A DNA stretch of 53,426 nucleotides from the IMG/VR virus record IMGVR_UViG_2541047798_000005. One strand, given 5' to 3'. Of the stretch, positions 1-53,426 are shown in pieces. The DNA comes from a virus. Taxonomy: Duplodnaviria; Heunggongvirae; Uroviricota; Caudoviricetes. How positions within the stretch are numbered: position 1 is the first letter of the stretch; each line of letters opens with the position of its first letter. The position numbers were made by a program, and so were the translations under genes. The notes beneath the pieces were generated by a model. The model saw only the letters and a list, made by a program, of their open reading frames with translations. It did not search any database and had not been told where the DNA came from.

Positions 1-1215
1 ATGCTTACGGATACCAGGTTAAGGGCCATCGCCAACAAGCCATACGACGGTCCAAGCGAGATAGCTGATCGTGATGGCCTGTCAGCCAGGATAAGCCCAA
101 AAGGGAAAATTACTTTCCAGTACCGTTACAGATTCAACGGTAAGCCAGTGCGAATGAAGATCGGTGAATACGGGAAAATGAGTCTGAAAGACGCCCGCTA
201 TGCGGTGTCTGAATACAGGGAGTTGCTTACGAAAGGGAAGAATCCGGCACTGTGCGTAAAGCAGGCCATAGCCTTTGAGCAGGGCAAGCGATCTATATCC
301 GACGTAGTGGAAGACTATCTATCCCTGCCGAACGTCATTAAGCTGGTGGCATATAAAGAAGTCAAAAGCGCATTGATGCGCCACGTAGTCAACAAGTACG
401 GCGACTACATAGCTGACGACGTAACGACAAAACAGTGGATGGATATATTTGGCGAGATCACTGCGGCGGGTCACGCGGTTACGGCTGGTTTGATATTGAA
501 GCGAATGAAAATCATCGTTAACAGCGCAATCAGGCGTGGGCTAATGACTAACACGGCGATAAACAATATCCGTGTAGCTGACGTTGGCGAGCATTATGCG
601 GTGGGGGAGCGTTACCTTTCATGTGAGGAGATAGGCCACTTCTGGCGCACGGTAGACAGTTCGCAGATCTATCCGCAGAACAAAATAGCCTTAAAGCTAT
701 TATTGCTAACCGGGTGCAGGGTTGGTGAATTGCAGAAAATGAGAAGGGAACACCTAGATCTGGACAACGGTGTATGGACCGTTCCGGCGGCGGTGGCGAA
801 GACAAGAAGTGAAATCAGGCGGGGATTATCTGACTTGTCGATAAAAATGCTCAGGGAGGTTTTAACCTCCCATGAGTATGATTATGTATTCCCGCCAGTG
901 ATTAACGGCGGCAACAGGCCAGTAAACGTATCAGTGATAAAAGTAGCTGCAATATTCGTGCGTAAAAGGATGGGCGGTAAATCATGGTCCTGTCACGACC
1001 TCCGCAGGACGTGCCGGACACACCTTTCAGCTATAGGTGTTCCGGTACATATTGCAGAAAAGATCTTAGGCCATTCATTAAGGGGAATACTGGCGGTGTA
1101 CGACAAATATGATTATCTTGATGAACAAAAGGAGGCACTAAATAAGTTTGCTGATTATGTGTTATCTTTGGCTGACGTTAAACCAATCCGATCAAAGAAC
1201 TGCATTACGTCCTGA
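1..1215 (+). CDS. int: Tyrosine site-specific integrase (P4-like family); ATG at position 1, so upstream context is unseen
   Basis: 404 aa; N-terminus MLTDTRLRAI...KPYDG typical of P4-type integrases; C-terminal catalytic region with HDLRRT...H..LGH...Y motifs. Confidence 0.9.
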   Translation: MLTDTRLRAIANKPYDGPSEIADRDGLSARISPKGKITFQYRYRFNGKPVRMKIGEYGKMSLKDARYAVSEYRELLTKGKNPALCVKQAIAFEQGKRSISDVVEDYLSLPNVIKLVAYKEVKSALMRHVVNKYGDYIADDVTTKQWMDIFGEITAAGHAVTAGLILKRMKIIVNSAIRRGLMTNTAINNIRVADVGEHYAVGERYLSCEEIGHFWRTVDSSQIYPQNKIALKLLLLTGCRVGELQKMRREHLDLDNGVWTVPAAVAKTRSEIRRGLSDLSIKMLREVLTSHEYDYVFPPVINGGNRPVNVSVIKVAAIFVRKRMGGKSWSCHDLRRTCRTHLSAIGVPVHIAEKILGHSLRGILAVYDKYDYLDEQKEALNKFADYVLSLADVKPIRSKNCITS

Positions 1216-1385
1216 TAGCGGTACATAACGCCACGCCCGGTCCCAAGTACGTCAACCGGGTCGGGGAACGGAGTTCCGTTCCGTTCCCATTTTTTACGCC
1301 ATAAGTAAAACGTTCCCCTGCTAATTCCCCCAAGCATCCGGCAGATGGCAGGGCGACTAAGAAGGATTGTCCCGGTTTTATCCAT
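1155..1385 (-). CDS. xis: Excisionase / AlpA-family HTH DNA-binding protein
   Basis: 76 aa; segment LSRPAICRMLGGISRGTFYLWRKK...FPDPV resembles AlpA/Xis HTH; convergent with int and overlaps its 3' end by 60 nt; TAATG coupling with upstream gene. Confidence 0.55.
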   Translation of the reverse strand: MDKTGTILLSRPAICRMLGGISRGTFYLWRKKWERNGTPFPDPVDVLGTGRGVMYRYQDVMQFFDRIGLTSAKDNT

Positions 1386-2047
1386 TATTTATCCCCCGTG
1401 TATTCAACGTGTCCGATACATCCATCAATAATAGCTTGCGCCATATTGCGATAATCGCACGAAAAATCATTGTCGTGGTTAAAGTCAATCTCTTTTGCCG
1501 CGTCTTCACCCATAACATTGACAGCAAGTGCAAGCGCGATTTCAGCAAGTGCCTTTTCTTTCGGATCTATATGCAGCTTGAAAGAGCATGTTGTCCATGA
1601 TAGCGGCCTCTCGCCACAAAAATCTTCCTTGCTTTCACATATAGCCCATTTATCACCAACATATTTAAACCTGACGACATCAAGAATAGTTCCACTTGTC
1701 AAACCTACGCAATCAAGCCACACATTAACAGGAGGCTTATCACCTACGACCCATTCCGTTTTTTCTTGTTGTGTTTCGCAGTCACGGCGTTCATCTTCGA
1801 TTAATCCATCAATAATTTCACTTTCTTTATTCATGCCGTCATCATCCTTGTTAGATAAATTAGCGTATTTATCAAATTTCCAGCTTGCCGCCATAACTGA
1901 ATAAGTGCCGCGAGTATCAGCGCGGACGCCAACTAAATAGCATGATCCAAAATTGTATTCCGTGCGGCATGTTGTTACCTCAAACGATGGGTAAACATCA
2001 GGGTTAGTGCGATGACGAATTATGCCAATTACTCTTGATTCACTCAT
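1385..2047 (-). CDS. Hypothetical protein
   Basis: 220 aa from ATG at 2047 with GAGGA RBS; no recognisable motif. Confidence 0.5.
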   Translation of the reverse strand: MSESRVIGIIRHRTNPDVYPSFEVTTCRTEYNFGSCYLVGVRADTRGTYSVMAASWKFDKYANLSNKDDDGMNKESEIIDGLIEDERRDCETQQEKTEWVVGDKPPVNVWLDCVGLTSGTILDVVRFKYVGDKWAICESKEDFCGERPLSWTTCSFKLHIDPKEKALAEIALALAVNVMGEDAAKEIDFNHDNDFSCDYRNMAQAIIDGCIGHVEYTGDK

Positions 2048-2062
2048 TTTGTTTATCCTCAA

Positions 2063-2239
2063 TTACGCCACTGTTACATTGTCAACCTTAATAAAATATT
2101 CAGGATGATTTTCTATTTCGTGCTTAAAGTGCGCGTGACACAATCGCCACTCACGCGCCTGGTTGTGAAAGTAATAAACGTATTCGCCATCAACCTTATA
2201 CAAAATGCCTGTAGGTTTAGCCATGTAATAACTAGCCAT
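2063..2239 (-). CDS. Hypothetical small protein (58 aa)
   Basis: Not in ORF track (<60 aa); start overlaps ninB stop (TAATG). Confidence 0.4.
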   Translation of the reverse strand: MASYYMAKPTGILYKVDGEYVYYFHNQAREWRLCHAHFKHEIENHPEYFIKVDNVTVA

Positions 2240-2670
2240 TATTGCCCCCAGCGTTTTATAAATTCCTCGTTTAATTTCGTATCACCTGACCATTGAACAT
2301 TATGTTCAGCACCGAACGAGTAGATCAGTTCGATTAATTCGCTAAATTCCGCTTTACTCATCCGGCTGGTTGATGTTCCCAGCACAACAAAGCCTGATTT
2401 GTCCAGGTTAGGGACAACGCCATATTTCTTAAGCCCGGCAGTGAATACCGCCTTCCAGTCTTCCGGCGACAGCCTCTTACCGTACCAATTAACCTGATCA
2501 CTAATGTCGGTTAGCAACGCCCATAGAAGGCTATTTTGGCTTAGCGAGCGGGTTTTCTCCTGGATGGTGATTATCAGCGGGCTTTTGCTATCAGGCTGTA
2601 TTTCCCTTATCTGCCTGATAGCATTTTCTTTCACGGCGTCGTTGACTATCTCAAATCTAATTTGCCTCAT
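2239..2670 (-). CDS. ninB: Recombination protein NinB (Orf family)
   Basis: 143 aa; collinear similarity to lambda NinB as recalled (IQEKTRSLSQNSLLWALLTDIS...DWKAVFTA...VVPNLDKSGFVVLGTSTSRMSKAEF...WG). Confidence 0.85.
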   Translation of the reverse strand: MRQIRFEIVNDAVKENAIRQIREIQPDSKSPLIITIQEKTRSLSQNSLLWALLTDISDQVNWYGKRLSPEDWKAVFTAGLKKYGVVPNLDKSGFVVLGTSTSRMSKAEFSELIELIYSFGAEHNVQWSGDTKLNEEFIKRWGQ

Positions 2671-2864
2671 AATACACCGTTGCTATTTTTCCATTGCGCC
2701 CGCGCATACATGATCGCCCATAAAGAAATGAGCCTTGAACTAGCCATATGGTCGTTTTTTAGTTTTTTCATATCAACGACGACAGGACGATCAGGATCAT
2801 CGTCGCGCATGTATTCCGCAATCGTGCTCAGGTCTTCAACTGTTAAATCTAATTCCTTATCCAT
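2667..2864 (-). CDS. Hypothetical protein
   Basis: 65 aa ORF in operon context, overlapping neighbours by 4 nt. Confidence 0.4.
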   Translation of the reverse strand: MDKELDLTVEDLSTIAEYMRDDDPDRPVVVDMKKLKNDHMASSRLISLWAIMYARAQWKNSNGVL

Positions 2865-2873
2865 AACGCCACC

Positions 2874-3080
2874 TCACACAATACGCATTGTGTTTCGTAA
2901 TTCACCGCGCAGCGCCTGCAGTGCATCACGCATTGGTACAAAAACCCGGTTAAATTTTACGTGTTTATATTTCCGCATCAGTGGCGGTGTATACACCTTT
3001 GCGTCGTATACTTCCCACGGATAATAAACGCGCGTATCGTCAATAAACGTTTCAACTGAATAAAAGATTACCCGTCTCAT
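2874..3080 (-). CDS. Hypothetical protein
   Basis: 68 aa ORF in operon context. Confidence 0.4.
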   Translation of the reverse strand: MRRVIFYSVETFIDDTRVYYPWEVYDAKVYTPPLMRKYKHVKFNRVFVPMRDALQALRGELRNTMRIV

Positions 3081-3604
3081 AATTCCAACCCCGTTTCACC
3101 GTTAAGTTTTTCGATCTCAAATACTGGTTTATCCGGCAGCAGGCCGTTATTTTTCCGGTATTCATTCAGGCGGTTGTTAAATTCAAATACGATAGGACTC
3201 GAACAACCATAGAAGCGAGCTGATCTAAAAAAGTATTTCCCATCAAATTTATTAACTGTTAATAAATTTTCACTGCCTAACATCTTTAAAACCCGACAAA
3301 TTTTCCTCTGTTTTATTTCGAGTTTTAATTCTTTTTTAACATCCTCAGCAGAAAAATAATCGCTACTATTCAGAAATAAAGGCATGATTTTTTTTATTGC
3401 CATTTCGCGCACTGACTTCAAGCAATATGATAATCGCGGCCCTCCCATTTCCACAGGAATAATAGCGCCGTCAGAAACCATATCACGCAAACTATTAACG
3501 ATCTCGATTTCAGGACCTGGAATAGATTTAATAATTGTTGCTTCACCAGCAACAGTGGCATCCTGTAAAAATTTCGCTATTTGTGTTTTATAAATGGTTT
3601 TCAT
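3077..3604 (-). CDS. Hypothetical protein
   Basis: 175 aa from ATG at 3604 with GAGG RBS (track ORF begins at an upstream GTG). Confidence 0.5.
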   Translation of the reverse strand: MKTIYKTQIAKFLQDATVAGEATIIKSIPGPEIEIVNSLRDMVSDGAIIPVEMGGPRLSYCLKSVREMAIKKIMPLFLNSSDYFSAEDVKKELKLEIKQRKICRVLKMLGSENLLTVNKFDGKYFFRSARFYGCSSPIVFEFNNRLNEYRKNNGLLPDKPVFEIEKLNGETGLEL

Positions 3605-3682
3605 TGTTTCTAGCCTCGATTTAAGCGCGAAAACAGCCACCAGAAAGCGGTAAACTTTCCGGTAAGCCGTTTCTCAAGTTAA

Positions 3683-5104
3683 TTAAAAAGATGCGTTATT
3701 CTGGTTGTTTCGTGGTGAGAATCGGCTTGCAGACGGACGTTGTTGCATTGACTGGATGCAAGCTGACGCCGCGCGGGCCTGGTCGCATGGTAAGATGTTG
3801 CCGTTGTCGTCAAACCGCTGGTAAACAGTCCCCGTTTTCCCGTGACGGTTTTTCGAAACAATGATCTCCATATATTCGCGGGCAACAGACTGTTCATCAT
3901 AGTACCCGTCGCGGTAGACCATGATGATCCGGTCTGCGTCCTGTTCAAGATTACCGGAATCACGCAGATCAGAATTGTTCGGGCGCTTGTTCGGTCGTTC
4001 CTCAACGCGGCGGGATAATTGCGCCAGTGCCAACACTGGTACGCGCAATTCTTTCGCCATCATCTTCAACGACCATGACAATTGCCCTACAGCGAGATCG
4101 TGACGTTCTGCCTTAGCCAGCTTCATTAACCCGATGTAGTCAATCATTACCATACCCAGGTTGGGATAATCCTGCTTCATTCGTTCAGTTGTGGCGCGTA
4201 TTTCCTCGACAGTTAACTGTGATGCATCAACAATCCACACATCGAGATCAGCAAGTGCGCTCATTCCCTGGGCAACGTGCGCCCATCCTTCGTCATCCAG
4301 TTTTACCGGATTACGTAAGCAATCCGTTGACAAGTTCCCTGCGCCAGCGATAGCGCGTTCAGTCATCTGATCGAGCGACATTTCAAGCGTGAACAACAAA
4401 ACGCCGACCCGCTGACCTTCTCCGCCAGGGTATTGGCGTTCAGCAGCCGCGCGGGCAATTGCCAACGCCAACGCCGATTTACCAGACCCTGGGCGTCCGG
4501 CGATAAGCACCAGATCAGTAGCGTTAATGCCGCCTAACATTTCGTCGAGTGGGTCAATCCCTGTTTTGATGTTGTCAGAGTTCACGCCACACTCCATGCG
4601 TTTACTTAGCACTTCCGTGTATTCCTGGACAGCATCGCGCAACAGCACCGGGATAATCTGATCTTTTGTTACCTTTAATTTTGAATACCGGGAATCAAAA
4701 TCTTTCATCGTCTCTTTGACGACCTCAAGTGTCCCAGTTTCCAGTTTGTAGCGCATATCGTCGATGAGTTCCAACATCTGCCGCCGCTGGTGCTCTTCAC
4801 GTAGTAGCTGTGCATATCCCTTCAGGTTGGCAGCAGAAGGGCACGATCGCGCCGTTTGCATTAGCGGTACAAAGTTTTCATTACCAATCTCATCACCAAC
4901 CAATAACGCGTCGATAAGATTCCTGTTTCTGGCTTGCGCCCGGATAATTTCAAACGCCCGCTTATACAGCGGAATAGTGAACACTTCAGGATCTAGCGTA
5001 GCGAGAACATCTTGCGCGTTAGGAGTGAGGCCGCCTAATAGCAGCCCGCCGATAACTGACGCTTCACGTTCCTGCAGTAGTGAGTTTATCTGCTCAGTTA
5101 CCAT
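3683..5104 (-). CDS. Replicative DNA helicase, DnaB family
   Basis: 473 aa; Walker A GRPGSGKS, DnaB C-terminal RecA-like domain with characteristic N-terminal domain; GGAGG RBS. Confidence 0.9.
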   Translation of the reverse strand: MVTEQINSLLQEREASVIGGLLLGGLTPNAQDVLATLDPEVFTIPLYKRAFEIIRAQARNRNLIDALLVGDEIGNENFVPLMQTARSCPSAANLKGYAQLLREEHQRRQMLELIDDMRYKLETGTLEVVKETMKDFDSRYSKLKVTKDQIIPVLLRDAVQEYTEVLSKRMECGVNSDNIKTGIDPLDEMLGGINATDLVLIAGRPGSGKSALALAIARAAAERQYPGGEGQRVGVLLFTLEMSLDQMTERAIAGAGNLSTDCLRNPVKLDDEGWAHVAQGMSALADLDVWIVDASQLTVEEIRATTERMKQDYPNLGMVMIDYIGLMKLAKAERHDLAVGQLSWSLKMMAKELRVPVLALAQLSRRVEERPNKRPNNSDLRDSGNLEQDADRIIMVYRDGYYDEQSVAREYMEIIVSKNRHGKTGTVYQRFDDNGNILPCDQARAASACIQSMQQRPSASRFSPRNNQNNASF

Positions 5105-5122
5105 TATGTCATTACCTCCGGT

Positions 5123-6241
5123 TTACAAAATGGAATATTCAGGGTAATAAACAAAGCGCCCGATCTCACCATAATCCTGGCTGTAAATAATCACCGCTGC
5201 CATACGACGTGACCGCCAGCCGCCATTAGTTGAGTAAGCGTCTTTACCCGCTAACGTGCCGTGATACTCAACAACGCCTAACGATGATTCAATTAGCCGT
5301 TGATGATGCCAGTGCCCGCAATGAGCGTAAACCGCCGCAGACTTGCCAAAGTCTTCTCGCCAGTCAGAGACGCAGGCAGACAACAAATTTTCAGGTTTTT
5401 TGATAGTATGACCGTGATGATATGCAAGGAATGTTTTGCCGTACTGTGTGTGGTGGACGATAGCAGGGGACACATCAACAGTTACGCGCGGTTCATCTTC
5501 GTAAAAAGCCGCCAGCGCCGCACGTAGCCAAATCATGCCAGACTGATCGTGATTGCCTGATAGTACCTGGATTTCAATATCCTTATGATTTAACAACATC
5601 TTTCCTACCGCCCGACGTACCGCTCGGATCGCTACATAGACAAGTTTTGCATAGCGTGAATCGCAATCCAGTACGTGATTGCTTGATGGCGTAACTGGCA
5701 ACAGCCCGTCAGTGTGAAGAACATCCCCACCGAGAAGCAAAACAGCTTTTTCAGACATCGGCGCAGCGCCCACCGCGTAGTCAAAGAATTCATTCAACAC
5801 GCGTTCAGCGATCCCAGTGTCGTAGCTCTCGCCGCATTCAGCTTTATGAGCAAGCGCCCCGATATGCAGATCAAATACCGGATAAAGGGCCAGGCTTTTT
5901 TGAAAATCAATTTCAGGCACTGGCACGGCCTCCGCGCGTGGTATTTCTTCCGTGAATGCGTCGCGGGCAGCTTCCATTAGCCTTTCCATTTCATCACGGT
6001 CACGGGCAGTTTTAATCCAGCGCATGACCGTATTACCAGCCTTATCGACAAGAACAGATTCACCAGTAACGCCAAAACCAGGCGCGCGACGCGTTGATAT
6101 TAAACCGCGTTTCGCCAGTTTTGCGCCTAGCCGCTCGACGTTGCGTTTTGACATGCCATATTTTTCAGCGATCTGCTTGTACGTTAAACCGTTGTTATAT
6201 TCAGCGATCAATTGCTCATCGCTGATTTTTCTTTGCGACAT
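5123..6241 (-). CDS. N-terminal HTH domain fused to calcineurin-like metallophosphoesterase
   Basis: 372 aa; N-terminal HTH (LTYKQIAEKYGMSKRNVERL); phosphoesterase motifs DLHIG, GGDVLHTD, GNHD, HHGH, GHWHH. Confidence 0.6.
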   Translation of the reverse strand: MSQRKISDEQLIAEYNNGLTYKQIAEKYGMSKRNVERLGAKLAKRGLISTRRAPGFGVTGESVLVDKAGNTVMRWIKTARDRDEMERLMEAARDAFTEEIPRAEAVPVPEIDFQKSLALYPVFDLHIGALAHKAECGESYDTGIAERVLNEFFDYAVGAAPMSEKAVLLLGGDVLHTDGLLPVTPSSNHVLDCDSRYAKLVYVAIRAVRRAVGKMLLNHKDIEIQVLSGNHDQSGMIWLRAALAAFYEDEPRVTVDVSPAIVHHTQYGKTFLAYHHGHTIKKPENLLSACVSDWREDFGKSAAVYAHCGHWHHQRLIESSLGVVEYHGTLAGKDAYSTNGGWRSRRMAAVIIYSQDYGEIGRFVYYPEYSIL

Positions 6242-6274
6242 AATGTTATTTCCTCATGTTTACATTTTGTATAT

Positions 6275-6997
6275 TTATTGACAGCAAACAATCTCTTTAT
6301 ATGTTTCTTCTACCATGTCGAATACTTCCGGCCTGTAATAAAAAAATTCAGTGCTACCATCAAACTTAACAGGGAAGTTTATTTTATAGTCACTGAAAGC
6401 ATCGTGCATTTTGCTTTCTATTTCCTGCATAATCTCAGTAGGCCCATTCCATGTTTTAACTACCTGTAAATCAGTCAGCCTTACACCTGCCTTACGAGCA
6501 CTTTTAAATACTCTGTTCCTCCTTTCGTTCTCTTTTACGCTTACACCAATTTTCATTTGTGTAGGCACTTCAAGATCATCAACCATGATGTAAAGTTTTC
6601 CGTTGTAGTGTGATAAAAACCCGTATTTAGCGCATTTCGGGCAACCGCGCCCGCTCTTAATGTCTCTAGGTTTAGCCGACCACTCATGATCACAAACCTT
6701 GCAGCGGCATAATACTTTTATTTTGTCGCCGGTAATTTCCCCAAGCACTTCAATATCAGGATTAACCTTAGCAATAGCCGATATTTGTTCTTCATGCGAT
6801 AACTTCATATTCCCAGCGCATTTCTGGCAACCACGTCCATATTTAATATTGCTAGGTGTAGCCGACCATTCATGGTTACAAACTTTGCAGCGACATAATA
6901 CTTTTGTACTGTTATTAACAATTTCCCCTAACACTTCAACATCAGGATTAACTTTCGCGATAGCTGCAACTTGTTCTTCATGTGTTAACTTGCGCAT
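6275..6997 (-). CDS. Duplicated zinc-ribbon domains fused to a T5orf172-like (GIY-YIG-related) domain
   Basis: 240 aa; two 63-aa repeats each with CRCKVC...GRGC.KC; C-terminal GKLYIMV...KIGVS...IESKMHDAF...GSTEFF pattern. Confidence 0.55.
   Translation of the reverse strand: MRKLTHEEQVAAIAKVNPDVEVLGEIVNNSTKVLCRCKVCNHEWSATPSNIKYGRGCQKCAGNMKLSHEEQISAIAKVNPDIEVLGEITGDKIKVLCRCKVCDHEWSAKPRDIKSGRGCPKCAKYGFLSHYNGKLYIMVDDLEVPTQMKIGVSVKENERRNRVFKSARKAGVRLTDLQVVKTWNGPTEIMQEIESKMHDAFSDYKINFPVKFDGSTEFFYYRPEVFDMVEETYKEIVCCQ
6629..6985 (-). repeat. Intragenic tandem duplication (about 189-bp unit, two copies) encoding the two zinc-ribbon repeats
   Basis: Protein repeats are near-identical; the DNA copies are clearly related (e.g. 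around 6735 versus 6921). Confidence 0.6.
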
Positions 6998-7136
6998 CGC
7001 TCCAACTCCTTAAGAACATCATGCGCGCTACAACGCAAAAACCCACCGCGACACCCGTTTGCACAGGTTGCAGTGTCTTATTGCGTCAGAGACGCCATCA
7101 GGTGGCTAATTTTCGATTTACAGAATGGTAGGTAGG

Positions 7137-7238
7137 TTATGGATTGATTAGCAGGTACAGACCGCCGAACAAGGCGACGTTAACAGCGATTGCCGCAGCG
7201 ATGGCAAAAGCCAGGGCGAAAACGTGTTTACCGTCCAT
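7137..7238 (-). CDS. Small hydrophobic peptide (33 aa)
   Basis: ATG with GAGAGG RBS; MDGKHVFALAFAIAAAIAVNVALFGGLYLLINP. Confidence 0.35.
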   Translation of the reverse strand: MDGKHVFALAFAIAAAIAVNVALFGGLYLLINP

Positions 7239-7371
7239 TTTAAAATCCTCTCTGTAACGCTCTATAACGAGCTAATCGCAAAAAGGTAAGCAAGTGTAGC
7301 ACCACATGCGATTTAGCTCGCTGGTGAGGTTGTTTTGTGGGTAATTTTGGATTTTTGCGGATCGTGATTGG

Positions 7372-8424
7372 TCAAAGAACGCCAGCGCGCGTATCACGTA
7401 GCGTTTTTGGTTTAAGCAGGAAATCAAGTGTCGCGGTGAAGCCATCGCCGAAGTAAAAATCTGAAGCCGTGTTTTTGAACGTTTCGAAGTAGGCGACAAA
7501 GCCGTTAATGCTTTTGTCTTTCAGGTAGTCAGTGAACGCATAGATCTTGCGTTCAAGATCCCGATCCAGTTCGGCAGGTGGTAACAGGCCGTCAAACGTG
7601 CTGTTAAATGCTTCCACCACGTCGGCAGCGTTTACAGTGGCTGACAGTTTGCGCCATTGTTCAGCATCAGTCAGATACCCATCAAATTTAGTTACCCGGC
7701 AAATGTTGATAGGCTTAGGTACTCCACCACGGCTACGCCATTGGGTTAAAGCCCACTCAATTACTAACGTGATCTCATTCTCCGTATACGCTTTACGTGT
7801 TTTTGTTTCTGTCAGTAGTTCTACGAATGGCTTAGCATCACGACATTTGCATCCTGCCTTGTCGTTGTAGAAGGCAAGGCAACGCAATGCCGCTTCGTTT
7901 ACGCCATCCTGATTGACCATTTTTTGTTCATTTTCGACAATACACGAAGTGTATATATCTTTTTCTCTTTCTTTTTCTACTTCTAATTCTAATTCATGAC
8001 CCTTTCCTGACCCGGTCATGACCCTATCATGACCTTTTTGTGTTGGATTGATTAACTTTTCTAATTTTAATTGCTCCTTCGCTGTGTTTATGGCGGCCCT
8101 GTAAGCGCTTTTAGAAGTCATTGATTGGTCCAGCCTTTTCAATAACTTTAAACAAGTTATGTGGCCTTGAGAACATTCAAACAAACCAATTTCGATGAAG
8201 TATTTCATCATTTCTTCTATACGTTTTTCAGTAGATCCGACGTTTCGCGCAATTATTCTTGCGTCATGTCGTAGGTCAAAAGTTAGATTGTGCTGATCTA
8301 CGTCATAAGTTATTAGTTCTAGGCAATACCAATAAAGCCCGTACCCTTCCAGGCCATAATCTAACAAAACGTTTTGAAGTTTTTCATCGCGGTTCGCATC
8401 GCTGTCATGCTTAAACCACTTCAT
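7372..8424 (-). CDS. Replication initiation protein with phage replisome-organizer-type N-terminal domain
   Basis: 350 aa; N-terminus MKWFKHDSDANRDEKLQNVLLDYGLEGYGLYWYCLELI typical of replisome-organizer / DUF4373-type N-domains; sits where lambda O would be. Confidence 0.65.
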   Translation of the reverse strand: MKWFKHDSDANRDEKLQNVLLDYGLEGYGLYWYCLELITYDVDQHNLTFDLRHDARIIARNVGSTEKRIEEMMKYFIEIGLFECSQGHITCLKLLKRLDQSMTSKSAYRAAINTAKEQLKLEKLINPTQKGHDRVMTGSGKGHELELEVEKEREKDIYTSCIVENEQKMVNQDGVNEAALRCLAFYNDKAGCKCRDAKPFVELLTETKTRKAYTENEITLVIEWALTQWRSRGGVPKPINICRVTKFDGYLTDAEQWRKLSATVNAADVVEAFNSTFDGLLPPAELDRDLERKIYAFTDYLKDKSINGFVAYFETFKNTASDFYFGDGFTATLDFLLKPKTLRDTRAGVL

Positions 8425-8427
8425 AGA

Positions 8428-8685
8428 TCATCCCTCCGGCAACATCACTACATAGACATCACTGAATGCATCAAGACGACAAACAAATCCTTTATCCATT
8501 AACGCGGCGAAGGCATCATGTACCGTATGAACAGGAAGTTCACACATTGCGGCTACTTCTTTGCGTGATGCATCATGTACCCGTCCTTTGTTATCTGCCT
8601 TTTCAGCCAGAGCCATTAAGACAAGTTTTTGAATCGGGCTATTAAGTTTTACGTTCCATGCTTTACTAATCATGTTCATACTCAT
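8428..8685 (-). CDS. Cro/CII-like small HTH regulator, first gene of the minus-strand early operon
   Basis: 85 aa from ATG at 8685 with AGGAG RBS; predicted HTH; divergent from cI-like gene. Confidence 0.55.
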   Translation of the reverse strand: MSMNMISKAWNVKLNSPIQKLVLMALAEKADNKGRVHDASRKEVAAMCELPVHTVHDAFAALMDKGFVCRLDAFSDVYVVMLPEG

Positions 8686-8794
8686 CGCATTTTCTCCTAT
8701 GGTTAGAGTGAACGCGCGGGCGGGCATCCCATTAGCATTAGATAGCAGTGACTGACCGCTCAACAGATCCCGCCGTTGCGTGATATTTGTTTTT

Positions 8795-8827
8795 CGCTTC
8801 GCAGCGACACCGGATTTTTAAAGAGCA
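8795..8827 (-). promoter_or_regulatory. nut-like site (boxA-like TGCTCTTTAAAAA plus hairpin CGCUGCGAAGCG) in leader of the minus-strand operon
   Basis: Minus-strand reading gives a close match to rrn/lambda boxA followed 8 nt later by a short GNRA-type hairpin. Confidence 0.4.
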
Positions 8828-8990
8828 TAAGGTAAGTGCCTTTTTGTGCCTTCAGTTATCTTTTTCCTTGCGTCTTTGCAAGTATGGCCTTACCTTGTCT
8901 GCAAGTTTACAAAATGGAATTTTAAGATCAAGGCTTAAAATACACGTTTTGTGACTTGCATCAAACTTTTTGAGGTTATAGGGTAGCGAC

Positions 8991-9638
8991 ATGAAAACAA
9001 AATGGTATGACTTAGCAAAGCAGCTCATGCGGGCGCAGGGCATGAGCCAGGATTCACTCGCGGATCGTATGGGGATAACTAAAGGCGGCCTGTCACACTG
9101 GCTGAACGGTCGCCGAGAGCCAAATCTTGAAGATATTGCGCGGATTATGCGCGAGCTTGGTCGTCGGCAGTTTACTGTTACACATGATGGCATGGTCATT
9201 GATGATTCTGTTTCTAATACACTTCAGGCCGTGCCGCCGCGTGATTTAGGTAGTTACCCGGTTATTGACTGGAAGGACACAGTAAACAATATGGATGACG
9301 CAAGGCGTTCAGCATTACGACACGTTACGACTAGCGTTATTTGTTCAGATGACAGTTACTGGCTGGTTGCCAAAGGTGAATCAATGAACGCGCCGCAGGG
9401 GTTGAGCATCCCGGCGGGGACGATGATACTTGTGGACCCGCACGCGCCAGCTATTGACGGCAAACTGGTTATAGCCCAGCTTGAGGAAGGGCAGATACCG
9501 ACGTTTAAACAGTTGATTATTGATGGAGGTCAAAGGCTTTTACGTTCGCTCAATCCGCTGTATCCGCCAATCCCTATGAATCCAGAATCAAAAATTATAG
9601 GCGTGGTGGTTGATGCGAAGATCGTAAACCTGCCATAA
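8991..9638 (+). CDS. cI: cI-like repressor (N-terminal HTH, C-terminal S24 LexA-like peptidase domain)
   Basis: 215 aa; HTH (GMSQDSLADRMGITKGGLSHWLNGRR); S24 motifs GESM and K-containing C-terminus; no RBS before ATG, consistent with a leaderless pRM-type transcript. Confidence 0.85.
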   Translation: MKTKWYDLAKQLMRAQGMSQDSLADRMGITKGGLSHWLNGRREPNLEDIARIMRELGRRQFTVTHDGMVIDDSVSNTLQAVPPRDLGSYPVIDWKDTVNNMDDARRSALRHVTTSVICSDDSYWLVAKGESMNAPQGLSIPAGTMILVDPHAPAIDGKLVIAQLEEGQIPTFKQLIIDGGQRLLRSLNPLYPPIPMNPESKIIGVVVDAKIVNLP

Positions 9639-9644
9639 ACATTA

Positions 9645-9668
9645 GCCGCCGAATGGCGGCTTTTCTTT
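9645..9668 (+). terminator. Rho-independent terminator downstream of cI
   Basis: GCCGCC-gaat-GGCGGC hairpin followed by TTTTCTTT. Confidence 0.7.
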
Positions 9669-9761
9669 GCCTGGAAAACACCAAAACGTAAACAGAAAAC
9701 GTTATTTATTATTTAAATATCAATGGCATATAAAATATTTTAAAAAAGTATACAAAATGGA

Positions 9762-9790
9762 TTGACTCGATGTTTTACGGGGCGTATATT
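9762..9790 (+). promoter_or_regulatory. pL-like sigma70 promoter (TTGACT-17-TATATT)
   Basis: Near-consensus -35/-10 with 17-bp spacer, immediately preceded by the TACAAAATGG motif; about 350-nt leader before the N-like gene. Confidence 0.6.
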
Positions 9791-10044
9791 GCGAGTCAAA
9801 GGAAGGGCGCAGGTAACAAAAGCAACTTCCTGGCACTTTAAAAATCAGGCTTAACACCTTGTCAACCGTGGAGTAACTCCCCGATGGGGGACCGAAAGCG
9901 GCACTGATAACAAGGCGCATGGGGTGTTTAAAGCGTTACATCCCCCACGAAACCGCACGCAAGGCGACGAGTCAGCTTGCTTGGAGTGAGCAAGGTCACG
10001 CCGGGAACGGCGATGATTGCGGGATTAGTTGAAAGATGTTAAGC

Positions 10045-10082
10045 CGCTCATTAACAATCTGGTCAGCCGCTGGAAGTGCGGC
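10045..10082 (+). promoter_or_regulatory. nutL-like site: boxA-like CGCTCATTAACAA plus boxB-like hairpin GCCGC-UGGAAGU-GCGGC
   Basis: boxA has one mismatch to rrn boxA GCTCTTTAACAA; hairpin 8 nt downstream; lies between pL-like promoter and N-like gene. Confidence 0.55.
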
Positions 10083-10138
10083 AATTAACGAAGATGATTT
10101 TTTATTAAGTATCATCAAGGATATACGGAGATCAGATT

Positions 10139-10429
10139 ATGAGCGTTACAATTATATATGGTAAATGTGATAGCAAAATGAATGCCAGGGAACGCAGAAG
10201 GATAAAAAGAGAAAACGAAAGAAAATCATCACCTGCAATCAATAAAACAGACAATGTGGATAAAGCTATTCGATTTGCAAACGAGGAAAGATGCAAACCA
10301 AATAGCATTAAAGAACGTCGCAAAGGATCAGTAAAATGGTATACGGAAAATGAAAGCGGCAGCTACTACCACGCAACGCAACCACGCCATTTAGGGGAAA
10401 AACCCCTGGATAAAGTCCGCTACCATTAA
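10139..10429 (+). CDS. N-like transcription antitermination protein (arginine-rich motif)
   Basis: 96 aa; arginine-rich motif NARERRRIKRENERK near N-terminus, as in lambda/P22 N; first gene after pL/nutL-like elements. Confidence 0.55.
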   Translation: MSVTIIYGKCDSKMNARERRRIKRENERKSSPAINKTDNVDKAIRFANEERCKPNSIKERRKGSVKWYTENESGSYYHATQPRHLGEKPLDKVRYH

Positions 10430-10575
10430 TACAAAATGTAAACATCCGGAGATGACATTATGGTTATTCAGGCGCTTCAATTCAAACTGGCAGTAGCGGA
10501 AATGCTTCACGATGCCGAAATGTGGAGCGCCGCGAATAAAGCCTTATACATAGTGTTAACAGCACGGGAGATTAA

Positions 10576-11220
10576 ATGGTGAAAACAGAGTTACATAAAA
10601 AGCTATGGACGATTCAGCAAACGCTGAACGCGCCGAAAAATCAGCGTAATAATTTTGGTGGATATAATTACAGGTCGGCGGAGGATATTTTAGAGGCGGT
10701 TAAACCACTGCTTCAAAGTATTACGCTGACTGTAAGCGATGAAATTGTCCTGATCGGCAATCGCTATTATGTGAAAGCTACGGCGACGCTAAGCGACGGT
10801 GAAGACGAAATAGCGGTAACGGCTTACGCCAGGGAAGAAGAAAGCAAGAAGGGAATGGACGCAAGCCAGCTAACAGGTGCGACATCAAGTTACGCGCGAA
10901 AATATGCTTTGAACGGTTTATTCTGCATTGATGATGCGCGAGATCCTGATACTGACGCATACGCTAAGCAGACAGGCCAGCAGCCTCGCCAGCAGAAAAA
11001 CCCACCAAAACAACAACCACAGCAGCAGAAAGCGCCGCCAAATCCTGATGAAGTATTAGCACGTTTCTGTGATGCAGCAGCGAAAGCGCAGGACGCTAAC
11101 AAGCTGCGTGAAATATTTGGCAAATGCTGGAAATTACTACCGGAAGGATCGGAACATCGAATCAAGGCAAAAGATGTTTATGACATCCGGGTAGCAGAGC
11201 TTAACGGGGAGATGGGTTAA
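10576..11220 (+). CDS. erf: ERF-family single-strand annealing recombinase
   Basis: 214 aa; NFGGYNYRSAEDILEAVKPLL... typical ERF N-domain; Q/P-rich linker. Confidence 0.8.
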   Translation: MVKTELHKKLWTIQQTLNAPKNQRNNFGGYNYRSAEDILEAVKPLLQSITLTVSDEIVLIGNRYYVKATATLSDGEDEIAVTAYAREEESKKGMDASQLTGATSSYARKYALNGLFCIDDARDPDTDAYAKQTGQQPRQQKNPPKQQPQQQKAPPNPDEVLARFCDAAAKAQDANKLREIFGKCWKLLPEGSEHRIKAKDVYDIRVAELNGEMG

Positions 11221-11624
11221 TGAGTTTAAATTCAATCACGCTGGGCGGGAATATCGGTAATGATATGGAGGTTCGCTACACACAAAACGGGAAAGCGATT
11301 GGTAGTTTTCCGTTAGCTGTAACGAATGGCTACGGCGATAATAAGCGGACAATGTGGGTCACTTGCCTGGTATTTGGTGAGCGTGCGGAAAAATTAGCGC
11401 CACATATCCGCAAGGGTGGAAAAATAGTGGTAAGCGGTCGCCTGGATGTTCGGCAATATGACCGGAACGACGGCACGAAGGGAACGGCGGTAGAAGTGGC
11501 GGTTAACGAATTTGAATTCATGAACGTTAACCAACAAGGCCAGCAGCAGAAAGCGCCTCCGCAGCAGCAGAATAATAACGGGAATAATCCGCCGATGGAC
11601 TTTGATGACGATATCCCGTTTTGA
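11220..11624 (+). CDS. ssb: Single-stranded DNA-binding protein
   Basis: 134 aa; OB-fold region, Q-rich linker, acidic C-terminal tail DFDDDIPF. Confidence 0.9.
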   Translation: MSLNSITLGGNIGNDMEVRYTQNGKAIGSFPLAVTNGYGDNKRTMWVTCLVFGERAEKLAPHIRKGGKIVVSGRLDVRQYDRNDGTKGTAVEVAVNEFEFMNVNQQGQQQKAPPQQQNNNGNNPPMDFDDDIPF

Positions 11625-11639
11625 TCCAATAGGTTAGCG

Positions 11640-11918
11640 ATGGTTGATTATCTAAAACCGCCACCACCGCCACGAACAAAAGAGCAAGTATTAAAAGAAG
11701 CCCGTGATCAAATCGATCGCGGGCTTTTTTTATGCGGCACGGCAGCGGAACGGATGGCGAAAAGATTTAGTGACCTGTACGCAAAACAAATATGGTTCGA
11801 CAACTGGCAGGCAAGTTTTTATCCGCTGCAAAGAAAACCGGATATGCACTGGCCTGAATATGTCGATCCACGTATGCGCAAATATCGCGGGCGTATGGGC
11901 CAGGTTATTAACGATTAA
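11640..11918 (+). CDS. Hypothetical protein
   Basis: 92 aa ORF in operon. Confidence 0.4.
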   Translation: MVDYLKPPPPPRTKEQVLKEARDQIDRGLFLCGTAAERMAKRFSDLYAKQIWFDNWQASFYPLQRKPDMHWPEYVDPRMRKYRGRMGQVIND

Positions 11919-12157
11919 TGAGGTTTCAAATCATGATCGAAAAAAAAGATGTTGATAAAGAGCTGCCTGACTCATCTGATGACTATGTCACTTTTAACGG
12001 CGGCCTGTATGAGTTCGAAACGTCTGCCGGGTGGCACGATAAATGGCCTATGCCAACGCGCAAGGAATTAAGCGAACGTAAAACATTTGGCGAAGATGCC
12101 GAACGCCTGGCCAATAACAAATGGCTTGATAAGTTCATTGCGGAGGCTGATAAATGA
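11918..12157 (+). CDS. Hypothetical protein
   Basis: 79 aa; start coupled to upstream stop (TAATG). Confidence 0.4.
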   Translation: MRFQIMIEKKDVDKELPDSSDDYVTFNGGLYEFETSAGWHDKWPMPTRKELSERKTFGEDAERLANNKWLDKFIAEADK

Positions 12158-12273
12158 GCATGGTAAAAATTGCGGCATTAGCCGCCGCCTTCGTTATTGG
12201 GGTGATTTATATCACAGCTTCTTTTTATGTCGCCGTTTTTATTGCTGAATTAATTGTTGCATTGTTGGGGTGA
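12154..12273 (+). CDS. Small hydrophobic membrane peptide (39 aa)
   Basis: ATGA overlap with upstream stop; MSMVKIAALAAAFVIGVIYITASFYVAVFIAELIVALLG. Confidence 0.4.
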   Translation: MSMVKIAALAAAFVIGVIYITASFYVAVFIAELIVALLG

Positions 12274-12276
12274 GTT

Positions 12277-12396
12277 ATGAAGGTTTGCAAGAATATTGTA
12301 AGGGTCGCTTTTTGCGTTATTTGTTTCCTGTTTACGATTGTGTTTTGCGGCGCACTTGCTGCGGTGATTAGCTTTATTTGTAAAGGGGCGATGTGA
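12277..12396 (+). CDS. Small hydrophobic Cys-rich membrane peptide (39 aa)
   Basis: MKVCKNIVRVAFCVICFLFTIVFCGALAAVISFICKGAM; stop overlaps next start. Confidence 0.4.
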   Translation: MKVCKNIVRVAFCVICFLFTIVFCGALAAVISFICKGAM

Positions 12397-12668
12397 TGGT
12401 TACTTGGAATGCAAAAGATGGCGATCTTGTTGTTTTGCCAGAATATCGTAGCGACCCTGGTCTGGTTGTGCTGAACAAGACATATAACGATCTTGAGCGC
12501 CCGATCCTGGTTAAATATCTGGATGGAACGATTATTGAGCCTCGTTTCTTTGACAAGATTGAACTGAAGGCCCGCAATGTTCGCGTTAAGCCGTTCCGGG
12601 ATTATGTTGAAGACCACTGGCGGAAATTGTTTGCCGGGCTGAATGGGATGTACGGCGTATGGCTATAA
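12396..12668 (+). CDS. Hypothetical protein
   Basis: 90 aa from ATG at 12396. Confidence 0.4.
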   Translation: MVTWNAKDGDLVVLPEYRSDPGLVVLNKTYNDLERPILVKYLDGTIIEPRFFDKIELKARNVRVKPFRDYVEDHWRKLFAGLNGMYGVWL

Positions 12669-12850
12669 AATTAGTGAAAGTAAAACACCTGAAAGGCGGT
12701 GAGAAGATCCGCACTTGGTATGGCTATGAGTTTATTATAGCTGCCTTTTCTTTTTTGCCTGGTGGTCAAGTAATATTATTTGATGAGGAAGATGATGAGG
12801 TGGGGAGATGGCATCTTGAACAATATGTTGAGGTGTTAAATGAAAATTAA
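12659..12850 (+). CDS. Hypothetical protein
   Basis: 63 aa ORF. Confidence 0.35.
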   Translation: MAIKLVKVKHLKGGEKIRTWYGYEFIIAAFSFLPGGQVILFDEEDDEVGRWHLEQYVEVLNEN

Positions 12851-13172
12851 ATTACATAAGGCCTATGATAGTCAGACTAACAAGCTATCACTATTTATTG
12901 AGTTCGAACGCCGGATTGTGTGTGTCCCGTGGGCGCGTCGCTTTAATGATGCAGCAGGGCGTAGACAATTCGCTATAGACATGCTGTTACGTGGCTGCGG
13001 CCTTATGCGTCCGCTATCCGATTTAAAACGGATGATGCCTGGATCGTTCGGTCAGATTGATGAAATAGAAATAAGCCCGGAAGAACTGAAACGGGAGCGT
13101 GATTTATTCCTTTCAAGCGAAGGAAACCCGTTTAATTCAGAAACTGAAATGAAATGGCATCATCCACTATAA
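12840..13172 (+). CDS. Hypothetical protein
   Basis: 110 aa ORF. Confidence 0.4.
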   Translation: MKIKLHKAYDSQTNKLSLFIEFERRIVCVPWARRFNDAAGRRQFAIDMLLRGCGLMRPLSDLKRMMPGSFGQIDEIEISPEELKRERDLFLSSEGNPFNSETEMKWHHPL

Positions 13173-13183
13173 GGGTAAATATT

Positions 13184-13804
13184 ATGAACAATATCAAAAC
13201 GGCTTATTCACTCGGCAGCGAAGGCATGTTAATTACTCGCTACACAGAGGACGCGAGCTTTCACGAAGTGGTAACTAAGGATTATCACGAAGTTTTAAAA
13301 GATATGGAAGCAGGAGTGTATGACAGTGACTTAAATCTGGCGCTACAGATTGTCGATATTATGATGAATGCATCAATCCGCGATTACGTGTCTTTAAGCA
13401 TGGAAGAAAAAACATCGGTAGCGCGTTATGTGTTCTGCCTCACTTTCGTAAGACGCATGGAGGAGGAATTCGGACGCGCACCAGTGCCGGAAGATGTTGA
13501 TCCGCTCGCGTTCGGAAGTGCTGTTATTTTCCCGTTGAACAAGGATCTGCTTGTCAGTGTTTCACTGCATTCTATGCGCGGCCTGATGAAAAAGGTCTTT
13601 GAGGTTAAGATGTTGCAGAAATTTATTGAGGAAGGACACGAAGAAGTGAACGTTAAGGCGTTTATTCCGGTGCTTTACGGAAAATTTGTTGGCGATGATA
13701 TGCGCGCTAATGAATTCGGCGTACAGGCGGCTATAGCTACGCTTAACGAAGCAATGAAAAGTGCACAGCCTATTCATGAACAGGAAAAACGTGTACTGCA
13801 TTAA
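13184..13804 (+). CDS. Hypothetical protein
   Basis: 206 aa from ATG at 13184 with AAGGG RBS. Confidence 0.5.
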   Translation: MNNIKTAYSLGSEGMLITRYTEDASFHEVVTKDYHEVLKDMEAGVYDSDLNLALQIVDIMMNASIRDYVSLSMEEKTSVARYVFCLTFVRRMEEEFGRAPVPEDVDPLAFGSAVIFPLNKDLLVSVSLHSMRGLMKKVFEVKMLQKFIEEGHEEVNVKAFIPVLYGKFVGDDMRANEFGVQAAIATLNEAMKSAQPIHEQEKRVLH

Positions 13805-13902
13805 CAGCGTGATTGCGATCACATAAATATACATTTTGTATTGCGATCGCATATCCGTTTTGTAAACTGAAATTAAGAGGTTTACGGCACGGAGGAAACA
13901 AG

Positions 13903-14121
13903 ATGGAACGCGAATTGATGCTTTATTGCGTAGAAGGTGGCGTAGGTCACGATGCCTACGTCGCCGGGAAAGGCTACCCAGCCGATGAAGTGCTTTCTAA
14001 TATGCACTTCAGAGAAAATGAAAGCCAGGTGTCTGTGTGGAAACGGTGCATTGATGGTATTGAGGTTGTAAGTATCGAACGGTATTTAGGCACGTTCGAT
14101 TACGGTGTTATTGAGGCTTAA
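13903..14121 (+). CDS. Hypothetical protein
   Basis: 72 aa from ATG at 13903 with GGAGG RBS; preceded by motif-bearing intergenic region. Confidence 0.45.
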   Translation: MERELMLYCVEGGVGHDAYVAGKGYPADEVLSNMHFRENESQVSVWKRCIDGIEVVSIERYLGTFDYGVIEA

Positions 14122-14219
14122 TTATGGACGACACATTGTTTTATATGTGCTGTTGCTGGGGTTTTATTGCCTTATGTCTGTTTATCAGGTGGTTTATTGA
14201 ATACCATATGAGGTGAGGC

Positions 14220-14414
14220 ATGGAACAGAAAACTGATTATAGAATACCTGACAACCTGAAGTTGGTTGGTATTGGTTTTGGCTGTCATTTTGTATCTGAC
14301 ACAAACGGTGCAATTTATTTAGTGCGCATCATTGATGGCGTTCAGCATATAAGAAGGCTAGGACTTTACATCAAAGCATTCAGAAGGGGTTATTTAAAAA
14401 CTCATGAAATTTAA
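14220..14414 (+). CDS. Hypothetical protein
   Basis: 64 aa ORF. Confidence 0.35.
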   Translation: MEQKTDYRIPDNLKLVGIGFGCHFVSDTNGAIYLVRIIDGVQHIRRLGLYIKAFRRGYLKTHEI

Positions 14415-14607
14415 ACATTACATGGAATGGAAAATTCCAGAAGCAGCAACAAAGGCAGCGCCAGGAAATTATTCTGGCGTTTATTTTTATATGGATGGCA
14501 AATGGTATTTCGGCAGCAGGCCGGATCACTATTATCAGGAAATATGCAAGCCTCACGTATGGGATATTAAAGAGCGTGTGAAAGGCGGGGTAATTGAGGG
14601 CGTTTAA
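14404..14607 (+). CDS. Hypothetical protein
   Basis: 67 aa ORF. Confidence 0.35.
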   Translation: MKFKHYMEWKIPEAATKAAPGNYSGVYFYMDGKWYFGSRPDHYYQEICKPHVWDIKERVKGGVIEGV

Positions 14608-14845
14608 AATGCTTAAGAGCTTTTTTAACTGGTTGGGGGCGTGGCTTTTGGCTACGCTTTTTGTTTTCCTGGCGGCCATGACTGTTATCGGTGTTATTAT
14701 GCTGGGGGCTATTTTTATTACGTGGTCGCTTCCTGAATTTAACGACATTGGGAATATTCTTTTTGCAGCCCGCGCTTTATTGGCTGTTAGCGCATTCATT
14801 GGTTTTTGCTGGACTGCCGCGCCGGATTGGACTGACACATGGTGA
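14594..14845 (+). CDS. Small integral membrane protein
   Basis: 83 aa with two predicted TM segments. Confidence 0.4.
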   Translation: MRAFKMLKSFFNWLGAWLLATLFVFLAAMTVIGVIMLGAIFITWSLPEFNDIGNILFAARALLAVSAFIGFCWTAAPDWTDTW

Positions 14846-14849
14846 TCCT

Positions 14850-15083
14850 ATGGCCTTATTCAATATGTCAGAGCCGCAATTTAACGCCGTAAAGACTGCC
14901 GCCCGCGCCGCGCTTTCGGCCTGCAAAGCGGAGGTAGAGAAGAACGGCTACAGCGATAAAGCCACGCGGCTGATATTAGATAAGCATTATCGCAAGGTCG
15001 CCCCGCTAATCAGTATTGAGCGTTTTGTGTGGTTGGTGGGGTATCTGAATAACCGCTGGGGAACAGATCAGGATTATTTCTAA
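14850..15083 (+). CDS. Hypothetical protein
   Basis: 77 aa from ATG at 14850. Confidence 0.35.
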   Translation: MALFNMSEPQFNAVKTAARAALSACKAEVEKNGYSDKATRLILDKHYRKVAPLISIERFVWLVGYLNNRWGTDQDYF

Positions 15084-15092
15084 GGGGGCGTA

Positions 15093-15632
15093 ATGAAAAA
15101 TGATTACGGCGGCAGCCATACGCCGAAAGAAATAAAGGACTTATGGCAAACGCCAAAACCCGTTTTTAGAGGAATGGATCGAGAATTCGAGTTCGTCGCG
15201 GATGTGGCGGCAAACAAGGCAAACGCATTAATACCGCGATATATAACCGAAGAAATGGACACGCTCCATTATCCGTGGGGAGCGGTGGCGATGCCTGGTG
15301 AGTATGTCTGGATGAATCCGCCATATTCTAATCCGGGGCCATTCGTTGATAAAGCGGCGCTTGAACACAGCCGAAATCATATCGGATGCGTAATGTTATT
15401 GCCCGCTGACATTTCTGTTAGCTGGTTTATGAACGGCGTGGAGACGGCAAACGAATGCCGATTAATCACGCGCGGGCGGCTGGCGTTTATCAATGCTGCA
15501 ACAGGGAAACCAGTAAGCGGGAACAATAAGGGGAGCTTGTTCCTGATCTGGCATCCACGATGCAGACATGAATGTATTTTCACGCAGATAACACGTAAAG
15601 AGCTATATGCAAGAGGTGCAGAAAATGAATAA
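15093..15632 (+). CDS. dam: Phage-type DNA N6-adenine methyltransferase (Dam family)
   Basis: 179 aa; catalytic NPPY motif (VWMNPPYSNPGPF); size and layout of phage Dam family. Confidence 0.8.
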   Translation: MKNDYGGSHTPKEIKDLWQTPKPVFRGMDREFEFVADVAANKANALIPRYITEEMDTLHYPWGAVAMPGEYVWMNPPYSNPGPFVDKAALEHSRNHIGCVMLLPADISVSWFMNGVETANECRLITRGRLAFINAATGKPVSGNNKGSLFLIWHPRCRHECIFTQITRKELYARGAENE

Positions 15633-15945
15633 AGCGGCTGAATTACTGAGACTTGCGGCTGAAACTATCGAGGCAAGAGGGGAGCAAAACGGATACGATC
15701 GAAAAGAAGAAAAATCAGCGCCAAAAATAGCGGCTATTTTCAACGCTAAGATGAATGCGAATTTAACCCCACTTGATGTATGGGATCTAATGATTTGCCT
15801 CAAGGAAGCGCGTTTAGGGGCTATTCTCGCTAATGGAACTGATCCGCTCGACACTCTTATAGACCTTATTGCTTATAACGCGCTTAAGGCCGAACAGATA
15901 TTAGCGTATCGGGAGGAAGAGCTAAATGAAGATGGTGGCAATTGA
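15625..15945 (+). CDS. Hypothetical protein
   Basis: 106 aa from ATG at 15625. Confidence 0.4.
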   Translation: MNKAAELLRLAAETIEARGEQNGYDRKEEKSAPKIAAIFNAKMNANLTPLDVWDLMICLKEARLGAILANGTDPLDTLIDLIAYNALKAEQILAYREEELNEDGGN

Positions 15946-16429
15946 CAGGTTATTAGCCTGCGTTTATGTCGCCGTTTTCGTTATCATCAATCTTATTGTT
16001 AACCACTGTGGCCCGTGGGTAATTCCGATCACCACGGTAGCCGCCGTGTGTGTCAATATGATGATTCGTGATTTTCTGTTATATGACGGCGGCCTTAAAT
16101 GGTCGGCTACAACATGCGCCGCCGCTGGCGCAATCACGGTGCTGATAAATTACGACGCCGGAATGGTGGCGATCGCGTCATTCGTCGCGGTTGTTTCCGG
16201 TGCGCTTATTTCTGGCGGCGTTTACCGGGTTTTACCTGGTGATTTCGATTCTAAACGCTGGCCTGCAAATATAGCGTCCGCCATTGGCGATGCGTTAATT
16301 TTCCCAACGCTATCGTTTATGGCATTCATGCCGGAAATATCAGCTATGCAATTCATCTCAAAAATGGCGGCGGTAACGGTGATCACTATCATCATGCGCC
16401 GCTACTTTACGTTCGAGGGTAGGAAATGA
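15926..16429 (+). CDS. Integral membrane protein, function unknown
   Basis: 167 aa, 4-5 predicted TM helices; GGAGG RBS. Confidence 0.5.
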   Translation: MKMVAIDRLLACVYVAVFVIINLIVNHCGPWVIPITTVAAVCVNMMIRDFLLYDGGLKWSATTCAAAGAITVLINYDAGMVAIASFVAVVSGALISGGVYRVLPGDFDSKRWPANIASAIGDALIFPTLSFMAFMPEISAMQFISKMAAVTVITIIMRRYFTFEGRK

Positions 16430-17190
16430 GTGGGCTTAGAAATTGGGTGGTGTGGTCGCTGTACGACGGCAGCGGATACGCCGTTAAAGATTGGGCCGAC
16501 GCTGGTTATAAATGCTATTGCTTCAACTATGATGGCGCTAATCACGGCGATTATGAAGGCGTCAAAATCATTCATCCGAACATTGAGTATATCAACGTAT
16601 GGATTGACAGCCATTTCCTGGTAATGTTCTCCCCTGAATTGTCTGTTTATCCAGATCCTGACATTATCCTGGGCTTTCCTCCGTGCGACGATCTTGCGGT
16701 GTCCGGCGCTCGCTGGTTTGCTGATAAGCGGAAAAAAGATCCTTACTTCCAGCAGAAGGCGGCATACAACGCAAAACTGGTAGAAACGCTTGCTGATATG
16801 TACCACGTCCCGTGGATGGTGGAAAATCCGGTAGGTGCGCTGTCAACGTTATGGCGCAAACCTGATTTTATCTTCAACCCGTGCGCTTACGGTGGCTACC
16901 TGCCTGAAGACGACAAACACCCTGCTTTCCCTGAATACATAGCTGCCCGCGACGCATACACGAAGAAAACTTGTATCTGGTGCGGGAATGGATTTAAGCA
17001 GCCGCTATTCCGGCCTGTACCTATGCCGGATGAATGGGAAGACAGCAAACAGCACGCGAAGTTAGGAGGAAAGTCGAAACGCACTAAGATGATCCGCTCA
17101 CTAACGCCGCGCGGCTTTGCCCGTGCTGTATTCCTGGCTAACGACCGGGCCATCACTCGTACTACGCTTAACCGCATTTTACCGGACTAA
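16426..17190 (+). CDS. DNA C5-cytosine methyltransferase-like protein with non-canonical PCD motif
   Basis: 254 aa; motif I-like SLYDGSG, motif IV-like GFPPCDDLAVSG (PCD instead of PCQ), motif VI-like MVENPVGAL; too short for a full target-recognition domain. Confidence 0.5.
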   Translation: MSGLRNWVVWSLYDGSGYAVKDWADAGYKCYCFNYDGANHGDYEGVKIIHPNIEYINVWIDSHFLVMFSPELSVYPDPDIILGFPPCDDLAVSGARWFADKRKKDPYFQQKAAYNAKLVETLADMYHVPWMVENPVGALSTLWRKPDFIFNPCAYGGYLPEDDKHPAFPEYIAARDAYTKKTCIWCGNGFKQPLFRPVPMPDEWEDSKQHAKLGGKSKRTKMIRSLTPRGFARAVFLANDRAITRTTLNRILPD

Positions 17191-17348
17191 AGTTTACAAA
17201 ATGGCATCATTGCGTGATGCGGATCACATAATGGCGCTTTTGCCTTGTTTGGTGGTATCCATTTTGTATACTTCAAGCAAACAAAATGCTCTTTAAAAAT
17301 CCGGCAGCGCTGAAATGCGTAGAAATCACCTGAAAAGGAGAGAGCATT

Positions 17349-17525
17349 ATGTCTTTTGATGATTACCAATGGCATGACGACTATGAACGAGAAAGCGTCA
17401 TGCGTGCAATGTGCAATGTATGCAGCACGAAAAAAGGAGAATGTAACGAGTACAACGAATGTGTAGATCACTCGCTAAGGGCCGGACACGCCGAAAGGCT
17501 GAACGAAACAGAGAATCAAAAATAA
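17349..17525 (+). CDS. Small Cys-containing hypothetical protein (58 aa)
   Basis: Not in ORF track; ATG with GGAGAG RBS; follows an inverted-repeat motif pair. Confidence 0.4.
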   Translation: MSFDDYQWHDDYERESVMRAMCNVCSTKKGECNEYNECVDHSLRAGHAERLNETENQK

Positions 17526-17539
17526 TTGGGGTGGTTTTT

Positions 17540-18145
17540 ATGCAAAACCCTAAGAAACCAATAAGACGCCGTTGCAAATGCTGCGGCGTTTTTTTTGAGC
17601 CTAAATATCACAATCAAACGTGGTGCAGCGACGAATGCCTGGAAGAACTGAAATTTGACCAGTTATGCCGCGACCGTGAGAAGGCTATGAAGGCTATGGA
17701 ACGGAAGAAACGCCGTGATAGCCAGCGGGAAGAACGCAACCGGAAGCGGAAGCAGTTAAATCCGCGTAGCTATTGGTTAAAGCAGGCACAAGCGGTATTT
17801 AATGCCTATATCCGCGAACGTGACGCGCGGTTGCCGTGCATATCCTGCGGGACTTACTACGGTGAGCAATGCGGATACGATGCGGGGCATTACAGGACGG
17901 TCGCCGCCGCCGGACACCTTCGCTTCAATGAAGATAACGTCCATAAACAATGTAGGCACTGCAATCAGACATTAGACGGAAACATACAAGCCTATCGCCC
18001 AGCACTGATTCGAAAAATTGGCCTCGCCAGGGTGGAAGCGCTGGAGAACAACAATGATACGCATAAATGGACGATCGCAGAATGTAAGGAGCTAATAAAC
18101 ATCTATCAGGCAAAATTGGACGCCTTAAGGAGAAAGGCAGCATGA
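17540..18145 (+). CDS. ninG: NinG/Rap recombination protein
   Basis: 201 aa; strong similarity to lambda NinG as recalled (RRCKCCG..F.P....Q.WCS.EC; RSYWLKQAQAVFNAYIRERD; HYRTVAAAGHLRFNEDNVHKQC). Confidence 0.85.
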   Translation: MQNPKKPIRRRCKCCGVFFEPKYHNQTWCSDECLEELKFDQLCRDREKAMKAMERKKRRDSQREERNRKRKQLNPRSYWLKQAQAVFNAYIRERDARLPCISCGTYYGEQCGYDAGHYRTVAAAGHLRFNEDNVHKQCRHCNQTLDGNIQAYRPALIRKIGLARVEALENNNDTHKWTIAECKELINIYQAKLDALRRKAA

Positions 18146-18549
18146 ACGAGTATACATTTAGCCTACCTTACCCGCCATCTAATAACCGATATTACCGACA
18201 TTCACGAGGTTTTCACTATATCAGCGAAGTGGGGAAGGAATACCGGGAACAAGTAAAAGACATCATCGAATTATTAAATTTAGACATTAACCTATCTTGC
18301 CGACTGGCAATCGCCATTTATGCCGCGCCGCCGGATAACCGGGTCAGAGATCTTGATAATATCCCAAAATGCCTTTTTGACAGCCTTACTTGTGCCGGAT
18401 TCTGGAATGATGATGGGCAAATCGACTCAATAAAAATTGTCCGCTGCCGGAAGGTAAAAGGCGGGCGATTGTTTATTAAGGTATGCGAACGCGGCGACCT
18501 GCTACCGGATATTAACGAATATGCGACTAATATGTGGGGTGAGCAATGA
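18142..18549 (+). CDS. rusA: RusA-family Holliday junction resolvase
   Basis: 135 aa; LPYPPSNNRYYRH...RDLDN...FWNDD... pattern matching E. coli RusA. Confidence 0.85.
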   Translation: MNEYTFSLPYPPSNNRYYRHSRGFHYISEVGKEYREQVKDIIELLNLDINLSCRLAIAIYAAPPDNRVRDLDNIPKCLFDSLTCAGFWNDDGQIDSIKIVRCRKVKGGRLFIKVCERGDLLPDINEYATNMWGEQ

Positions 18550-18728
18550 AAAACGAAATTAAAGATCTGCAAATAGATGTTCAACGTGACGAGCATGATT
18601 TAGCGACAGTCAGACGAATCCAGGCTTTTCACATGCAGGAATTACTTGCGCTGAAAGAGCTTGAAAGAAAACTGGTGCAAACCATTTCTGATCGCAAACG
18701 CCTTATTGCTCGCTATGGGGGCAAATAA
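18546..18728 (+). CDS. Hypothetical protein
   Basis: 60 aa ORF, translationally coupled. Confidence 0.4.
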   Translation: MKNEIKDLQIDVQRDEHDLATVRRIQAFHMQELLALKELERKLVQTISDRKRLIARYGGK

Positions 18729-19456
18729 TGAATTTAGAATCCATTCTGAAATTCCACTTTCCCAAATCACCGCGATTATCAGACGAAAGCCGGGGAACAT
18801 CCCCGGATGCACTTAATACGACGGATGCGCTTACCGCCGCTGGTATGGCGCAATCGCGCGTAGAGCTTGGCTATAGTGCTTTTTTAGGGAAAATGGAGCT
18901 ATCGCAAGCTGAAAAACACAGGGCCGTAATTTTGCTTACAGAGCGTTTAAGGGTTATGGCGAAAGATTACGAATACGTGATGGAATTAAATGAAGAACAA
19001 CGCAATGATCTTATTATTCTTGTTGCCGTTTTCGCGTTTCGGGATTACTGCCAAAGTGCGGCTACCGAAAAGGTTTGCCCTAAGTGCGGAGGTAACGGGC
19101 TTTTACCGAATCCATATTGTGAATACACATCGACAGTTTGCTCGCGGTGCAACGGCAAAGGCTACGTTAAAAACCATTGCCAGAGGTGCAAGGGGCGTGG
19201 CGAAGTACCGGATAAAGCAGCCAGCGAAGCGGCGGAAATGCCAGTATTCAAAACGTGCCAGCACTGCGGCGGGCGCGGGTACTCGCGTTTCCCTGTAGAT
19301 CTCGTCCGGCAGGCCGTTAACCAGCTTGTTTTCCCGGTAAGCAGATCAACATGGTGGAAGAAATACCGGGTTTTCTATGAAGACGCCATAGCGGAGCTAT
19401 TCAAAGAAGAGGCCCGCGCGGAAAGCGAAATTAAACGAGTGACACGGGGTGAATAA
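18728..19456 (+). CDS. Q: Late-gene antiterminator Q (lambda type)
   Basis: 242 aa; N-terminus MNLESILKFHFPKSPRLSDESRG...AAGMAQS closely parallels lambda Q MRLESVAKFHSPKSPMMSD...; Cys clusters (zinc finger). Confidence 0.85.
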   Translation: MNLESILKFHFPKSPRLSDESRGTSPDALNTTDALTAAGMAQSRVELGYSAFLGKMELSQAEKHRAVILLTERLRVMAKDYEYVMELNEEQRNDLIILVAVFAFRDYCQSAATEKVCPKCGGNGLLPNPYCEYTSTVCSRCNGKGYVKNHCQRCKGRGEVPDKAASEAAEMPVFKTCQHCGGRGYSRFPVDLVRQAVNQLVFPVSRSTWWKKYRVFYEDAIAELFKEEARAESEIKRVTRGE

Positions 19457-19659
19457 TGGACAAGTTAGAAATAAACGATCAGTTTGCCGTTATCTTGTTC
19501 GAAGATAAAACGGGCGGCGCGTGGTGTAAGAAAGTAACTGGTGCAGAAGCGCGATTGATATTGGGTATGGCAAGCGCATTAAACGAAGGCGAATTGCCAG
19601 CCGTACCTATTGAGCCTGTTCACATTTACGGGAGGAATAGAGAAGATGAAAATAATTAA
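19456..19659 (+). CDS. Hypothetical protein
   Basis: 67 aa ORF. Confidence 0.4.
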   Translation: MDKLEINDQFAVILFEDKTGGAWCKKVTGAEARLILGMASALNEGELPAVPIEPVHIYGRNREDENN

Positions 19660-19993
19660 TATCGGGTGGTTATATTGCGAAAACTGCGACGACGACGGCA
19701 TGGTTGTTAAGACTGAAAAAGGTTGCGGCTTCTTTTTGTATCAAGGCGATAAGTTTGTTTGTCCGCGATGCGGTGGTCATGGTGAGATAGAAATTATTGA
19801 AGATAGTGCTACAGCACCAGAGCCGGAGCGCATTGTTCTTGACGAAAAAATAAAAATTCATCCTGATTTATTGCAGCAAATTATCGATCACATATCGGCA
19901 GCAGCAATCTATGCAGATAATAATTATCATCGTAAAATGAACGTAAAACGTGTTCTTGAGCAGTATTTCGAGGGTGGTGATAATGAAGCCTAA
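19648..19993 (+). CDS. Zinc-ribbon hypothetical protein
   Basis: 114 aa from ATG at 19648 with GGGAGG RBS; CENC...CPRCGG motif. Confidence 0.45.
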
Positions 19994-20252
19994 ATTAAAA
20001 GAACATGAATTCAGGGATCTTGTAAACGGAATAACTGATAAGTCCAGGACTTATTCAAATACACAACAATTAAGGGCTGTGATAGTTACTGAATTAAGGA
20101 AATATATAGACCTAAGAGATCCGGTCGATGTTATGACGATGGACGAGGCCATCAAGCGCCGTTCGGCTGAATGGTCAGTGAGTAATACCGGATTAACCGG
20201 ATATATTGAAGGCTATAACGACTGTTTACAGGATCATAGCGATGGCAAGTAA
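19983..20252 (+). CDS. Hypothetical protein
   Basis: 89 aa from ATG at 19983. Confidence 0.4.
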   Translation: MKPKLKEHEFRDLVNGITDKSRTYSNTQQLRAVIVTELRKYIDLRDPVDVMTMDEAIKRRSAEWSVSNTGLTGYIEGYNDCLQDHSDGK

Positions 20253-20550
20253 AGACCTGCATTTGAATCTGAAAGGGGAATACTTCCACGCCATCCGGGC
20301 GGGAAAGAAGGTGGAAGAATACAGGCTTTACAATGACTATTGGCGTAAACGCCTGGAGGGGCGGGAATATGAACGCCTGATCATTAAGCTGGGGTATCCA
20401 GCCAGCCACGAAGCGCACCGGATCATAAACCTGCCTTATTTCGGGTACGAAGTAAAAACTATCACGCATCCATTATTCGGCCCTGATCCTGTTAAGGTAT
20501 TCGCAATTAAATGTGATGTGAATTGGATGTTAAGGTGGGGTGAGCAATGA
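20242..20550 (+). CDS. ASCH-domain-like protein
   Basis: 102 aa; LKGEYFHAIRAGKKVEEYR pattern resembling ASCH (PUA-like) domains. Confidence 0.45.
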   Translation: MASKDLHLNLKGEYFHAIRAGKKVEEYRLYNDYWRKRLEGREYERLIIKLGYPASHEAHRIINLPYFGYEVKTITHPLFGPDPVKVFAIKCDVNWMLRWGEQ

Positions 20551-20762
20551 AAAAAGCTGGCCTGTCAATCAGTCGTGTGTTGTGCGGCGACGAAAGCGAG
20601 ATCCGCATAGAAATTAAATTTAGCACGGGTAAAGAGATAATTCTCTATACGACACCTGAAAACCTGACGCTGGCGCTTACTGGTAAATCTGAAACGCCGT
20701 GCGACGTCCGGTTGCGCAATATTGAGATTAAGGAAATAGGAAGGGTGAGAAATGAAAAGTAA
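20547..20762 (+). CDS. Hypothetical protein
   Basis: 71 aa ORF. Confidence 0.35.
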   Translation: MKKAGLSISRVLCGDESEIRIEIKFSTGKEIILYTTPENLTLALTGKSETPCDVRLRNIEIKEIGRVRNEK

Positions 20763-20964
20763 CCGTAAACGCCTGGTAAGGTCATATGACAAAGCGTTAA
20801 AGGTTTTTGATGATCTGCGACACAATAAACGCCAGCGCCGCAAATGGGCGCGAATGCTTGTTGGTGAATGGCATAACGAAGATTTCTTTCTGGAAGCGCG
20901 GCACATGACGCAAGAAGACGCGGACCAATTAGCTTACGATAACGTTTATTATATGATGTGGTGA
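20752..20964 (+). CDS. Hypothetical protein
   Basis: 70 aa ORF. Confidence 0.35.
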   Translation: MKSNRKRLVRSYDKALKVFDDLRHNKRQRRKWARMLVGEWHNEDFFLEARHMTQEDADQLAYDNVYYMMW

Positions 20965-20968
20965 CAAT

Positions 20969-21334
20969 ATGCAAATAATCCTTGATTACCTTTGCCACGC
21001 TGCAAATACAATTTTTGGCATGTATCAGCAACAATTCCTCAAAGAATGGGACGACATGCTGAATGATATCCTCGATAAAGGATTAATAATGGAGGTTGAC
21101 GAGCTTACAATCAAATTTAATTATGAGGGTGAAATTTATCTAATTTGGGTCGGGAATAGATGGTATTCATACGGTCATATTTATTCAATTGGCGATAAAT
21201 ACATTAAACGAAGCCAGGAATTCAGACCGCGCTTCCGAACAATGCGCCGCCTGCATGATCTGCATATGAAGTTATTCGAAGATCAGGAAGCACGGGAATT
21301 ATTCAAAATTTACGGGGATAAATCATGGAGCTAA
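20969..21334 (+). CDS. Hypothetical protein
   Basis: 121 aa ORF. Confidence 0.4.
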   Translation: MQIILDYLCHAANTIFGMYQQQFLKEWDDMLNDILDKGLIMEVDELTIKFNYEGEIYLIWVGNRWYSYGHIYSIGDKYIKRSQEFRPRFRTMRRLHDLHMKLFEDQEARELFKIYGDKSWS

Positions 21335-21555
21335 AAATCTGGCAGGCTATCGACGTGGTTGATAACGAATTATCTATGTTTGCCACTGACGGAAAGCGCG
21401 TGGTGATCGCCACATGGACGCGCAACCATGATGATATTGCTTTTCGTCGCAAGGCGGCGGAATGGCTTTTCTCTGATGGCGGCTACACGATGAACATCGC
21501 ACAGCTTGCCAGAATGAAAGATGAAAAGCTGGTGGACAGCTACACAACTGCGTAA
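21325..21555 (+). CDS. Hypothetical protein
   Basis: 76 aa ORF. Confidence 0.35.
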   Translation: MELKIWQAIDVVDNELSMFATDGKRVVIATWTRNHDDIAFRRKAAEWLFSDGGYTMNIAQLARMKDEKLVDSYTTA

Positions 21556-21565
21556 CGGGGTAAAT

Positions 21566-21799
21566 ATGCGTATCTATGAACACAAGCGGGATAAAACCCG
21601 CTTTTTTGTTCGTGCTGGCGTGGCGTACCAGTATCACGAATGCGGTTACATTGAGGCGCTTGCTTACGATCTGGACTTCGAGCAAGAAAAGGAATGGTTC
21701 GATTTTAAAATTTACCGTAAGCGCAAACCAACGCGCGACGAGCGCCACGCTATCCGTGACTTTTTAATCAGCATTGAGCGTTGGGGGACAGAAGAATGA
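21566..21799 (+). CDS. Hypothetical protein
   Basis: 77 aa from ATG at 21566. Confidence 0.35.
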   Translation: MRIYEHKRDKTRFFVRAGVAYQYHECGYIEALAYDLDFEQEKEWFDFKIYRKRKPTRDERHAIRDFLISIERWGTEE

Positions 21800-22074
21800 G
21801 AACAAAGAAAACAGCAGATCAGAAAGCGTTAGTTATCGCTACAACGGATGTATCGTTATTTACGAAGGGTGAAGAGATAGATCTTAAATTGCTTTTCGGA
21901 ATGTTTGAGCCACACGAAAAGCCGTGGTTCGTACATGAAGATAAACAAGGCAATATGCGCGTAGTAGTACCTGACAGTAAAAGCGATATATTTTTTGGTG
22001 TTCCAGATCCGTTACATGACGGTGAAATGCTGGCGGTATTGTTGATCTCTGATGCTGTTACTTATAAGGGGTAA
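21796..22074 (+). CDS. Hypothetical protein
   Basis: 92 aa from ATG at 21796. Confidence 0.35.
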   Translation: MRTKKTADQKALVIATTDVSLFTKGEEIDLKLLFGMFEPHEKPWFVHEDKQGNMRVVVPDSKSDIFFGVPDPLHDGEMLAVLLISDAVTYKG

Positions 22075-22076
22075 AG

Positions 22077-22304
22077 ATGAAAGTAAAATTCTTGCACGAT
22101 CACGGTTATCCGTCATTGAAACAGGTTGTTGGTAAGGTCGTTAATGTCGTTCATAGCGATGATGTCACTTGCATGATTAACGGTGCTGATTTAATCGCCG
22201 CTGGCGCTGATGACCATTACATCAATCCTGCCTGGTCGTATACGTTCAGCCTGGGCGACTTCGTTGGCGACAAGGGGCGCGGGCTGGAAGTAGTCGAGGG
22301 TTAA
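22077..22304 (+). CDS. Hypothetical protein
   Basis: 75 aa ORF. Confidence 0.35.
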   Translation: MKVKFLHDHGYPSLKQVVGKVVNVVHSDDVTCMINGADLIAAGADDHYINPAWSYTFSLGDFVGDKGRGLEVVEG

Positions 22305-22308
22305 CATC

Positions 22309-22557
22309 ATGGACGTTTACGAAGATCTATACCTTCAGACGAATACCCACACTTTTTATTTTTTGAAAAACGGCGTTGTATATCGCAGTGACGACGGGAT
22401 GGTAATGAAGGAGTGGTTATTTAAGCGTAAAGACCTACTCGACGATCTGGTTTTTGCCGGGATATTTCGTAAACGTCCGGCTAACCTGGAAGAAGAAATG
22501 TTGATTGAGGTAATTGAAAATGAAAATCAGGGTAAGTTATTTCCGGGCGAAAGATAA
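22309..22557 (+). CDS. Hypothetical protein
   Basis: 82 aa ORF. Confidence 0.35.
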   Translation: MDVYEDLYLQTNTHTFYFLKNGVVYRSDDGMVMKEWLFKRKDLLDDLVFAGIFRKRPANLEEEMLIEVIENENQGKLFPGER

Positions 22558-22771
22558 GGCAACAGGAAAGCAGATGGCGATCCTGGTTAACGAGGCCAAT
22601 TATATGTTTGTGCTTCAGCCGTGGTGCATAGCTGACTATAACGATGATTATCGCCGTCACGGTGCGCGGGGTGCTGTTGGTATGAAAGGCTGGCAACCGC
22701 GCGACATGGGAAACTATTGTGAATGGAAATTGGTGGCAAAATACACGGTAGACTATAAAGGGGTTTTCTGA
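22520..22771 (+). CDS. Hypothetical protein
   Basis: 83 aa from ATG at 22520 with GAGG RBS. Confidence 0.35.
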   Translation: MKIRVSYFRAKDKATGKQMAILVNEANYMFVLQPWCIADYNDDYRRHGARGAVGMKGWQPRDMGNYCEWKLVAKYTVDYKGVF

Positions 22772-22773
22772 TT

Positions 22774-22989
22774 ATGTTTGCAAGATGCGTTTACTCTGAC
22801 ACTGCGTGCTTTACTGTTGGTGAATTATATAGCGTTGATCTTCTTAACGGGTGCAAGCGCGGCGCTGGCAGGATTCATTATGTAAAAGATAATGATGGTG
22901 ATGCGTGGCAATTTTACGGCGATCATGCGAAAGGGGTTGTTAAGGGTAGTTTTGATAATCGTGTAATGGCGCATTTTGTTAAGTGGTGA
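22774..22989 (+). CDS. Hypothetical protein
   Basis: 71 aa ORF. Confidence 0.35.
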   Translation: MFARCVYSDTACFTVGELYSVDLLNGCKRGAGRIHYVKDNDGDAWQFYGDHAKGVVKGSFDNRVMAHFVKW

Positions 22990-23030
22990 GGTGTTGGACA
23001 ACCATAAATGTGATCTGTATCACAATGTAT

Positions 23031-23064
23031 ACGAAATGGCATTGTTTCGACAGTGCCATTTTGT
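23031..23064. promoter_or_regulatory. Inverted repeat ACGAAATGGCA-N12-TGCCATTTTGT (variant of the recurrent motif) upstream of the 23104 ORF
   Basis: 11-bp arms with one mismatch; followed by TTATATATAAG (-10-like). Confidence 0.4.
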
Positions 23065-23103
23065 TATATATAAGCCACGAAAAGGCGGAGGGGAGGCAAG
23101 AAA

Positions 23104-23244
23104 ATGAACGCTAACGCTAAATATCCGGCATGGGTTTTTGAGTTATATGCCCGCTACTTTGAATTGCTGGCACCAGGTGAAGAAGCATTAAGCATTGACG
23201 AATACGCGGAGTGTTTGGGGTTCAAAGGAGGCAAAGAAGGATAA
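23104..23244 (+). CDS. Small hypothetical protein (46 aa)
   Basis: Not in ORF track; ATG with GGAGG RBS. Confidence 0.35.
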   Translation: MNANAKYPAWVFELYARYFELLAPGEEALSIDEYAECLGFKGGKEG

Positions 23245-23287
23245 AGCACGGTGTCGGATGGCTCCATCAAACCAGAAGGGTTGAATC

Positions 23288-23587
23288 ATGAAAAGCGATA
23301 AATTCATTGCGTGCTGTTTTGTTGAAGTGCCTAAAGGTGATGTTTTCTGTAATTACGAATTTAAAGACAGTTTAGGCCGATCTCATGTTGTTGTTGGTAA
23401 GCGCGGCGACTGGTTATATATCACTGATGGAGACAGGATCTTCACTAAAAACCAGTTGTTAAGAATAAAGGCAGAAAATAATGAAATACCAGTAGGTAAT
23501 ATGGGGATCATGAATTATCACGCCTGCCTATGTTTAAAGCATGATGCGGTGAATAAAGCGCGTAGCTTACCTGGTGCTGAATTTTAA
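23288..23587 (+). CDS. Hypothetical protein
   Basis: 99 aa ORF. Confidence 0.4.
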   Translation: MKSDKFIACCFVEVPKGDVFCNYEFKDSLGRSHVVVGKRGDWLYITDGDRIFTKNQLLRIKAENNEIPVGNMGIMNYHACLCLKHDAVNKARSLPGAEF

Positions 23588-23610
23588 TTTATTACGAAGG
23601 AGAATAGCAA

Positions 23611-23934
23611 GTGTCTAAATTTATCAGCGTTAAGGTTTTCCGTGGCACTTTTCCAGAAGATGAAAAAATCGGACAATTCGCCGGACAACCTGGCGCATGT
23701 TTCCGTGTAGCCACTGATGACGAAGCTAACGTCAAGTGCTTCCATGTATCTGAACCTCCTTTTGACGTGAAACACCTTGACGATGCAAATCACGTTAAAC
23801 ATTTTGTTTTCGCATCTGTGGTGCTCAATCCTTGCCCTGATGCTGAAGTGGAATTGCTTGGGGCTAAACTGGTTGCGGAATATAAAATGACTGAAGGAGA
23901 AGAAGGGGGAATTAAAATTGAGCGCATCAAATAA
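23611..23934 (+). CDS. Hypothetical protein
   Basis: 107 aa, GTG start with GAAGGAG RBS. Confidence 0.4.
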   Translation: MSKFISVKVFRGTFPEDEKIGQFAGQPGACFRVATDDEANVKCFHVSEPPFDVKHLDDANHVKHFVFASVVLNPCPDAEVELLGAKLVAEYKMTEGEEGGIKIERIK

Positions 23935-24172
23935 GCTGTATAAAGTCAGGTGTAAAGGCGAATACCCTGGCTTTACGGTTGGTTGCGAATACCTGGGCCA
24001 CATTGGGTACGGTCCTTTCGGTGAGTTGGGGATGAATACAATGGACGACGACGGCGATAGCCGGACGCTTGATCTTGATTCAGATGATTTCGAATACATC
24101 CCGCCAGTAACTTGCCGCATAGTTGATGACTTCCTGGCTGAACATGAAGACGAGGACGATGATGATGATTGA
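23918..24172 (+). CDS. Acidic hypothetical protein
   Basis: 84 aa, non-ATG start; poly-Asp C-terminus. Confidence 0.3.
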   Translation: MSASNKLYKVRCKGEYPGFTVGCEYLGHIGYGPFGELGMNTMDDDGDSRTLDLDSDDFEYIPPVTCRIVDDFLAEHEDEDDDDD

Positions 24173-24365
24173 GTGCCTTATAGCTGTGATTGTTCTGCTT
24201 TATATCGCTGGTGCGATCCTGATGTCGTGTTTTATTAAATTTAGCGGCGCTGAACCTGGTGGCCTTGAGATTCCTTTATGGCCTGTAGTGATATTTCTCG
24301 CTTTCTTCGATGCTACGGTAGTGCAGATCAAGCGAGCCATTAAGGAGCGCAAAAATGGGAAATAG
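24159..24365 (+). CDS. Small membrane protein (start ambiguous)
   Basis: About 68 aa with 2 predicted TM segments. Confidence 0.3.
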   Translation: MMMIECLIAVIVLLYIAGAILMSCFIKFSGAEPGGLEIPLWPVVIFLAFFDATVVQIKRAIKERKNGK

Positions 24366-24579
24366 CGACCATCAATATGACGGTGTTTATCAGTCATTGG
24401 CTTCACGCGCCTATTATCGCCTTGAAGGTGAACACGTAATGATGCGATTGCGCCAGTTTGATCCGTGGCATGAACCGTTTTTAACTATGACATCTGCGGA
24501 GGTCATCACGATGTTTAATCACGGATACTGGCGCAAGATTGGCGATATTAAGTTCAGGATGTTTAAAGATGGCAGCTAA
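24355..24579 (+). CDS. Small protein, paralog family member A
   Basis: 74 aa; shares DGVY...Y.LEGE.VMMR motif with the next two ORFs. Confidence 0.45.
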   Translation: MGNSDHQYDGVYQSLASRAYYRLEGEHVMMRLRQFDPWHEPFLTMTSAEVITMFNHGYWRKIGDIKFRMFKDGS

Positions 24580-24744
24580 ATGATTGAAGATGGCGTGTAC
24601 GCAGCAACAGTAGTAGACAGGTTGTTTTACCGCGTAGAAGGTGATGATATTCGCATTCGCGTTGGCGGTGGTGAGTGGGTAGCGCCAATCATTAGGACTA
24701 CGCGAGAAACAATCAAATATTTCTTGATGCTGGTGAACTGGTGA
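24580..24744 (+). CDS. Small protein, paralog family member B
   Basis: 54 aa, not in ORF track; MIEDGVYAATVVDRLFYRVEGDDIRIR. Confidence 0.4.
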   Translation: MIEDGVYAATVVDRLFYRVEGDDIRIRVGGGEWVAPIIRTTRETIKYFLMLVNW

Positions 24745-24757
24745 GGGTTAGCGATCT

Positions 24758-24934
24758 ATGAACGAGATCGAAGACGGCATCTATTTGCATAAGGTATTTA
24801 ACATCGCTTATTTGGTTAGAGGTGAATCGGTGATGATAAGACCTGATGATGTTCCTTATTGGGAATTAAGCGACATGGATCGGTGGCATATGCAAACATT
24901 GCTTGATAATGGCCTGATATATAGAAAGCCGTAA
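24758..24934 (+). CDS. Small protein, paralog family member C
   Basis: 58 aa, not in ORF track; MNEIEDGIYLHKVFNIAYLVRGESVMIR; GAGGG RBS. Confidence 0.4.
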   Translation: MNEIEDGIYLHKVFNIAYLVRGESVMIRPDDVPYWELSDMDRWHMQTLLDNGLIYRKP

Positions 24935-24942
24935 AGCCGTAT

Positions 24943-24971
24943 TTGTAGGTCGCAAACAAACAGATTAAAAT
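24943..24971 (+). promoter_or_regulatory. pR'-like late promoter (TTGTAG-17-TAAAAT) with -10-like pause element just downstream
   Basis: Reasonable sigma70 promoter immediately upstream of a terminator and the lysis cassette, mirroring lambda pR'/tR'. Confidence 0.45.
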
Positions 24972-24998
24972 ATTACCTAACAATGCGAAACTGTAACT

Positions 24999-25024
24999 AC
25001 CCGGCCACGTGCCGGGTTTTTGCT
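24999..25024 (+). terminator. tR'-like rho-independent terminator upstream of holin
   Basis: CCCGGC-cacgt-GCCGGG hairpin followed by TTTTT. Confidence 0.6.
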
Positions 25025-25041
25025 TTGTTGGAGGTAAATCT

Positions 25042-25242
25042 ATGTTCGACAGAATACGGGAGGCGTGTGCATATGTGACTGGTGCAGTAACCGCTTTTTT
25101 CGGTGCTATAACCATCAATGACGTTGCAGTGTTCGTTGGTATCTTATCAACCATAGGCACATTTGCCGTTAACTATTACTTCAAATCACAGGAGAACAAA
25201 AGGGCGCAAGAGGAACACGACGCACGAATGGGGAATAAGTAA
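25042..25242 (+). CDS. Holin (class II / pinholin-like)
   Basis: 66 aa from ATG at 25042 (GGAGG RBS); two TM segments and charged C-terminus, resembling phage 21 S21. Confidence 0.7.
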   Translation: MFDRIREACAYVTGAVTAFFGAITINDVAVFVGILSTIGTFAVNYYFKSQENKRAQEEHDARMGNK

Positions 25243-25734
25243 ATGATTAGCCAATCGCTGAAAAACAAGATTGTTGCGGCGGCGGCTGGTGGGGCGATCG
25301 CTATTGCGGCGGTGATGATTAAGCCATTAGAGGGCGTTGAGTACGATCCGTATCGTGATGTTGTCGGTGTATGGACTGTTTGCCACGGTCACACCGGAAA
25401 AGACATCATGCTTGGCAAGACTTACACGCAATCGGAATGCGATGCTTTGTTAAATAAAGATCTACACAAAACCGCAAAAGCGATTGACCCATATATCAAA
25501 GTCGAAATATCAGATTTTACCCGCGCTGCACTTTATTCATTCGCCTATAACGTAGGCGCAACCAACTTCAAAACATCAACCTTATTAAAACTACTCAATG
25601 ACGGCAAGAAATCAGAGGCGTGCGCACAGCTTAAACGCTGGGTATACGCTGGCGGTAAGAAGTGGCAAGGGTTAGTTAACCGCCGCGATGTTGAATATGC
25701 CGTTTGCGAATGGGGTGAAACATGGACAAGGTGA
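25243..25734 (+). CDS. SAR endolysin (GH24 lysozyme with N-terminal signal-anchor-release segment)
   Basis: 163 aa; hydrophobic Gly/Ala-rich N-terminus followed by lysozyme catalytic region (E...D...T). Confidence 0.8.
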
Positions 25735-26192
25735 AGACGTTAATCATCGCCGTTGTTGTTTGCATTATTGCCGGGCTTGCTGCCGTAACGTGCTATTACC
25801 AGGGTGAAACGGCAAGGTTGCAGGAAGAAGTCACGGTGACGAAAGGCGCACTGAAAACAGCAAGTAACACTATTCAGCAGATGAAGGAGCGAAACGCAGA
25901 ACTGTCAAAACTTGATAAGAGGTATCACGATGAAATTAAAGCTATCAGATCTGACATTGCCGATCTGCGCACTGGCATTGATAACGGCACTATCAGGCTG
26001 CGCGTCAACGCAATACCCGTGCGAGTGTCCGACTCCGCCGAATCCGCCAGCCGCATTGATGGAGCCTCCTGTAGACTCACTCCCGACGCTGAATCGGCTT
26101 ATCTATCCCTCAGAGAACAACTAAAAACGAAAGACGCTCAGATTACTGGTCTTCAGGACTACATCAAAACTCAGTGCTTACGCAAAGAATAA
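25722..26192 (+). CDS. Rz: i-spanin (Rz)
   Basis: 156 aa; N-terminal TM, coiled-coil periplasmic domain; overlaps endolysin end. Confidence 0.8.
25930..26124 (+). CDS. Rz1: o-spanin (Rz1) lipoprotein embedded in Rz in the +1 frame
   Basis: 64 aa from ATG at 25930 (AGAGG RBS); lipobox LSGC; proline-rich mature region. Confidence 0.8.
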   Translation: MKLKLSDLTLPICALALITALSGCASTQYPCECPTPPNPPAALMEPPVDSLPTLNRLIYPSENN

Positions 26193-26470
26193 CAGCGCGT
26201 GGACGTGTCGCCGTTTCTGCCAGCCAGCCATAACCGGGCCAATCCTTCCCGCGAGCGACGGCGGAAATTCAAAAACACGTAATACCGGATCAACAGTCCC
26301 ATTAACAGGTCAGGCGCTACCTGGGTAGAAGAAAGCGCCACCCACCTATTTTATAAAATTCTGAAAACGGTACTCATGCAGCGCCGTTTTTAGTGTTTTA
26401 TAGCTGTTTTCACTCCCTGCGGTGTCGAGTTTTGCGGGGGTTATATTTTTCAGAATAGGAGATTATTCTG

Positions 26471-27013
26471 ATGGCTAAGGCTAAAGGCATTAAGTTGCCT
26501 CACTTCAAGATCCCGCTTTTTGAGCATACCACTGTTTTCTTTTGCCCGACCCGCGAGATGTTCTATGAATTTTGCGAAAAGGCAGGAATTCCGATTGAAC
26601 CTGATTTCGAGTTGGCTGGAGGATTAACGCTTACTTGCACTGGCGAGAATGGTGGTAACTTCTACGTGATCGCAGTATTCAACAATGAGTTGGGAACGCT
26701 GGTCCATGAATGCGCCCACACTACATTCCACGTTTTAAGTGATGTAGGCGTCGTGGCTACCACGGTTCCTACCCATCCGGCGAATGAGACTTACGCTTAC
26801 ATGGTAGACCGTATCTTCGATGCGTTTTTCCCTATCATAGCAGAATCAAACGAAGCACAGGTTGCAGCAATGCAGGCGGCAGAAGTCGTCGATCAGGCGC
26901 TGGAACAGGCAGAACAGCCGAAGGAAGAGGAAAAACCCGCGAAGAAAGGCAAACGTAAGCCCAAAGCAAAAGAAGCGTATGTGCCGCGCGTAATGAGCTT
27001 TAAACGAGGCTGA
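26471..27013 (+). CDS. Hypothetical protein with HExxH-like motif and Lys-rich C-terminal tail
   Basis: 180 aa; LVHECAHTTFH; C-terminus QPKEEEKPAKKGKRKPKAKE; AGGAG RBS. Confidence 0.5.
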   Translation: MAKAKGIKLPHFKIPLFEHTTVFFCPTREMFYEFCEKAGIPIEPDFELAGGLTLTCTGENGGNFYVIAVFNNELGTLVHECAHTTFHVLSDVGVVATTVPTHPANETYAYMVDRIFDAFFPIIAESNEAQVAAMQAAEVVDQALEQAEQPKEEEKPAKKGKRKPKAKEAYVPRVMSFKRG

Positions 27014-27015
27014 TT

Positions 27016-27105
27016 ATGATTGCGTCAATATTAACGTTTATGGGTGGCGTGGCGTTCGGGTTCATTATTTGCCTGTTTATGGTGATTATGTCTATGCGAG
27101 GCTGA
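27016..27105 (+). CDS. Tiny hydrophobic peptide 1 (29 aa)
   Basis: MIASILTFMGGVAFGFIICLFMVIMSMRG; own RBS (GAGGCTGATTATG, repeated at the next ORF). Confidence 0.4.
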   Translation: MIASILTFMGGVAFGFIICLFMVIMSMRG

Positions 27106-27107
27106 TT

Positions 27108-27203
27108 ATGGACGCTTACATCATCGCCGGATTAATTGGTATTTCTGTATTTCTGGTGAGTTTTGTTATTGCCGTACTGATAACCGTAAAAAGCAAGTAT
27201 TAG
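27108..27203 (+). CDS. Tiny hydrophobic peptide 2 (31 aa)
   Basis: MDAYIIAGLIGISVFLVSFVIAVLITVKSKY; same RBS-start motif as peptide 1. Confidence 0.4.
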   Translation: MDAYIIAGLIGISVFLVSFVIAVLITVKSKY

Positions 27204-27216
27204 ATGGGGTGGCAAG

Positions 27217-27291
27217 ATGATTGACCCGCTAATTATCCTTTCTGCCTGCGTCGCTGTATGGCTGGCGATCATGATATTCATTGAAAGCTGA
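27217..27291 (+). CDS. Tiny hydrophobic peptide 3 (24 aa)
   Basis: MIDPLIILSACVAVWLAIMIFIES. Confidence 0.35.
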   Translation: MIDPLIILSACVAVWLAIMIFIES

Positions 27292-27302
27292 AGGTATCCA
27301 CA

Positions 27303-27383
27303 ATGAACGCATACGAAATGCTATTGCTGGTGGCTGTAGTTGTGGTTATTGCTGTGGACGTATACCGGGAGATGAAAAAATGA
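27303..27383 (+). CDS. Tiny hydrophobic peptide 4 (26 aa)
   Basis: MNAYEMLLLVAVVVVIAVDVYREMKK; AAGG RBS. Confidence 0.35.
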   Translation: MNAYEMLLLVAVVVVIAVDVYREMKK

Positions 27384-27448
27384 AATGGCTTGATTTCTTT
27401 TTCCTGATCGTTGCGATTGTTTTTACCATGATCGCGTTAACTCAATAG
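27380..27448 (+). CDS. Tiny hydrophobic peptide 5 (22 aa)
   Basis: MKWLDFFFLIVAIVFTMIALTQ; ATGA overlap with peptide 4. Confidence 0.35.
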   Translation: MKWLDFFFLIVAIVFTMIALTQ

Positions 27449-27456
27449 GTGAACGC

Positions 27457-27531
27457 ATGAATGCTATTGATATTATGTTGATCGTGTGTACCGTTGCGTT
27501 AATTATTATTGGGGTGATTATCAATGTCTGA
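27457..27531 (+). CDS. Tiny hydrophobic peptide 6 (24 aa)
   Basis: MNAIDIMLIVCTVALIIIGVIINV; AGGTG RBS. Confidence 0.35.
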   Translation: MNAIDIMLIVCTVALIIIGVIINV

Positions 27532-27592
27532 TGGTGATTTCTTAATCATGGCTATATGCACGCTGTTAACTGTTATTGTTTTCTTCGCGTAA
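27524..27592 (+). CDS. Tiny hydrophobic peptide 7 (22 aa)
   Basis: MSDGDFLIMAICTLLTVIVFFA; overlaps peptide 6 by 8 nt. Confidence 0.3.
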   Translation: MSDGDFLIMAICTLLTVIVFFA

Positions 27593-27601
27593 AGGTAAAC
27601 A

Positions 27602-27685
27602 ATGAAAGAATTATTCGATTGGTTGGAAGTATTAACATACTGTGCAAGTTTTGTTGCTTGCGTATATATCATCAATAAATATTAA
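27602..27685 (+). CDS. Tiny hydrophobic peptide 8 (27 aa)
   Basis: MKELFDWLEVLTYCASFVACVYIINKY; AAAGG RBS. Confidence 0.35.
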   Translation: MKELFDWLEVLTYCASFVACVYIINKY

Positions 27686-27696
27686 AAGGTGACGTT

Positions 27697-27840
27697 ATGA
27701 ACGATGAAGAACTAAAAATAGCAGATGAAATAAGAAAGGCACTTGATTCAGCAGAAAATAATGAAACCATCTATCTTTCCGAACAGGAAGTAGAAAAGAT
27801 GATGAATGAATTTAAATTAAGATTTGGAAAAGATAATTAA
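27697..27840 (+). CDS. Small hydrophilic protein (47 aa)
   Basis: AAGGTG RBS; MNDEELKIADEIRKALDSAENNETIYLSEQEVEKMMNEFKLRFGKDN. Confidence 0.35.
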   Translation: MNDEELKIADEIRKALDSAENNETIYLSEQEVEKMMNEFKLRFGKDN

Positions 27841-27850
27841 GAGGTGAATT

Positions 27851-28366
27851 ATGGCCCGCACGAAAAAGGCAAAGGCTGACGATAAAAAGCCGGAAGCCAA
27901 AAAGGTGGGCCGTCCGCATGGCTATACCGAAGAAAAGGCATTAGAGATCTGTGAGCTGGTGGCGGACGGTCAGAGTATTAACAAAATCTCGAAGATGCCT
28001 GGTATGCCGAACCGTTCAACAATCCTCAAATGGTTCCGTGATGTACCGGAGTTTTCCACCATGTACGCACGCGCGAAGGAGATCGGATTTGAGGTGTTGG
28101 CTGATGAGATTATCGATATAGCCGACGCAGCGGAGAACACTGACAAAGATCAATGCCGCCGTCATCAACTGATGATTGAAACTCGCAAGTGGTTACTGGC
28201 AAAACTGCAACCGCGTAAATACGGCGAACGCGTCACACAGGAGATCGTCGGTAACAAGGAAGAAGCACCCGTCCAGGTAGAAGTAAATCAGACTACTGTC
28301 CTTGAGATAATCGATAACCTGAATAAGGAGTACAATACTCATGGAGACTGCGACGACAAAGATTGA
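27851..28366 (+). CDS. Terminase small subunit
   Basis: 171 aa; basic N-terminus, HTH-like region, position immediately upstream of the large terminase gene; GAGGTG RBS. Confidence 0.7.
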   Translation: MARTKKAKADDKKPEAKKVGRPHGYTEEKALEICELVADGQSINKISKMPGMPNRSTILKWFRDVPEFSTMYARAKEIGFEVLADEIIDIADAAENTDKDQCRRHQLMIETRKWLLAKLQPRKYGERVTQEIVGNKEEAPVQVEVNQTTVLEIIDNLNKEYNTHGDCDDKD

Positions 28367-29855
28367 CAGAGAGGTTCTAAGGGGGTTGTGTGTTAAAGGT
28401 TGTGCTCCCAAAGACATATCAGCACCTTTGTTTTTTAGTTCCTACTTTTATAAGCAACAGGTTGGCAAGGACTTTTTGGTTGGGCGTCATCACAGAATAA
28501 TTGCCGATACGCTACAACGAGTTATTAATGGTGAAATCACCAGGTTGATAATCAACATCCCACCGGGCTATGGCAAAACAATGATTGCCACAATTCACAT
28601 GATGGCCCGCTGCCTCGCAATAGAACCCCGCACCAGATTCCTGCATGTATCGTATTCACACGGACTCGCCTTGCTTAATTCCTCAGAGGCAAGAAACATA
28701 ATCACGATGCCGCAATATCAGGAATTGTGGCCTATGCAAATGCGCAACGATTCGAACGCGAAAAACCTGTGGTGGACCACTCAGGGTGGCGGCGTGTATG
28801 CGACGTCATCGCTTGGACAGGTGACAGGGTTCCGCGCCGGGTACATGGAACCTGGGTTTAACGGCGCAATGATTATTGATGACCCCCTGAAACCAGCTGA
28901 CGCTTATTCTGATGTGGTGCGAAAGCAGGTTAATACCAATTACAACGACACGCTTTCTTCGCGCCTGGCTGTGCAAACAACGCCAGTGATCGTCATCATG
29001 CAGCGTATCCACTACGATGATTTATCCGGCTACCTGTTACGTGGCGGTAGTGGTGAGAAATGGCATCACCTTTGCCTGCCAGTGAAGATCGACAACAGTC
29101 TTGACTATTGGGATCTGTACCCGGAAAACAAATTTGCTATTCCTGTTCCTCACAACCTGCCGGATGGCTGGCTATGGTTGCATAAGCATAGTGATAAAGA
29201 TGAATCAACTCTTAAATCACATCGCCGAACATTCGAAGCTCAATATATGCAGTGTCCGCGCAAGTTCGATCAAGAGGGCGCATTGTGGACTGAAGCGATG
29301 ATAACCGCCGCGCACAGGATGCAGATAACGCAGGAGAAAATTCGCACGGTGATAGCCATCGACCCGGCGACAACATCATCTGATGAGTCAGACGAAACAG
29401 GGATTGTAGCCTGTTCCGCTTATGGTGGTGGCAAGAATGCTCAGTATTCAGTAGACGGTGACTACTCAGGCCGCATGTCACCTAATGACTGGGCGCAAGC
29501 AGCAATGAACGCCTACAACATCCATGAAGCTGACGCGATGGTTATCGAAACCAACCAGGGCGGCGAAATGGCAGAGGCCACGCTGCGTAATGCCGGATTT
29601 AAAGGCCGCATTGTTAAGGTACACGCAAGTAAGGGTAAATTCGCCCGTGCCGAACCAATATCTGCATTGTATGCACAGGGTAGGGTGGCCCACACTGGCA
29701 GCCTGTACACGCTGGAAAATCAAATGATGGAATATGTGCCAGCTACCGCTAAAAAATCCCCTGACCGTATGGATGCGATGGTATGGGGGATCACTGAATT
29801 AAGCCAACCACAGGCGATGGGCCTTATGTTACCTAAACGCCTGCGCGGATTTTAA
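28341..29855 (+). CDS. Terminase large subunit
   Basis: 504 aa; Walker A-like IPPGYGKT, acidic nuclease-domain residues in C-terminal half. Confidence 0.85.
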   Translation: METATTKIDREVLRGLCVKGCAPKDISAPLFFSSYFYKQQVGKDFLVGRHHRIIADTLQRVINGEITRLIINIPPGYGKTMIATIHMMARCLAIEPRTRFLHVSYSHGLALLNSSEARNIITMPQYQELWPMQMRNDSNAKNLWWTTQGGGVYATSSLGQVTGFRAGYMEPGFNGAMIIDDPLKPADAYSDVVRKQVNTNYNDTLSSRLAVQTTPVIVIMQRIHYDDLSGYLLRGGSGEKWHHLCLPVKIDNSLDYWDLYPENKFAIPVPHNLPDGWLWLHKHSDKDESTLKSHRRTFEAQYMQCPRKFDQEGALWTEAMITAAHRMQITQEKIRTVIAIDPATTSSDESDETGIVACSAYGGGKNAQYSVDGDYSGRMSPNDWAQAAMNAYNIHEADAMVIETNQGGEMAEATLRNAGFKGRIVKVHASKGKFARAEPISALYAQGRVAHTGSLYTLENQMMEYVPATAKKSPDRMDAMVWGITELSQPQAMGLMLPKRLRGF

Positions 29856-29872
29856 GTTATTGATTATTGTCA

Positions 29873-29889
29873 ACTTCGAAAAATTTTCG
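29873..29889. promoter_or_regulatory. Perfect 17-bp palindrome TTCGAAAAATTTTCGAA between terminase and portal genes
   Basis: Exact inverted symmetry; function unknown. Confidence 0.3.
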
Positions 29890-30003
29890 AAGATGAACAA
29901 GAATAATTCTCAATTGGCTACATAAAATCTGTCTCACAATCCCCCACAAGTTTTTCTATTTTTCGCGTAGCAACGCGTAAACATGTATTCAGGAGTAAAC
30001 ATT

Positions 30004-31374
30004 ATGCCATCCAATTTAGAATTGGCGGTTAATGCTGCCTTGTCACAACGCCAGGCGGCCTTTGCCCGCTATGCAGCCGCTAACCCATTCTCAATGGGTA
30101 TTGATGCAAAACGTGATGCTGCGTGGAGTGAATACGGATTCAAAGAAGAAATCACCTATGCCGATTTATACAAACTGTATCGTCGCGGTGGTATCGCTCA
30201 CGGTGCTATTGAGAAGATCATTACTACGTGCTGGCGCACCAGGCCAACGCTGATTGAAGGTACGGAAGACGAGAAAGCGGAAAAGGAAACTTCGTGGGAA
30301 AGAGAAATCAAAAAACGATTCGACAATAGATTCTGGCGCGTAATTGCTGAATGCGATCGCCGCCGCCTCATCGGTCGTTATGCTGGACTGTTAATTCACG
30401 TCAGGGATAACAAGCCGTGGGATCAGCCAGTAACAAAAGGCGTAGGCATTGCCAAATTTACCCCCGTATGGGCTGGTGCTCTTACACCGAAGGACTTCGA
30501 AGAAAACCCGGATAAAGAAAACTATGGCCTGCCTACATGGTGGGAATACAAGGAGCGCATTAACAGTAAGACCATAGCAAGAAAGATACATCCAGATCGC
30601 ATATTTATCTTCGGTGATTATTCTGATGATGCCATCGCTTTCCTTGAACCGTCCTATAACGCATTCGTTTCACTGGAGAAAGTGGAAGGCGGCAGCGGTG
30701 AATCATTCCTGAAAAACGCAGCACGTCAACTGGCTATCTCGTTCGATAAAGAAATTGATTTCCGTTCTCTGGCTGCAACATACGGTTGCGACGTTACAGA
30801 GCTACGCGAAAAATTCAATGAAGCGGCAGAGGATATAAATAAAGGTAATGATGTGATGATGGCATTACAGGGAGCTACCGTTAGCCCGCTGGTTACTGCC
30901 GTAGCAGATCCTTCCGCTACCTATGACGTCAACCTGCAAACCGCAGCCGCTGGTATCGATATTCCAACGCGTATCCTGGTTGGGAATCAGCAGGGCGAAC
31001 GCGCATCAACCGAAGACCTCCGCTACTTCAATAACCGCTGCATGACCCGCCGTGAGGAAATAGGAGGTGAGCTTGAGGAGCTATTCCGCAAGATGGCAGA
31101 TCTCCGCCTTATCAGTATGCCAGTAGACGTATCTGTACTGTGGGACGACCTTAACGCCATGACAAAAGCAGAGCTACTCGACGCGGCATACAAAATGGCA
31201 CAAATCAATCAGGCATGTCTCGCTACTGGTGAGGAAATATTCAGCGGTGACGAGATCCGCGAAGCTGCCGGATACGATGGCCCGGCTAGTGAGGTAGAAC
31301 TGGAAGAGGAAAACGATGATGAATGTGAAGAAGATAATCAGGCGAATACCTCCAGCCGCGATAATGCCATCTAA
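30004..31374 (+). CDS. Portal protein (putative)
   Basis: 456 aa from ATG at 30004 with AGGAG RBS; position after terminase; acidic C-terminus. Confidence 0.6.
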   Translation: MPSNLELAVNAALSQRQAAFARYAAANPFSMGIDAKRDAAWSEYGFKEEITYADLYKLYRRGGIAHGAIEKIITTCWRTRPTLIEGTEDEKAEKETSWEREIKKRFDNRFWRVIAECDRRRLIGRYAGLLIHVRDNKPWDQPVTKGVGIAKFTPVWAGALTPKDFEENPDKENYGLPTWWEYKERINSKTIARKIHPDRIFIFGDYSDDAIAFLEPSYNAFVSLEKVEGGSGESFLKNAARQLAISFDKEIDFRSLAATYGCDVTELREKFNEAAEDINKGNDVMMALQGATVSPLVTAVADPSATYDVNLQTAAAGIDIPTRILVGNQQGERASTEDLRYFNNRCMTRREEIGGELEELFRKMADLRLISMPVDVSVLWDDLNAMTKAELLDAAYKMAQINQACLATGEEIFSGDEIREAAGYDGPASEVELEEENDDECEEDNQANTSSRDNAI

Positions 31375-32260
31375 CACCGAAGACCCGACCATGACAGGGA
31401 AGTTAAGGTCTGGTGCTATTAAGCGTTTCAAATCCTGCCTGAAAAAAGTAGCCGATCCATATATCGCCATATTGGACAGAATCCAATATAGCCTGGCTGT
31501 TAATAAGAAATACACCTTTCAGATTTACATGGATGAATTTCACGACATGCTGGAGGACGCAAGCGACATGATTGATGAGATATTCGAGTTAACAGACCCG
31601 GAAAACTTCTGGTTCTGGCAGAATTACGTGAAGGTGGCCTATCAGCGCGGCACGGCACAGGAATATGCCAACCTCGCTAACCAGTCTGTCACGTACTCAA
31701 GCGCCTACCCTGATGTATCTGCCGTGTTATCAAGCACAACTTACCGCACCCGCCTTGCCCTGGTACGTACCCGTGTATTTGAGGAAATGCGCGGGCTGAC
31801 CGCACAGATCAAAAAGGATATGGCAAGAAGATTAACCGAAGGTATGGCACGCGGTTTAAATCCACTGGAAATAGCGCGCACATTGAATCAGGAGACGCGG
31901 TTACCGCTATACAGGTGCAAACGTATTGCCCGAACTGAAATATGCACAGCGTTACGCACAGCGCGTATGGATGAGGCAGAAGCGGCGACAGAAGAATTTA
32001 ATCTGCGCACTATGCAAATGCACATTTCGGCATTATCACCGACTACCAGGCTATCGCACGCGCAGCGGCACGGTAAAACATACACCATAGATGAGCAGCG
32101 CGAATGGTGGAGTAGATCCCCTAATTCAATTAACTGCAAATGTAGCACGATTACCGTATTAGTTGACGAAGACGGTAACATATTAAACGAACGAATATTA
32201 GATCGGGCGCAAGAAAACTATAAAGTTGCGCACGCTAAATATGGCGAAGATTGGGAGTAA
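31316..32260 (+). CDS. Head morphogenesis protein (Mu F / SPP1 gp7-like, putative); start uncertain (alternatives at 31364 and 31391)
   Basis: 314 aa; position between portal and scaffold/capsid genes; overlaps portal 3' end in another frame. Confidence 0.55.
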   Translation: MMNVKKIIRRIPPAAIMPSNTEDPTMTGKLRSGAIKRFKSCLKKVADPYIAILDRIQYSLAVNKKYTFQIYMDEFHDMLEDASDMIDEIFELTDPENFWFWQNYVKVAYQRGTAQEYANLANQSVTYSSAYPDVSAVLSSTTYRTRLALVRTRVFEEMRGLTAQIKKDMARRLTEGMARGLNPLEIARTLNQETRLPLYRCKRIARTEICTALRTARMDEAEAATEEFNLRTMQMHISALSPTTRLSHAQRHGKTYTIDEQREWWSRSPNSINCKCSTITVLVDEDGNILNERILDRAQENYKVAHAKYGEDWE

Positions 32261-32265
32261 AAACC

Positions 32266-33555
32266 GTGAGTAAAGAATTAATTCAGGTTAATACCAAATT
32301 AACCGCTAATACCATACGCCGGGAAACGTATAACGGGCGGGAACATATTGTTGTTCCGTCCTACACGTTACCCTTTAACATCGTAATGAACCGGGAATAT
32401 TACCCGGAAGCTGAAATTATCGCTAATTACCAGTCACTGGAGGGTACGCTTGCCCCGCTGGGCCATCCTACCGTTGACGGTAAATTTGTTTCAGCATTTA
32501 GCCCGGAAGGATTAAACACGGGTTTTTGTGGTGCGTGGAACAGAAACGTTGAGTTACGCGGCAACCGTGTTTATGTGGAAAAATGGGTGGATGTGGAAAC
32601 CGCCAGCCATTCAAGCCAGGGCCGCGAATTATTAGCCCGACTGGAAGCACTGGAGAAAGGAGAAAGCAAAGATCCTATCTGGTCGTCCGTCGCTGTATAT
32701 CGTCAGCGTATGCCAGCCACTGAAGAAATGAAAGCCCAGGGTGCTGACAGCGTTGTCAAAATTATGTCGATTGACCATGACGCTATCTTGCTGCATGAGC
32801 CGCCAGCCGCTTCGCCGGAACAGGGCGTAGGCTTAATGGTTAATACCGACCAGGCGAAGCCGTTAATGGCGGTGGCAATGAAAGAAAATAGCTATCGCAC
32901 ACTTGAAAAACAGTTAACCGCTGCCGCGCGGGAAATGTTCCCTGACGCTGATTACGTATACGTGGTGGACTTCACTGATAGAGAGGTGACGATCGCCACT
33001 AATGAAAACTGTGCGGAAAGATACAACTACGAAAAACAGGCTGATAAAATTATTCTCAATAATGGCGAGCTTGCAACCAACGAGGAAAGTAAATCATGGT
33101 TTGCTCAGTTCGCTGAACACCTTTCTAATCTTTTCTCCCTGAATGAAAAAATTAAGGCCAATAAATCGGAGGACGATCCCATGCCTTTGACAAAAGAAGA
33201 ACGCGCCGAACTGGTAAAAGAAATTAACGAAGGCTTAGCCGCCAATATCGCTAATGCAGTAGCAGAGGCATTAAAACCAGTACAGGCAAGCGTAGAAGAA
33301 TTGCAGACCAACCAAGAAGAATTACAGACCAACCAGAAAGCAATTAAAGAAGAAATTGCAGCAAACGCAAATAAAGAAGTAGCAGAAAAACGCGCCGCAG
33401 TAGCAAAAGTTCACGGCGAAATTGTTGCTAACGCATTAAGCGGTGAAGCATTAGAGGCAATGTTTAAATCCCTGGGTAAAGCAACTCCGCTAGCCGCCAA
33501 CACAGCAAGTGAAGACAAAAAAGGCGAAGTCCCTGACTTTAACACTTATTTCTAA
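32266..33555 (+). CDS. Putative scaffold / prohead-core protein with C-terminal coiled coil
   Basis: About 429 aa from GTG at 32266 with GGGAG RBS; coiled-coil heptads in C-terminal third; position upstream of capsid gene. Confidence 0.45.
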   Translation: MSKELIQVNTKLTANTIRRETYNGREHIVVPSYTLPFNIVMNREYYPEAEIIANYQSLEGTLAPLGHPTVDGKFVSAFSPEGLNTGFCGAWNRNVELRGNRVYVEKWVDVETASHSSQGRELLARLEALEKGESKDPIWSSVAVYRQRMPATEEMKAQGADSVVKIMSIDHDAILLHEPPAASPEQGVGLMVNTDQAKPLMAVAMKENSYRTLEKQLTAAAREMFPDADYVYVVDFTDREVTIATNENCAERYNYEKQADKIILNNGELATNEESKSWFAQFAEHLSNLFSLNEKIKANKSEDDPMPLTKEERAELVKEINEGLAANIANAVAEALKPVQASVEELQTNQEELQTNQKAIKEEIAANANKEVAEKRAAVAKVHGEIVANALSGEALEAMFKSLGKATPLAANTASEDKKGEVPDFNTYF

Positions 33556-33569
33556 CTGGAGGGAATACA

Positions 33570-33998
33570 ATGTCTCGTTTTCGTCGTGTAAATATTGATG
33601 GTAAATCCATTACCGAAACCTACACTGCTAAGGTCGCAGTAAAACCAGGTGAACTGGTAAAACTGGACGGAGGTGAGTTTGCAAAAGCAACCAGTGCTGA
33701 TGTCGGTGCAGCTCAGTTGTACATCGTCAACCCGGCATTCCACGAAGGCAAAACCATTACTGATGCAATCGCTGCAAATGAAACTGTTGTTGCTGATTAT
33801 GTGGAACAGGGCCGAGAGTTTGCTCTCCTTGTTCCTGCAGCCGCTTATGTTAAGGGTGCAGCTATTGCTCTCGCAGCCGACGGGGTGAAACTGTTTGTTG
33901 CGCCAAGTGAACAGGCAGCGCCAGATCCGATCATCGCATACTGCCAGGAAGACGTAACCCTGGAGGCGGAAGATCTTATCCGCGTTCGCGTTGCTTAA
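33570..33998 (+). CDS. Putative head structural protein (decoration / scaffold-like)
   Basis: 142 aa, Ala-rich; GGAGGG RBS; between scaffold-like and major capsid genes. Confidence 0.4.
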   Translation: MSRFRRVNIDGKSITETYTAKVAVKPGELVKLDGGEFAKATSADVGAAQLYIVNPAFHEGKTITDAIAANETVVADYVEQGREFALLVPAAAYVKGAAIALAADGVKLFVAPSEQAAPDPIIAYCQEDVTLEAEDLIRVRVA

Positions 33999-34015
33999 TT
34001 TAAAAGGGGAAAAAC

Positions 34016-35080
34016 ATGTACTTTACAAAAGAAAACCTTGCCACCAACGCCCGTATGCAGGGCCATTGGAAAGAACTGTGGGCGCAACGCAATATCTTCA
34101 ACGAGCAGCACAACGCCATGATTGCAGCAAATCAGGCAAATATGACCGCTGAAATGTTGACCTGTAACGCCGTCGGCGGCTTCGCAAAAGAATTCTGGAA
34201 AGAAATCGATAACCAGATTATCGAACTGAACACCGAAGAAATCGGTATTGAGATCGTAAACGACCTGATGGGTGTGCAAACCGTACTGCCAGTCGGTAAA
34301 ACGCTGAAAATGTACAACGTATCCGGTGACATCAATGATGAAGTTGTGATGTCTATGGATGGTCAAGCGCCACACGGCTTTGATCACACCGAATACGATA
34401 GCGATGGCGACCCGATCCCGATGTTCGCGGCTGGTTACGGTGTTAACTGGCGTCTCGCTCAGGGCTTAAATACTGTAGGTATCGACCTTGCATTAGACAG
34501 CCAGCGCCTTAAACTGAAAAAATTCAACAAAGCACGCGTCCAGTTCTACCTGAATGGTAACGATCGCATCGTGGTTGATGATCATAAAGCAATGGGTATT
34601 AAAAACCACAAAAACACCCAGCAACTTAAACTGAAAACTGTCGCTAAAATCGACCTTACCACTGCGGCTTTCGATAAGATTATTGAATTCTTTACCACTG
34701 GTGAGTTCGGGAAACTGGCCCGCGCCAACTTCGTAGCTAAATACGATGTAATGTGGGTATCGCCAGAAATCATGGCTAACCTGGCACGCCCACACATCGT
34801 TAATGGTGCTGTAGTCGGTAGCGTGCTGAGCGTCATTATGCCGTTCGCTCCGGTTGGTGAGATTCGCCAGAGCTATGCATTGTCCGGCAACGAGTTCATT
34901 GCTTATCAGCGCAGCCGTAGCGTAATTACCCCGCTGGTTGGTATGACTACTGGTGTTGTACCGTTACCGCGCATGATGCCGACTGATAACTACAACTTCC
35001 GCATCATGTCCGCTGAGGGTCTGCAAATCACCCGTGACATGGAAGGTCGTTCAGGAGTGGTCTACGGCAGCAATACCTGA
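34016..35080 (+). CDS. Major capsid protein (putative)
   Basis: 354 aa; strong RBS; followed by a strong terminator, typical of major capsid genes. Confidence 0.6.
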   Translation: MYFTKENLATNARMQGHWKELWAQRNIFNEQHNAMIAANQANMTAEMLTCNAVGGFAKEFWKEIDNQIIELNTEEIGIEIVNDLMGVQTVLPVGKTLKMYNVSGDINDEVVMSMDGQAPHGFDHTEYDSDGDPIPMFAAGYGVNWRLAQGLNTVGIDLALDSQRLKLKKFNKARVQFYLNGNDRIVVDDHKAMGIKNHKNTQQLKLKTVAKIDLTTAAFDKIIEFFTTGEFGKLARANFVAKYDVMWVSPEIMANLARPHIVNGAVVGSVLSVIMPFAPVGEIRQSYALSGNEFIAYQRSRSVITPLVGMTTGVVPLPRMMPTDNYNFRIMSAEGLQITRDMEGRSGVVYGSNT

Positions 35081-35099
35081 TTGATATGTTTCTGTAGCT

Positions 35100-35127
35100 C
35101 CCCGGCGCAATGCCGGGGATTTTTTTT
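35100..35127 (+). terminator. Rho-independent terminator after the capsid gene
   Basis: CCCCGGC-gcaat-GCCGGGG hairpin followed by a run of 8 T. Confidence 0.8.
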
Positions 35128-35145
35128 GTATGTGGAGAAAACAAA

Positions 35146-35532
35146 ATGGTTACCACACAACAGGCGCGGGAATATCTCGAAAGCCAGGGGATTGAAATAC
35201 CAGACGTGGTTTTATCTTTGCTGGTGGAGCAGGCAAATAGCGTTAATGAATGCCTTGATGCCAATTATCCGTCCTCCACTGCAACATTGATTCAGCTTTA
35301 TCTCATTGGCCTGTTAGGACTCAGCCAGGCTGATAAATACATTTCCTCGCAGACTGGGCCGAACGGTGCGATCCAGTCCTACCGCTATGTCGATTTTAAT
35401 AAAAGATGGAAGGCAGCTTGCTCGTTGCTTCGTTCAATTGACAAACATAATTGCACAGCCGAACTAATCCCGGCAGATCCCGAAGCCACCGCGCACGCCG
35501 GACTATGGATCGGTAAGAGTAGGAGGATGTAA
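35146..35532 (+). CDS. Head-tail connector / head completion protein (putative)
   Basis: 128 aa from ATG at 35146 with GGAG RBS; position. Confidence 0.4.
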   Translation: MVTTQQAREYLESQGIEIPDVVLSLLVEQANSVNECLDANYPSSTATLIQLYLIGLLGLSQADKYISSQTGPNGAIQSYRYVDFNKRWKAACSLLRSIDKHNCTAELIPADPEATAHAGLWIGKSRRM

Positions 35533-35534
35533 CA

Positions 35535-35720
35535 ATGTGGAACGACCTAACACTACCGAAGCCACTAATGCCGAAGCCGTTTACCCGCGTATGGGTGAAG
35601 ACTGACACCGGGCGACAGGTGGCGGCATATCTCAATGATGCTGGTGAATGGGTGATTCTTTGCCCGCGCGTGGCGAAAACTCATCCAAAGGTCATTAGCT
35701 GGAGTTACGGCTATGAGTAA
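35535..35720 (+). CDS. Hypothetical protein
   Basis: 61 aa ORF. Confidence 0.35.
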   Translation: MWNDLTLPKPLMPKPFTRVWVKTDTGRQVAAYLNDAGEWVILCPRVAKTHPKVISWSYGYE

Positions 35721-36081
35721 GATTGCGCGATTCAGTTACAAGGCATTAGCCACCATCTACCCCGTAACGCATGACGACTGGACAAACGCCGACGTATACG
35801 GCGCACCATACCTGATTAACTGCGCATGGGAGCGCACCGACGGCACTGCAACAGACACAAACGGTAATGAGGTTAGCAATACAATAACCGTATTTACCGA
35901 ACTGCTTCATAATATGCAGCCAGTGCAGCGCCCGAAAAACGGCTGGATGATTGCCACTGGCGACACCACTAATATTTCCGACCCGCTGGTGGCTGGGGCC
36001 AACGTTATTACCGGGATCGTTGAATGGGATATGAGCATGTTTAACGACACGCCGGATTATAAGATCGTGACAGGGGGTTAA
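35713..36081 (+). CDS. Head-tail joining protein (putative)
   Basis: 122 aa; position. Confidence 0.35.
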   Translation: MSKIARFSYKALATIYPVTHDDWTNADVYGAPYLINCAWERTDGTATDTNGNEVSNTITVFTELLHNMQPVQRPKNGWMIATGDTTNISDPLVAGANVITGIVEWDMSMFNDTPDYKIVTGG

Positions 36082-36083
36082 TC

Positions 36084-36548
36084 ATGCCTATCAAGGGGGT
36101 TAAACGCGTCCGTGAGAGATTAAAGCAGGAGCTAAAGGAAATCACCGATAAAAAGACGCACGAAGTTTTATGGCGCGTCGGTATGCTGGCTGGTGGCTTC
36201 GCGGCTAATATGACGCCAGTCGATACGGGCTTCTTAATTAACAGTCAGTTCCAGTACATAGGGAACACGGCGGACGGTATGCAATTACGCCTGGGATATA
36301 CGGCCCGCTACGCTGAATGGGTGCACAATATGCCGGGTACATTAAAAGGCCAGCCGCGCGAAGATTTCGGCAAAACGAATAACCTTTCAGATTTCGGACC
36401 GAAACAGGTAATTAGTTTTGGTGGTGGTACTGGAAAGGGTAATTATTGGGATCCAAATGCGGAGCCTGGATTCTTGCGTAAGGCATTCGAAGATCCTAAC
36501 CACGCCGATGATATTTATAAAGAAATTGTAGAAGGTTACAAAGTATGA
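36084..36548 (+). CDS. Tail component, HK97 gp10-like (putative)
   Basis: 154 aa; position and general resemblance to gp10-family head-tail proteins. Confidence 0.4.
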   Translation: MPIKGVKRVRERLKQELKEITDKKTHEVLWRVGMLAGGFAANMTPVDTGFLINSQFQYIGNTADGMQLRLGYTARYAEWVHNMPGTLKGQPREDFGKTNNLSDFGPKQVISFGGGTGKGNYWDPNAEPGFLRKAFEDPNHADDIYKEIVEGYKV

Positions 36549-36931
36549 AACGCAGCGAAGTTTACGACGAAATAAGGGATTGGATTCAATCCCACGGATA
36601 CGATGAAGGCTATATTTTGCAGGCCCGTTTCTGGAATGAGCGAAGTAATTCGAATAATGACAGATACATCGTGATCCAGCAAAACGGCGGCGCGGCTGGT
36701 GAGGAAGCAATAACCCGTGATTATTTCCGCATCCTGGTTATTTCAGCGCGTAATGATGCAAATATCAGTGAGGTGGAAGACCTTGCCGATGCCATCCGTC
36801 AAAGTATGTTAACAGAATATAAAACTGATAAAATTACACACATGAAGCCAGTTGGCGCTATTCCTGCAATACAGACAAGAGAAGGGCGCTTTATTTTTAC
36901 CGTAGCCTTTCAAACCATCATATCAAGATAA
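36545..36931 (+). CDS. Tail terminator / completion protein (putative)
   Basis: 128 aa; position immediately before the major tail gene. Confidence 0.35.
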   Translation: MKRSEVYDEIRDWIQSHGYDEGYILQARFWNERSNSNNDRYIVIQQNGGAAGEEAITRDYFRILVISARNDANISEVEDLADAIRQSMLTEYKTDKITHMKPVGAIPAIQTREGRFIFTVAFQTIISR

Positions 36932-36944
36932 GAGGTAAATTAAC

Positions 36945-37421
36945 ATGTCTCAGACTTGCGAAAAAGGCACGTTTACAGGCCGTGACGTTGCTGTATTCTT
37001 CGCTATCGCTTGTCCAAATGCGAAGCCGGAAGCTGAAGCGTACAAAGCGTTAGGCATGATGCGTGGTAAAACACTTTCCGTTGAATGGGAAACCGCTGAC
37101 GCCACCGCCGATAAATCAGCCGATTACACGAAAGAATCAATGGTTACTTACAAATCCGTTTCTTTCTCCGGCGACGGTGTGTCCCGCACTGAAGAAATCC
37201 ATAATCAGAAAGCGCTGAAACGCCACGTAATTACGCCAGGTGAAACCACCGGATCACAACCTTATGTATGGCTGAAGATCGTTTCTCCTGTAGACGTAAC
37301 TGAAGGCCCATTCCTTTGCACTTCCTTTAAAGAAGAAGATCCGCATGATGATGTTTCCACCTGGTCTATTGAGTGCGAAAGCGCTGGCAAGGTAACGGTA
37401 GGCGACGTTCCGCCAGCATAA
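36945..37421 (+). CDS. Major tail protein (putative)
   Basis: 158 aa; strong RBS; followed by hairpin attenuator; position before chaperone and tape measure. Confidence 0.55.
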   Translation: MSQTCEKGTFTGRDVAVFFAIACPNAKPEAEAYKALGMMRGKTLSVEWETADATADKSADYTKESMVTYKSVSFSGDGVSRTEEIHNQKALKRHVITPGETTGSQPYVWLKIVSPVDVTEGPFLCTSFKEEDPHDDVSTWSIECESAGKVTVGDVPPA

Positions 37422-37439
37422 CAGCCAATATTAACAATC

Positions 37440-37463
37440 GGGGCTATTTGGCCCCTTTTCTTT
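37440..37463 (+). terminator. Hairpin attenuator / terminator after major tail gene
   Basis: GGGGC-tatttg-GCCCC followed by TTTTCTTTT. Confidence 0.5.
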
Positions 37464-37476
37464 TAAGGTGAATACT

Positions 37477-38175
37477 ATGATCCATGTTCGTACAGGACAA
37501 TTTGCTGCCGTGGTGAACGGTAAGCGCTATGAGTTTAATCCTTGCTTTGCTGCGATGGCTAAAATCGGCAACGATAGTGAGCTTGTCGAATATTTCGCAC
37601 TTATCCACGGCGGCAAATATCCATCACGATTGCCAGCAGATCCAGACCTACGCAATCGCATTCTGGCGCGGTGTTATGGTGAAATAGTTAAGACATCAAT
37701 GCACATCCTGAAATGTTGCTCAGACGACGAAATAGGCCCGTTATTGGGCGAATGCTGGTTTACTCCTTCGGGTAAGTTAAAGTTAAAGCCCGGATTAATG
37801 CCGATCGAGGATATCATCACGCTTGCGCAGCACTGCATGTACCACGGTCTTATTGGTGATGGCCCGGAAGAAGAGTCCGGGGAAATCCCGGAAGGGGAAT
37901 ATAAGCCGACTTTTAACGTCCTTGAATTCGTCTATTCTGCCGTTGCTCACCTGGGCTTGTCAGAATCGGAAGCATGGAATATGACAATGACCGGATATAG
38001 GGCCGCTGTACGCGCTAAAACGCCGCCAGACGAAAGAAACGAGAAAAGCAAGCCAAACATTCACATAAATAAACGTGCTTATGACGAGCAAATGGAGGCC
38101 GCTAAAAAGGCACTAGAAAGAATGAAAAATCGTGAGCAAGAAAAGCCCGGTAGATCCGGGCGTTTTGCTAATTGA
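37477..38175 (+). CDS. Tail assembly chaperone (putative)
   Basis: 232 aa from ATG at 37477; located between major tail and tape measure genes. Confidence 0.4.
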   Translation: MIHVRTGQFAAVVNGKRYEFNPCFAAMAKIGNDSELVEYFALIHGGKYPSRLPADPDLRNRILARCYGEIVKTSMHILKCCSDDEIGPLLGECWFTPSGKLKLKPGLMPIEDIITLAQHCMYHGLIGDGPEEESGEIPEGEYKPTFNVLEFVYSAVAHLGLSESEAWNMTMTGYRAAVRAKTPPDERNEKSKPNIHINKRAYDEQMEAAKKALERMKNREQEKPGRSGRFAN

Positions 38176-38542
38176 AATCTTTAATTGCTGTACCTGGTGA
38201 ACTGTGTGTGATTGTATTGTATACAGACTTTGCCTTACTGCGATCTTTCCATTCTTTTAGGATGCAGTTATCAAACTTTGCGATAACCCTTGAAGGGGAT
38301 AATTCTTCAACATCCATGTAAGTAAATCCTATCGTGCTGGTTACTGAATACCATACGTGATAACTATAATTACCGTCATGCTCGATTCTTTGTGGTTCCC
38401 CCATTATTTTATTCACTTGCTCACAAGTCATTCCAACTTGCAAATTTTTATCAGCTAACTTAACGAAATCAGTTGATCTTGCGCACCCTGTAAGAGCTAA
38501 AGCCATAACACCAATGAGAACCGCTTTGATTATTTTTTTCAT
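38168..38542 (-). CDS. Lipoprotein (moron)
   Basis: 124 aa; signal peptide with lipobox LTGC; AAGGGG RBS; opposite strand to tail operon. Confidence 0.65.
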   Translation of the reverse strand: MKKIIKAVLIGVMALALTGCARSTDFVKLADKNLQVGMTCEQVNKIMGEPQRIEHDGNYSYHVWYSVTSTIGFTYMDVEELSPSRVIAKFDNCILKEWKDRSKAKSVYNTITHSSPGTAIKDFN

Positions 38543-38552
38543 GATTTACCCC

Positions 38553-39212
38553 TTAATTCCAGTTGCAAGCGTTTTTCACTTTGTCGATGTGGTTATAAAG
38601 ACCATCAATGTTAAACACTGCTTTCTCAATGTCGCCAGCTTCCGGCACTACTTCAATGATGAATTGTTTTTCGTTAACCAGTTTTTTAATCATTGGGATG
38701 GCTTTTTTGCCGTCCCATAATCCAAGAGCTTTATAATTAGTTGACCGCCACCACTCAGTAGCTACAGCTTTGTGAACGCCGATCCGGTAGTTAATATAAG
38801 TAGTGTCCCCGGCGTCAGTTACATGGTGTGACCATGCTACGAACATTTTTGTTTTATTACCCTGGCAAGCGATTGTTAATACCGGTTTATTCTTATCCTG
38901 TGCCTTCAGTGTCGGGAAAGCATCAAGACTTCCGCTGAATTGTTCTGCTTTCACAAAAAGGAATACGTTTTTTGCGTCCTGCATATCATCTTTTCTTTCA
39001 ACTACAAGCCACTGTTTACCAGCATTTTCTTTTTCTAACTGTGCATCGTATGCGGCTTGTTTTGCTTGTTGTTCTGCAAGCCATTTAGCATTTTTCTCTG
39101 CTAATGCTTGTTGCTCTTGATTGGTCACTATAGGCGCTTTTTCATTATCCTCATTGCAACCAACCAGACCCAATACCGCCGCAATCATTGCCACTTTTGC
39201 TAACCGTTTCAT
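38553..39212 (-). CDS. Lipoprotein (moron)
   Basis: 219 aa; signal peptide with lipobox LVGC; opposite strand to tail operon. Confidence 0.65.
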   Translation of the reverse strand: MKRLAKVAMIAAVLGLVGCNEDNEKAPIVTNQEQQALAEKNAKWLAEQQAKQAAYDAQLEKENAGKQWLVVERKDDMQDAKNVFLFVKAEQFSGSLDAFPTLKAQDKNKPVLTIACQGNKTKMFVAWSHHVTDAGDTTYINYRIGVHKAVATEWWRSTNYKALGLWDGKKAIPMIKKLVNEKQFIIEVVPEAGDIEKAVFNIDGLYNHIDKVKNACNWN

Positions 39213-39258
39213 AACCCACCACGCTAACTTGATTTACTGACCATTCCCTTTAGCTTCC

Positions 39259-39300
39259 TTATACAAAATGGAGTCGTTGAAGTAAAGCCATTTTGTATAA
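39259..39300. promoter_or_regulatory. Perfect 13-bp inverted repeat TTATACAAAATGG-N16-CCATTTTGTATAA; candidate divergent promoter/operator
   Basis: Each arm ends in a TATAA(A/G) -10-like hexamer facing outward toward the tape measure gene (+) and the lipoprotein genes (-). Confidence 0.5.
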
Positions 39301-39339
39301 AATAGATACACAGATCACATTTTTGCATGAGGTTAAATC

Positions 39340-41682
39340 ATGGCTACCAGTGTAGGTACAATTTATTACGAAGTTGATGCGAAAACTGGTCAACTTCTCG
39401 TTGCACAACGACAGGCAGACCAGGCCTTTGATCGTATAGAGCGCGGCGCAAAACAGGCTGACCGCCAGGTAAACACCCTGAAAACATCCATCAAGGCACT
39501 GACCAGGGTTATCCATCTGCTAATTGCTGCGGAGGCTGTGCGCCAATTTATGGATATGGCGGAGCAAGCAAAAATGCTTCGCGTAAAAATCAAAATGCTT
39601 ACGGGCGATGCGGAGTCCGCCGGACGGGTTTTCGACGGCCTGAAAGCAATATCCAGGGAGACGGGGCAGAGCCTGAAAGATACTGGCGAATTATGGCAAG
39701 GCCTGGCTATCTCACTAAAAAACACCTCCGCTACGGAAGGGCAATTGCTTAACCTGGTTGGCACTATTCAGAAAATGGGTGCATTAGGCGGCGCGTCAGC
39801 GGAACAGATGTCTAACTCAATGCGTCAATTCCGTCAGTCTATCGACGGCGGTGTTCTTCGTGCCGAAGAATTTAACAGCCTGCTTGAAAATACGCCGACC
39901 ATCGTACAAACAATGGCCCGCCATATGGGATTATCAATGGGCCAGTTCCGCGCCGAAATGCTGGACGGCAAGATCACGGCTGAAAGGATGGTTAACGCAA
40001 TACAGGCGGCTACGCAGGAAACAAACGATAAGTTTGCTCAGTTGCCGCGCACATCCGGCATGGCTATCAATGAGCTTAAAGTAGAAATTATGGGCCTTGT
40101 TGAGCAGTTGGATGATCTTTTTGGCGTGTCAGATGGCGTTGTTTCAGCTATCGACTTGATCACGAAAGGCGTTAAAGGGCTTGGCGATGGCGCTAAATTC
40201 GCTAAAACCTGCTTCGACACACTCAAAACGGCTGGTAGCGAATTTATCGACATGTTTGATGATGTGGCTGTTAAGGCTGGAGAGGTGGCAGAGAAGATCA
40301 TCGCAATGGTGACGCCAATCAAGGCGCTAATGGATGGCTATAAATGGATGAAGGAGGTAGTAGGAGAGCAAACCGACGAATATAACAGCAACTACGAGAA
40401 GAAATACGGGAAGACCGTTGGCAAGGTCATGCAACTACAGGATGATCTGACCGCAGCAATCCAGGCTACAGAAGAAGCAAGGAAAAATGAACAGAATGCT
40501 GCCAATGACGGAGCGATTACCGGATTCGACAAGCCAGTAGACAAGCCGAAAAAACAGAAAAAAGAGAAGAAATCGGAAGCTGATCGGCTTGGTGACAAAG
40601 GTATAAGCGTTTCTGATCAGTACAACAAAGACGCCGCCGCCATGCGCAAAGCGTTGGAGAACGGCAAGGCCATTGATGCTGCATTTGCCCAGGGTAAAAT
40701 CACGCTCCTTGAGTACCGCGCCGCGCAAAAAGGGATCGGCAAGGAACTGAAAGAAGAATTAGCACAAATTCCGGTAGATGAATTGCGTGATAAATGGTCA
40801 CAAATAGTAAGCCCGATGGATCAGCTAAAAGGCGAAGTTGACCCCATCCAGCAGGCGCAAAATGAATGGGCCATCCGTAAGCAAATGCTTATAGACCTGG
40901 GCGCTACTGAAGCGCAACAGAAACAGGAATTGTTAGCCTATGAGCAACAGATCCGCGATCTGAAATGGGAACAATGGCAGGCGCAAAGCGACACAAACGG
41001 CCTTATCGGTGATTGTGTTAATGGCCTTAAAGGCGGAATGAGTAATGCGCTTGTTGGCCTGTTAAACGGCACTCAATCATTGAGTGATGTTTTTGCTAAC
41101 TTAGGAAGCAATATACTCGGCAATATCGGTAACAGACTCTCAGACATAGCTGCAAACTGGATAGCAGATCAGATCATGATGGAGACACAAAGCAAGGCCA
41201 CGCAAACAAGTACAACAGCAAGCGCGGTAGCAGCTCAGGGAAGCATTGCTGCGGCGGCGGCCCCAGCAGCGGCGGCAACTGCGGCGTCAACTGGCGGTAG
41301 CTGGGCGGCGGCTGGTTCGGCGGCGCTCACTGCGATCATGTCGCTGGCTACGTCAATTTTCGGCGGCGGTCGCTTTAATGGTGGTAGCGTCATTGGTGGT
41401 AATATGTACCGCGTAGGGGAACACAACAGGCCGGAGCTATTCCAGACATCTAACGGCAATCAATATATGATCCCTGGCGAGAACGGCAGAGTTATTCCGG
41501 GCCGTGATATTGGCGGCGGTGGCGGTATTAGTATGCCTGTCAGTATCAGCATTCAGACCACGAACGGATTCAGCGACGAAGACAGCCGCAGACTTGAATT
41601 AACAATGGAACGTGTAGCCATGAAAATGATAACAAGGGAATCTCAAAGACCAGGCGGAATGTTGCAACCTCGCCGCAAATAA
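39340..41682 (+). CDS. H: Tail tape measure protein
   Basis: 780 aa; extended alpha-helical region and Gly/Ala-rich segment; followed by lambda-type M, L, K, I, J. Confidence 0.85.
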   Translation: MATSVGTIYYEVDAKTGQLLVAQRQADQAFDRIERGAKQADRQVNTLKTSIKALTRVIHLLIAAEAVRQFMDMAEQAKMLRVKIKMLTGDAESAGRVFDGLKAISRETGQSLKDTGELWQGLAISLKNTSATEGQLLNLVGTIQKMGALGGASAEQMSNSMRQFRQSIDGGVLRAEEFNSLLENTPTIVQTMARHMGLSMGQFRAEMLDGKITAERMVNAIQAATQETNDKFAQLPRTSGMAINELKVEIMGLVEQLDDLFGVSDGVVSAIDLITKGVKGLGDGAKFAKTCFDTLKTAGSEFIDMFDDVAVKAGEVAEKIIAMVTPIKALMDGYKWMKEVVGEQTDEYNSNYEKKYGKTVGKVMQLQDDLTAAIQATEEARKNEQNAANDGAITGFDKPVDKPKKQKKEKKSEADRLGDKGISVSDQYNKDAAAMRKALENGKAIDAAFAQGKITLLEYRAAQKGIGKELKEELAQIPVDELRDKWSQIVSPMDQLKGEVDPIQQAQNEWAIRKQMLIDLGATEAQQKQELLAYEQQIRDLKWEQWQAQSDTNGLIGDCVNGLKGGMSNALVGLLNGTQSLSDVFANLGSNILGNIGNRLSDIAANWIADQIMMETQSKATQTSTTASAVAAQGSIAAAAAPAAAATAASTGGSWAAAGSAALTAIMSLATSIFGGGRFNGGSVIGGNMYRVGEHNRPELFQTSNGNQYMIPGENGRVIPGRDIGGGGGISMPVSISIQTTNGFSDEDSRRLELTMERVAMKMITRESQRPGGMLQPRRK

Positions 41683-41686
41683 ACTA

Positions 41687-41716
41687 AACCCCGGTGCAAT
41701 GCCGGGGTTATTTTTC
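41687..41716 (+). terminator. Rho-independent terminator after tape measure gene
   Basis: CCCCGG-tgcaatg-CCGGGG hairpin plus T-run; near-identical to the terminator at 35100. Confidence 0.75.
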
Positions 41717-41768
41717 GTATTTATAAACGACCATTCCGCGCGATATATCCCCTTTCGAATATCTCGAC

Positions 41769-42023
41769 TCACTTATGAGTGCCTTTCACGCCACATAACT
41801 TGTTATAGGCATGGTGCTCAACAATTAACCAAACCTTCAAATCTTCGCTAAACAGCCTCCAATCAAGATTGATATCCATTTTGTATCCGTAACCGTCGCG
41901 TAACTTTTTGGGGTAAACTTCTTTTCTCAGAAAGGCTTTAAGTAATTCCTTACCTTTCTTGATGATCCGGTCCTGTGCGTTTTTCTGTGCTTTCAGATTT
42001 CTGTCAATCGCTACCAGTTTCAT
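41769..42023 (-). CDS. Small basic protein, candidate toxin-like component of a two-gene cassette
   Basis: 84 aa; 17 nt downstream of a 51-aa ORF on the same strand; family not confidently assigned. Confidence 0.35.
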   Translation of the reverse strand: MKLVAIDRNLKAQKNAQDRIIKKGKELLKAFLRKEVYPKKLRDGYGYKMDINLDWRLFSEDLKVWLIVEHHAYNKLCGVKGTHK

Positions 42024-42040
42024 AACTCACCCCATCATCC

Positions 42041-42196
42041 TTAGTTAAGTGCCTTCAGGAAGAAGTCCCGGTATTCATCTTCTTTCGCATTCATCATGAA
42101 TTGACCGTATTTGAATGCGTCGTCGAAACCCTTAACGATTGCTATTTCCACTTGTTCGAATGCGTTATTTAGCATTACTACTACATAGCGTTTCAT
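42041..42196 (-). CDS. Small protein (51 aa), candidate antitoxin-like partner
   Basis: Not in ORF track; ATG with GGAGG RBS; candidate promoter TTCACA-17-TATATA upstream on minus strand. Confidence 0.35.
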   Translation of the reverse strand: MKRYVVVMLNNAFEQVEIAIVKGFDDAFKYGQFMMNAKEDEYRDFFLKALN

Positions 42197-42236
42197 TTTG
42201 GGCCTCCTTCGTTGGTACTGCTTTCTTCTTGCTTTC

Positions 42237-42304
42237 TATATACATCTTGTTGCGTGCTATGTGAAGCCATTTTGTAAACTAGCTATAATCATTGTGACAA
42301 TGAT
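42237..42304. promoter_or_regulatory. Control region: minus-strand promoter (TTCACA-17-TATATA), CCATTTTGTAAAC motif, TATAAT box and perfect palindrome ATCATTGTgACAATGAT (42288-42304)
   Basis: Direct reading; palindrome has 8-bp arms around a single central base. Confidence 0.45.
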
Positions 42305-42363
42305 CTTATTTTTCGCGTAGAAGCGCGTAAAGATATATACAAAATGTAACTTGTGGGGGTTTT

Positions 42364-42717
42364 ATGCCGGAAGTGTTCAGATGGACGCCGCAAAGAAGCT
42401 ACAGCGTGACCAGGAAGCCAGACGTATCTGTTGTTAAGCTGGGCGATGGTTATGAGCAAAGACAGGTAAAAGGTATCAATCCATTGCTTGATAGCTACAC
42501 CCTGGTGTTTAAAGGCAGTAGCGCCGGATGTGGTGATGGTGGAAACGTAGCAATCCAGGCGGAAGCATTCTTGAGGGCGCGCGGCGCGGTCGAGGCTTTT
42601 TACTGGTCGCCGTCAATGGATAACGTGCAAAGGCTTTTTGTCTGTCGGCAATGGAGCATGACTAAAGACGGGCCTTTGTACACGCTAAACGCAACGTTTG
42701 AGCAAGTTGTTGGCTAA
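42364..42717 (+). CDS. M: Minor tail protein M
   Basis: 117 aa; similarity to lambda gpM as recalled (...FRW.....LGDGY.QR...G.N.....Y...F......FEQVV). Confidence 0.8.
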   Translation: MPEVFRWTPQRSYSVTRKPDVSVVKLGDGYEQRQVKGINPLLDSYTLVFKGSSAGCGDGGNVAIQAEAFLRARGAVEAFYWSPSMDNVQRLFVCRQWSMTKDGPLYTLNATFEQVVG

Positions 42718-42914
42718 TGGGGGTTGTTATGTACGGGACTTGTGTAGTTGACAAAACTTACGCTTTTACATTGTTTGACGACTATGAGATCAACGACCTT
42801 ACTGTAAAAGCTGACAACGGCGATATATGGTATCTTCACGACGTTGGTGATGGGTACGTTGGGTGTAGATCCCGGGAAGGGAAGGAGGTTTTATTTTTGG
42901 TTGATGGCGTATAA
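42717..42914 (+). CDS. Hypothetical small protein (moron, between M and L)
   Basis: 65 aa; followed by terminator. Confidence 0.4.
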   Translation: MGVVMYGTCVVDKTYAFTLFDDYEINDLTVKADNGDIWYLHDVGDGYVGCRSREGKEVLFLVDGV

Positions 42915-42918
42915 ACAC

Positions 42919-42947
42919 GACCCCGCGCGAAGCGGGGTTATTTTTAT
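42919..42947 (+). terminator. Rho-independent terminator
   Basis: CCCCGC-gcgaa-GCGGGG hairpin followed by TTATTTTTA. Confidence 0.7.
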
Positions 42948-43070
42948 TCTATTTCCATTAATGCTATATTTTCTGCTATCGTTTTCCAGTCCAGATCTAC
43001 AGCATGAACGCCAAATACTATCAACCCCATTATTATTAGCGCCAAAACTTCTATTTTTATAATCAGTCAC

Positions 43071-43319
43071 CTATAAGTTATCACGCAGATAATTAACGCC
43101 CTTATCAGTGACGAATGAATGGTTAACCTGGTTTTCATCCGTCATGATGATGAATAACTTTTCATGTAGGTATTTCGCTTTCGGGTACAGCGTTAAACAG
43201 ACCTGGTACAGTATCCCGCGCTCAATCAGCAAATCAATAAATTCGTGTTCATGATAACCGATGAGGCGGGCGGCCTGTTTCAACGTGTACACATAATCAC
43301 CGTGATTGCGCCGCCCCAT
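43071..43319 (-). CDS. Hypothetical protein (moron cassette gene 3)
   Basis: 82 aa; opposite strand to tail operon. Confidence 0.45.
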   Translation of the reverse strand: MGRRNHGDYVYTLKQAARLIGYHEHEFIDLLIERGILYQVCLTLYPKAKYLHEKLFIIMTDENQVNHSFVTDKGVNYLRDNL

Positions 43320-43328
43320 GTTGCCGCC

Positions 43329-43676
43329 TTATTTATCGAATGCTGAAAGGTTATCGATACAGAAATCTTTCGCCGCTTTTTCGTATTCGCGTTTTGCTTC
43401 TGGATCGTCAGCCGGGAAACCTTTTGCGTGTATTTCACCAGGGCAAGACTGGTCCATAGAATCTGCATAATAAGCAGTGAAGCTACCATTAATATCTTTC
43501 GGGTTCATATCTTCCACCTCATCAACTATCTGTACCGGATTAGCAGCATATTTCACTGGATGGCCTAAACTACATTCAAGAATCCTGCCTTCTTCCAGGG
43601 CTACTTCTTCGCTATCAAATAATCCGAAACACTCCTTGCTACCACTTAACCACACATCAAGACTGTATTTTTTCAT
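43329..43676 (-). CDS. Hypothetical protein (moron cassette gene 2)
   Basis: 115 aa from ATG at 43676 with GAGG RBS. Confidence 0.45.
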   Translation of the reverse strand: MKKYSLDVWLSGSKECFGLFDSEEVALEEGRILECSLGHPVKYAANPVQIVDEVEDMNPKDINGSFTAYYADSMDQSCPGEIHAKGFPADDPEAKREYEKAAKDFCIDNLSAFDK

Positions 43677-43845
43677 TTTTGTTAGCCTCATATTTGACAG
43701 GTTCGATCTGGTATCCCAAAAGGCGGTCATCCTCAGCAAGTAAAAGCGCGTCAACCAATGCTTCACCCTCGTCGTCATACAGGGCGATAACCTTTTCCCT
43801 ACCGTCTGTCATGAATACCGTCAACTTCCATAGCTTTTCAGTCAT
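43657..43845 (-). CDS. Hypothetical small acidic protein (moron cassette gene 1)
   Basis: 62 aa from ATG at 43845 with GGAGG RBS; overlaps gene 2 start by 20 nt. Confidence 0.4.
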   Translation of the reverse strand: MTEKLWKLTVFMTDGREKVIALYDDEGEALVDALLLAEDDRLLGYQIEPVKYEANKNEKIQS

Positions 43846-43974
43846 AACGCACCTCCGCGCCATTTTGTTAACTATGCTTCCGTTTGAGTAAAATATACAT
43901 ATTGTAAAAACCGCGATCAATCCATTTTGGTATGATTTAGCGTGACGCAGATCACAGAATGACAAGGTGAGAAA

Positions 43975-44679
43975 ATGCGCAATATTCCGAGAGAAATGAT
44001 TATTGATTCCGTCGATGCCGGAGTCGGCGCGGTAATTGACTTGTTTGAATTAGACCTCACGCCCCTGGGTGGCGAGGTTATCCGCTTCCATTCCGGCGTG
44101 AATGGCTATTACGGCCCGGTTATCTGGAAGGGGGTGGCTTACAACAGCTACCCTATCGAGGCCACTGGCTTCGAAATGAAAAACGAGGGTGTCTATTCAC
44201 GCCCGCAAATGGTTGTAGCCAACATTGGCGGCCTAATCACCGGGATGAATAACGATTTCAACGACCTGCGAGGAATGAAAGTTACACGCCGCCAGGTGGA
44301 AGTAAAATACCTGGACGCCATCAACTTCCCCAACGGCAACCCGGATGCAGATCCGTCTATCGAGGCGGTGTCTTTTTACGTCGTTGAGGCGATGAGCGAA
44401 GAAACAGCCGACCAGGTGCAATATGAGCTGTCAACGCCAATTGATGCTGACAAGGCGGTTATCCCAGGGCGCACAATCCTTGCTGACGTTTGCCAATGGC
44501 AATATCGCGGCGACGGTTGCGGATACAGTGGCGGCCCTGTAGCTACTGATAAAGACGAATCGACCAGCGATCCAAAGCTGGATAAATGCAGCCACCGCCT
44601 GAGCGGTTGCCGTTTACGTTTCCCGCGCCCGAATCCGTTACCAATTTCATGTTTCCCAGGATCGAGCAAGGTGGGTTGA
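43975..44679 (+). CDS. L: Minor tail protein L
   Basis: 234 aa; similarity to lambda gpL as recalled (...DLTPLGGEV..F......Y..YPI...GFE.......RP...V.N......GM......L.G..V.RR.V....LDA.NF.NGN..ADP...). Confidence 0.85.
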   Translation: MRNIPREMIIDSVDAGVGAVIDLFELDLTPLGGEVIRFHSGVNGYYGPVIWKGVAYNSYPIEATGFEMKNEGVYSRPQMVVANIGGLITGMNNDFNDLRGMKVTRRQVEVKYLDAINFPNGNPDADPSIEAVSFYVVEAMSEETADQVQYELSTPIDADKAVIPGRTILADVCQWQYRGDGCGYSGGPVATDKDESTSDPKLDKCSHRLSGCRLRFPRPNPLPISCFPGSSKVG

Positions 44680-44681
44680 TT

Positions 44682-45413
44682 ATGGCACTTGAAGATAAAA
44701 TGATTCGCTATGCAGCAGCCCACCCGCGCGAGGAAGTGTGCGGGCTGGTGATAGATAACGATTATTTTTACCCGTGCGCTAACGTGTCTGAAACGCCGCA
44801 CAACAGCTTTAAAATCTCGCCTGACGATTATATCAAAGCTGACGAATTGGGCGTTATAACAGCCGTTTTCCACTCTCACGTTGAAGATATTCCGGTATTG
44901 TCGGCACGGGATCGACAACAGCAGGTTATTTCCGGCCTGCCGTGGTTTTTATGTTCCGGTGGCATGGTGAGGAAATTCCGCCCGGTGGCGCACCTGTTAG
45001 GCCGTAAATTTGAACACGGGAAAACAGATTGCTACTCGCTTTTTCGTGACGCCTATCACCTTTGCGGCGTGGATCTGCCTGACTTTGAACGCCACGATGG
45101 GTGGTGGCTGCGTGGGGAAAACCTGTACATAAAAAACCTGCCATTGAACGGGTTTTTCATGGTTGATGCGCAAAGCATTCAGCCTGGTGACGTGATTATT
45201 CGCCAGCCGTTCAAGGGTGCTGACCCATGTCACGCGATGATTTACCTGGGCGATAACACTGTTTTGCATCATGACAATGCCGGACTGCTAAGCCGCCGCG
45301 AGCAAATGCGGCCCGCGTATGTTCGACAAACGCATTCAATATGGAGATCTGACAAATGCTCAAATTTAGATTTACGGGCAATCTTCGAAGATATTACGGC
45401 AAAGTGTGTTTAA
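44682..45413 (+). CDS. K: Tail assembly protein K
   Basis: 243 aa from ATG at 44682; lambda K-like region (DGWWLRGENLYIKN..., HAMIYLGDN); MPN/NlpC-like. Confidence 0.75.
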   Translation: MALEDKMIRYAAAHPREEVCGLVIDNDYFYPCANVSETPHNSFKISPDDYIKADELGVITAVFHSHVEDIPVLSARDRQQQVISGLPWFLCSGGMVRKFRPVAHLLGRKFEHGKTDCYSLFRDAYHLCGVDLPDFERHDGWWLRGENLYIKNLPLNGFFMVDAQSIQPGDVIIRQPFKGADPCHAMIYLGDNTVLHHDNAGLLSRREQMRPAYVRQTHSIWRSDKCSNLDLRAIFEDITAKCV

Positions 45414-45886
45414 ACGTTGATACGCCAGCACAAGGACTTAGCCTATTGACCGCGCAGAATCAGGAGTTCAAGAAGGCTTTTTTAAATACACCTTTGCGGT
45501 TACGGATTGCCGGGAAAGATTATAACGAAAAGACGGCCCCGGCAGCGGTTAATAGTAAATACCCTGACGGAACTACCGTCATTATTGCGCCAGTAGTTGA
45601 AGGCGGTATTGCTGGGATTGGTGTTGTAGGCTGGATCCTGATTGGTGTTTCGGTGGTTAGCGTTGCGTTCTCAATCTTTATGTCCCGCAACATGAAGATA
45701 AAAACATCGGCAGAAAGCGCACAAGATAACACCATAACGAACAACACCTACACCAGCATTGAAAACAAGGTGGGCCAGGGTAGACCAGTGCCAATACTAT
45801 TAGGTGAAATGAAAATAGGTTCAAACGTCGGATCGTTAGGCATAGACACAAGCAACAATAGAGACGCCTTAGACGTTGTAAGTTAA
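45356..45886 (+). CDS. I: Tail assembly protein I
   Basis: 176 aa; position and hydrophobic central segment as in lambda gpI. Confidence 0.65.
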   Translation: MLKFRFTGNLRRYYGKVCLNVDTPAQGLSLLTAQNQEFKKAFLNTPLRLRIAGKDYNEKTAPAAVNSKYPDGTTVIIAPVVEGGIAGIGVVGWILIGVSVVSVAFSIFMSRNMKIKTSAESAQDNTITNNTYTSIENKVGQGRPVPILLGEMKIGSNVGSLGIDTSNNRDALDVVS

Positions 45887-45899
45887 CAGGAGAAAAACC

Positions 45900-48800
45900 A
45901 TGAGTAGCGGCGGCGGCAAAGCCAAAACACCAACATTATTGAACGATAACCTGTATCACAAACAGTTTTATCGTGTTTTAGATATTCTCAGCGAAGGGCC
46001 GATATACGGTCCGGTAAACCAGAAGGCGCCATTGAATGACGTGATGCTTAATGACACTCCTGTTACTGACGCAAACGGGAATACATCAATTCCGGGGATT
46101 AGTATAGCCTGGCGCAACGGCACGGCTGACCAATCGCCGATTAATGGTTTTAACGCCATTGAGTCAACCGTTATTGTCAACGCAAAGGTAACTCACGACA
46201 CACCAATAATCAGGACTGTTTCAGATCCAAACGTTACCCGCGTCAGGTTGAATCTTGGTGTTGATGCTCTCGTTCAGTCAGATGAAAAGGGCAATCAATA
46301 TAATACATCCGTCATGTTGATGGTTGATGTTAAACCGTCATCATCTTCTACGTGGTCGCTGATTAAAGACATACACATTGGCCCTGGTAAACAAAGCGGT
46401 GAATACCTGGAAGCTCACATCATTAAAGCGCCGGATGAAAAACCGTTTGATATTCGCGTTCGTCGCATAACACCAGACAGCAACGGCGATCTATTGCGGA
46501 ATGATACGCGGTGGAGTAGTTACAGCGAAATAATAGATGATAATCTGTCTTATCCTCATACCGCTGTAGCTGGCGCCGTAATTGACCATGATCAGTATAC
46601 TGATACGCCTACCCGCACCTATCACCTTCGCGGCCTGATTGTTGATGTGCCTGACAACTACAACCCTGAAACGCGCACATATTCAGGTTTATGGCTTGGT
46701 GGATTTAAAAAGGCGTATACCAATAACCCTGCATGGCTTTTCCGGTATCTGGTTAAAAACGAGCGCTTTGGACTTGCTCGACATGCTGGTTACATTGATG
46801 TTGATGATGGCGCTTTGTACGTGCTTTCTCAATACTGCGATCAGTTGGTTGATGATGGCTATGGTGGCCTTGAACCTCGCATGACGCTTAACGCTTACAT
46901 TACGGAGCAAATGAGCGCCCGCGACCTACTGGATAACATCGCAGGTATGTTCCGTGGTATCGCGTTATGGGACGGACAACGTCTTACCGTGATGATTGAT
47001 GCGCCACAAGATCCAATCGCCACCATCACAAATGCAAACGTCGTTGATGGCGCGTTTACTCGTTCAAGTATCGCACGCGCAGAATGCTACAACGCCGTGA
47101 TCGTATCCTGGACTGACCCTGAAAACGGCTGGGAGCAATCAAAAGAATATGTCGCAGATGATAAACTAATCGCCCGTGATGGTTATAACGAAACCACGTT
47201 GGAGGCGTTCGGTTGCACTTCACGCGGGCAAGCGCACCGCGCTGGTAAATGGCTGATCGAAACAGCGAAACGCGAGCCGTCAAAATTCACATTTAAAATG
47301 GCCCGTGACGCCATTCACTTTACGCCGGGGGATATAATCGAGATCCTCGATAATAATCGCGCAGGCGCTCGTTTAGGCGGTCGCATCGTGGCGAACAATG
47401 GCAGAGCGATCACGGTCGACAAGGTTGATTCTGAATATATCGCGGCTGGCGACACCATCAGCTTACTTGATAGCGATGGTAAATTTAAAAAACACCAGAT
47501 CATCGGAGTTAACGGGAACATTATCACCCTTGCAGCCGCCCCGGCGTGGATTCGTAACGGCACTGTTTTTGCTGTATCAACCAACGCAGCAAAACCCGTT
47601 TTATGTCGAATCACCAGTGTAGCAGAAACAGAAAATAACAGCGTATACACCATCGAGGCCGCACAGCATGATCCACATAAGCAGGCCGTAGTCGATAATG
47701 GCGCAATCTTCGAGATCAATAACGACACGCTTAATCACTTCCGCGTGCCGAACATTGAAAATCTGAAGGTGTTAAACGTTGGATCTGAAACGGTTCAATG
47801 TCGCGCAACATGGGAAACACAGACGACAACGCGTCGCCTGACCTTTGAGATTCGCGTGTATAACGCCGAAGGCGCTGTAGTTAAAAGCTACGAAACCACG
47901 AATTACAGTTATGATTTTTATGGCATTGATGCTGGCAACTACTCATTAGGCATTCGTGGCAGAAATGACACGGGCATGAAGGGTGCGGAAAGCATTGTCG
48001 ATCTGGTTATTGGCGCACCAGCGGCCCCAGTTGGCGTTAATTGGGTTCCCGGTGTATTCCAGGCTACAGTTTACCCGATCAGCAGAACAACGCTCACCAC
48101 TGATACCAGTTACGAGTTTTATTACTCAGGTGAAACGCAGATCACTGATCCGGCATCAATAACCACTAAAGCACAATATACCGGGCGTGGTCATCAGTGG
48201 ACGTTTGGCGGCATGAATACAGGTCACACATATTACGTTTATGTGCGCGCGCGTAACGCTTTTGGTGTGTCTGACTTTGTGGAAGCGTCAGGTAAGCCAA
48301 CAGAAAACTTTGATGAAATTACCGATTACGTCACCAAAGACGTAATGAATTCCAAACAATTTAAAGAAATGGTTGGTGACATTAAAGATCTAGGCGACCG
48401 CACTGATCTTATCGAAAGCGCTACGAATGACCTTAAAACTGCTACTGACAACCTCAAAACTGCAACTGATAATCTGACCAACATAACTGACGATTTAAGG
48501 ACTGAAACTGACAACCTAACCATAGAAACAGGATCAATAAAAGCTGATACTGATACGCTCAAAAAAGAAACGGAAGATCTTTATAAAAAAGTTAAGGAAA
48601 ACGCCGATGATATTGGACAGCATGAGTCGAGAATCGACTCGCTGGAGGTGTCTAGCGAAAAAGTTGGCAGCGAACTGGCGCAAGCAAAAGCAAGTCTGCA
48701 AAACGCCTCACTTGCTCTTATTAATAACTCGCTTGCACAGACTAACACTCGCGTAACTCTTACCGCTCAGTACAAGAAAGGCAGGACAGAGACGAAAGCG

Positions 48801-50870
48801 GAAATTGACCGCATTGACAACGTTATCGCTGAAGAGAAAAAAGCGACAGCGGAATCACTGGAAACCATCACGGCAGAAATGAATGTGATGGACACAAACC
48901 TTAAAGGTCAGATCTCTAATGTGCAACGCGCAGTAGCTGACGAGGCCAGCGCCCGCGCTGAAGCTATTAACGGTGTAAATGCCTCAATAAGCAATCTTGA
49001 CAAGAAAACTGACGCCAGCGTAAACCGTCTTGATCAGGCAATTGCAGACGAAACAAGTGCGCGTACTCAGGCTATCAGCGACGTGAACGCAAGTATCTCA
49101 ACACTTGACAAGAAAACTGACGCCAGCGTTAAGCGCCTCGATAATGCAATATCAGATGAAACGCAGGCAAGAAGCGACGCAATAACAGTGGTTAAAGCTG
49201 ATTTAACAACGCTTGAAAATAACACAAATGCCAGTGTTAGCCGTCTTGATCAAGCTATCGCTGATGAATCAAGCGCACGTGCTCAGGCGATATCAGGTAT
49301 CAGCGCGACGCTTGGCGGCGTTAAAAGTGAGGTTGATAAAAACAGCGACGAGATAGATCAGGCGAAAGCAAGTCTGCAAAACGCATCTCTGGCGCTTATT
49401 AATAACTCAATGGCGCAAAGCAAGATGAGCACTGTTATTGAGGCGAAATACAGGAAAGGACAAACAAAAACAAAAGCGGAAATAGCAAGGGTAGACACAG
49501 CAATCGCAGATGAGGCGAGCGCACGCGCAGAAGCTATTAGCAACGTTAACGCCAGCGTCAGTAGTCTTGAAAGCAAAACCGACGCGAGCGTTTCCCGTCT
49601 TGATAAAGCAATCGCAGATGAGGCGAGCGCACGCGCAGAAGCTATTAGCGGGGTTAATGCGTCAATTTCCACGCTCGATAGCAAGGTGACAAGCAACGTA
49701 ACCAGGATGGATAAAGCGATCGCAGATGAGAAGAATGCACGCACTGACGCAATCAGCAGCCTTAACTCATCGCTTACCAGTACGATTAATTCGAAAGTAT
49801 CCGAAGTGTCAACTGCACTTTCTACGCATGAAACATCAAGCGCGGAAAAATTTGGCCAGATCTCGGCATCTTTCGACGATGTAAACTCAAGCATCACGGA
49901 ATGGTCACAGGCTATGGCAACGGCAGACGAGGCATTGTCAACCAGAATCGACCAGTTGAAAGTAACTATTAACGGAAACACAACGGCGATAGAAACGACA
50001 TCAAAAGCACTGACTGACTTCAAAGGTAACGTTGATGCGTCATATTCAATTAAGATTGCCACTGATAAAAACGGTATGAAATACGCTACAGGAATGTCGC
50101 TCGGCCTTACTGGTAGCGGGACTAACGTTCAATCGCAGTGTATTTTCCTCGTTGACCGTTTCGTGCTTATGACTGCGGCAGGTGGCTCCTATCAGACCCC
50201 GTTCTATGTTACTAACGGTGCTTGCTACATCCGTGATGCGTGGATCAGAGACGCATCAATCACTACCGCGAAGATTGCGCAGCAAATTCAGTCAACCAAC
50301 TATAAAGCTGGTTCGGCTGGCTGGATGCTAAATAAAAACGGCAATGCGGAGTTCAACAACGTCACTGTACGCGGTACGGTGTACGCAACATCTGGTAAAT
50401 TCACTGGTGAGATTCAGGCCACAAGCGGGAAGTTTAAAGGTACAGTAGAGGCAAAGTCATTTGTCGGTGACGTTGCTAACATGGGGGTTGGTCCAGATCG
50501 AGTGCTTGGGCATAACGGAAGTTATAGCGCAACCATCACATATAAAGACAGCACGGATAATGCATTGACGAAATCAGTTATGCTTATGGCGACTATTTCA
50601 TTAATGTCTGGTGAATATAGATCCACTTATAACGTAACGTTTAGTTGCGGAGATAAAAACAAAACAATTTCATATTACGTGCCTTATGGTGGATGCACAT
50701 TAACAGTGCAATGCGCTTTTTCTGGTTTAAAAGCATCAGATATTATCGGGAAAATATATTGTCCTCAAACATCATCATCTGAAGGATACGCATATTGTAC
50801 CGCGTTGTATTCTCCAACAATGATAGTAGCAAGAGGCACCGGATCATTTAGAACATCAACGACAGCATAA
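45900..50870 (+). CDS. J: Host-specificity central tail fibre protein J with expanded coiled-coil repeat region and divergent C-terminus
   Basis: 1656 aa; N-terminal two-thirds collinear with lambda J as recalled; residues about 930-1300 are coiled-coil tandem repeats. Confidence 0.85.
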   Translation: MSSGGGKAKTPTLLNDNLYHKQFYRVLDILSEGPIYGPVNQKAPLNDVMLNDTPVTDANGNTSIPGISIAWRNGTADQSPINGFNAIESTVIVNAKVTHDTPIIRTVSDPNVTRVRLNLGVDALVQSDEKGNQYNTSVMLMVDVKPSSSSTWSLIKDIHIGPGKQSGEYLEAHIIKAPDEKPFDIRVRRITPDSNGDLLRNDTRWSSYSEIIDDNLSYPHTAVAGAVIDHDQYTDTPTRTYHLRGLIVDVPDNYNPETRTYSGLWLGGFKKAYTNNPAWLFRYLVKNERFGLARHAGYIDVDDGALYVLSQYCDQLVDDGYGGLEPRMTLNAYITEQMSARDLLDNIAGMFRGIALWDGQRLTVMIDAPQDPIATITNANVVDGAFTRSSIARAECYNAVIVSWTDPENGWEQSKEYVADDKLIARDGYNETTLEAFGCTSRGQAHRAGKWLIETAKREPSKFTFKMARDAIHFTPGDIIEILDNNRAGARLGGRIVANNGRAITVDKVDSEYIAAGDTISLLDSDGKFKKHQIIGVNGNIITLAAAPAWIRNGTVFAVSTNAAKPVLCRITSVAETENNSVYTIEAAQHDPHKQAVVDNGAIFEINNDTLNHFRVPNIENLKVLNVGSETVQCRATWETQTTTRRLTFEIRVYNAEGAVVKSYETTNYSYDFYGIDAGNYSLGIRGRNDTGMKGAESIVDLVIGAPAAPVGVNWVPGVFQATVYPISRTTLTTDTSYEFYYSGETQITDPASITTKAQYTGRGHQWTFGGMNTGHTYYVYVRARNAFGVSDFVEASGKPTENFDEITDYVTKDVMNSKQFKEMVGDIKDLGDRTDLIESATNDLKTATDNLKTATDNLTNITDDLRTETDNLTIETGSIKADTDTLKKETEDLYKKVKENADDIGQHESRIDSLEVSSEKVGSELAQAKASLQNASLALINNSLAQTNTRVTLTAQYKKGRTETKAEIDRIDNVIAEEKKATAESLETITAEMNVMDTNLKGQISNVQRAVADEASARAEAINGVNASISNLDKKTDASVNRLDQAIADETSARTQAISDVNASISTLDKKTDASVKRLDNAISDETQARSDAITVVKADLTTLENNTNASVSRLDQAIADESSARAQAISGISATLGGVKSEVDKNSDEIDQAKASLQNASLALINNSMAQSKMSTVIEAKYRKGQTKTKAEIARVDTAIADEASARAEAISNVNASVSSLESKTDASVSRLDKAIADEASARAEAISGVNASISTLDSKVTSNVTRMDKAIADEKNARTDAISSLNSSLTSTINSKVSEVSTALSTHETSSAEKFGQISASFDDVNSSITEWSQAMATADEALSTRIDQLKVTINGNTTAIETTSKALTDFKGNVDASYSIKIATDKNGMKYATGMSLGLTGSGTNVQSQCIFLVDRFVLMTAAGGSYQTPFYVTNGACYIRDAWIRDASITTAKIAQQIQSTNYKAGSAGWMLNKNGNAEFNNVTVRGTVYATSGKFTGEIQATSGKFKGTVEAKSFVGDVANMGVGPDRVLGHNGSYSATITYKDSTDNALTKSVMLMATISLMSGEYRSTYNVTFSCGDKNKTISYYVPYGGCTLTVQCAFSGLKASDIIGKIYCPQTSSSEGYAYCTALYSPTMIVARGTGSFRTSTTA
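48680..49740 (+). repeat. Nested tandem repeats within J (about 40-aa AIADE.SAR..AIS.VNAS coiled-coil units plus a larger duplication beginning DQAKASLQNASLALINNS)
   Basis: Repetition visible at both protein and DNA level; generates a spurious 234-aa antisense ORF. Confidence 0.7.
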
Positions 50871-50898
50871 AAAACGGGGCATAAGCCCCGTTTTTTTT
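50870..50898. terminator. Bidirectional rho-independent terminator between J and the convergent minus-strand gene
   Basis: ACGGGGC-ataa-GCCCCGT hairpin flanked by A-run and T-run. Confidence 0.8.
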
Positions 50899-50909
50899 AT
50901 GCATTGTTT

Positions 50910-51155
50910 TTATTTTTTACACCCATCATTTACACCAGAAAAATGGATAGGTAAATTACATTCACTGTCAATAATTTTACCTTGTAGTTGTTTTTCTTTC
51001 CATGAGTCAGTATTGAAATAACTCGAACGTTGGTTATCAAGGCCAGTATCACCATATTGAGCAGTGCCAGCATCACTCTTATCTGTCGAATTTACAGAAG
51101 CAAAAGCACCAAAAGACAGAGCTGATAAGATGCAAGCAACAATTAGTTTTTTCAT
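50910..51155 (-). CDS. Small secreted protein (moron)
   Basis: 81 aa from ATG at 51155; Sec signal peptide MKKLIVACILSALSFGAFA; two Cys near C-terminus. Confidence 0.5.
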   Translation of the reverse strand: MKKLIVACILSALSFGAFASVNSTDKSDAGTAQYGDTGLDNQRSSYFNTDSWKEKQLQGKIIDSECNLPIHFSGVNDGCKK

Positions 51156-51352
51156 TGTATTCACCTTACTGTTTGTTTTACTGTCATTTGTTGTTCGTGA
51201 TGATCCACCCATCCGATGAGCAAATCACCGCAGAAGCTATCATTTCGTATGTTGATATAGATCAAAAAATACATTATGTATAAGCCCAAAGTGTAACACA
51301 GATCACAAAATGGTAGAATTGTTTAGTTAATTAACAAAACGGAGTTATTGCG

Positions 51353-53149
51353 ATGATTTACACAACAGGCACTATAGCTGTTAGCGGAAACACAGTTACC
51401 GGGGCAGGGACTGAATTCAACGCCGCATTATCTCTGATCAGAGTGGGTTGCACTCTTATTGCCATTAGCGATCCGGTGCAGATTTTTTCAATCACAAAGG
51501 TAAAAAGCGCAACAAGTTTGTCGGTAACTCCTGCGGCAAGTCCGGCTATTCCGGCTGGAACTAAATTTAGCATCCTGCTTTCAGATTCGATCTCTGTGGA
51601 TGGTCTTGCTCAGGATGTTGCCGAAACACTGCGTTACTACCAGGGCAAAGAATCAGAAATAGCTGACGCTGTGGAGTTTTTCAGCGACAACAAAGATGTG
51701 ATTTCAGCATCAAAATTAGCATTAGCATCAGCTACCACTGCAACCAATGCGGCAACAACAGCGACAAGCGCCGCCGATTCAGCCAAGACATACAGAGACG
51801 AAGCCCACGAATACGCCAATCAGACCGCACAGCCTTACGCGTATGTTTTGCAACCGCTGCCGGACGTATGGATACCGTTTAACGATTCTCTCGATATGAT
51901 CACGGGCTACGGCCCTGGTACTAAAAAAGTAACCATTAATGGGGAAGAAAAAACAATATCATCAGATAAAGTTGTTTCTTTCTCACGCGCAAGCACTGCT
52001 ACTTACATTAACAAATCAGGTGTTTTAACTGTGGCTGGTATTAATGAGCCACGTTTTGAACGCGAAGGATTACTGATTGAGGGGACGCGCACAAACCTGT
52101 TAATAAACAGTACAGACCCTTCGAAGTGGAATAAGTCAACTTCACTGGACGTTACAGAAACAGGCACAGATAGTTTTGGGTTTAATTATGGCCGGTTTGT
52201 CGTACAGGATTCGATTGTTGGTACAAGTAAAGCGCATACCATTATCGGACTGTATTCGAGTGCCGGAGGGGTTGATACTTCAGGGGACGAAAAGCATGTA
52301 ACTATATCCTGTCGGGTAAAAAGTGAAGTTGATAATATCGCCGTTCGTATTTTATTTGAACATTATGATGGGGAGGTAAGGACATCAATAGGAGCAGCAA
52401 ACCTGAACCTTACCACCCGCATAATTAGCAAGACAGGTCAGACAAGCCGTGTTACAGCAAGGTCTGTTAAGGATGATGCAACTGGCTGGATATTTTTTGA
52501 GGCTACATTAAAAGCAGATACAACAGAAAATACGGTTGGTGGTTTCGTCCAGTATTCTCCGGATACAGGTCAGATGGTGGCATCAGGGGATTGTCTCGAT
52601 GTAACCACTCCACAGATTGAGGCTGGTGCAGGCGCATCATCTTTTATTGTTACGGGGTCGGCACCAGCAACGCGGGCAAGCGATATGGTGACAGTCCCAA
52701 TCAAGAATAACCTTTATAATCTTCCTTTTACGGTTCTTTGTGAGGTACATAAGAACTGGTATAAAACGCCAAATGCAGCGCCGCGTGTTTTTGATACCGG
52801 CGGTCATCAAACCGGAGCGATGATCGTAATGGGGTTTGGTTCATCAGGTGGGTACGACGGTTTTCCGTATTGTGATATAGGTGGTTCAAACCGACGAATA
52901 AATGAAAATGCCGGGCTGGAAAAAATGCTTATTGGTATGCGGGTAAAGTCCGAACGGTCCACATGTGTAGTCAGTAACGGTAAGTTAAGCAGCGAAACAA
53001 AAACAACCTGGACTTATATTCAAAGCTCCGCAACTATTCGTATCGGTGGTCAGACAACGACAGGACAACGTCATTTATTTGGTCATGTTAGAAATTTTCG
53101 AGTATGGCATAAGGCATTAACTGATGCGCAATTAAGCGAAATTGTTTAA
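51353..53149 (+). CDS. stf: Side tail fibre protein with C-terminal concanavalin/LamG-like domain (putative)
   Basis: 598 aa; N-terminal region with Ala/Thr/Ser-rich segment resembling lambda Stf; C-terminal pattern suggestive of a lectin-like fold. Confidence 0.65.
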   Translation: MIYTTGTIAVSGNTVTGAGTEFNAALSLIRVGCTLIAISDPVQIFSITKVKSATSLSVTPAASPAIPAGTKFSILLSDSISVDGLAQDVAETLRYYQGKESEIADAVEFFSDNKDVISASKLALASATTATNAATTATSAADSAKTYRDEAHEYANQTAQPYAYVLQPLPDVWIPFNDSLDMITGYGPGTKKVTINGEEKTISSDKVVSFSRASTATYINKSGVLTVAGINEPRFEREGLLIEGTRTNLLINSTDPSKWNKSTSLDVTETGTDSFGFNYGRFVVQDSIVGTSKAHTIIGLYSSAGGVDTSGDEKHVTISCRVKSEVDNIAVRILFEHYDGEVRTSIGAANLNLTTRIISKTGQTSRVTARSVKDDATGWIFFEATLKADTTENTVGGFVQYSPDTGQMVASGDCLDVTTPQIEAGAGASSFIVTGSAPATRASDMVTVPIKNNLYNLPFTVLCEVHKNWYKTPNAAPRVFDTGGHQTGAMIVMGFGSSGGYDGFPYCDIGGSNRRINENAGLEKMLIGMRVKSERSTCVVSNGKLSSETKTTWTYIQSSATIRIGGQTTTGQRHLFGHVRNFRVWHKALTDAQLSEIV

Positions 53150-53159
53150 GGTGGTTAAC

Positions 53160-53426
53160 ATGAAAGACGTTAGCTTGCAATTTACTGACAAACAGCAATA
53201 CAACGACATTGTGATTAATAGCGGCTGGCTGGATGCCAATTGGTCAACCGTGTTTATTGATGATATCGGTTTTGTCCTTGTATTCGACGATCCAGAAAGC
53301 GAGACACCTGTACTTATTGGGAAAAAAGGTTATTACGTCAACGTGCGTATAACTGGTGACGATGTTGATATTTCTCAGCTTGAGCCTTTCATCGTTCCAG
53401 ATCCAGGCGTCCGCGCATGGGCTTAA
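53160..53426 (+). CDS. Hypothetical protein downstream of the tail fibre gene (possible assembly factor)
   Basis: 88 aa from ATG at 53160 with AAGGTGG RBS; stop at window end. Confidence 0.4.
   Translation: MKDVSLQFTDKQQYNDIVINSGWLDANWSTVFIDDIGFVLVFDDPESETPVLIGKKGYYVNVRITGDDVDISQLEPFIVPDPGVRAWA

Follow-up and report, generated by a model that had tools for sequence, protein, structure and literature searches.

A minus-strand gene pair in the tail-gene block of mEp021-like coliphages joins a predicted RelE/ParE-superfamily protein to a lineage-specific acidic mini-protein

The DNA analysed here, which we refer to throughout as the window, is a stretch of 53,426 nucleotides (IMG/VR record IMGVR_UViG_2541047798_000005) that, as judged by its nearest matches in the mEp021 group, represents a temperate coliphage or prophage of the mEp021-like kind (mEpimmI group). 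The segment 41600-42400 matches seven phage records (mEp021, mEp554, mEp010, mEp044, mEp013, mEp515 and MagusPhagus) as well as 32 of 5,426 complete E. coli genomes, ten of the latter being at least 99% identical and every match being chromosomal. Within this segment, inside the tail-gene block and antisense to the late genes, lies a cassette of two small genes encoding proteins of 51 and 84 amino acids (aa), which we call A51 and T84. A preliminary description had placed these two minus-strand open reading frames 17 nt apart between the tape-measure gene and M, and its coordinates for them are exact. The features of the region are as follows, with the coordinates given as positions in the window:

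39340-41682, plus strand: tape-measure gene, the upstream flank of the cassette.
41687-41709, both strands: terminator-like hairpin of the bidirectional intrinsic type (AACCCCGG...CCGGGGTT), common to the tape-measure gene (plus strand) and the cassette (minus strand).
41769-42023, minus strand: T84, 84-aa ParE_like protein (Pfam PF24732, phrog_1525) with a predicted RelE/ParE-superfamily fold.
42026-42033, minus strand: Shine-Dalgarno-like GGGGTGAG for T84, read from the sequence, inside the 17-nt spacer 42024-42040.
42041-42196, minus strand: A51, 51-aa protein (phrog_29810) with a predicted β-β-α-β fold.
42203-42209, minus strand: Shine-Dalgarno sequence AAGGAGG for A51, conserved in the alignment of 12 loci.
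42237-42265, minus strand: candidate sigma-70 promoter of the cassette, TTCACA (42265-42260), 17 nt, TATATA (42242-42237).
42284-42289, plus strand: invariant TATAAT box facing M; its best -35 is GTGAAG (3/6).
42288-42304: perfect 8+1+8 palindrome ATCATTGTGACAATGAT, exact and unique in the window.
42308-42331, plus strand: 24-nt block ATTTTTCGCGTAGAAGCGCGTAAA, 100% invariant in 12 related loci.
42364-42717, plus strand: M (Pfam Phage_min_tail, E 1e-27).
42717-42914, plus strand: 65-aa open reading frame directly after M (phrog_3249, function unknown).
42919-42939: second terminator, hairpin-like, 3' of the 65-aa open reading frame.
43071-43965, minus strand: second minus-strand cassette, between M/gp70 and L.

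The hairpin at 41687-41709, detected on both strands by a terminator scan, closes the A51-T84 cassette, and a terminator is annotated at the equivalent place in the mEp021, mEp554 and mEp010 records. The stretch between T84 and this tape-measure terminator is a gene insertion hot spot among the relatives: mEp021 carries two zinc-ribbon proteins there, mEp515 an HNH endonuclease, and mEp554, mEp010 and MagusPhagus open reading frames of 30-58 aa. The window represents the minimal version, with only 59 nt from the T84 stop codon to the terminator. On the other side of the cassette, the 65-aa open reading frame that follows M is kept and annotated in relatives (e.g. as mEp021_70), and is followed by a bidirectional terminator. 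The second minus-strand cassette is kept in every relative examined, its middle genes being variable. In the window it encodes three proteins: one of 62 aa (43657-43845, phrog_29559), one of 115 aa (43329-43676, phrog_38567) and, resembling KilAC/ANT, one of 82 aa (43071-43319; Pfam ANT, E 1e-6). The first of these shows weak similarity to the N-terminus of the second (35% over 52 aa). Past this second cassette the gene order is L, K, I, J.

Both A51 and T84 evolve under purifying selection and are therefore not chance open reading frames: across 11 loci, with dS of 0.8-1.3, mean dN/dS is 0.11 for T84 and 0.03 for A51, which makes the latter extremely conserved. The two products carry opposite charges, T84 being basic (pI 9.9, 20 Lys+Arg) and A51 acidic (pI 5.1). 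Public gene calls for A51 are often longer, 63-89 aa (proteins P0052-P0101), using an upstream start that is in frame in some relatives. These longer calls, those of 68-76 aa among them, are 5' over-extensions: in the window the corresponding ATG precedes the real start by 49 nt, and is thus out of frame, and a start giving 51 aa is favoured by the strong ribosome-binding site AAGGAGG.

T84 matches the Pfam family PF24732 (ParE_like) with 45.3 bits (cut-off 24.4; E 9e-12), over profile positions 2-67 of 67, and phrog_1525 (function unknown) with E 9e-22; eight more T84 relatives match PF24732 as well. In RefSeq/PGAP and UniRef the protein goes by the name of ‘ParE family toxin-like protein’, and its toxin-like identity is in this sense already part of public annotation. 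In the literature on mEp021 gp67/gp68, PF24732 and YafQ-like phage toxins we found nothing on A51 or T84. An AlphaFold2 model of T84 built with 16 homologues (pLDDT 87) consists of the elements β-β-α-β-β-β-α and, as judged by its structural matches, conforms to the RelE/ParE fold, a compact α/β arrangement in which one or more N-terminal helices pack on an antiparallel sheet. The best Foldseek matches of the model are YoeB, YafQ, HP0894, RelK, ParE2 and HigB; its structural matches are RelE/ParE-superfamily toxins only, with weak fold scores. At the level of sequence, searches of PDB chains with T84 as a single sequence and as a profile (A1/A5) gave no meaningful match, the T84 profile did not align significantly with an approximate E. 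coli YoeB sequence by hhalign, NCBIfam gave no match, PADLOC gave none at E up to 1, and none of our sequence searches revealed similarity to a characterised toxin. Taken together, the family profile and the model identify T84 as a predicted member of a phage-borne branch of the RelE/ParE superfamily (PF24732). The guess made for T84 in the preliminary description, namely a type II toxin to be sought among RelE/ParE and similar families, thus holds at the level of the family, though not as the specific toxin-antitoxin (TA) model; the same description could assign neither protein to a known family by eye.

In an alignment of 15 family members, whose identity falls as low as 28%, two residues of T84 never vary (R56 and H70), and three more (K40, Y73 and N74) are conserved to at least 90%. 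The key residues of RelE are R61, R81 and Y87 and those of YoeB R65, H83 and Y84, and an Arg/His/Tyr pattern of this kind is typical of the RNase branch of the superfamily, not of ParE. Since the conserved Arg, His and Tyr of T84 resemble those of RelE and YoeB, we infer that T84 belongs with the mRNA endonucleases rather than with the gyrase poisons. By analogy, the most likely activity of T84 is that of a ribosome-associated mRNA endonuclease like RelE, YoeB or YafQ, not that of a ParE-type gyrase poison, with R56 and H70 as putative catalytic residues by virtue of their position. Alternatively, T84 could be a catalytically inert RelE-fold protein that binds RNA, the ribosome or another protein and has no toxin-like activity, as might be suggested by the weak fold scores, by the lack of detectable sequence similarity to characterised toxins and by a cultured lysogen that tolerates T84 without A51 (see below). 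However, the invariance of R56 and H70 and the near-invariance of K40, Y73 and N74 across members that are 28-37% identical fit an active site better than a scaffold, and we consider an inert T84 highly improbable.

A51 is a different case. Its homologues, all of them from mEp021-like phages and prophages, show 76-100% identity; a scan of GTDB species-representative genomes with both A51 and T84 gave no match. Apart from its own PHROG (phrog_29810), A51 has no family match: none was found in Pfam, NCBIfam or PADLOC (E up to 1), nor among PDB sequences, be it with the single sequence or with a profile, and a check against the profiles of antitoxin families, a role for which the TA-like layout had made A51 a candidate, yielded none that it matches. 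Of five AlphaFold models one is confident (pLDDT 90.7), the others scoring 60-75, and the predicted fold gives generic split β-α-β matches only, with no antitoxin or DNA-binding domain among them. We also considered A51 as a paralogue of the 62-aa and 115-aa proteins that lead the second minus-strand cassette, or of the 125-aa protein encoded upstream of the T84 homologue in phage Sortsne; both ideas were rejected, as neither hhalign nor BLASTP gave significant results. A51 is thus a lineage-specific acidic mini-protein and not a DNA-binding autoregulator.

How tightly are the two genes linked? Of the 47 IMG/VR loci found with T84, 44 have A51 upstream of it at a distance of 17-24 nt, and a search with A51 alone returns the same 44 contigs. 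This co-occurrence says little, as almost all loci of this kind in the mEp021-like group have T84. There are also natural variants. Intact T84 is found without A51 in E. coli UMNK88 (NC_017641.1; L114), a cultured ETEC strain, as well as in the viral contigs L036 and L039, with UMNK88 and L039 being 100% identical over 422 nt. In all three the layout is M, the same 167-nt intergenic leader and then directly T84 with its own ribosome-binding site. The T84 of these A51-less variants retains every conserved residue; between L036 and L039 it differs with pN of 0.015 and pS of 0.141, which indicates that T84 is still under selection in the absence of A51, and the UMNK88 protein is about 96% identical to its A51-linked counterpart in STEC308. 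Furthermore, in E. coli MFDS1019527 (L012) a 1-nt deletion causes a frameshift at codon 5 of A51 while T84 is intact, although this deletion could be a sequencing error or could be bypassed by translation restart at Met8. The reverse situation is seen in the prophage of E. coli Ecol_244 (L115), where A51 is intact and T84 is truncated to a 54-aa fragment; public data contain several more truncated T84 fragments, 47-61 aa long (P0033-P0042). Finally, the haplotypes of the two genes reassort freely: each of the three T84 types is found with either A51 haplotype, and MagusPhagus combines an identical A51 with a T84 that is only 67% identical.

These variants bear directly on the reading of the cassette as a canonical type II TA module, in which A51 would be a labile antitoxin that neutralises T84 and, alone or in complex with it, represses transcription at the palindrome, the module stabilising the prophage or aborting superinfection. 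The layout is as one would expect: the genes, acidic then basic, are adjacent and co-oriented with 17 nt between them and a ribosome-binding site for each, and lie between one candidate promoter and one terminator. Membership of T84 in ParE_like and the adjoining A51 in 44 of 47 loci point the same way, and the Ecol_244 prophage, with A51 kept and T84 decayed, looks as expected for TA erosion. Toxin families are also known to swap antitoxin partners. Against the module stands the occurrence of every A51 haplotype with each of the three T84 types, together with the divergent T84 of MagusPhagus. Also against the canonical module, in which an intact toxin could not be kept without its antitoxin, are the variants: UMNK88, L036 and L039 have an intact, selected T84 and no A51 gene, and MFDS1019527 has an intact T84 behind the frameshifted A51. 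In addition, A51 has no match in Pfam, NCBIfam, PADLOC or PDB sequences, and its predicted fold is neither that of an antitoxin nor that of a DNA-binding protein, be it of the RHH, HTH, AbrB or Phd/YefM type. Neither protein matches a defence-system model in PADLOC.

The intergenic region between A51 and M offers a second line of evidence. Its mean pairwise identity is 88%, far above the level allowed by the synonymous divergence of the flanking genes, and it must therefore be functionally constrained. The sigma70 promoter suggested for the cassette, TTCACA-17-TATATA, is present, but matches the consensus at only 8 of 12 positions, lacks the -7 T, and was missed by a consensus promoter scan, which reported none in the intergenic region on either strand. 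Nevertheless, the pattern TTCAC[A/T/G]-17-TATA[T/C]A is kept in all 38 scorable loci with the exact 17-nt spacing and 19 different spacers, and is found in the A51-less variants too, where the spacer is unrelated. Conservation of the hexamers and their distance across so many spacers is the pattern expected of a real promoter, and we regard this element as a weak but conserved candidate promoter of the cassette that may be in use. Other minus-strand candidates (TTTACG-17-TAAGAT, TTTACA...) were discarded as, judged by eye, they are not conserved or have no -10.

The palindrome fares differently. While it is indeed exact and unique in the window, which holds 8 distinct perfect palindromes with 8-nt arms as compared to about 3.3 in shuffled sequences, it is not conserved as one would expect of an operator: the perfect form is present in just 9 of 38 related loci, the others keeping 4-7 of the 8 arm pairs, and no other part of the intergenic region, which is very conserved elsewhere, varies as much as the patch that holds it. 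It adjoins the TATAAT box, which is present as described but lies on the plus strand and points towards M, not towards the cassette, and it does not cover the -10 or -35 of the cassette promoter. A search of the window for further copies of the palindrome or of its half-sites, such as would accompany a phage-repressor operator, found none beyond chance. Thus, neither a strict requirement for the antitoxin nor palindrome-based autoregulation is supported, and we consider the canonical module distinctly improbable, while a looser, optional modulatory role for A51 is possible.

Much of the intergenic conservation probably serves the late genes of the plus strand, that is, the expression of M. The motif underlying the invariant 24-nt block, ATTTTTCGCGTAG(NAN)CGCGTAAA, occurs in exactly two copies in the window, at 29958-29981 and at 42308-42331 (both on the plus strand), which precede the likely portal start (30003) and the M start (42364), respectively; no match occurred in 100 shuffles. 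It can form a modest, small RNA hairpin and, given the second copy before the portal gene, probably belongs to the late operon of the plus strand and not to the cassette. Upstream of the portal copy, 19 nt after the stop codon of the terminase large-subunit gene, lies an AT-rich perfect palindrome, CTTCGAAAAATTTTCGAAG (29874-29892). An Rfam scan of 41400-44200 gave a chance snoRNA match only, far below the threshold.

Homologues of T84 outside the mEp021-like group provide a third perspective. An exhaustive phmmer search with T84 returned 7 cluster representatives only, to which a word-index profile search added little. PF24732/phrog_1525 members are present in the virulent siphophages Sortsne, sortsyn and Kc237 and in the jumbo phages PBECO4, 121Q, RaK2 and K64-1. 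The K64-1 member is annotated as a ‘YafQ-like ribonuclease toxin’ and that of Serratia phage OS31 as ‘HigB-like’; remote homologues from metagenomes occur in runs of small phage genes. The upstream neighbours of the family members differ (125-aa, 118-131-aa, ParB-like and 38-90-aa proteins), and among those examined none matches an antitoxin family. In Sortsne, Kc237 and sortsyn (L015, L018 and L022) the PF24732 gene is part of a conserved trio just upstream of the holin and endolysin genes, consisting of a gene for a protein of about 125 aa that overlaps the ParE_like gene by 4 nt, the ParE_like gene itself and a gene for a protein of about 100 aa; neither of the two neighbours matches a known family.

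A family that is widespread in virulent phages without a recognisable antitoxin is a further argument against the canonical TA module, and raises the alternative that T84 is an infection-phase phage effector (for example an RNase that shuts off the host, processes transcripts or counters defences) rather than a toxin held in check in lysogens, with A51 being an unrelated accessory gene that shares the hot spot. The varied and antitoxin-free neighbourhoods in virulent siphophages, jumbo phages and OS31, the metagenomic homologues amid small phage genes, the solitary T84 of UMNK88, L036 and L039, the free reassortment of A51 and T84, and the gain and loss of genes at the locus all speak for such a role. 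However, independent units inside the late operon, known as morons, are expressed apart from late lytic transcription, and the antisense orientation of the cassette, with its own candidate promoter and terminator, is typical of such independent expression. Moreover, the very strong conservation of A51 and its fixed spacing of 17-24 nt to T84 suggest that the two genes are co-expressed. An infection-phase effector next to an unrelated A51 is therefore unlikely in our view, if less so than the canonical module.

The reading we prefer, to which we give about an even chance, is a composite one: the cassette would be a moron-type accessory unit in which T84 is a RelE/YoeB/YafQ-like RNase and A51 a lineage-specific, dispensable companion that perhaps tempers it. 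In line with such a unit are a terminator-like hairpin, a candidate promoter with conserved hexamers and spacing although with a weak consensus, and variable gene content downstream (HNH endonuclease, zinc-ribbon proteins, small open reading frames). The cassette would be transcribed, presumably in lysogens, from the weak conserved sigma-70-like promoter (42265-42237, minus strand) against the late operon, and the transcript would end at the bidirectional terminator common to the tape-measure gene. T84 would be the constant cargo, a ribosome-associated mRNA endonuclease of a phage-specific family, and promoter-proximal A51 its optional modulator, which probably acts on T84, perhaps by binding and dampening it, yet is dispensable. 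As A51 is dispensable and not a DNA-binding autoregulator, the unit is TA-like in its layout (a small acidic gene followed by a basic toxin-like gene), as the preliminary description had it, but is not a canonical self-regulated addiction module.

A broader proposal, possible but somewhat doubtful, extends this to the family as a whole: PF24732 may be a phage-specific clade of RelE-fold RNases deployed by temperate and virulent phages alike without an obligatory antitoxin, serving as offensive or regulatory nucleases (host shut-off, superinfection exclusion, counter-defence) rather than as addiction toxins, with A51 as an optional modulator of a new fold that arose in mEp021-like phages alone. 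Should T84 prove to be an active RNase of the RelE type, tolerated by lysogens in the absence of a partner, phages would be using a toxin fold outside TA logic; phrog_1525/PF24732, spread over coliphages, Klebsiella jumbo phages and others and currently labelled ‘unknown’, would gain a function, and A51 might then represent a new small inhibitor fold. Otherwise, the cassette simply adds another accessory moron to a coliphage group that is prevalent in the gut. In either case, the label ‘ParE family toxin-like protein’ should not count as evidence for a working TA module.

Among known systems, the mRNA interferases RelE, YoeB, YafQ and HigB resemble T84 most: it shares with them its basic character and its size of about 84 aa, they provide the best structural matches of its model, and the predicted succession of N-terminal strand or hairpin, helix, three-stranded sheet and short C-terminal helix is theirs as well. 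Much as in RelE and YoeB, T84 has a conserved Arg in its central strand, and its His and Tyr are placed where the last strand ends and in the C-terminal helix. T84 differs from these toxins in having one long helix in place of the usual helical hairpin and in lacking a partner of the YefM, RelB, DinJ or HigA type, as well as in belonging to a phage-borne, often solo family to which no similarity was found at the sequence level. The ParE gyrase poisons (ParDE, and PaaA2-ParE2 of E. coli O157 prophages) are more distant: ParE structures rank below mRNA interferases as matches for T84, PaaA2 is disordered whereas A51 is predicted to fold (β-β-α-β), and a PaaR-like regulator is absent next to the A51-T84 cassette. 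In its architecture, which is well known, the cassette resembles the morons of HK97/HK022-type phages: it is a small unit in the tail-gene block, antisense to the late genes, with its own candidate promoter and terminator, and its gene content differs between otherwise collinear relatives. It departs from them in one respect: T84 is nearly universal in the mEp021-like group rather than sporadic.

Follow-up and report, generated by a model that had tools for sequence, protein, structure and literature searches.

Gene Content of the M–L Junction

The DNA analyzed here (the window, 53,426 nucleotides) derives from an E. coli prophage of the mEp021/“mEpimmI” group. Between the tail genes M and L it carries three ORFs on the minus strand: orfA (43657–43845), encoding a 62-residue protein with a conserved core of 51 residues and a variable tail; orfB (43329–43676), encoding 115 residues; and orfC (43071–43319), encoding 82 residues. 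These co-directional ORFs, which had been predicted from the nucleotide sequence, were confirmed by the list of ORFs and by the RefSeq annotation of E. coli M1/5, which has the same three CDSs and is 100% identical over 42900–44000. A Shine-Dalgarno-like sequence could be read before each gene (GGAGGTG with the ATG 5 nt downstream for orfA, GAGG with the ATG 9 nt downstream for orfB, and AAGG with the ATG about 8 nt downstream for orfC), in agreement with the good ribosome-binding sites that had been claimed. The 20-nt overlap of orfA and orfB, also part of the original prediction, is present in the window but is not a general feature of the cassette, as most orfA alleles stop at ...PVK, about 15 nt before orfB. 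Longer forms beginning at upstream ATG codons (68 or 102 residues for A, 149 residues for B) showed no conservation in other alleles.

Adjacent to orfC there is a remnant of a fourth, optional gene (42944–43045, minus strand) for a hydrophobic peptide of 38–49 residues (MKIEVLALIIMGLIVFGVHA...), which many relatives have in intact form. In those relatives the gene starts ATGAAAATAGAAG; in the window ATA replaces the ATG and internal TTG/ATG starts alone remain. Family searches with the extra cassette genes of relatives (encoding 77–79, 67, and 58 residues, and the hydrophobic peptide) were uninformative. Neighboring antisense slots of the window hold a ParE-like toxin pair (in the TMP–M slot), a VasI-like gene and a putative exclusion lipoprotein of the Lpp type. 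The last of these was recognized by its position and a lipoprotein-like signal sequence alone and matched no family.

Distribution of the Cassette

The set of related sequences comprised 44 IMG/VR contigs of the mEpimmI type and seven phage records. The genes for C and B were identified in all 44 contigs, with B truncated at its N-terminus in three, and in all seven mEpimmI phage records. A was recognizable in 43 of the 44 contigs, the exception (L043) having an unrelated 52-residue ORF in its place. Hence “accessory module”, as the cassette had been described, is not an apt term for genes that are fixed throughout the mEpimmI lineage. The KilAC-like protein is part of the manually derived core set of the group, although it is not among the proteins which that set shares with the automated core set (PMC11893012). 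Neither B nor C turned up in scans that covered a single genome of each species, and C belongs to a narrow subfamily seen only in E. coli.

Half of the outgroup loci (18 of 36) had M directly beside L, which upheld the view that the antisense genes lie where lambda-type tail modules have these two genes side by side. The other outgroup loci carried different cargo, including a DUF6602/PD-(D/E)xK NucC-like nuclease and other antisense genes, and in these phages the M–L junction is a hot spot at which insertions recur. The cassette was absent from outgroup phages whose L is about 70% identical. Its G+C content is 41–44%, in comparison to 51–53% for M and L. The cassette thus has several hallmarks of a moron, namely a promoter and a terminator (both as sequence signals), flanking genes that are adjacent in relatives and a deviating G+C content, but it does not vary by presence and absence among close relatives.

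Protein C Is a Stand-Alone KilAC/ANT Domain

The original prediction had stated that none of the three proteins matches a recognizable family. For C this was incorrect, as the protein scored 29.4 bits against Pfam PF03374 (ANT/KilAC), above the gathering threshold of 25.3, and the match covered model positions 23–105 of 108. PF03374 was also precomputed on six of seven representatives of C clusters, and RefSeq names the protein accordingly. Homology and structure searches, which had been proposed as a check, assigned C as a KilAC domain with a winged-helix fold of the MerR/Xis/AlpA/Cox type and left A and B without a family of known function.

In tblastn searches, residues 12–78 of C aligned with the C-terminal ends of antirepressor/Rha proteins of 217–233 residues from Vibrio, Cronobacter, Hafnia and Stx phages, at a modest identity of about 30–38%. 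C shares the PF03374 domain with Ant1/Ant2 of P1/P7 and with AriS of Listeria. It differs from those proteins in consisting of the domain without an N-terminal module (no AntA/B, BRO-N, pRha or KilA-N domain is present) and in its predicted co-transcription with the genes of two unrelated small proteins. The length of 82 residues is the same in all relatives, and orfC is the most conserved gene of the region (dN/dS = 0.11). The second helix of C (EHEFIDLLIE) is acidic, whereas the protein as a whole is neutral; this helix argues against classical DNA binding but points to no particular target. The isolated KilAC domain of AriS is sufficient to block the SOS response (PMC9043618), as determined by overexpression in a Gram-positive host.

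Proteins A and B Have Related, Hypervariable Domains

A and B are small acidic proteins (pI 4.4). Searches of Pfam, PHROGs, NCBIfam and PADLOC identified no informative family for either protein, and sequence searches of the PDB were empty. A does match phrog_29559, whose function is unknown. The “transporter” label that NCBI attaches to some A homologues had no profile support. No publication was found that dealt with the accessions, with DUF7336 or with the motif strings, and the statement that no function had been described for the cassette still holds. The profile search of 1.84 billion representatives with B returned, beyond its own family, just two short, free-standing copies of the C-terminal module.

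Comparison of the A profile with that of the N-terminal domain of B (B-N, residues 1–55, 43512–43676, minus strand) by hhalign gave a score of 29.3 over 45 columns (E = 4.5e-6), and 200 column shuffles scored at most 19.8. Judged by this alignment, A is a small domain paralogous to the N-terminal half of B. The AlphaFold2 model of B-N (pLDDT of about 90) has a strand-strand-helix-strand topology, and alignment to the modeled domain suggests the same beta-beta-alpha-beta fold for A. This fold class is also that of T7 Gp2, AcrIC8 and the DUF7336 miniproteins, a resemblance at the level of fold class only, with scores below significance. Homology to T7 Gp2, which we had suspected by eye, was rejected (hhalign probability of 6%, and no sequence or profile similarity). 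DUF7336 of Pfam matched none of 44 B and none of 15 A family members.

The region that encodes A and B-N is a hypervariable island, with a nucleotide diversity of 0.22–0.46 in contrast to 0.05–0.15 in the flanks. Diversity was highest in B-N, at up to 0.46 (dS of 1.24), and the dN/dS values were 0.24 for A and 0.26 for B-N. Six types of B-N allele and four types of A allele were distinguished, of which 11 combinations were seen, and these alleles reassort freely. A search for a co-varying partner by Mantel tests (34 genomes, about 160 ORFs) showed the B-N distances to be uncorrelated with any other locus (r of 0.19 or less); for A against B-N, r was 0.23. The A distances had one remote peak (r = 0.55) at a replication gene at 7372–8424, which was driven by four divergent genomes. 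The A and B-N alleles tracked neither the repressor allele nor any other locus. An explanation of the variability as following repressor specificity was discarded, with the repressor 90–100% identical in all contigs.

In contrast to the hypervariable DNA between them, conservation is high in the C-terminal module of B, in C and in the promoter. The module is acidic (ADSMDQSCPGEIHAKGFPADDPEAKREYEKAAKDFCIDNL...; residues 68–115 and the stop codon, 43329–43475, minus strand), has a dN/dS of 0.11 and has invariant residues at S73, M74, D75, C78, G86, F87, P88, A89 and F105. Its model was of low confidence, with the exception of a helix at residues 92–107. Stand-alone homologues of the module, of 56 and 39 residues, occur in small-gene arrays of other phages.

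The Control Region and Its Phage-Wide Motifs

A compact, divergent control region (43846–43974) separates gene L on the plus strand from orfA on the minus strand. It was near-invariant in an alignment of 12 diverse loci, and its nucleotide diversity was about 0.09–0.10, compared to 0.22–0.46 in the adjoining coding DNA of A and B-N. The region contains a predicted sigma70-like promoter for the cassette (43892–43920, minus strand) with nine of 12 consensus matches, in which a −35 hexamer TTGATC (43920–43915) and a −10 hexamer TATATT (43897–43892) are separated by a 17-nt spacer. Both hexamers were invariant in the 12-locus alignment, and transcription would start at about 43885–43887. At the other end of the cassette, a G+C-rich hairpin (42919–42939) can be interpreted as a terminator in both directions and would close the M–orf65 unit on the plus strand as well as the cassette on the minus strand. 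The T-tract on its minus side is weak. The equivalent hairpin of mEp021 is annotated as a bidirectional terminator. The earlier claim that the antisense cassette has a control region of its own was supported. There was no LexA box in the window and no CI-operator-like palindrome near the cassette, and control of the cassette by LexA or CI was rejected. No Rfam family matched anywhere in the window.

The original prediction had assigned to the cassette two copies of CCATTTTG and one of CAGATCACA. These sequences are present, at 43860 and 43922 on the plus strand and inside 43941–43956, respectively, at well above chance frequency; they are not private to the cassette but copies of a phage-wide set. 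In the window, CCATTTTG was observed 16 times (3.7 expected) and TGTGA-N6-TCAC six times (0.18 expected), and neither count was reached in any of 100 shuffles. The longer motif CCATTTTGTAwACT has a density of 1.6 per 10 kb in mEpimmI genomes compared to 0 in outgroup phages (583 kb), and the palindrome one of 0.76 compared to 0.05 per 10 kb in the same sets. The promoter-like motif CCATTTTGTAwACT and the palindrome, which matches the CRP consensus, both belong to a group-specific, genome-wide set of signals.

Copy 1 of this motif (43860–43873, plus strand, here CCATTTTGTTAACT) overlaps the 5′ UTR of the cassette and was invariant in the 12-locus alignment. Its conservation is not driven by coding, since other alleles do not preserve the upstream in-frame ATG. 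Copy 2 (CCATTTTGGTATGAT, 43922–43936, plus strand) lies back-to-back with the −35 hexamer of the cassette and includes TGgTATGAT, an extended −10-like element. Both copies point toward L and not into the cassette.

The palindrome CGTGACGCAGATCACA (43941–43956) fits the CRP core consensus TGTGA-N6-TCACA. Its half-sites are invariant and its spacer of 4–6 nt varies among phages, both here and at homologous sites elsewhere. Conserved half-sites of this type would be expected of a CRP-dependent (class I) promoter, and at the cassette the palindrome reads TGTGATCTGCGTCACG on the minus strand. A class I promoter would have its site centered near −61.5; here the center of the palindrome (43948.5) would be 61.5–63.5 nt upstream of the predicted start, and its distance to the −10 hexamer is 4–5 bp longer than at three promoters of the early region with the same palindrome. 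With a conserved site of this kind some 60 bp upstream, the cassette may be under catabolite (or CRP-like) control, and a phage-encoded protein of the same specificity may read the palindrome instead of CRP.

Proposed Role of the Cassette

Based on these data, we favor the interpretation that the cassette is a self-transcribed modulator of induction and the SOS response, or of phage–host conflict, which would act through small binding proteins. It would have entered the M–L junction as a moron-type insertion of lower G+C content and have since become fixed in the mEpimmI lineage. The minus strand would be transcribed as a self-contained unit from roughly 43885 to 42920, and the products would be small binding proteins, neither enzymes nor parts of the virion. 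A sigma70-type promoter of its own, antisense to the late operon, implies expression from the prophage and/or early in infection, with late transcription opposing it.

More specifically, we speculate that the target of C lies on the induction axis (RecA/SOS or the S24-type repressor), that A and B are allele-specific partners or inhibitors, and that the constant tail of B docks to a constant partner; this proposal is tentative and we would not be surprised to see it replaced. The repressor of the group is a protein with an HTH and an S24 peptidase domain. UV light fails to induce most mEpimmI phages (PMC11893012). The repressor lacks an obvious Ala-Gly cleavage site, and this could alone explain the missing UV induction. 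In its most elaborate form, our proposal is that the cassette is a new, catabolite-responsive kind of secondary control region of non-UV-inducible mEpimmI prophages, in which the lone KilAC protein gates RecA/SOS- or repressor-dependent induction and the two hypervariable miniproteins, one with a docking peptide, set the sensitivity to strains or competitors. We regard this combination as a long shot.

The hypervariability of A and B-N fits a conflict with the host at least as well as it fits regulation. A and B could be allele-specific inhibitors in phage–host or phage–phage conflict (anti-defense, superinfection exclusion or defense), with C reduced to their transcriptional or partner regulator, a reading that we consider possible but on the unlikely side. 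The free combination of four A types with six B-N types, unlinked even to adjacent segments, would be expected of such inhibitors, and both proteins are small and acidic with a fold class common to many phage proteins of 50–60 residues (weakly including T7 Gp2 and AcrIC8). Consistent with conflict are also the solitary copies of the B C-terminal module in early small-gene arrays of other phages, the NucC-like nuclease and other antisense cargo at outgroup M–L junctions and the toxin pair, VasI-like gene and candidate exclusion lipoprotein in nearby antisense slots. However, PADLOC-DB 2.0 had no match for A, B or C (E up to 0.1), nor did any known anti-defense family, the genes are in every member although conflict cargo is usually carried by some members and missing from others, and overall dN/dS values of 0.24–0.26 do not indicate positive selection. 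The pairing of a small upstream gene with a larger one that overlaps it in this allele is the order expected of a type II toxin-antitoxin system with C as an accessory regulator, and there is a genuine ParE-like cassette in the adjacent TMP–M slot. Yet neither A nor B matched a toxin or antitoxin family, both are acidic versions of one small domain, A has no recognizable DNA-binding fold, most alleles show no overlap, and free reassortment does not suit cognate pairs; we think a toxin-antitoxin pair very improbable.

It is doubtful, in our estimation, that C instead binds DNA and regulates the CCATTTTGTAwACT promoters and/or the TGTGA-N6-TCACA sites, which would make the cassette a global control operon with A and B as anti-activators or co-factors. 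Its winged helix and its rank as the most conserved protein of the region would suit such a regulator, as would the enrichment of motif and palindrome in mEpimmI relative to outgroup genomes and the presence of two motif copies and a palindrome beside the cassette promoter. On the other hand, the putative recognition helix is strongly acidic in a neutral protein, several other phage-encoded regulators could read these sites, the palindrome is the same as the consensus of the host CRP, and no direct link of C to the motifs could be computed. Least credible of all is that these genes are ordinary tail-assembly or virion proteins, or non-functional ORFs. Their position within the tail gene cluster is the one observation in favor of a tail role, which we rejected on the basis of the opposite strand, the separate promoter and terminator, a G+C content foreign to tail genes and the absence of the cassette from related tail modules; moreover, homology and structure searches gave no similarity to tail proteins, as had been anticipated. 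Purifying selection and conservation across the 44 contigs indicated that the genes are real and not junk ORFs.

In the most elaborate form of our proposal, a long shot as stated above, A and B would be the first members of a new family of phage modulators that swap specificity. Control of lysis and lysogeny beyond the main immunity region has hitherto been without description in mEpimmI phages, which reportedly equal lambdoid phages in frequency in one set of temperate coliphages isolated from human feces (PMC11893012). A natural lone KilAC protein also offers a clean test of the function of the widespread “antirepressor” domain in E. coli, including the generality of SOS inhibition by AriS. 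Domain duplication together with cassette-like shuffling of alleles in proteins of 50 residues is a pattern that marks conflict or specificity. If there were no phenotype, the finding would shrink to another conserved moron of unknown function. In addition, the cassette is a way into the group-specific promoter/operator code of CCATTTTGTAwACT and CRP-type palindromes.

Comparison with Secondary Immunity Regions and Tail-Cluster Morons

Secondary immunity regions located within late genes are known from P22 (immI, mnt-arc-ant) and P1 (immI, c4-icd-ant). Like these, the mEpimmI cassette is a small operon, separately promoted as far as its predicted signals indicate, that is far from the main immunity region and has an antirepressor-family gene last, after tightly spaced small ORFs. 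Unlike them, it has no ribbon-helix-helix repressor (B-N being modeled, and A predicted by alignment, as a strand-strand-helix-strand domain) and no known antisense RNA, as determined by the Rfam search, and its Ant-like product is cut down to one domain. It also differs in having no CI-operator-like or LexA site.

Morons in siphophage tail gene clusters include lom and bor of lambda and gp15 of HK97. The cassette is similar to these in its predicted promoter and terminator, its lower G+C content and its place between two genes that relatives have side by side. It is different in comprising three genes instead of one, which are fixed in the lineage and vary by allele and not by presence, and its predicted products are cytoplasmic acidic proteins rather than membrane proteins.

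Conservation and Genomic Setting of the Cassette

The three minus-strand ORFs of the original prediction, A (43657-43845, 62 aa), B (43329-43676, 115 aa) and C (43071-43319, 82 aa), were borne out. RefSeq calls the same three CDS, the sequence shows ribosome-binding sites, and the predicted gene lengths are correct; longer versions with upstream starts are broken in other alleles. The 20-nt overlap of A and B that had also been reported is present here but is allele-specific, as most A alleles end ~15 nt before B.

The 1.1 kb around the cassette was 100% identical to the E. coli M1/5 prophage and 83-90% identical to mEp021, mEp010, mEp013, mEp044, mEp515, mEp554 and MagusPhagus; these phages belong to the Nus-dependent, non-lambdoid "mEpimmI" group (PMC11893012). 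Among 5,426 complete E. coli genomes, 35 had the cassette region. Using C as the query, 44 related IMG/VR contigs were collected, all of which had homologues of C and B (B truncated in three), always in the interval between tail genes L and M. A was recognizable in that same interval in 43 contigs, the exception (L043) having an unrelated ORF in its place. Nei-Gojobori dN/dS values were 0.24 for A, 0.26 for residues 1-55 of B (B-N), 0.11 for the B C-terminal module (residues 68-115) and 0.11 for C, compared with 0.05 and 0.08 for the flanking L and M. Based on these values and the homologues across related contigs, A, B and C are real genes, and their being junk ORFs is unlikely. A KilAC-like protein is listed in the manually derived mEpimmI core set, as one of the members that the automated set does not share (PMC11893012).

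A sigma70-like promoter was predicted on the minus strand at 43920-43892 (TTGATC and TATATT, separated by 17 nt), at least 25 nt upstream of the ribosome-binding site of A. At the other end, a G+C-rich hairpin (42919-42939) can be read as a terminator in either direction, which is also how its mEp021 counterpart is annotated. The interval separating C from this hairpin has the remnant of a gene for a 38-49 aa hydrophobic peptide, intact in many relatives, whose ATG is ATA in the window. In some relatives, B and C are separated, or C is followed, by additional small genes, for which family searches gave no informative match. The G+C content of the cassette is 41-44%, versus 51% in M and 53% in L. 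The cassette is an autonomous, conserved operon.

A, B and C were absent from all 36 M-L loci of an outgroup of related phages outside mEpimmI whose L protein is ~70% identical. M and L were contiguous in half of these loci (18/36), and the remaining 18 had M-L gaps of 300-1300 nt with different, mostly antisense cargo. Examples, drawn from loci L247-L282, were a 268-aa DUF6602/PD-(D/E)xK NucC-like nuclease (L264, 9023-9829, minus strand) and a 154-aa aspartyl-protease-like protein (L282, 9370-9834, minus strand). This other cargo marks the junction as a general insertion (moron) hot spot, of which the cassette is one occupant, fixed in the mEpimmI lineage.

Protein C Is a Stand-Alone KilAC Domain

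None of the three proteins had originally been assigned to a family; C, however, scored 29.4 bits against Pfam ANT/KilAC, above the gathering threshold of 25.3. Its nearest relatives outside the group are 217-233 aa proteins annotated as antirepressor/Rha family, of which C matches only the C-terminal ~70 residues (30-38% identity), and C is therefore a stand-alone domain. The C subfamily is narrow, with seven clusters at 74-96% identity, every one 82 aa. We do not assume that C binds DNA, because its second helix, usually the recognition helix, is acidic-looking (EHEFIDLLIE) and the whole protein is neutral. The sole experimental information for an isolated KilAC domain is that of Listeria AriS, which suffices to block the SOS response, probably at RecA (PMC9043618). 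The observation of the cassette was confirmed, and its interpretation as an undescribed accessory module was partly right: it is a moron, or a secondary regulatory operon, that includes a gene of the antirepressor family and has some unusual features.

Proteins A and B and Their Variation

A and B are both acidic (pI 4.4) and were restricted to the mEpimmI group in homologue searches. The conserved core of A is 51 aa. B-N is variable, with a confident strand-strand-helix-strand model (pLDDT ~90), and residues 68-115 are highly conserved, with a low-confidence model except for helix 92-107. Alignment of A with B-N over 45 columns gave an hhalign score of 29.3 (E 4.5e-6), compared with a mean of 9.3 (sd 2.2, maximum 19.8) for 200 column shuffles, and a shallower alignment had identical register (E 4.5e-3). 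From this similarity, we take A and B-N to be paralogues.

Free-standing homologues of the B C-terminal module, with 56 aa (L048, 5001-5171) and 39 aa (L052, 5001-5120), are encoded in small-gene arrays of unrelated metagenomic phages with Mu-like heads, and B thus appears to be two modules fused. The 39-aa gene of L052 has a 20-nt overlap with a 66-aa gene upstream. Within the otherwise variable linker of B, Met57 (codon 43506-43508) is nearly invariant, has GAGGTG 6 nt upstream in the window allele and falls where the free-standing homologues begin, which together suggest a possible internal start that would yield the C-terminal module alone.

Nucleotide diversity was 0.22-0.46 in A and B-N, 0.08 in the B C-terminal module, 0.05 in C, ~0.09-0.10 in the control region between L and A (43846-43974) and 0.10-0.15 in L. 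The dS of B-N was 1.24 versus 0.58 in the remainder of B, which indicates that the alleles are old and did not arise in a recent burst. Among the 44 loci, four types of A and six of B-N occurred in 11 combinations. Three additional anchor searches provided 34 near-complete genomes, in which Mantel correlations were calculated for ~160 ORFs. B-N distances had no correlation with any other locus (r <=0.19); r with the neighbors was 0.23 for A, 0.07 for the B C-terminal module, 0.00 for C and 0.04 for L. A alleles correlated with a replication-protein gene (Lin1244/Lin1753 domain, 7372-8424, minus strand; r = 0.55, partial r = 0.38), a signal that spans 36 kb, is carried by four divergent genomes and may reflect population structure. 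Immunity specificity was ruled out as the basis of A/B-N variability since repressor identity is 90-100% throughout the contigs.

Group-Wide Motifs in the Control Region

The control region is nearly invariant throughout the group. The "CAGATCACA box" noted there originally is half of TGTGATCTGCGTCACG (43941-43956), which fits the CRP core TGTGA-N6-TCACA. Palindromes of the consensus (T/C)GTGA-N6-TCACA are also at 12202-12216, 13809-13823, 17214-17228 and 23009-23024, and half-site-like copies are near 39304 and 51300. In the 34 related genomes, the half-sites of these palindromes, at 43941-43956 and at homologous sites elsewhere, were fixed and the spacers freely variable, a pattern we interpret as the footprint of a dimeric protein, which may be host CRP or a phage protein.

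The other motif, CCATTTTG (16 in the window versus 3.7 expected), forms the first part of CCATTTTGTAwACT, a 14-nt motif whose end is a -10-like hexamer. Its copies are at 5126, 8910, 9753, 13855, 17197, 17259, 23056, 39264, 39288, 42267, 43860, 43922, 51306 and 51334. The window is strongly enriched in both signals; per 10 kb, mEpimmI densities were 1.6 (14-mer) and 0.76 (palindrome), and in 583 kb of outgroup the 14-mer count was 0 and the palindrome was nearly absent. The 14-mer is intergenic, mostly oriented toward the downstream gene (the cro-like gene, three early-region genes, a VasI-like moron, the tape-measure gene, M, L and an Lpp-type lipoprotein gene), and looks like a promoter -10 region plus upstream element.

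Both 14-mer copies in the M-L gap face L. Situated between them, the cassette promoter is back-to-back with one copy and face-to-face with the other. The predicted start of the cassette is 61.5-63.5 nt downstream of the palindrome at 43941-43956, and the same palindrome precedes the predicted starts of three early promoters by ~58-62 nt; in three early-region cases it precedes the -10-like part of the 14-mer by ~47 nt. No CI-operator-like palindrome was found near the cassette.

Possible Roles of the Cassette

The operon encodes a lone KilAC winged helix and duplicated, hypervariable acidic miniproteins, one with a conserved tail. Toxin-antitoxin and structural readings of the cassette are unlikely. 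We tentatively favor, at somewhat less than even odds, the cassette being a modulator of the induction/SOS axis, based on KilAC being the only part with functional precedent, on the cassette being fixed rather than optional, and on the presence of an S24-type repressor in a group that is mostly not UV-inducible (PMC11893012). The repressor (HTH_3 and Peptidase_S24, 8991-9638, plus strand) has GESM and FKQL catalytic motifs and no obvious Ala-Gly cleavage site in its linker, and the window has no LexA box, both of which agree with the absence of UV induction reported for the group. The chief weakness of the induction/SOS reading is that the lack of an obvious Ala-Gly site could by itself explain this absence.

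The main rival, which we consider only slightly less probable, casts the cassette as a conflict module, with A and B as allele-specific inhibitors; the A/B-N variation pattern and the insertion hot-spot setting both fit it well. That C reads a group-specific promoter code, as the enrichment of the two motifs might invite, seems improbable to us.

Other Antisense Units and ORFs

A second antisense cassette, between the tape-measure gene and M (41769-42196, minus strand), encodes a 51-aa putative antitoxin and, after it, a ParE-like toxin (PF24732, 45 bits). It is bounded by a hairpin (41687-41709) and has an operator-like, 17-bp perfect palindrome, ATCATTGTGACAATGAT, upstream near 42288-42304. 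A third unit, directly before the tape-measure gene (38168-39212, minus strand), encodes a 218-aa VasI/TagO-like protein (PF11319, a type VI secretion-associated family; 58 bits), then a 124-aa ORF, and is preceded by the divergent 14-mer pair at 39264 and 39288. On the plus strand, a 65-aa ORF (42717-42914; phrog_3249, a family with no assigned function) overlaps the M stop codon with its start (ATGA) and runs up to the 42919-42939 hairpin; it is annotated in mEp021 (gp70) and not by RefSeq in M1/5. Antisense after J is a lipoprotein gene (MKKLIVACILSALSFGAFA..., 50910-51155, minus strand), whose upstream region (51213-51352) has two 14-mers, one fused to the palindrome-like TGTGATCTGTGTTACA. 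It probably corresponds to the superinfection-exclusion gene of Lpp type that was tested in PMC11893012.

Follow-up and report, generated by a model that had tools for sequence, protein, structure and literature searches.

The J gene in the window (the whole 53,426-nt stretch of DNA that was analysed) encodes, with a probability of roughly 0.8, the trimeric central fibre of a temperate siphophage of the mEpimmI group, which combines the domain order of lambda gpJ with a long unit-built shaft varying by 108-nt steps, with modular exchange of its parts and with a suggested role in reach. At 1656 aa against 1132 aa for lambda J, the protein is 524 aa longer, close to the 500 aa put forward in the original prediction, and an enlarged helical repeat region does account for the excess, as had been proposed. 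What has expanded is an element that lambda has too, the alpha-helical shaft that follows FNIII-2 and precedes the beta-prism. Variable-length repeats in mEpimmI J proteins were already reported in 2025 (PMC11893012), and the present J adds a member. For annotation, the gene thus belongs to an mEpimmI prophage as its central fibre; to call it a lambda J carrying foreign sequence at its end would be wrong. The length differences reported in the group can be traced to one element, the alpha-helical shaft, in 36-residue quanta.

Gene identity and phage group

The window is a non-lambdoid, mEp021-like mEpimmI prophage of E. coli. Its nucleotide identity to five of six mEp phages is 85–88% (covering 74–91% of the stretch), and mEp021 covers 50% of positions 1–25000 and 88% of positions 25001–45900. 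The genome is collinear with mEp010, mEp013, mEp021 and other members of the group, and the phage is not lambdoid. A megablast search with the J gene gave matches only in mEp phages and MagusPhagus. The tail module has the gene order M-L-K-I-J and contains, around J:

42364–42717: 117-aa ORF, putative minor tail protein (by position only, in the slot of the mEp013 'minor tail protein')
43975–44679: phrog_18 (L-type), upstream of J
44586–45413: phrog_30 (K-type), upstream of J
45356–45886: phrog_32 (I-type), directly upstream of J
45900–50870, plus strand: J gene, tip attachment protein or central tail fibre, 1656 aa (ORF list, translation, phrog_31, Pfam J domains)
51353–53149: side-fibre gene, after J

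The J reading frame matched phrog_31, 'central tail fiber J', with E = 0, and Pfam J domains are present, which bears out its earlier identification as a J-type central tail fibre. In E. coli CB7286, an ORF with identical ends is annotated 'phage tail tip fiber protein'. The NCBIfam model NF049904 (lambda_TipJ) matched aa 1–943 only. Because its score of 724.7 bits is far under the 1950-bit cut-off, the protein is, on sequence, a J-family member and not a strict lambda J orthologue.

Domain organisation of the J protein

The following features were assigned within J:

45900–48374, plus strand: hub domains and FNIII/Ig domains, aa 1–825 (BLASTP, Pfam, PDB 8iyk_J)
48375–49985, plus strand: alpha-helical shaft, aa 826–1362, 537 aa, putative trimeric coiled coil (no proline, periodicity, AF2 monomer)
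48420–48469, plus strand: 21-nt tandem repeat encoding TDNLKTA heptads, top of the shaft (TRF)
48654–48791, plus strand: 46-aa module copy 1 (…QAKASLQNASLALINNS…YKKGRTE), aa 919–964 (direct repeat D4, protein layout)
48792–49331, plus strand: 36-aa units 1–5, aa 965–1144 (unit HMM, 108-nt DNA spacing)
49332–49469, plus strand: 46-aa module copy 2, aa 1145–1190 (direct repeat, protein layout)
49470–49793, plus strand: 36-aa units 6–8, aa 1191–1298 (unit HMM, DNA repeats D1/D2)
49542–49649, plus strand: 108-nt unit variable in copy number between near-identical alleles (allele comparison)
49794–49985, plus strand: distal non-repeated helical segment, aa 1299–1362 (AF2 helix to aa 1381; T1 gp33 similarity)
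49986–50474, plus strand: beta-prism 'central straight fibre', aa 1363–1525, homologous to lambda J 841–997 (PF09327, BLASTP, hhalign, Foldseek)
50475–50867, plus strand: putative C-terminal receptor-binding domain, aa 1526–1656, beta-sandwich

The amino-terminal part is collinear with lambda J, as predicted: BLASTP aligned aa 1–850 with lambda 1–857 at 38% identity, and PDB 8iyk_J matched aa 1–851 (E 8e-187). The Pfam scan found the lambda-type domains FNIII-A_GpJ, Phage-tail_3, Ig_J and Ig_J_second. Matches to PF24801 (aa 88–214, E 1.6e-34) and PF13550 (aa 335–492, E 1.2e-29) lie above the gathering score, and the hub is followed by two Ig/FNIII domains, PF24421 at aa 609–707 and PF24489 at aa 709–811.

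In lambda gpJ, as seen in PDB 8IYK, 8XCK and 8XCJ (Ge and Wang 2024, PMC11101478), the hub is followed by FNIII-1/2, an alpha-helical shaft, a beta-prism central straight fibre and a C-terminal receptor domain, and the present J has the same domain order. Lambda's shaft is short, a bundle of three helices a few tens of residues long, whereas the present one spans about 540 aa. The shaft lies between two lambda-alignable segments, and lambda J 841–857 aligned to both of its ends (BLASTP); a foreign insertion was rejected, since the shaft occupies the exact site of lambda's short one.

A shaft built of 36-residue units

The original prediction placed about 370 residues of 40-aa repeats from near position 48680. 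The start and extent of that block hold: aa 927–1298 (372 aa) form two 226-aa super-repeats, and position 48681 lies in copy 1 of a module that occurs twice. The helical region as a whole is larger, at 537 aa, and the period is different. Self-comparison of the protein gave its top similarity offsets at 36, 72, 190 and 226 aa, and copies recur in the DNA every 108 nt; the real unit is therefore 36 aa rather than 40 aa. There are eight such units, in arrays of five and three split by a 46-aa module that is present twice; the two module copies (direct repeat D4) are 83% identical at the nucleotide level and lie 678 nt apart. Most unit pairs are 60–76% identical in DNA, too diverged for TRF, which detected the 21-nt heptad repeat and missed the 108-nt units; the period was accordingly taken from the protein self-comparison and a DNA repeat search.

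The consensus of the unit is TDASVSRLDQAIADETSARAEAISGVNASISTLDSK. Across 84 distinct units, positions 5, 8, 12, 23, 26, 30 and 33 are aliphatic in 100%, and R7, D9, I12 and E15 are invariant. A profile search with the unit HMM found none in lambda J. The spacing of the core positions, 11-7-7-11, would fit 10 turns of helix over the 36 residues, at 3.6 residues per turn. On that basis each unit would lengthen the shaft by about 5.4 nm, as an almost straight bundle of three helices, and would leave the distal domains in the same rotational phase. Fully extended, the whole shaft would measure roughly 80 nm. Published micrographs of relatives are described as showing tails of ~130 nm, and a long fibre at the tip goes unmentioned.

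Several observations agree on helix. There is no proline among the 537 aa of the shaft (the first 825 aa of J hold 35), and the sequence is helix-compatible with a/d-type hydrophobic periodicity, the period being ~3.5 (peak 3.54) in the heptad part, aa 826–964, and 3.60 in the unit arrays. Weak SMC-type coiled-coil matches were obtained. The distal shaft resembles phage T1 gp33 (9l9p_S 878–977, E 4.8e-7), with the motif IADETQAR. An AF2 monomer model of aa 801–1400 placed helices at 819–912, 926–1169 and 1181–1381, about 94% helix. The database search with the shaft sequence returned just 18 matches, mostly fragments, so the alignment behind this single-chain model was shallow and its confidence moderate (pLDDT 71, pTM 0.24). 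Low-confidence breaks fall at aa 913–925 and 1170–1180, so that, by this model, the shaft could be folded back or kinked where the 46-aa modules lie. The break positions are inconsistent between the two module copies. We infer a trimer of parallel strands by analogy with the three-stranded F2-pyocin shaft and the lambda three-helix bundle.

The beta-prism and the receptor-binding domain

A C-terminal domain different from that of lambda had been predicted, and this is true of the last ~90–130 aa only; the preceding prism is homologous. PF09327 matched aa 1363–1500 (E 2.9e-40), BLASTP aligned aa 1360–1525 with lambda J 841–997 (E 1.6e-9), and profile comparison by hhalign extended the homology to aa 1569 (lambda 840–1042, 98.8% probability). 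In the PDB, the prism sequence matched 23gd, 25vf, 9l9p, 9wca, 8xcj and 8iyk. Structure prediction, suggested earlier as a check on this region, gave a C-terminal model whose top Foldseek matches were 8xcj, 9wca and 8xck, with lambda and A8 gpJ713 best; the whole C-terminal model is thus nearest to lambda gpJ713, and only the receptor-binding domain is a different allele. PF28217 is listed in precomputed annotations for the segment upstream of PF09327.

For the last ~90–130 aa, no sequence match to lambda was detectable with BLASTP or phmmer, both of which stop at lambda 997–1000, and a forced alignment of the last 96 aa gave 4% identity. The receptor domain is unalignable with lambda gpJ beyond its first strands, and a lambda-type LamB-binding domain (lambda aa ~1000–1132) is absent. 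The J terminus is 36% identical to that of HK97 J, and the terminal 150 aa are 31–43% identical, over 96% of their length, to J-like tip proteins of HK97, Queuovirinae, 9g and Dhillonvirus, which places the receptor domain in a widespread J-terminus family. These proteins share the terminus with the present J and lack the long unit array. Naming a receptor from the HK97 and Queuovirinae homologues was dropped, given identity of 31–43% and the use by many of these phages of a separate receptor-binding protein. In small siphoviruses like T1, receptor specificity is mostly carried by a separate protein encoded downstream of J (BASEL paper).

Within the mEpimmI group, J was detected in virions, and dependence on LamB or OmpA tracks the type of J C-terminus (PMC11893012, Front Microbiol 2025). 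Amino acid identity across the group is 70–86% in the beta-prism and 1–21% in the terminus. The present receptor domain is 16–21% identical to LamB-using alleles and unalignable with OmpA-using alleles.

Whole units are gained and lost between near-identical alleles

Repeat number varies among related prophages, as the original prediction had asked to be checked; because it does, the invariance that would have counted against a variable fibre was not found. In 19 group members the unit HMM counted 3–13 units each, with J proteins of 1358–1828 aa. Near-identical alleles carry perfect copies of the 108-nt unit at 49542–49649: one here, two in GN04592 (J of 1692 aa) and three in LP-26-E1-261 (1728 aa). 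Elsewhere in the gene they differ by no more than 3 SNPs. The 1-copy allele recurs in at least four separate strains. The J of FAH lacks stretches of 21, 36 and 72 aa that the present one has, the 21 aa being three heptads in the TDNLKTA segment. Relatives hold 0, 1 or 2 copies of the 46-aa module, with none in STEC308 and N921 by a motif test.

Whole 108-nt units are gained and lost, which gives the alleles with 1, 2 or 3 perfect copies; the likeliest route is unequal homologous recombination between neighbouring units, or slippage there during replication. Near-identical prophages differ in copy number, so fibre length is altered within the time over which strains diverge. Assemblers can collapse or expand perfect 108-nt tandem repeats, and several database proteins for the shaft region are fragments, so one might ask whether the copy-number differences are assembly artefacts. 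We consider this hardly credible: the 1-, 2- and 3-copy alleles come from RefSeq complete genomes, the 1-copy form from at least four strains; 108–324 nt fits inside single reads of any current platform; and more divergent alleles show the same 36-aa and 21-aa quanta alongside many substitutions.

By its length the shaft would set how far past the tail tip the receptor domain extends, which might take it across surface polysaccharide to a protein of the outer membrane; the receptor signal would then have to run back up the shaft before the hub opens, as it does in lambda. A stronger version, which we regard as speculative and on the unlikely side, is that the 36-residue unit is a phase-neutral quantum (~5.4 nm) of a rapidly mutating 'ruler' locus that tunes probing depth in O-antigen or capsule independently of the receptor domain. 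If so, the hub-opening signal would cross roughly 80–110 nm of three-helix bundle, and triggering would differ from lambda's short-range twist-and-flip.

The length polymorphism may instead be selectively neutral and arise simply from the instability of tandem DNA repeats, in which case every length beyond some minimum would function and reach would be untuned. We take this as a real possibility, short of even odds. It would suit the wide, continuous range of 3–13 units within one group infecting the same species, the 5, 10 or 13 units of LamB-class phages isolated on E. coli K-12, and the gain and loss of perfect copies on very short time scales; J length is also uncorrelated with side-fibre length (rho 0.08, n = 17). 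However, every indel seen keeps the reading frame and comes in whole structural quanta (36, 72 or 21 aa), and the lowest unit number in the group is 3, with no shaft as short as lambda's. Old units at 60–76% nucleotide identity moreover keep their core positions and the invariant R7, D9, I12 and E15; such conservation despite DNA divergence indicates purifying selection on structure.

The 1/2/3-copy series is a natural set for testing fibre length against adsorption through polysaccharide, and for asking by what means a receptor signal could pass along so long a shaft. For phage engineering, shaft length may be alterable with hub and receptor domain left untouched.

Modular exchange of J parts

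Parts of J are exchanged as modules, with breakpoints at the borders of the shaft. GN05505 is identical to the window over ~48400–50757 and 5–20% divergent upstream, with the breakpoint at ~48360–48400, and FAH is identical at aa 1400–1656 with 138 differing positions upstream. The shared block comprises shaft, prism and receptor domain in GN05505, and prism and receptor domain in FAH. Shaft length and receptor-domain type vary independently: one receptor-domain type occurs with 5, 8 and 10 units and another with 3, 4 and 12, and at least five types combine freely with unit numbers. Each type travels with a matching small gene downstream.

Mosaics of this kind raise the suggestion, made in the original prediction as host-range switching, that the repeats serve mainly as recombination substrates for swapping C-terminal receptor-binding cassettes. 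The GN05505 mosaic, which pairs the same shaft, prism and receptor domain with a divergent hub, the identical terminus of FAH, the free combination of receptor-domain types with unit numbers and the linkage of type to downstream gene are all compatible with it. Yet the clearest breakpoint lies at the FNIII-2/shaft junction, outside the 36-aa units, and the conserved beta-prism (70–86%), which adjoins the receptor domain, would serve at least as well for crossovers. J termini are exchanged among lambda-like and T1-like phages without such repeats (BASEL paper), so repeats are not required for switching. We therefore find this reading rather unlikely.

Comparison with related fibres

The J proteins of mEp010, mEp013, mEp021, mEp044, mEp515, mEp554 and MagusPhagus resemble the present one in architecture, at 73–89% amino acid identity over alignable parts, and the mEpimmI coliphage proteins share its 36-aa unit. 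In the 2025 description, mEpimmI J proteins differ in size and contain 'repeats of different length' (950–1475), a conserved stretch and a variable terminus (PMC11893012); the same order of variable-length repeats, conserved stretch and variable terminus is found here. That account gives neither a structural reading of the repeats nor a perfect-copy allelic series. The present J has eight units and two 46-aa modules, whereas the sequenced mEpimmI phages have 5–13 units and one module.

In the F2 pyocin, the long shaft of PyoF10 is a solved three-stranded coiled coil (PDB 25VF; Adv Sci 2026, PMC13455828), and three side-fibre trimers bind a kink in it. PyoF10 matched the present J with E 1.4e-130 over aa 4–690 and E 2e-19 over the prism. 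Its whole fibre region spans 819–1204, which limits the shaft to at most a few hundred residues. This Pseudomonas tailocin differs from the present J in that it has no C-terminal receptor domain, its side fibres dock on the shaft, and 36-aa units are not reported. The precedent, solved in a homologous protein, suggests that the present shaft too might be a docking platform for side fibres, with the 46-aa modules as docking sites: the two modules interrupt the arrays, the sole low-confidence AF2 breaks lie in or beside them, and a side-fibre gene follows J. The idea is nevertheless quite improbable, because module number varies from 0 to 2 among relatives with the same or similar side-fibre genes, and because the side-fibre N-terminus matches the common tail-fibre families phrog_1591 and phrog_24092.

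The T1 central fibre gp33 (PDB 9L9P; Viruses 2025) is J-like, with a C-terminus (821–1172) longer than lambda's and a predicted alpha/beta protrusion of ~37 nm (PMC11945409). It is much shorter than the present J, and its C-terminus is not experimentally resolved. The YadA-type trimeric autotransporter stalks, which are bacterial surface adhesins, offer an analogy only, as long trimeric coiled coils built of repeats. One YadA_anchor protein matched the 36-aa unit profile in 12 stretches; the match is weak and concerns the repeat motif only, and the protein has no J domain.

Downstream elements and the antisense reading frame

Three further features overlap or follow the 3' part of J:

49358–50062, minus strand: spurious 234-aa antisense ORF (shuffles, no Pfam match, frame broken in relatives)
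50869–50898, no strand assigned: bidirectional intrinsic terminator (A-run, CGGGGC-ATAA-GCCCCG, T8; read from sequence)
50910–51155, minus strand: 81-aa signal-peptide protein (translation, comparison)

The gene for the 81-aa protein (WP_000734009.1) occupies the slot of the Lpp exclusion lipoprotein of related phages, and it is identical beside each window-type receptor domain examined. Where the mEpimmI phages encode a cognate lipoprotein, Lpp010 or Lpp021, the window has this unrelated secreted protein in its stead; it is also unrelated to Cor, and no family match to it was found. The receptor-domain allele and the linked small secreted protein may therefore mark a receptor/exclusion pair besides LamB/Lpp010 and OmpA/Lpp021.

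The antisense ORF exists as predicted, and it was rightly called spurious. When the codon order of the shaft was shuffled, the longest antisense open frame averaged 180 aa and reached at least 234 aa in 16% of shuffles, as expected from composition. Its translation had no Pfam match, and in relatives the frame is interrupted at differing places and so is not conserved. On these three grounds it was rejected as a real gene. The terminator sits between J and the convergent small gene; a consensus scan did not list it.

The central tail fibre J and its phage group

The expanded-shaft J is a real feature of the window and belongs to a described family. In the 2025 description of mEpimmI phages, J is a virion protein that varies in size and carries 'repeats of different length' (positions 950-1475), followed by a conserved segment and a terminus that varies; LamB or OmpA dependence was tracked by its C-terminal type, and J-adjacent lipoproteins exclude phages with the same receptor (PMC11893012). 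Beyond this, we place the repeats structurally in an alpha-helical shaft, define a 36-residue, 3.6-periodic unit, document an allelic series of perfect copies, show that shaft length and terminal-domain type vary independently, and draw attention to an uncharacterised pair formed by the window's terminal domain and a linked 81-aa secreted protein (50910-51155). The original prediction was largely right in describing an expanded-repeat J central fibre, but neither its 40-aa unit nor its wholly non-lambda C-terminus held.

The 1656-aa protein has the Pfam domain set of lambda J and is labelled 'central tail fiber J' by PHROGs (E = 0), which also matched the three ORFs 5′ of it to L-, K- and I-type tail tip proteins.

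J gene and Pfam domains (aa, J residues)
45900-50870, +, J ORF, 1656 aa (ORF list and translation)
aa 88-214, FNIII-A_GpJ
aa 335-492, Phage-tail_3
aa 609-707, Ig_J
aa 709-811, Ig_J_second
aa 1363-1500, Phage_Tail_Tip (PF09327)

By sequence, the whole window is assigned to the non-lambdoid mEpimmI (mEp021-like) group as a prophage. It is collinear with mEp010, mEp013, mEp021, mEp044, mEp515, mEp554 and MagusPhagus at ~85-88% nucleotide identity, and an E. coli CB7286 chromosomal segment is 100% identical to its J gene. Two relatives, mEp515 (L003 1937-2503) and mEp021 (L004 1937-2503), have a 567-nt HNH endonuclease gene between I and J that was not found in the window or in the other relatives examined. 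The K-type (C40 peptidase) ORF (44586-45413, +) is 275 aa as listed and overlaps L by ~90 nt; RefSeq annotations of relatives use a later start (732 nt), and the true start is probably internal.

Against the lambda J reference (1132 aa, from J02459), BLASTP gave two collinear segments. Residues 1-850 aligned with lambda 1-857 at 38% identity, in agreement with the predicted N-terminal collinearity, and residues 1360-1525 with lambda 841-997 at 23% identity (E 1.6e-9); the ~510 aa between them had no lambda J counterpart in this search. Lambda residues 841-857 aligned at both ends of the gap. Because these residues belong to the lambda alpha-helical shaft, which includes 841-861 and is the three-helix bundle that joins FNIII-2 to the beta-prism or 'central straight fibre' (PMC11101478), we read the extra 524 aa (1656 - 1132, close to the ~500 predicted) as expansion of a domain already in lambda, with no added foreign region.

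A 36-residue unit in a helical shaft

There are no prolines in aa 826-1362 (window 48375-49985), compared with 35 in the first 825 residues. Since protein self-comparison gave peak offsets of 226, 36, 190, 154 and 72 aa, and the DNA repeat copies are spaced by 108 nt, the unit is 36 aa and not 40. The ~370 residues of the original prediction correspond to aa 927-1298, only part of the 537-aa helical region, and the predicted start at 48680 is the first copy of a duplicated 46-aa module.

Layout of the shaft
aa 826-918, heptad-type segment, including TDNLKTA repeats found by TRF at 48420-48469
aa 919-964, 46-aa module, first copy
aa 965-1144, five 36-aa units
aa 1145-1190, 46-aa module, second copy
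aa 1191-1298, three 36-aa units
aa 1299-1362, non-repeated helical tail

The hydrophobic period was 3.54 for the heptad segment, against exactly 3.60 for each of the two unit arrays. Positions 5, 8, 12, 23, 26, 30 and 33 were aliphatic in all 84 distinct units from 19 relatives, with R7, D9, I12 and E15 invariant. Together with semi-core positions 1, 16 and 19, this core can be read as an 11-7-7-11 spacing, or ten turns per 36 residues, and general coiled-coil geometry would make the arrays a nearly unsupercoiled bundle. In an AF2 monomer model covering aa 801-1400 (pLDDT 71), helices occupy 819-912, 926-1169 and 1181-1381, the two short breaks being of low confidence, and NCBIfam gave weak SMC-type coiled-coil matches and nothing stronger over the shaft. 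The long helical shaft of the F2-pyocin J homologue has been solved, as a three-stranded coiled coil (PMC13455828); judging from that homologue and the lambda three-helix bundle, the shaft of the window J would be trimeric and parallel. Its 537 residues would span a predicted ~80 nm if fully extended. A long helical shaft of ~37 nm is predicted for the T1 J homologue (PMC11945409). So long a shaft may contribute to reach, host-range tuning and signal transmission along it.

We searched 1.84 billion representative proteins with an eight-unit profile and obtained 66 clusters at E ≤ 0.001, 24 of them at E ≤ 1e-10. Many matches came from proteins of 1100-1900 aa and often had their best-matching stretch 800-1700 residues in from the N-terminus, where the shaft of a J-like protein would be expected. 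A domain scan of six matches included a 1922-aa J-like protein with 16 stretches matching the profile and a 1834-aa protein (P0094) with a YadA-type trimeric autotransporter anchor and 12 such stretches; the other four had no Pfam domain. By profile matching, the motif is uncommon, yet it occurs outside the mEpimmI group, and P0094 hints at a 3.6-periodic repeat of the same kind in bacterial adhesin stalks.

The 234-aa antisense ORF over the repeats (49358-50062, -) is spurious, as predicted. Its composition, high in L, A, S, V and I, complements the D/E/A/S/T codons of the shaft; codon-order shuffles of the shaft gave a longest antisense frame of 180 ± 59 aa, reaching at least 234 aa in 16%; it had no Pfam match; and in relatives its frame is broken at differing places or missing. 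A second antisense frame (47315-47728, -, 137 aa) lies in the conserved hub part of J; 11 of 18 relatives keep it open across those J codons (aa 472-611), which is probably a mere reflection of J sequence conservation.

Shaft length varies independently of the terminal domain

Repeat copy number, which the original prediction proposed comparing among related prophages, does vary: a unit HMM found 8 units in the window J, none in lambda J and 3-13 across 19 J proteins from the group (1358-1828 aa). The near relatives GN04592 (J of 1692 aa) and LP-26-E1-261 (1728 aa) carry one and two extra perfect 108-nt copies, respectively, and otherwise show no more than three SNPs against the window in 5 kb. 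The unit concerned is window 49542-49649, giving a series of one, two and three copies in near-identical prophages. A 59-nt core is 90% identical between neighbouring units and could plausibly support slippage or unequal crossover. In the FAH allele, which is more distant, 21, 36 and 72 aa are missing, again in steps of entire heptads or units.

The group has at least five types of terminal domain, and every one is found with several unit numbers: 5, 8 and 10 for the window type, for example, and 3, 4 and 12 for the NGTWDKWEESHD type. Across these sequences, shaft length is independent of terminal-domain type. GN05505 is identical to the window from ~48400 to 50757, through shaft, prism and terminal domain (0 mismatches in 2.4 kb), but diverges by 5-20% in the hub part of J, and we therefore place a sharp recombination breakpoint within J at window ~48360-48400, where the second FNIII/Ig domain meets the shaft. 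No correlation was seen between J length and the length of the side-fibre gene that lies downstream (rho 0.08, n = 17).

A lambda-type beta-prism precedes a divergent terminal domain

The PF09327 match and PDB sequence searches identified aa 1360-1525 as the counterpart of the beta-prism in lambda J, A8 gpJ, T1 gp33, F2-pyocin PyoF10 and a gp24 J-like protein. A profile of 52 homologues matched lambda J 840-1042 with 98.8% probability and extended to aa 1569, within the first strands of the terminal domain, whose sequence could not be aligned with that of lambda J. The predicted non-lambda C-terminus is therefore limited to the last ~90-130 residues. Structure prediction, also proposed originally, was applied to the last 297 aa, and the AF2 model (pLDDT 80) resembles lambda: its sole significant Foldseek matches were lambda gpJ713 (8xcj, 8xck) and A8 gpJ713 (9wca, 9wcb). 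For the terminal domain, identity was 36% with the J terminus of HK97, 43% with phage PD328 and ~35% with J proteins of Queuovirinae. Among mEpimmI phages, it reached only 16-21% with alleles of LamB-dependent phages and MagusPhagus, and OmpA-dependent alleles could not be aligned (receptor assignments from PMC11893012).

Genes 3′ of J

J and a convergent small gene are separated by a bidirectional intrinsic terminator (50869-50898: A-run, CGGGGC-ATAA-GCCCCG, T8), which a consensus scan did not report. The small gene (50910-51155, -) has an AAGGTGA ribosome-binding site upstream and encodes an 81-aa protein; the 100-aa ORF as listed (to 51212) is probably too long. It occupies the slot of the Lpp superinfection-exclusion lipoprotein in mEp phages, and its product had no sequence relation to Lpp010, Lpp021 or Cor. 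Its N-terminal part (MKKLIVACILSALSFGAFA, followed by SVN…) looks like that of a signal-peptidase-I substrate and not of a typical lipoprotein. An identical gene lies beside every window-type receptor domain examined (L009, L010, L011 and L020, the relative loci compared), and the protein may be the cognate exclusion factor for the receptor of that domain.

Further 3′, a 598-aa side-fibre protein (51353-53149, +) contains a 'head spike fiber' domain of the GTA type (NF048003, aa 241-442) and, at its end, a weak match to Laminin_G_3. This slot holds quite different genes in relatives (449-1160 aa), some with pyocin knob or S74 peptidase domains.

The E. coli UMNK88 prophage (L013 8095-9274) carries a mEpimmI-type J allele with a different terminus, followed 3′ by two small genes and an annotated cor exclusion lipoprotein gene. 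Because Cor excludes FhuA-dependent phages, this terminus and cor suggest a FhuA-type receptor cassette in the mEpimmI group.
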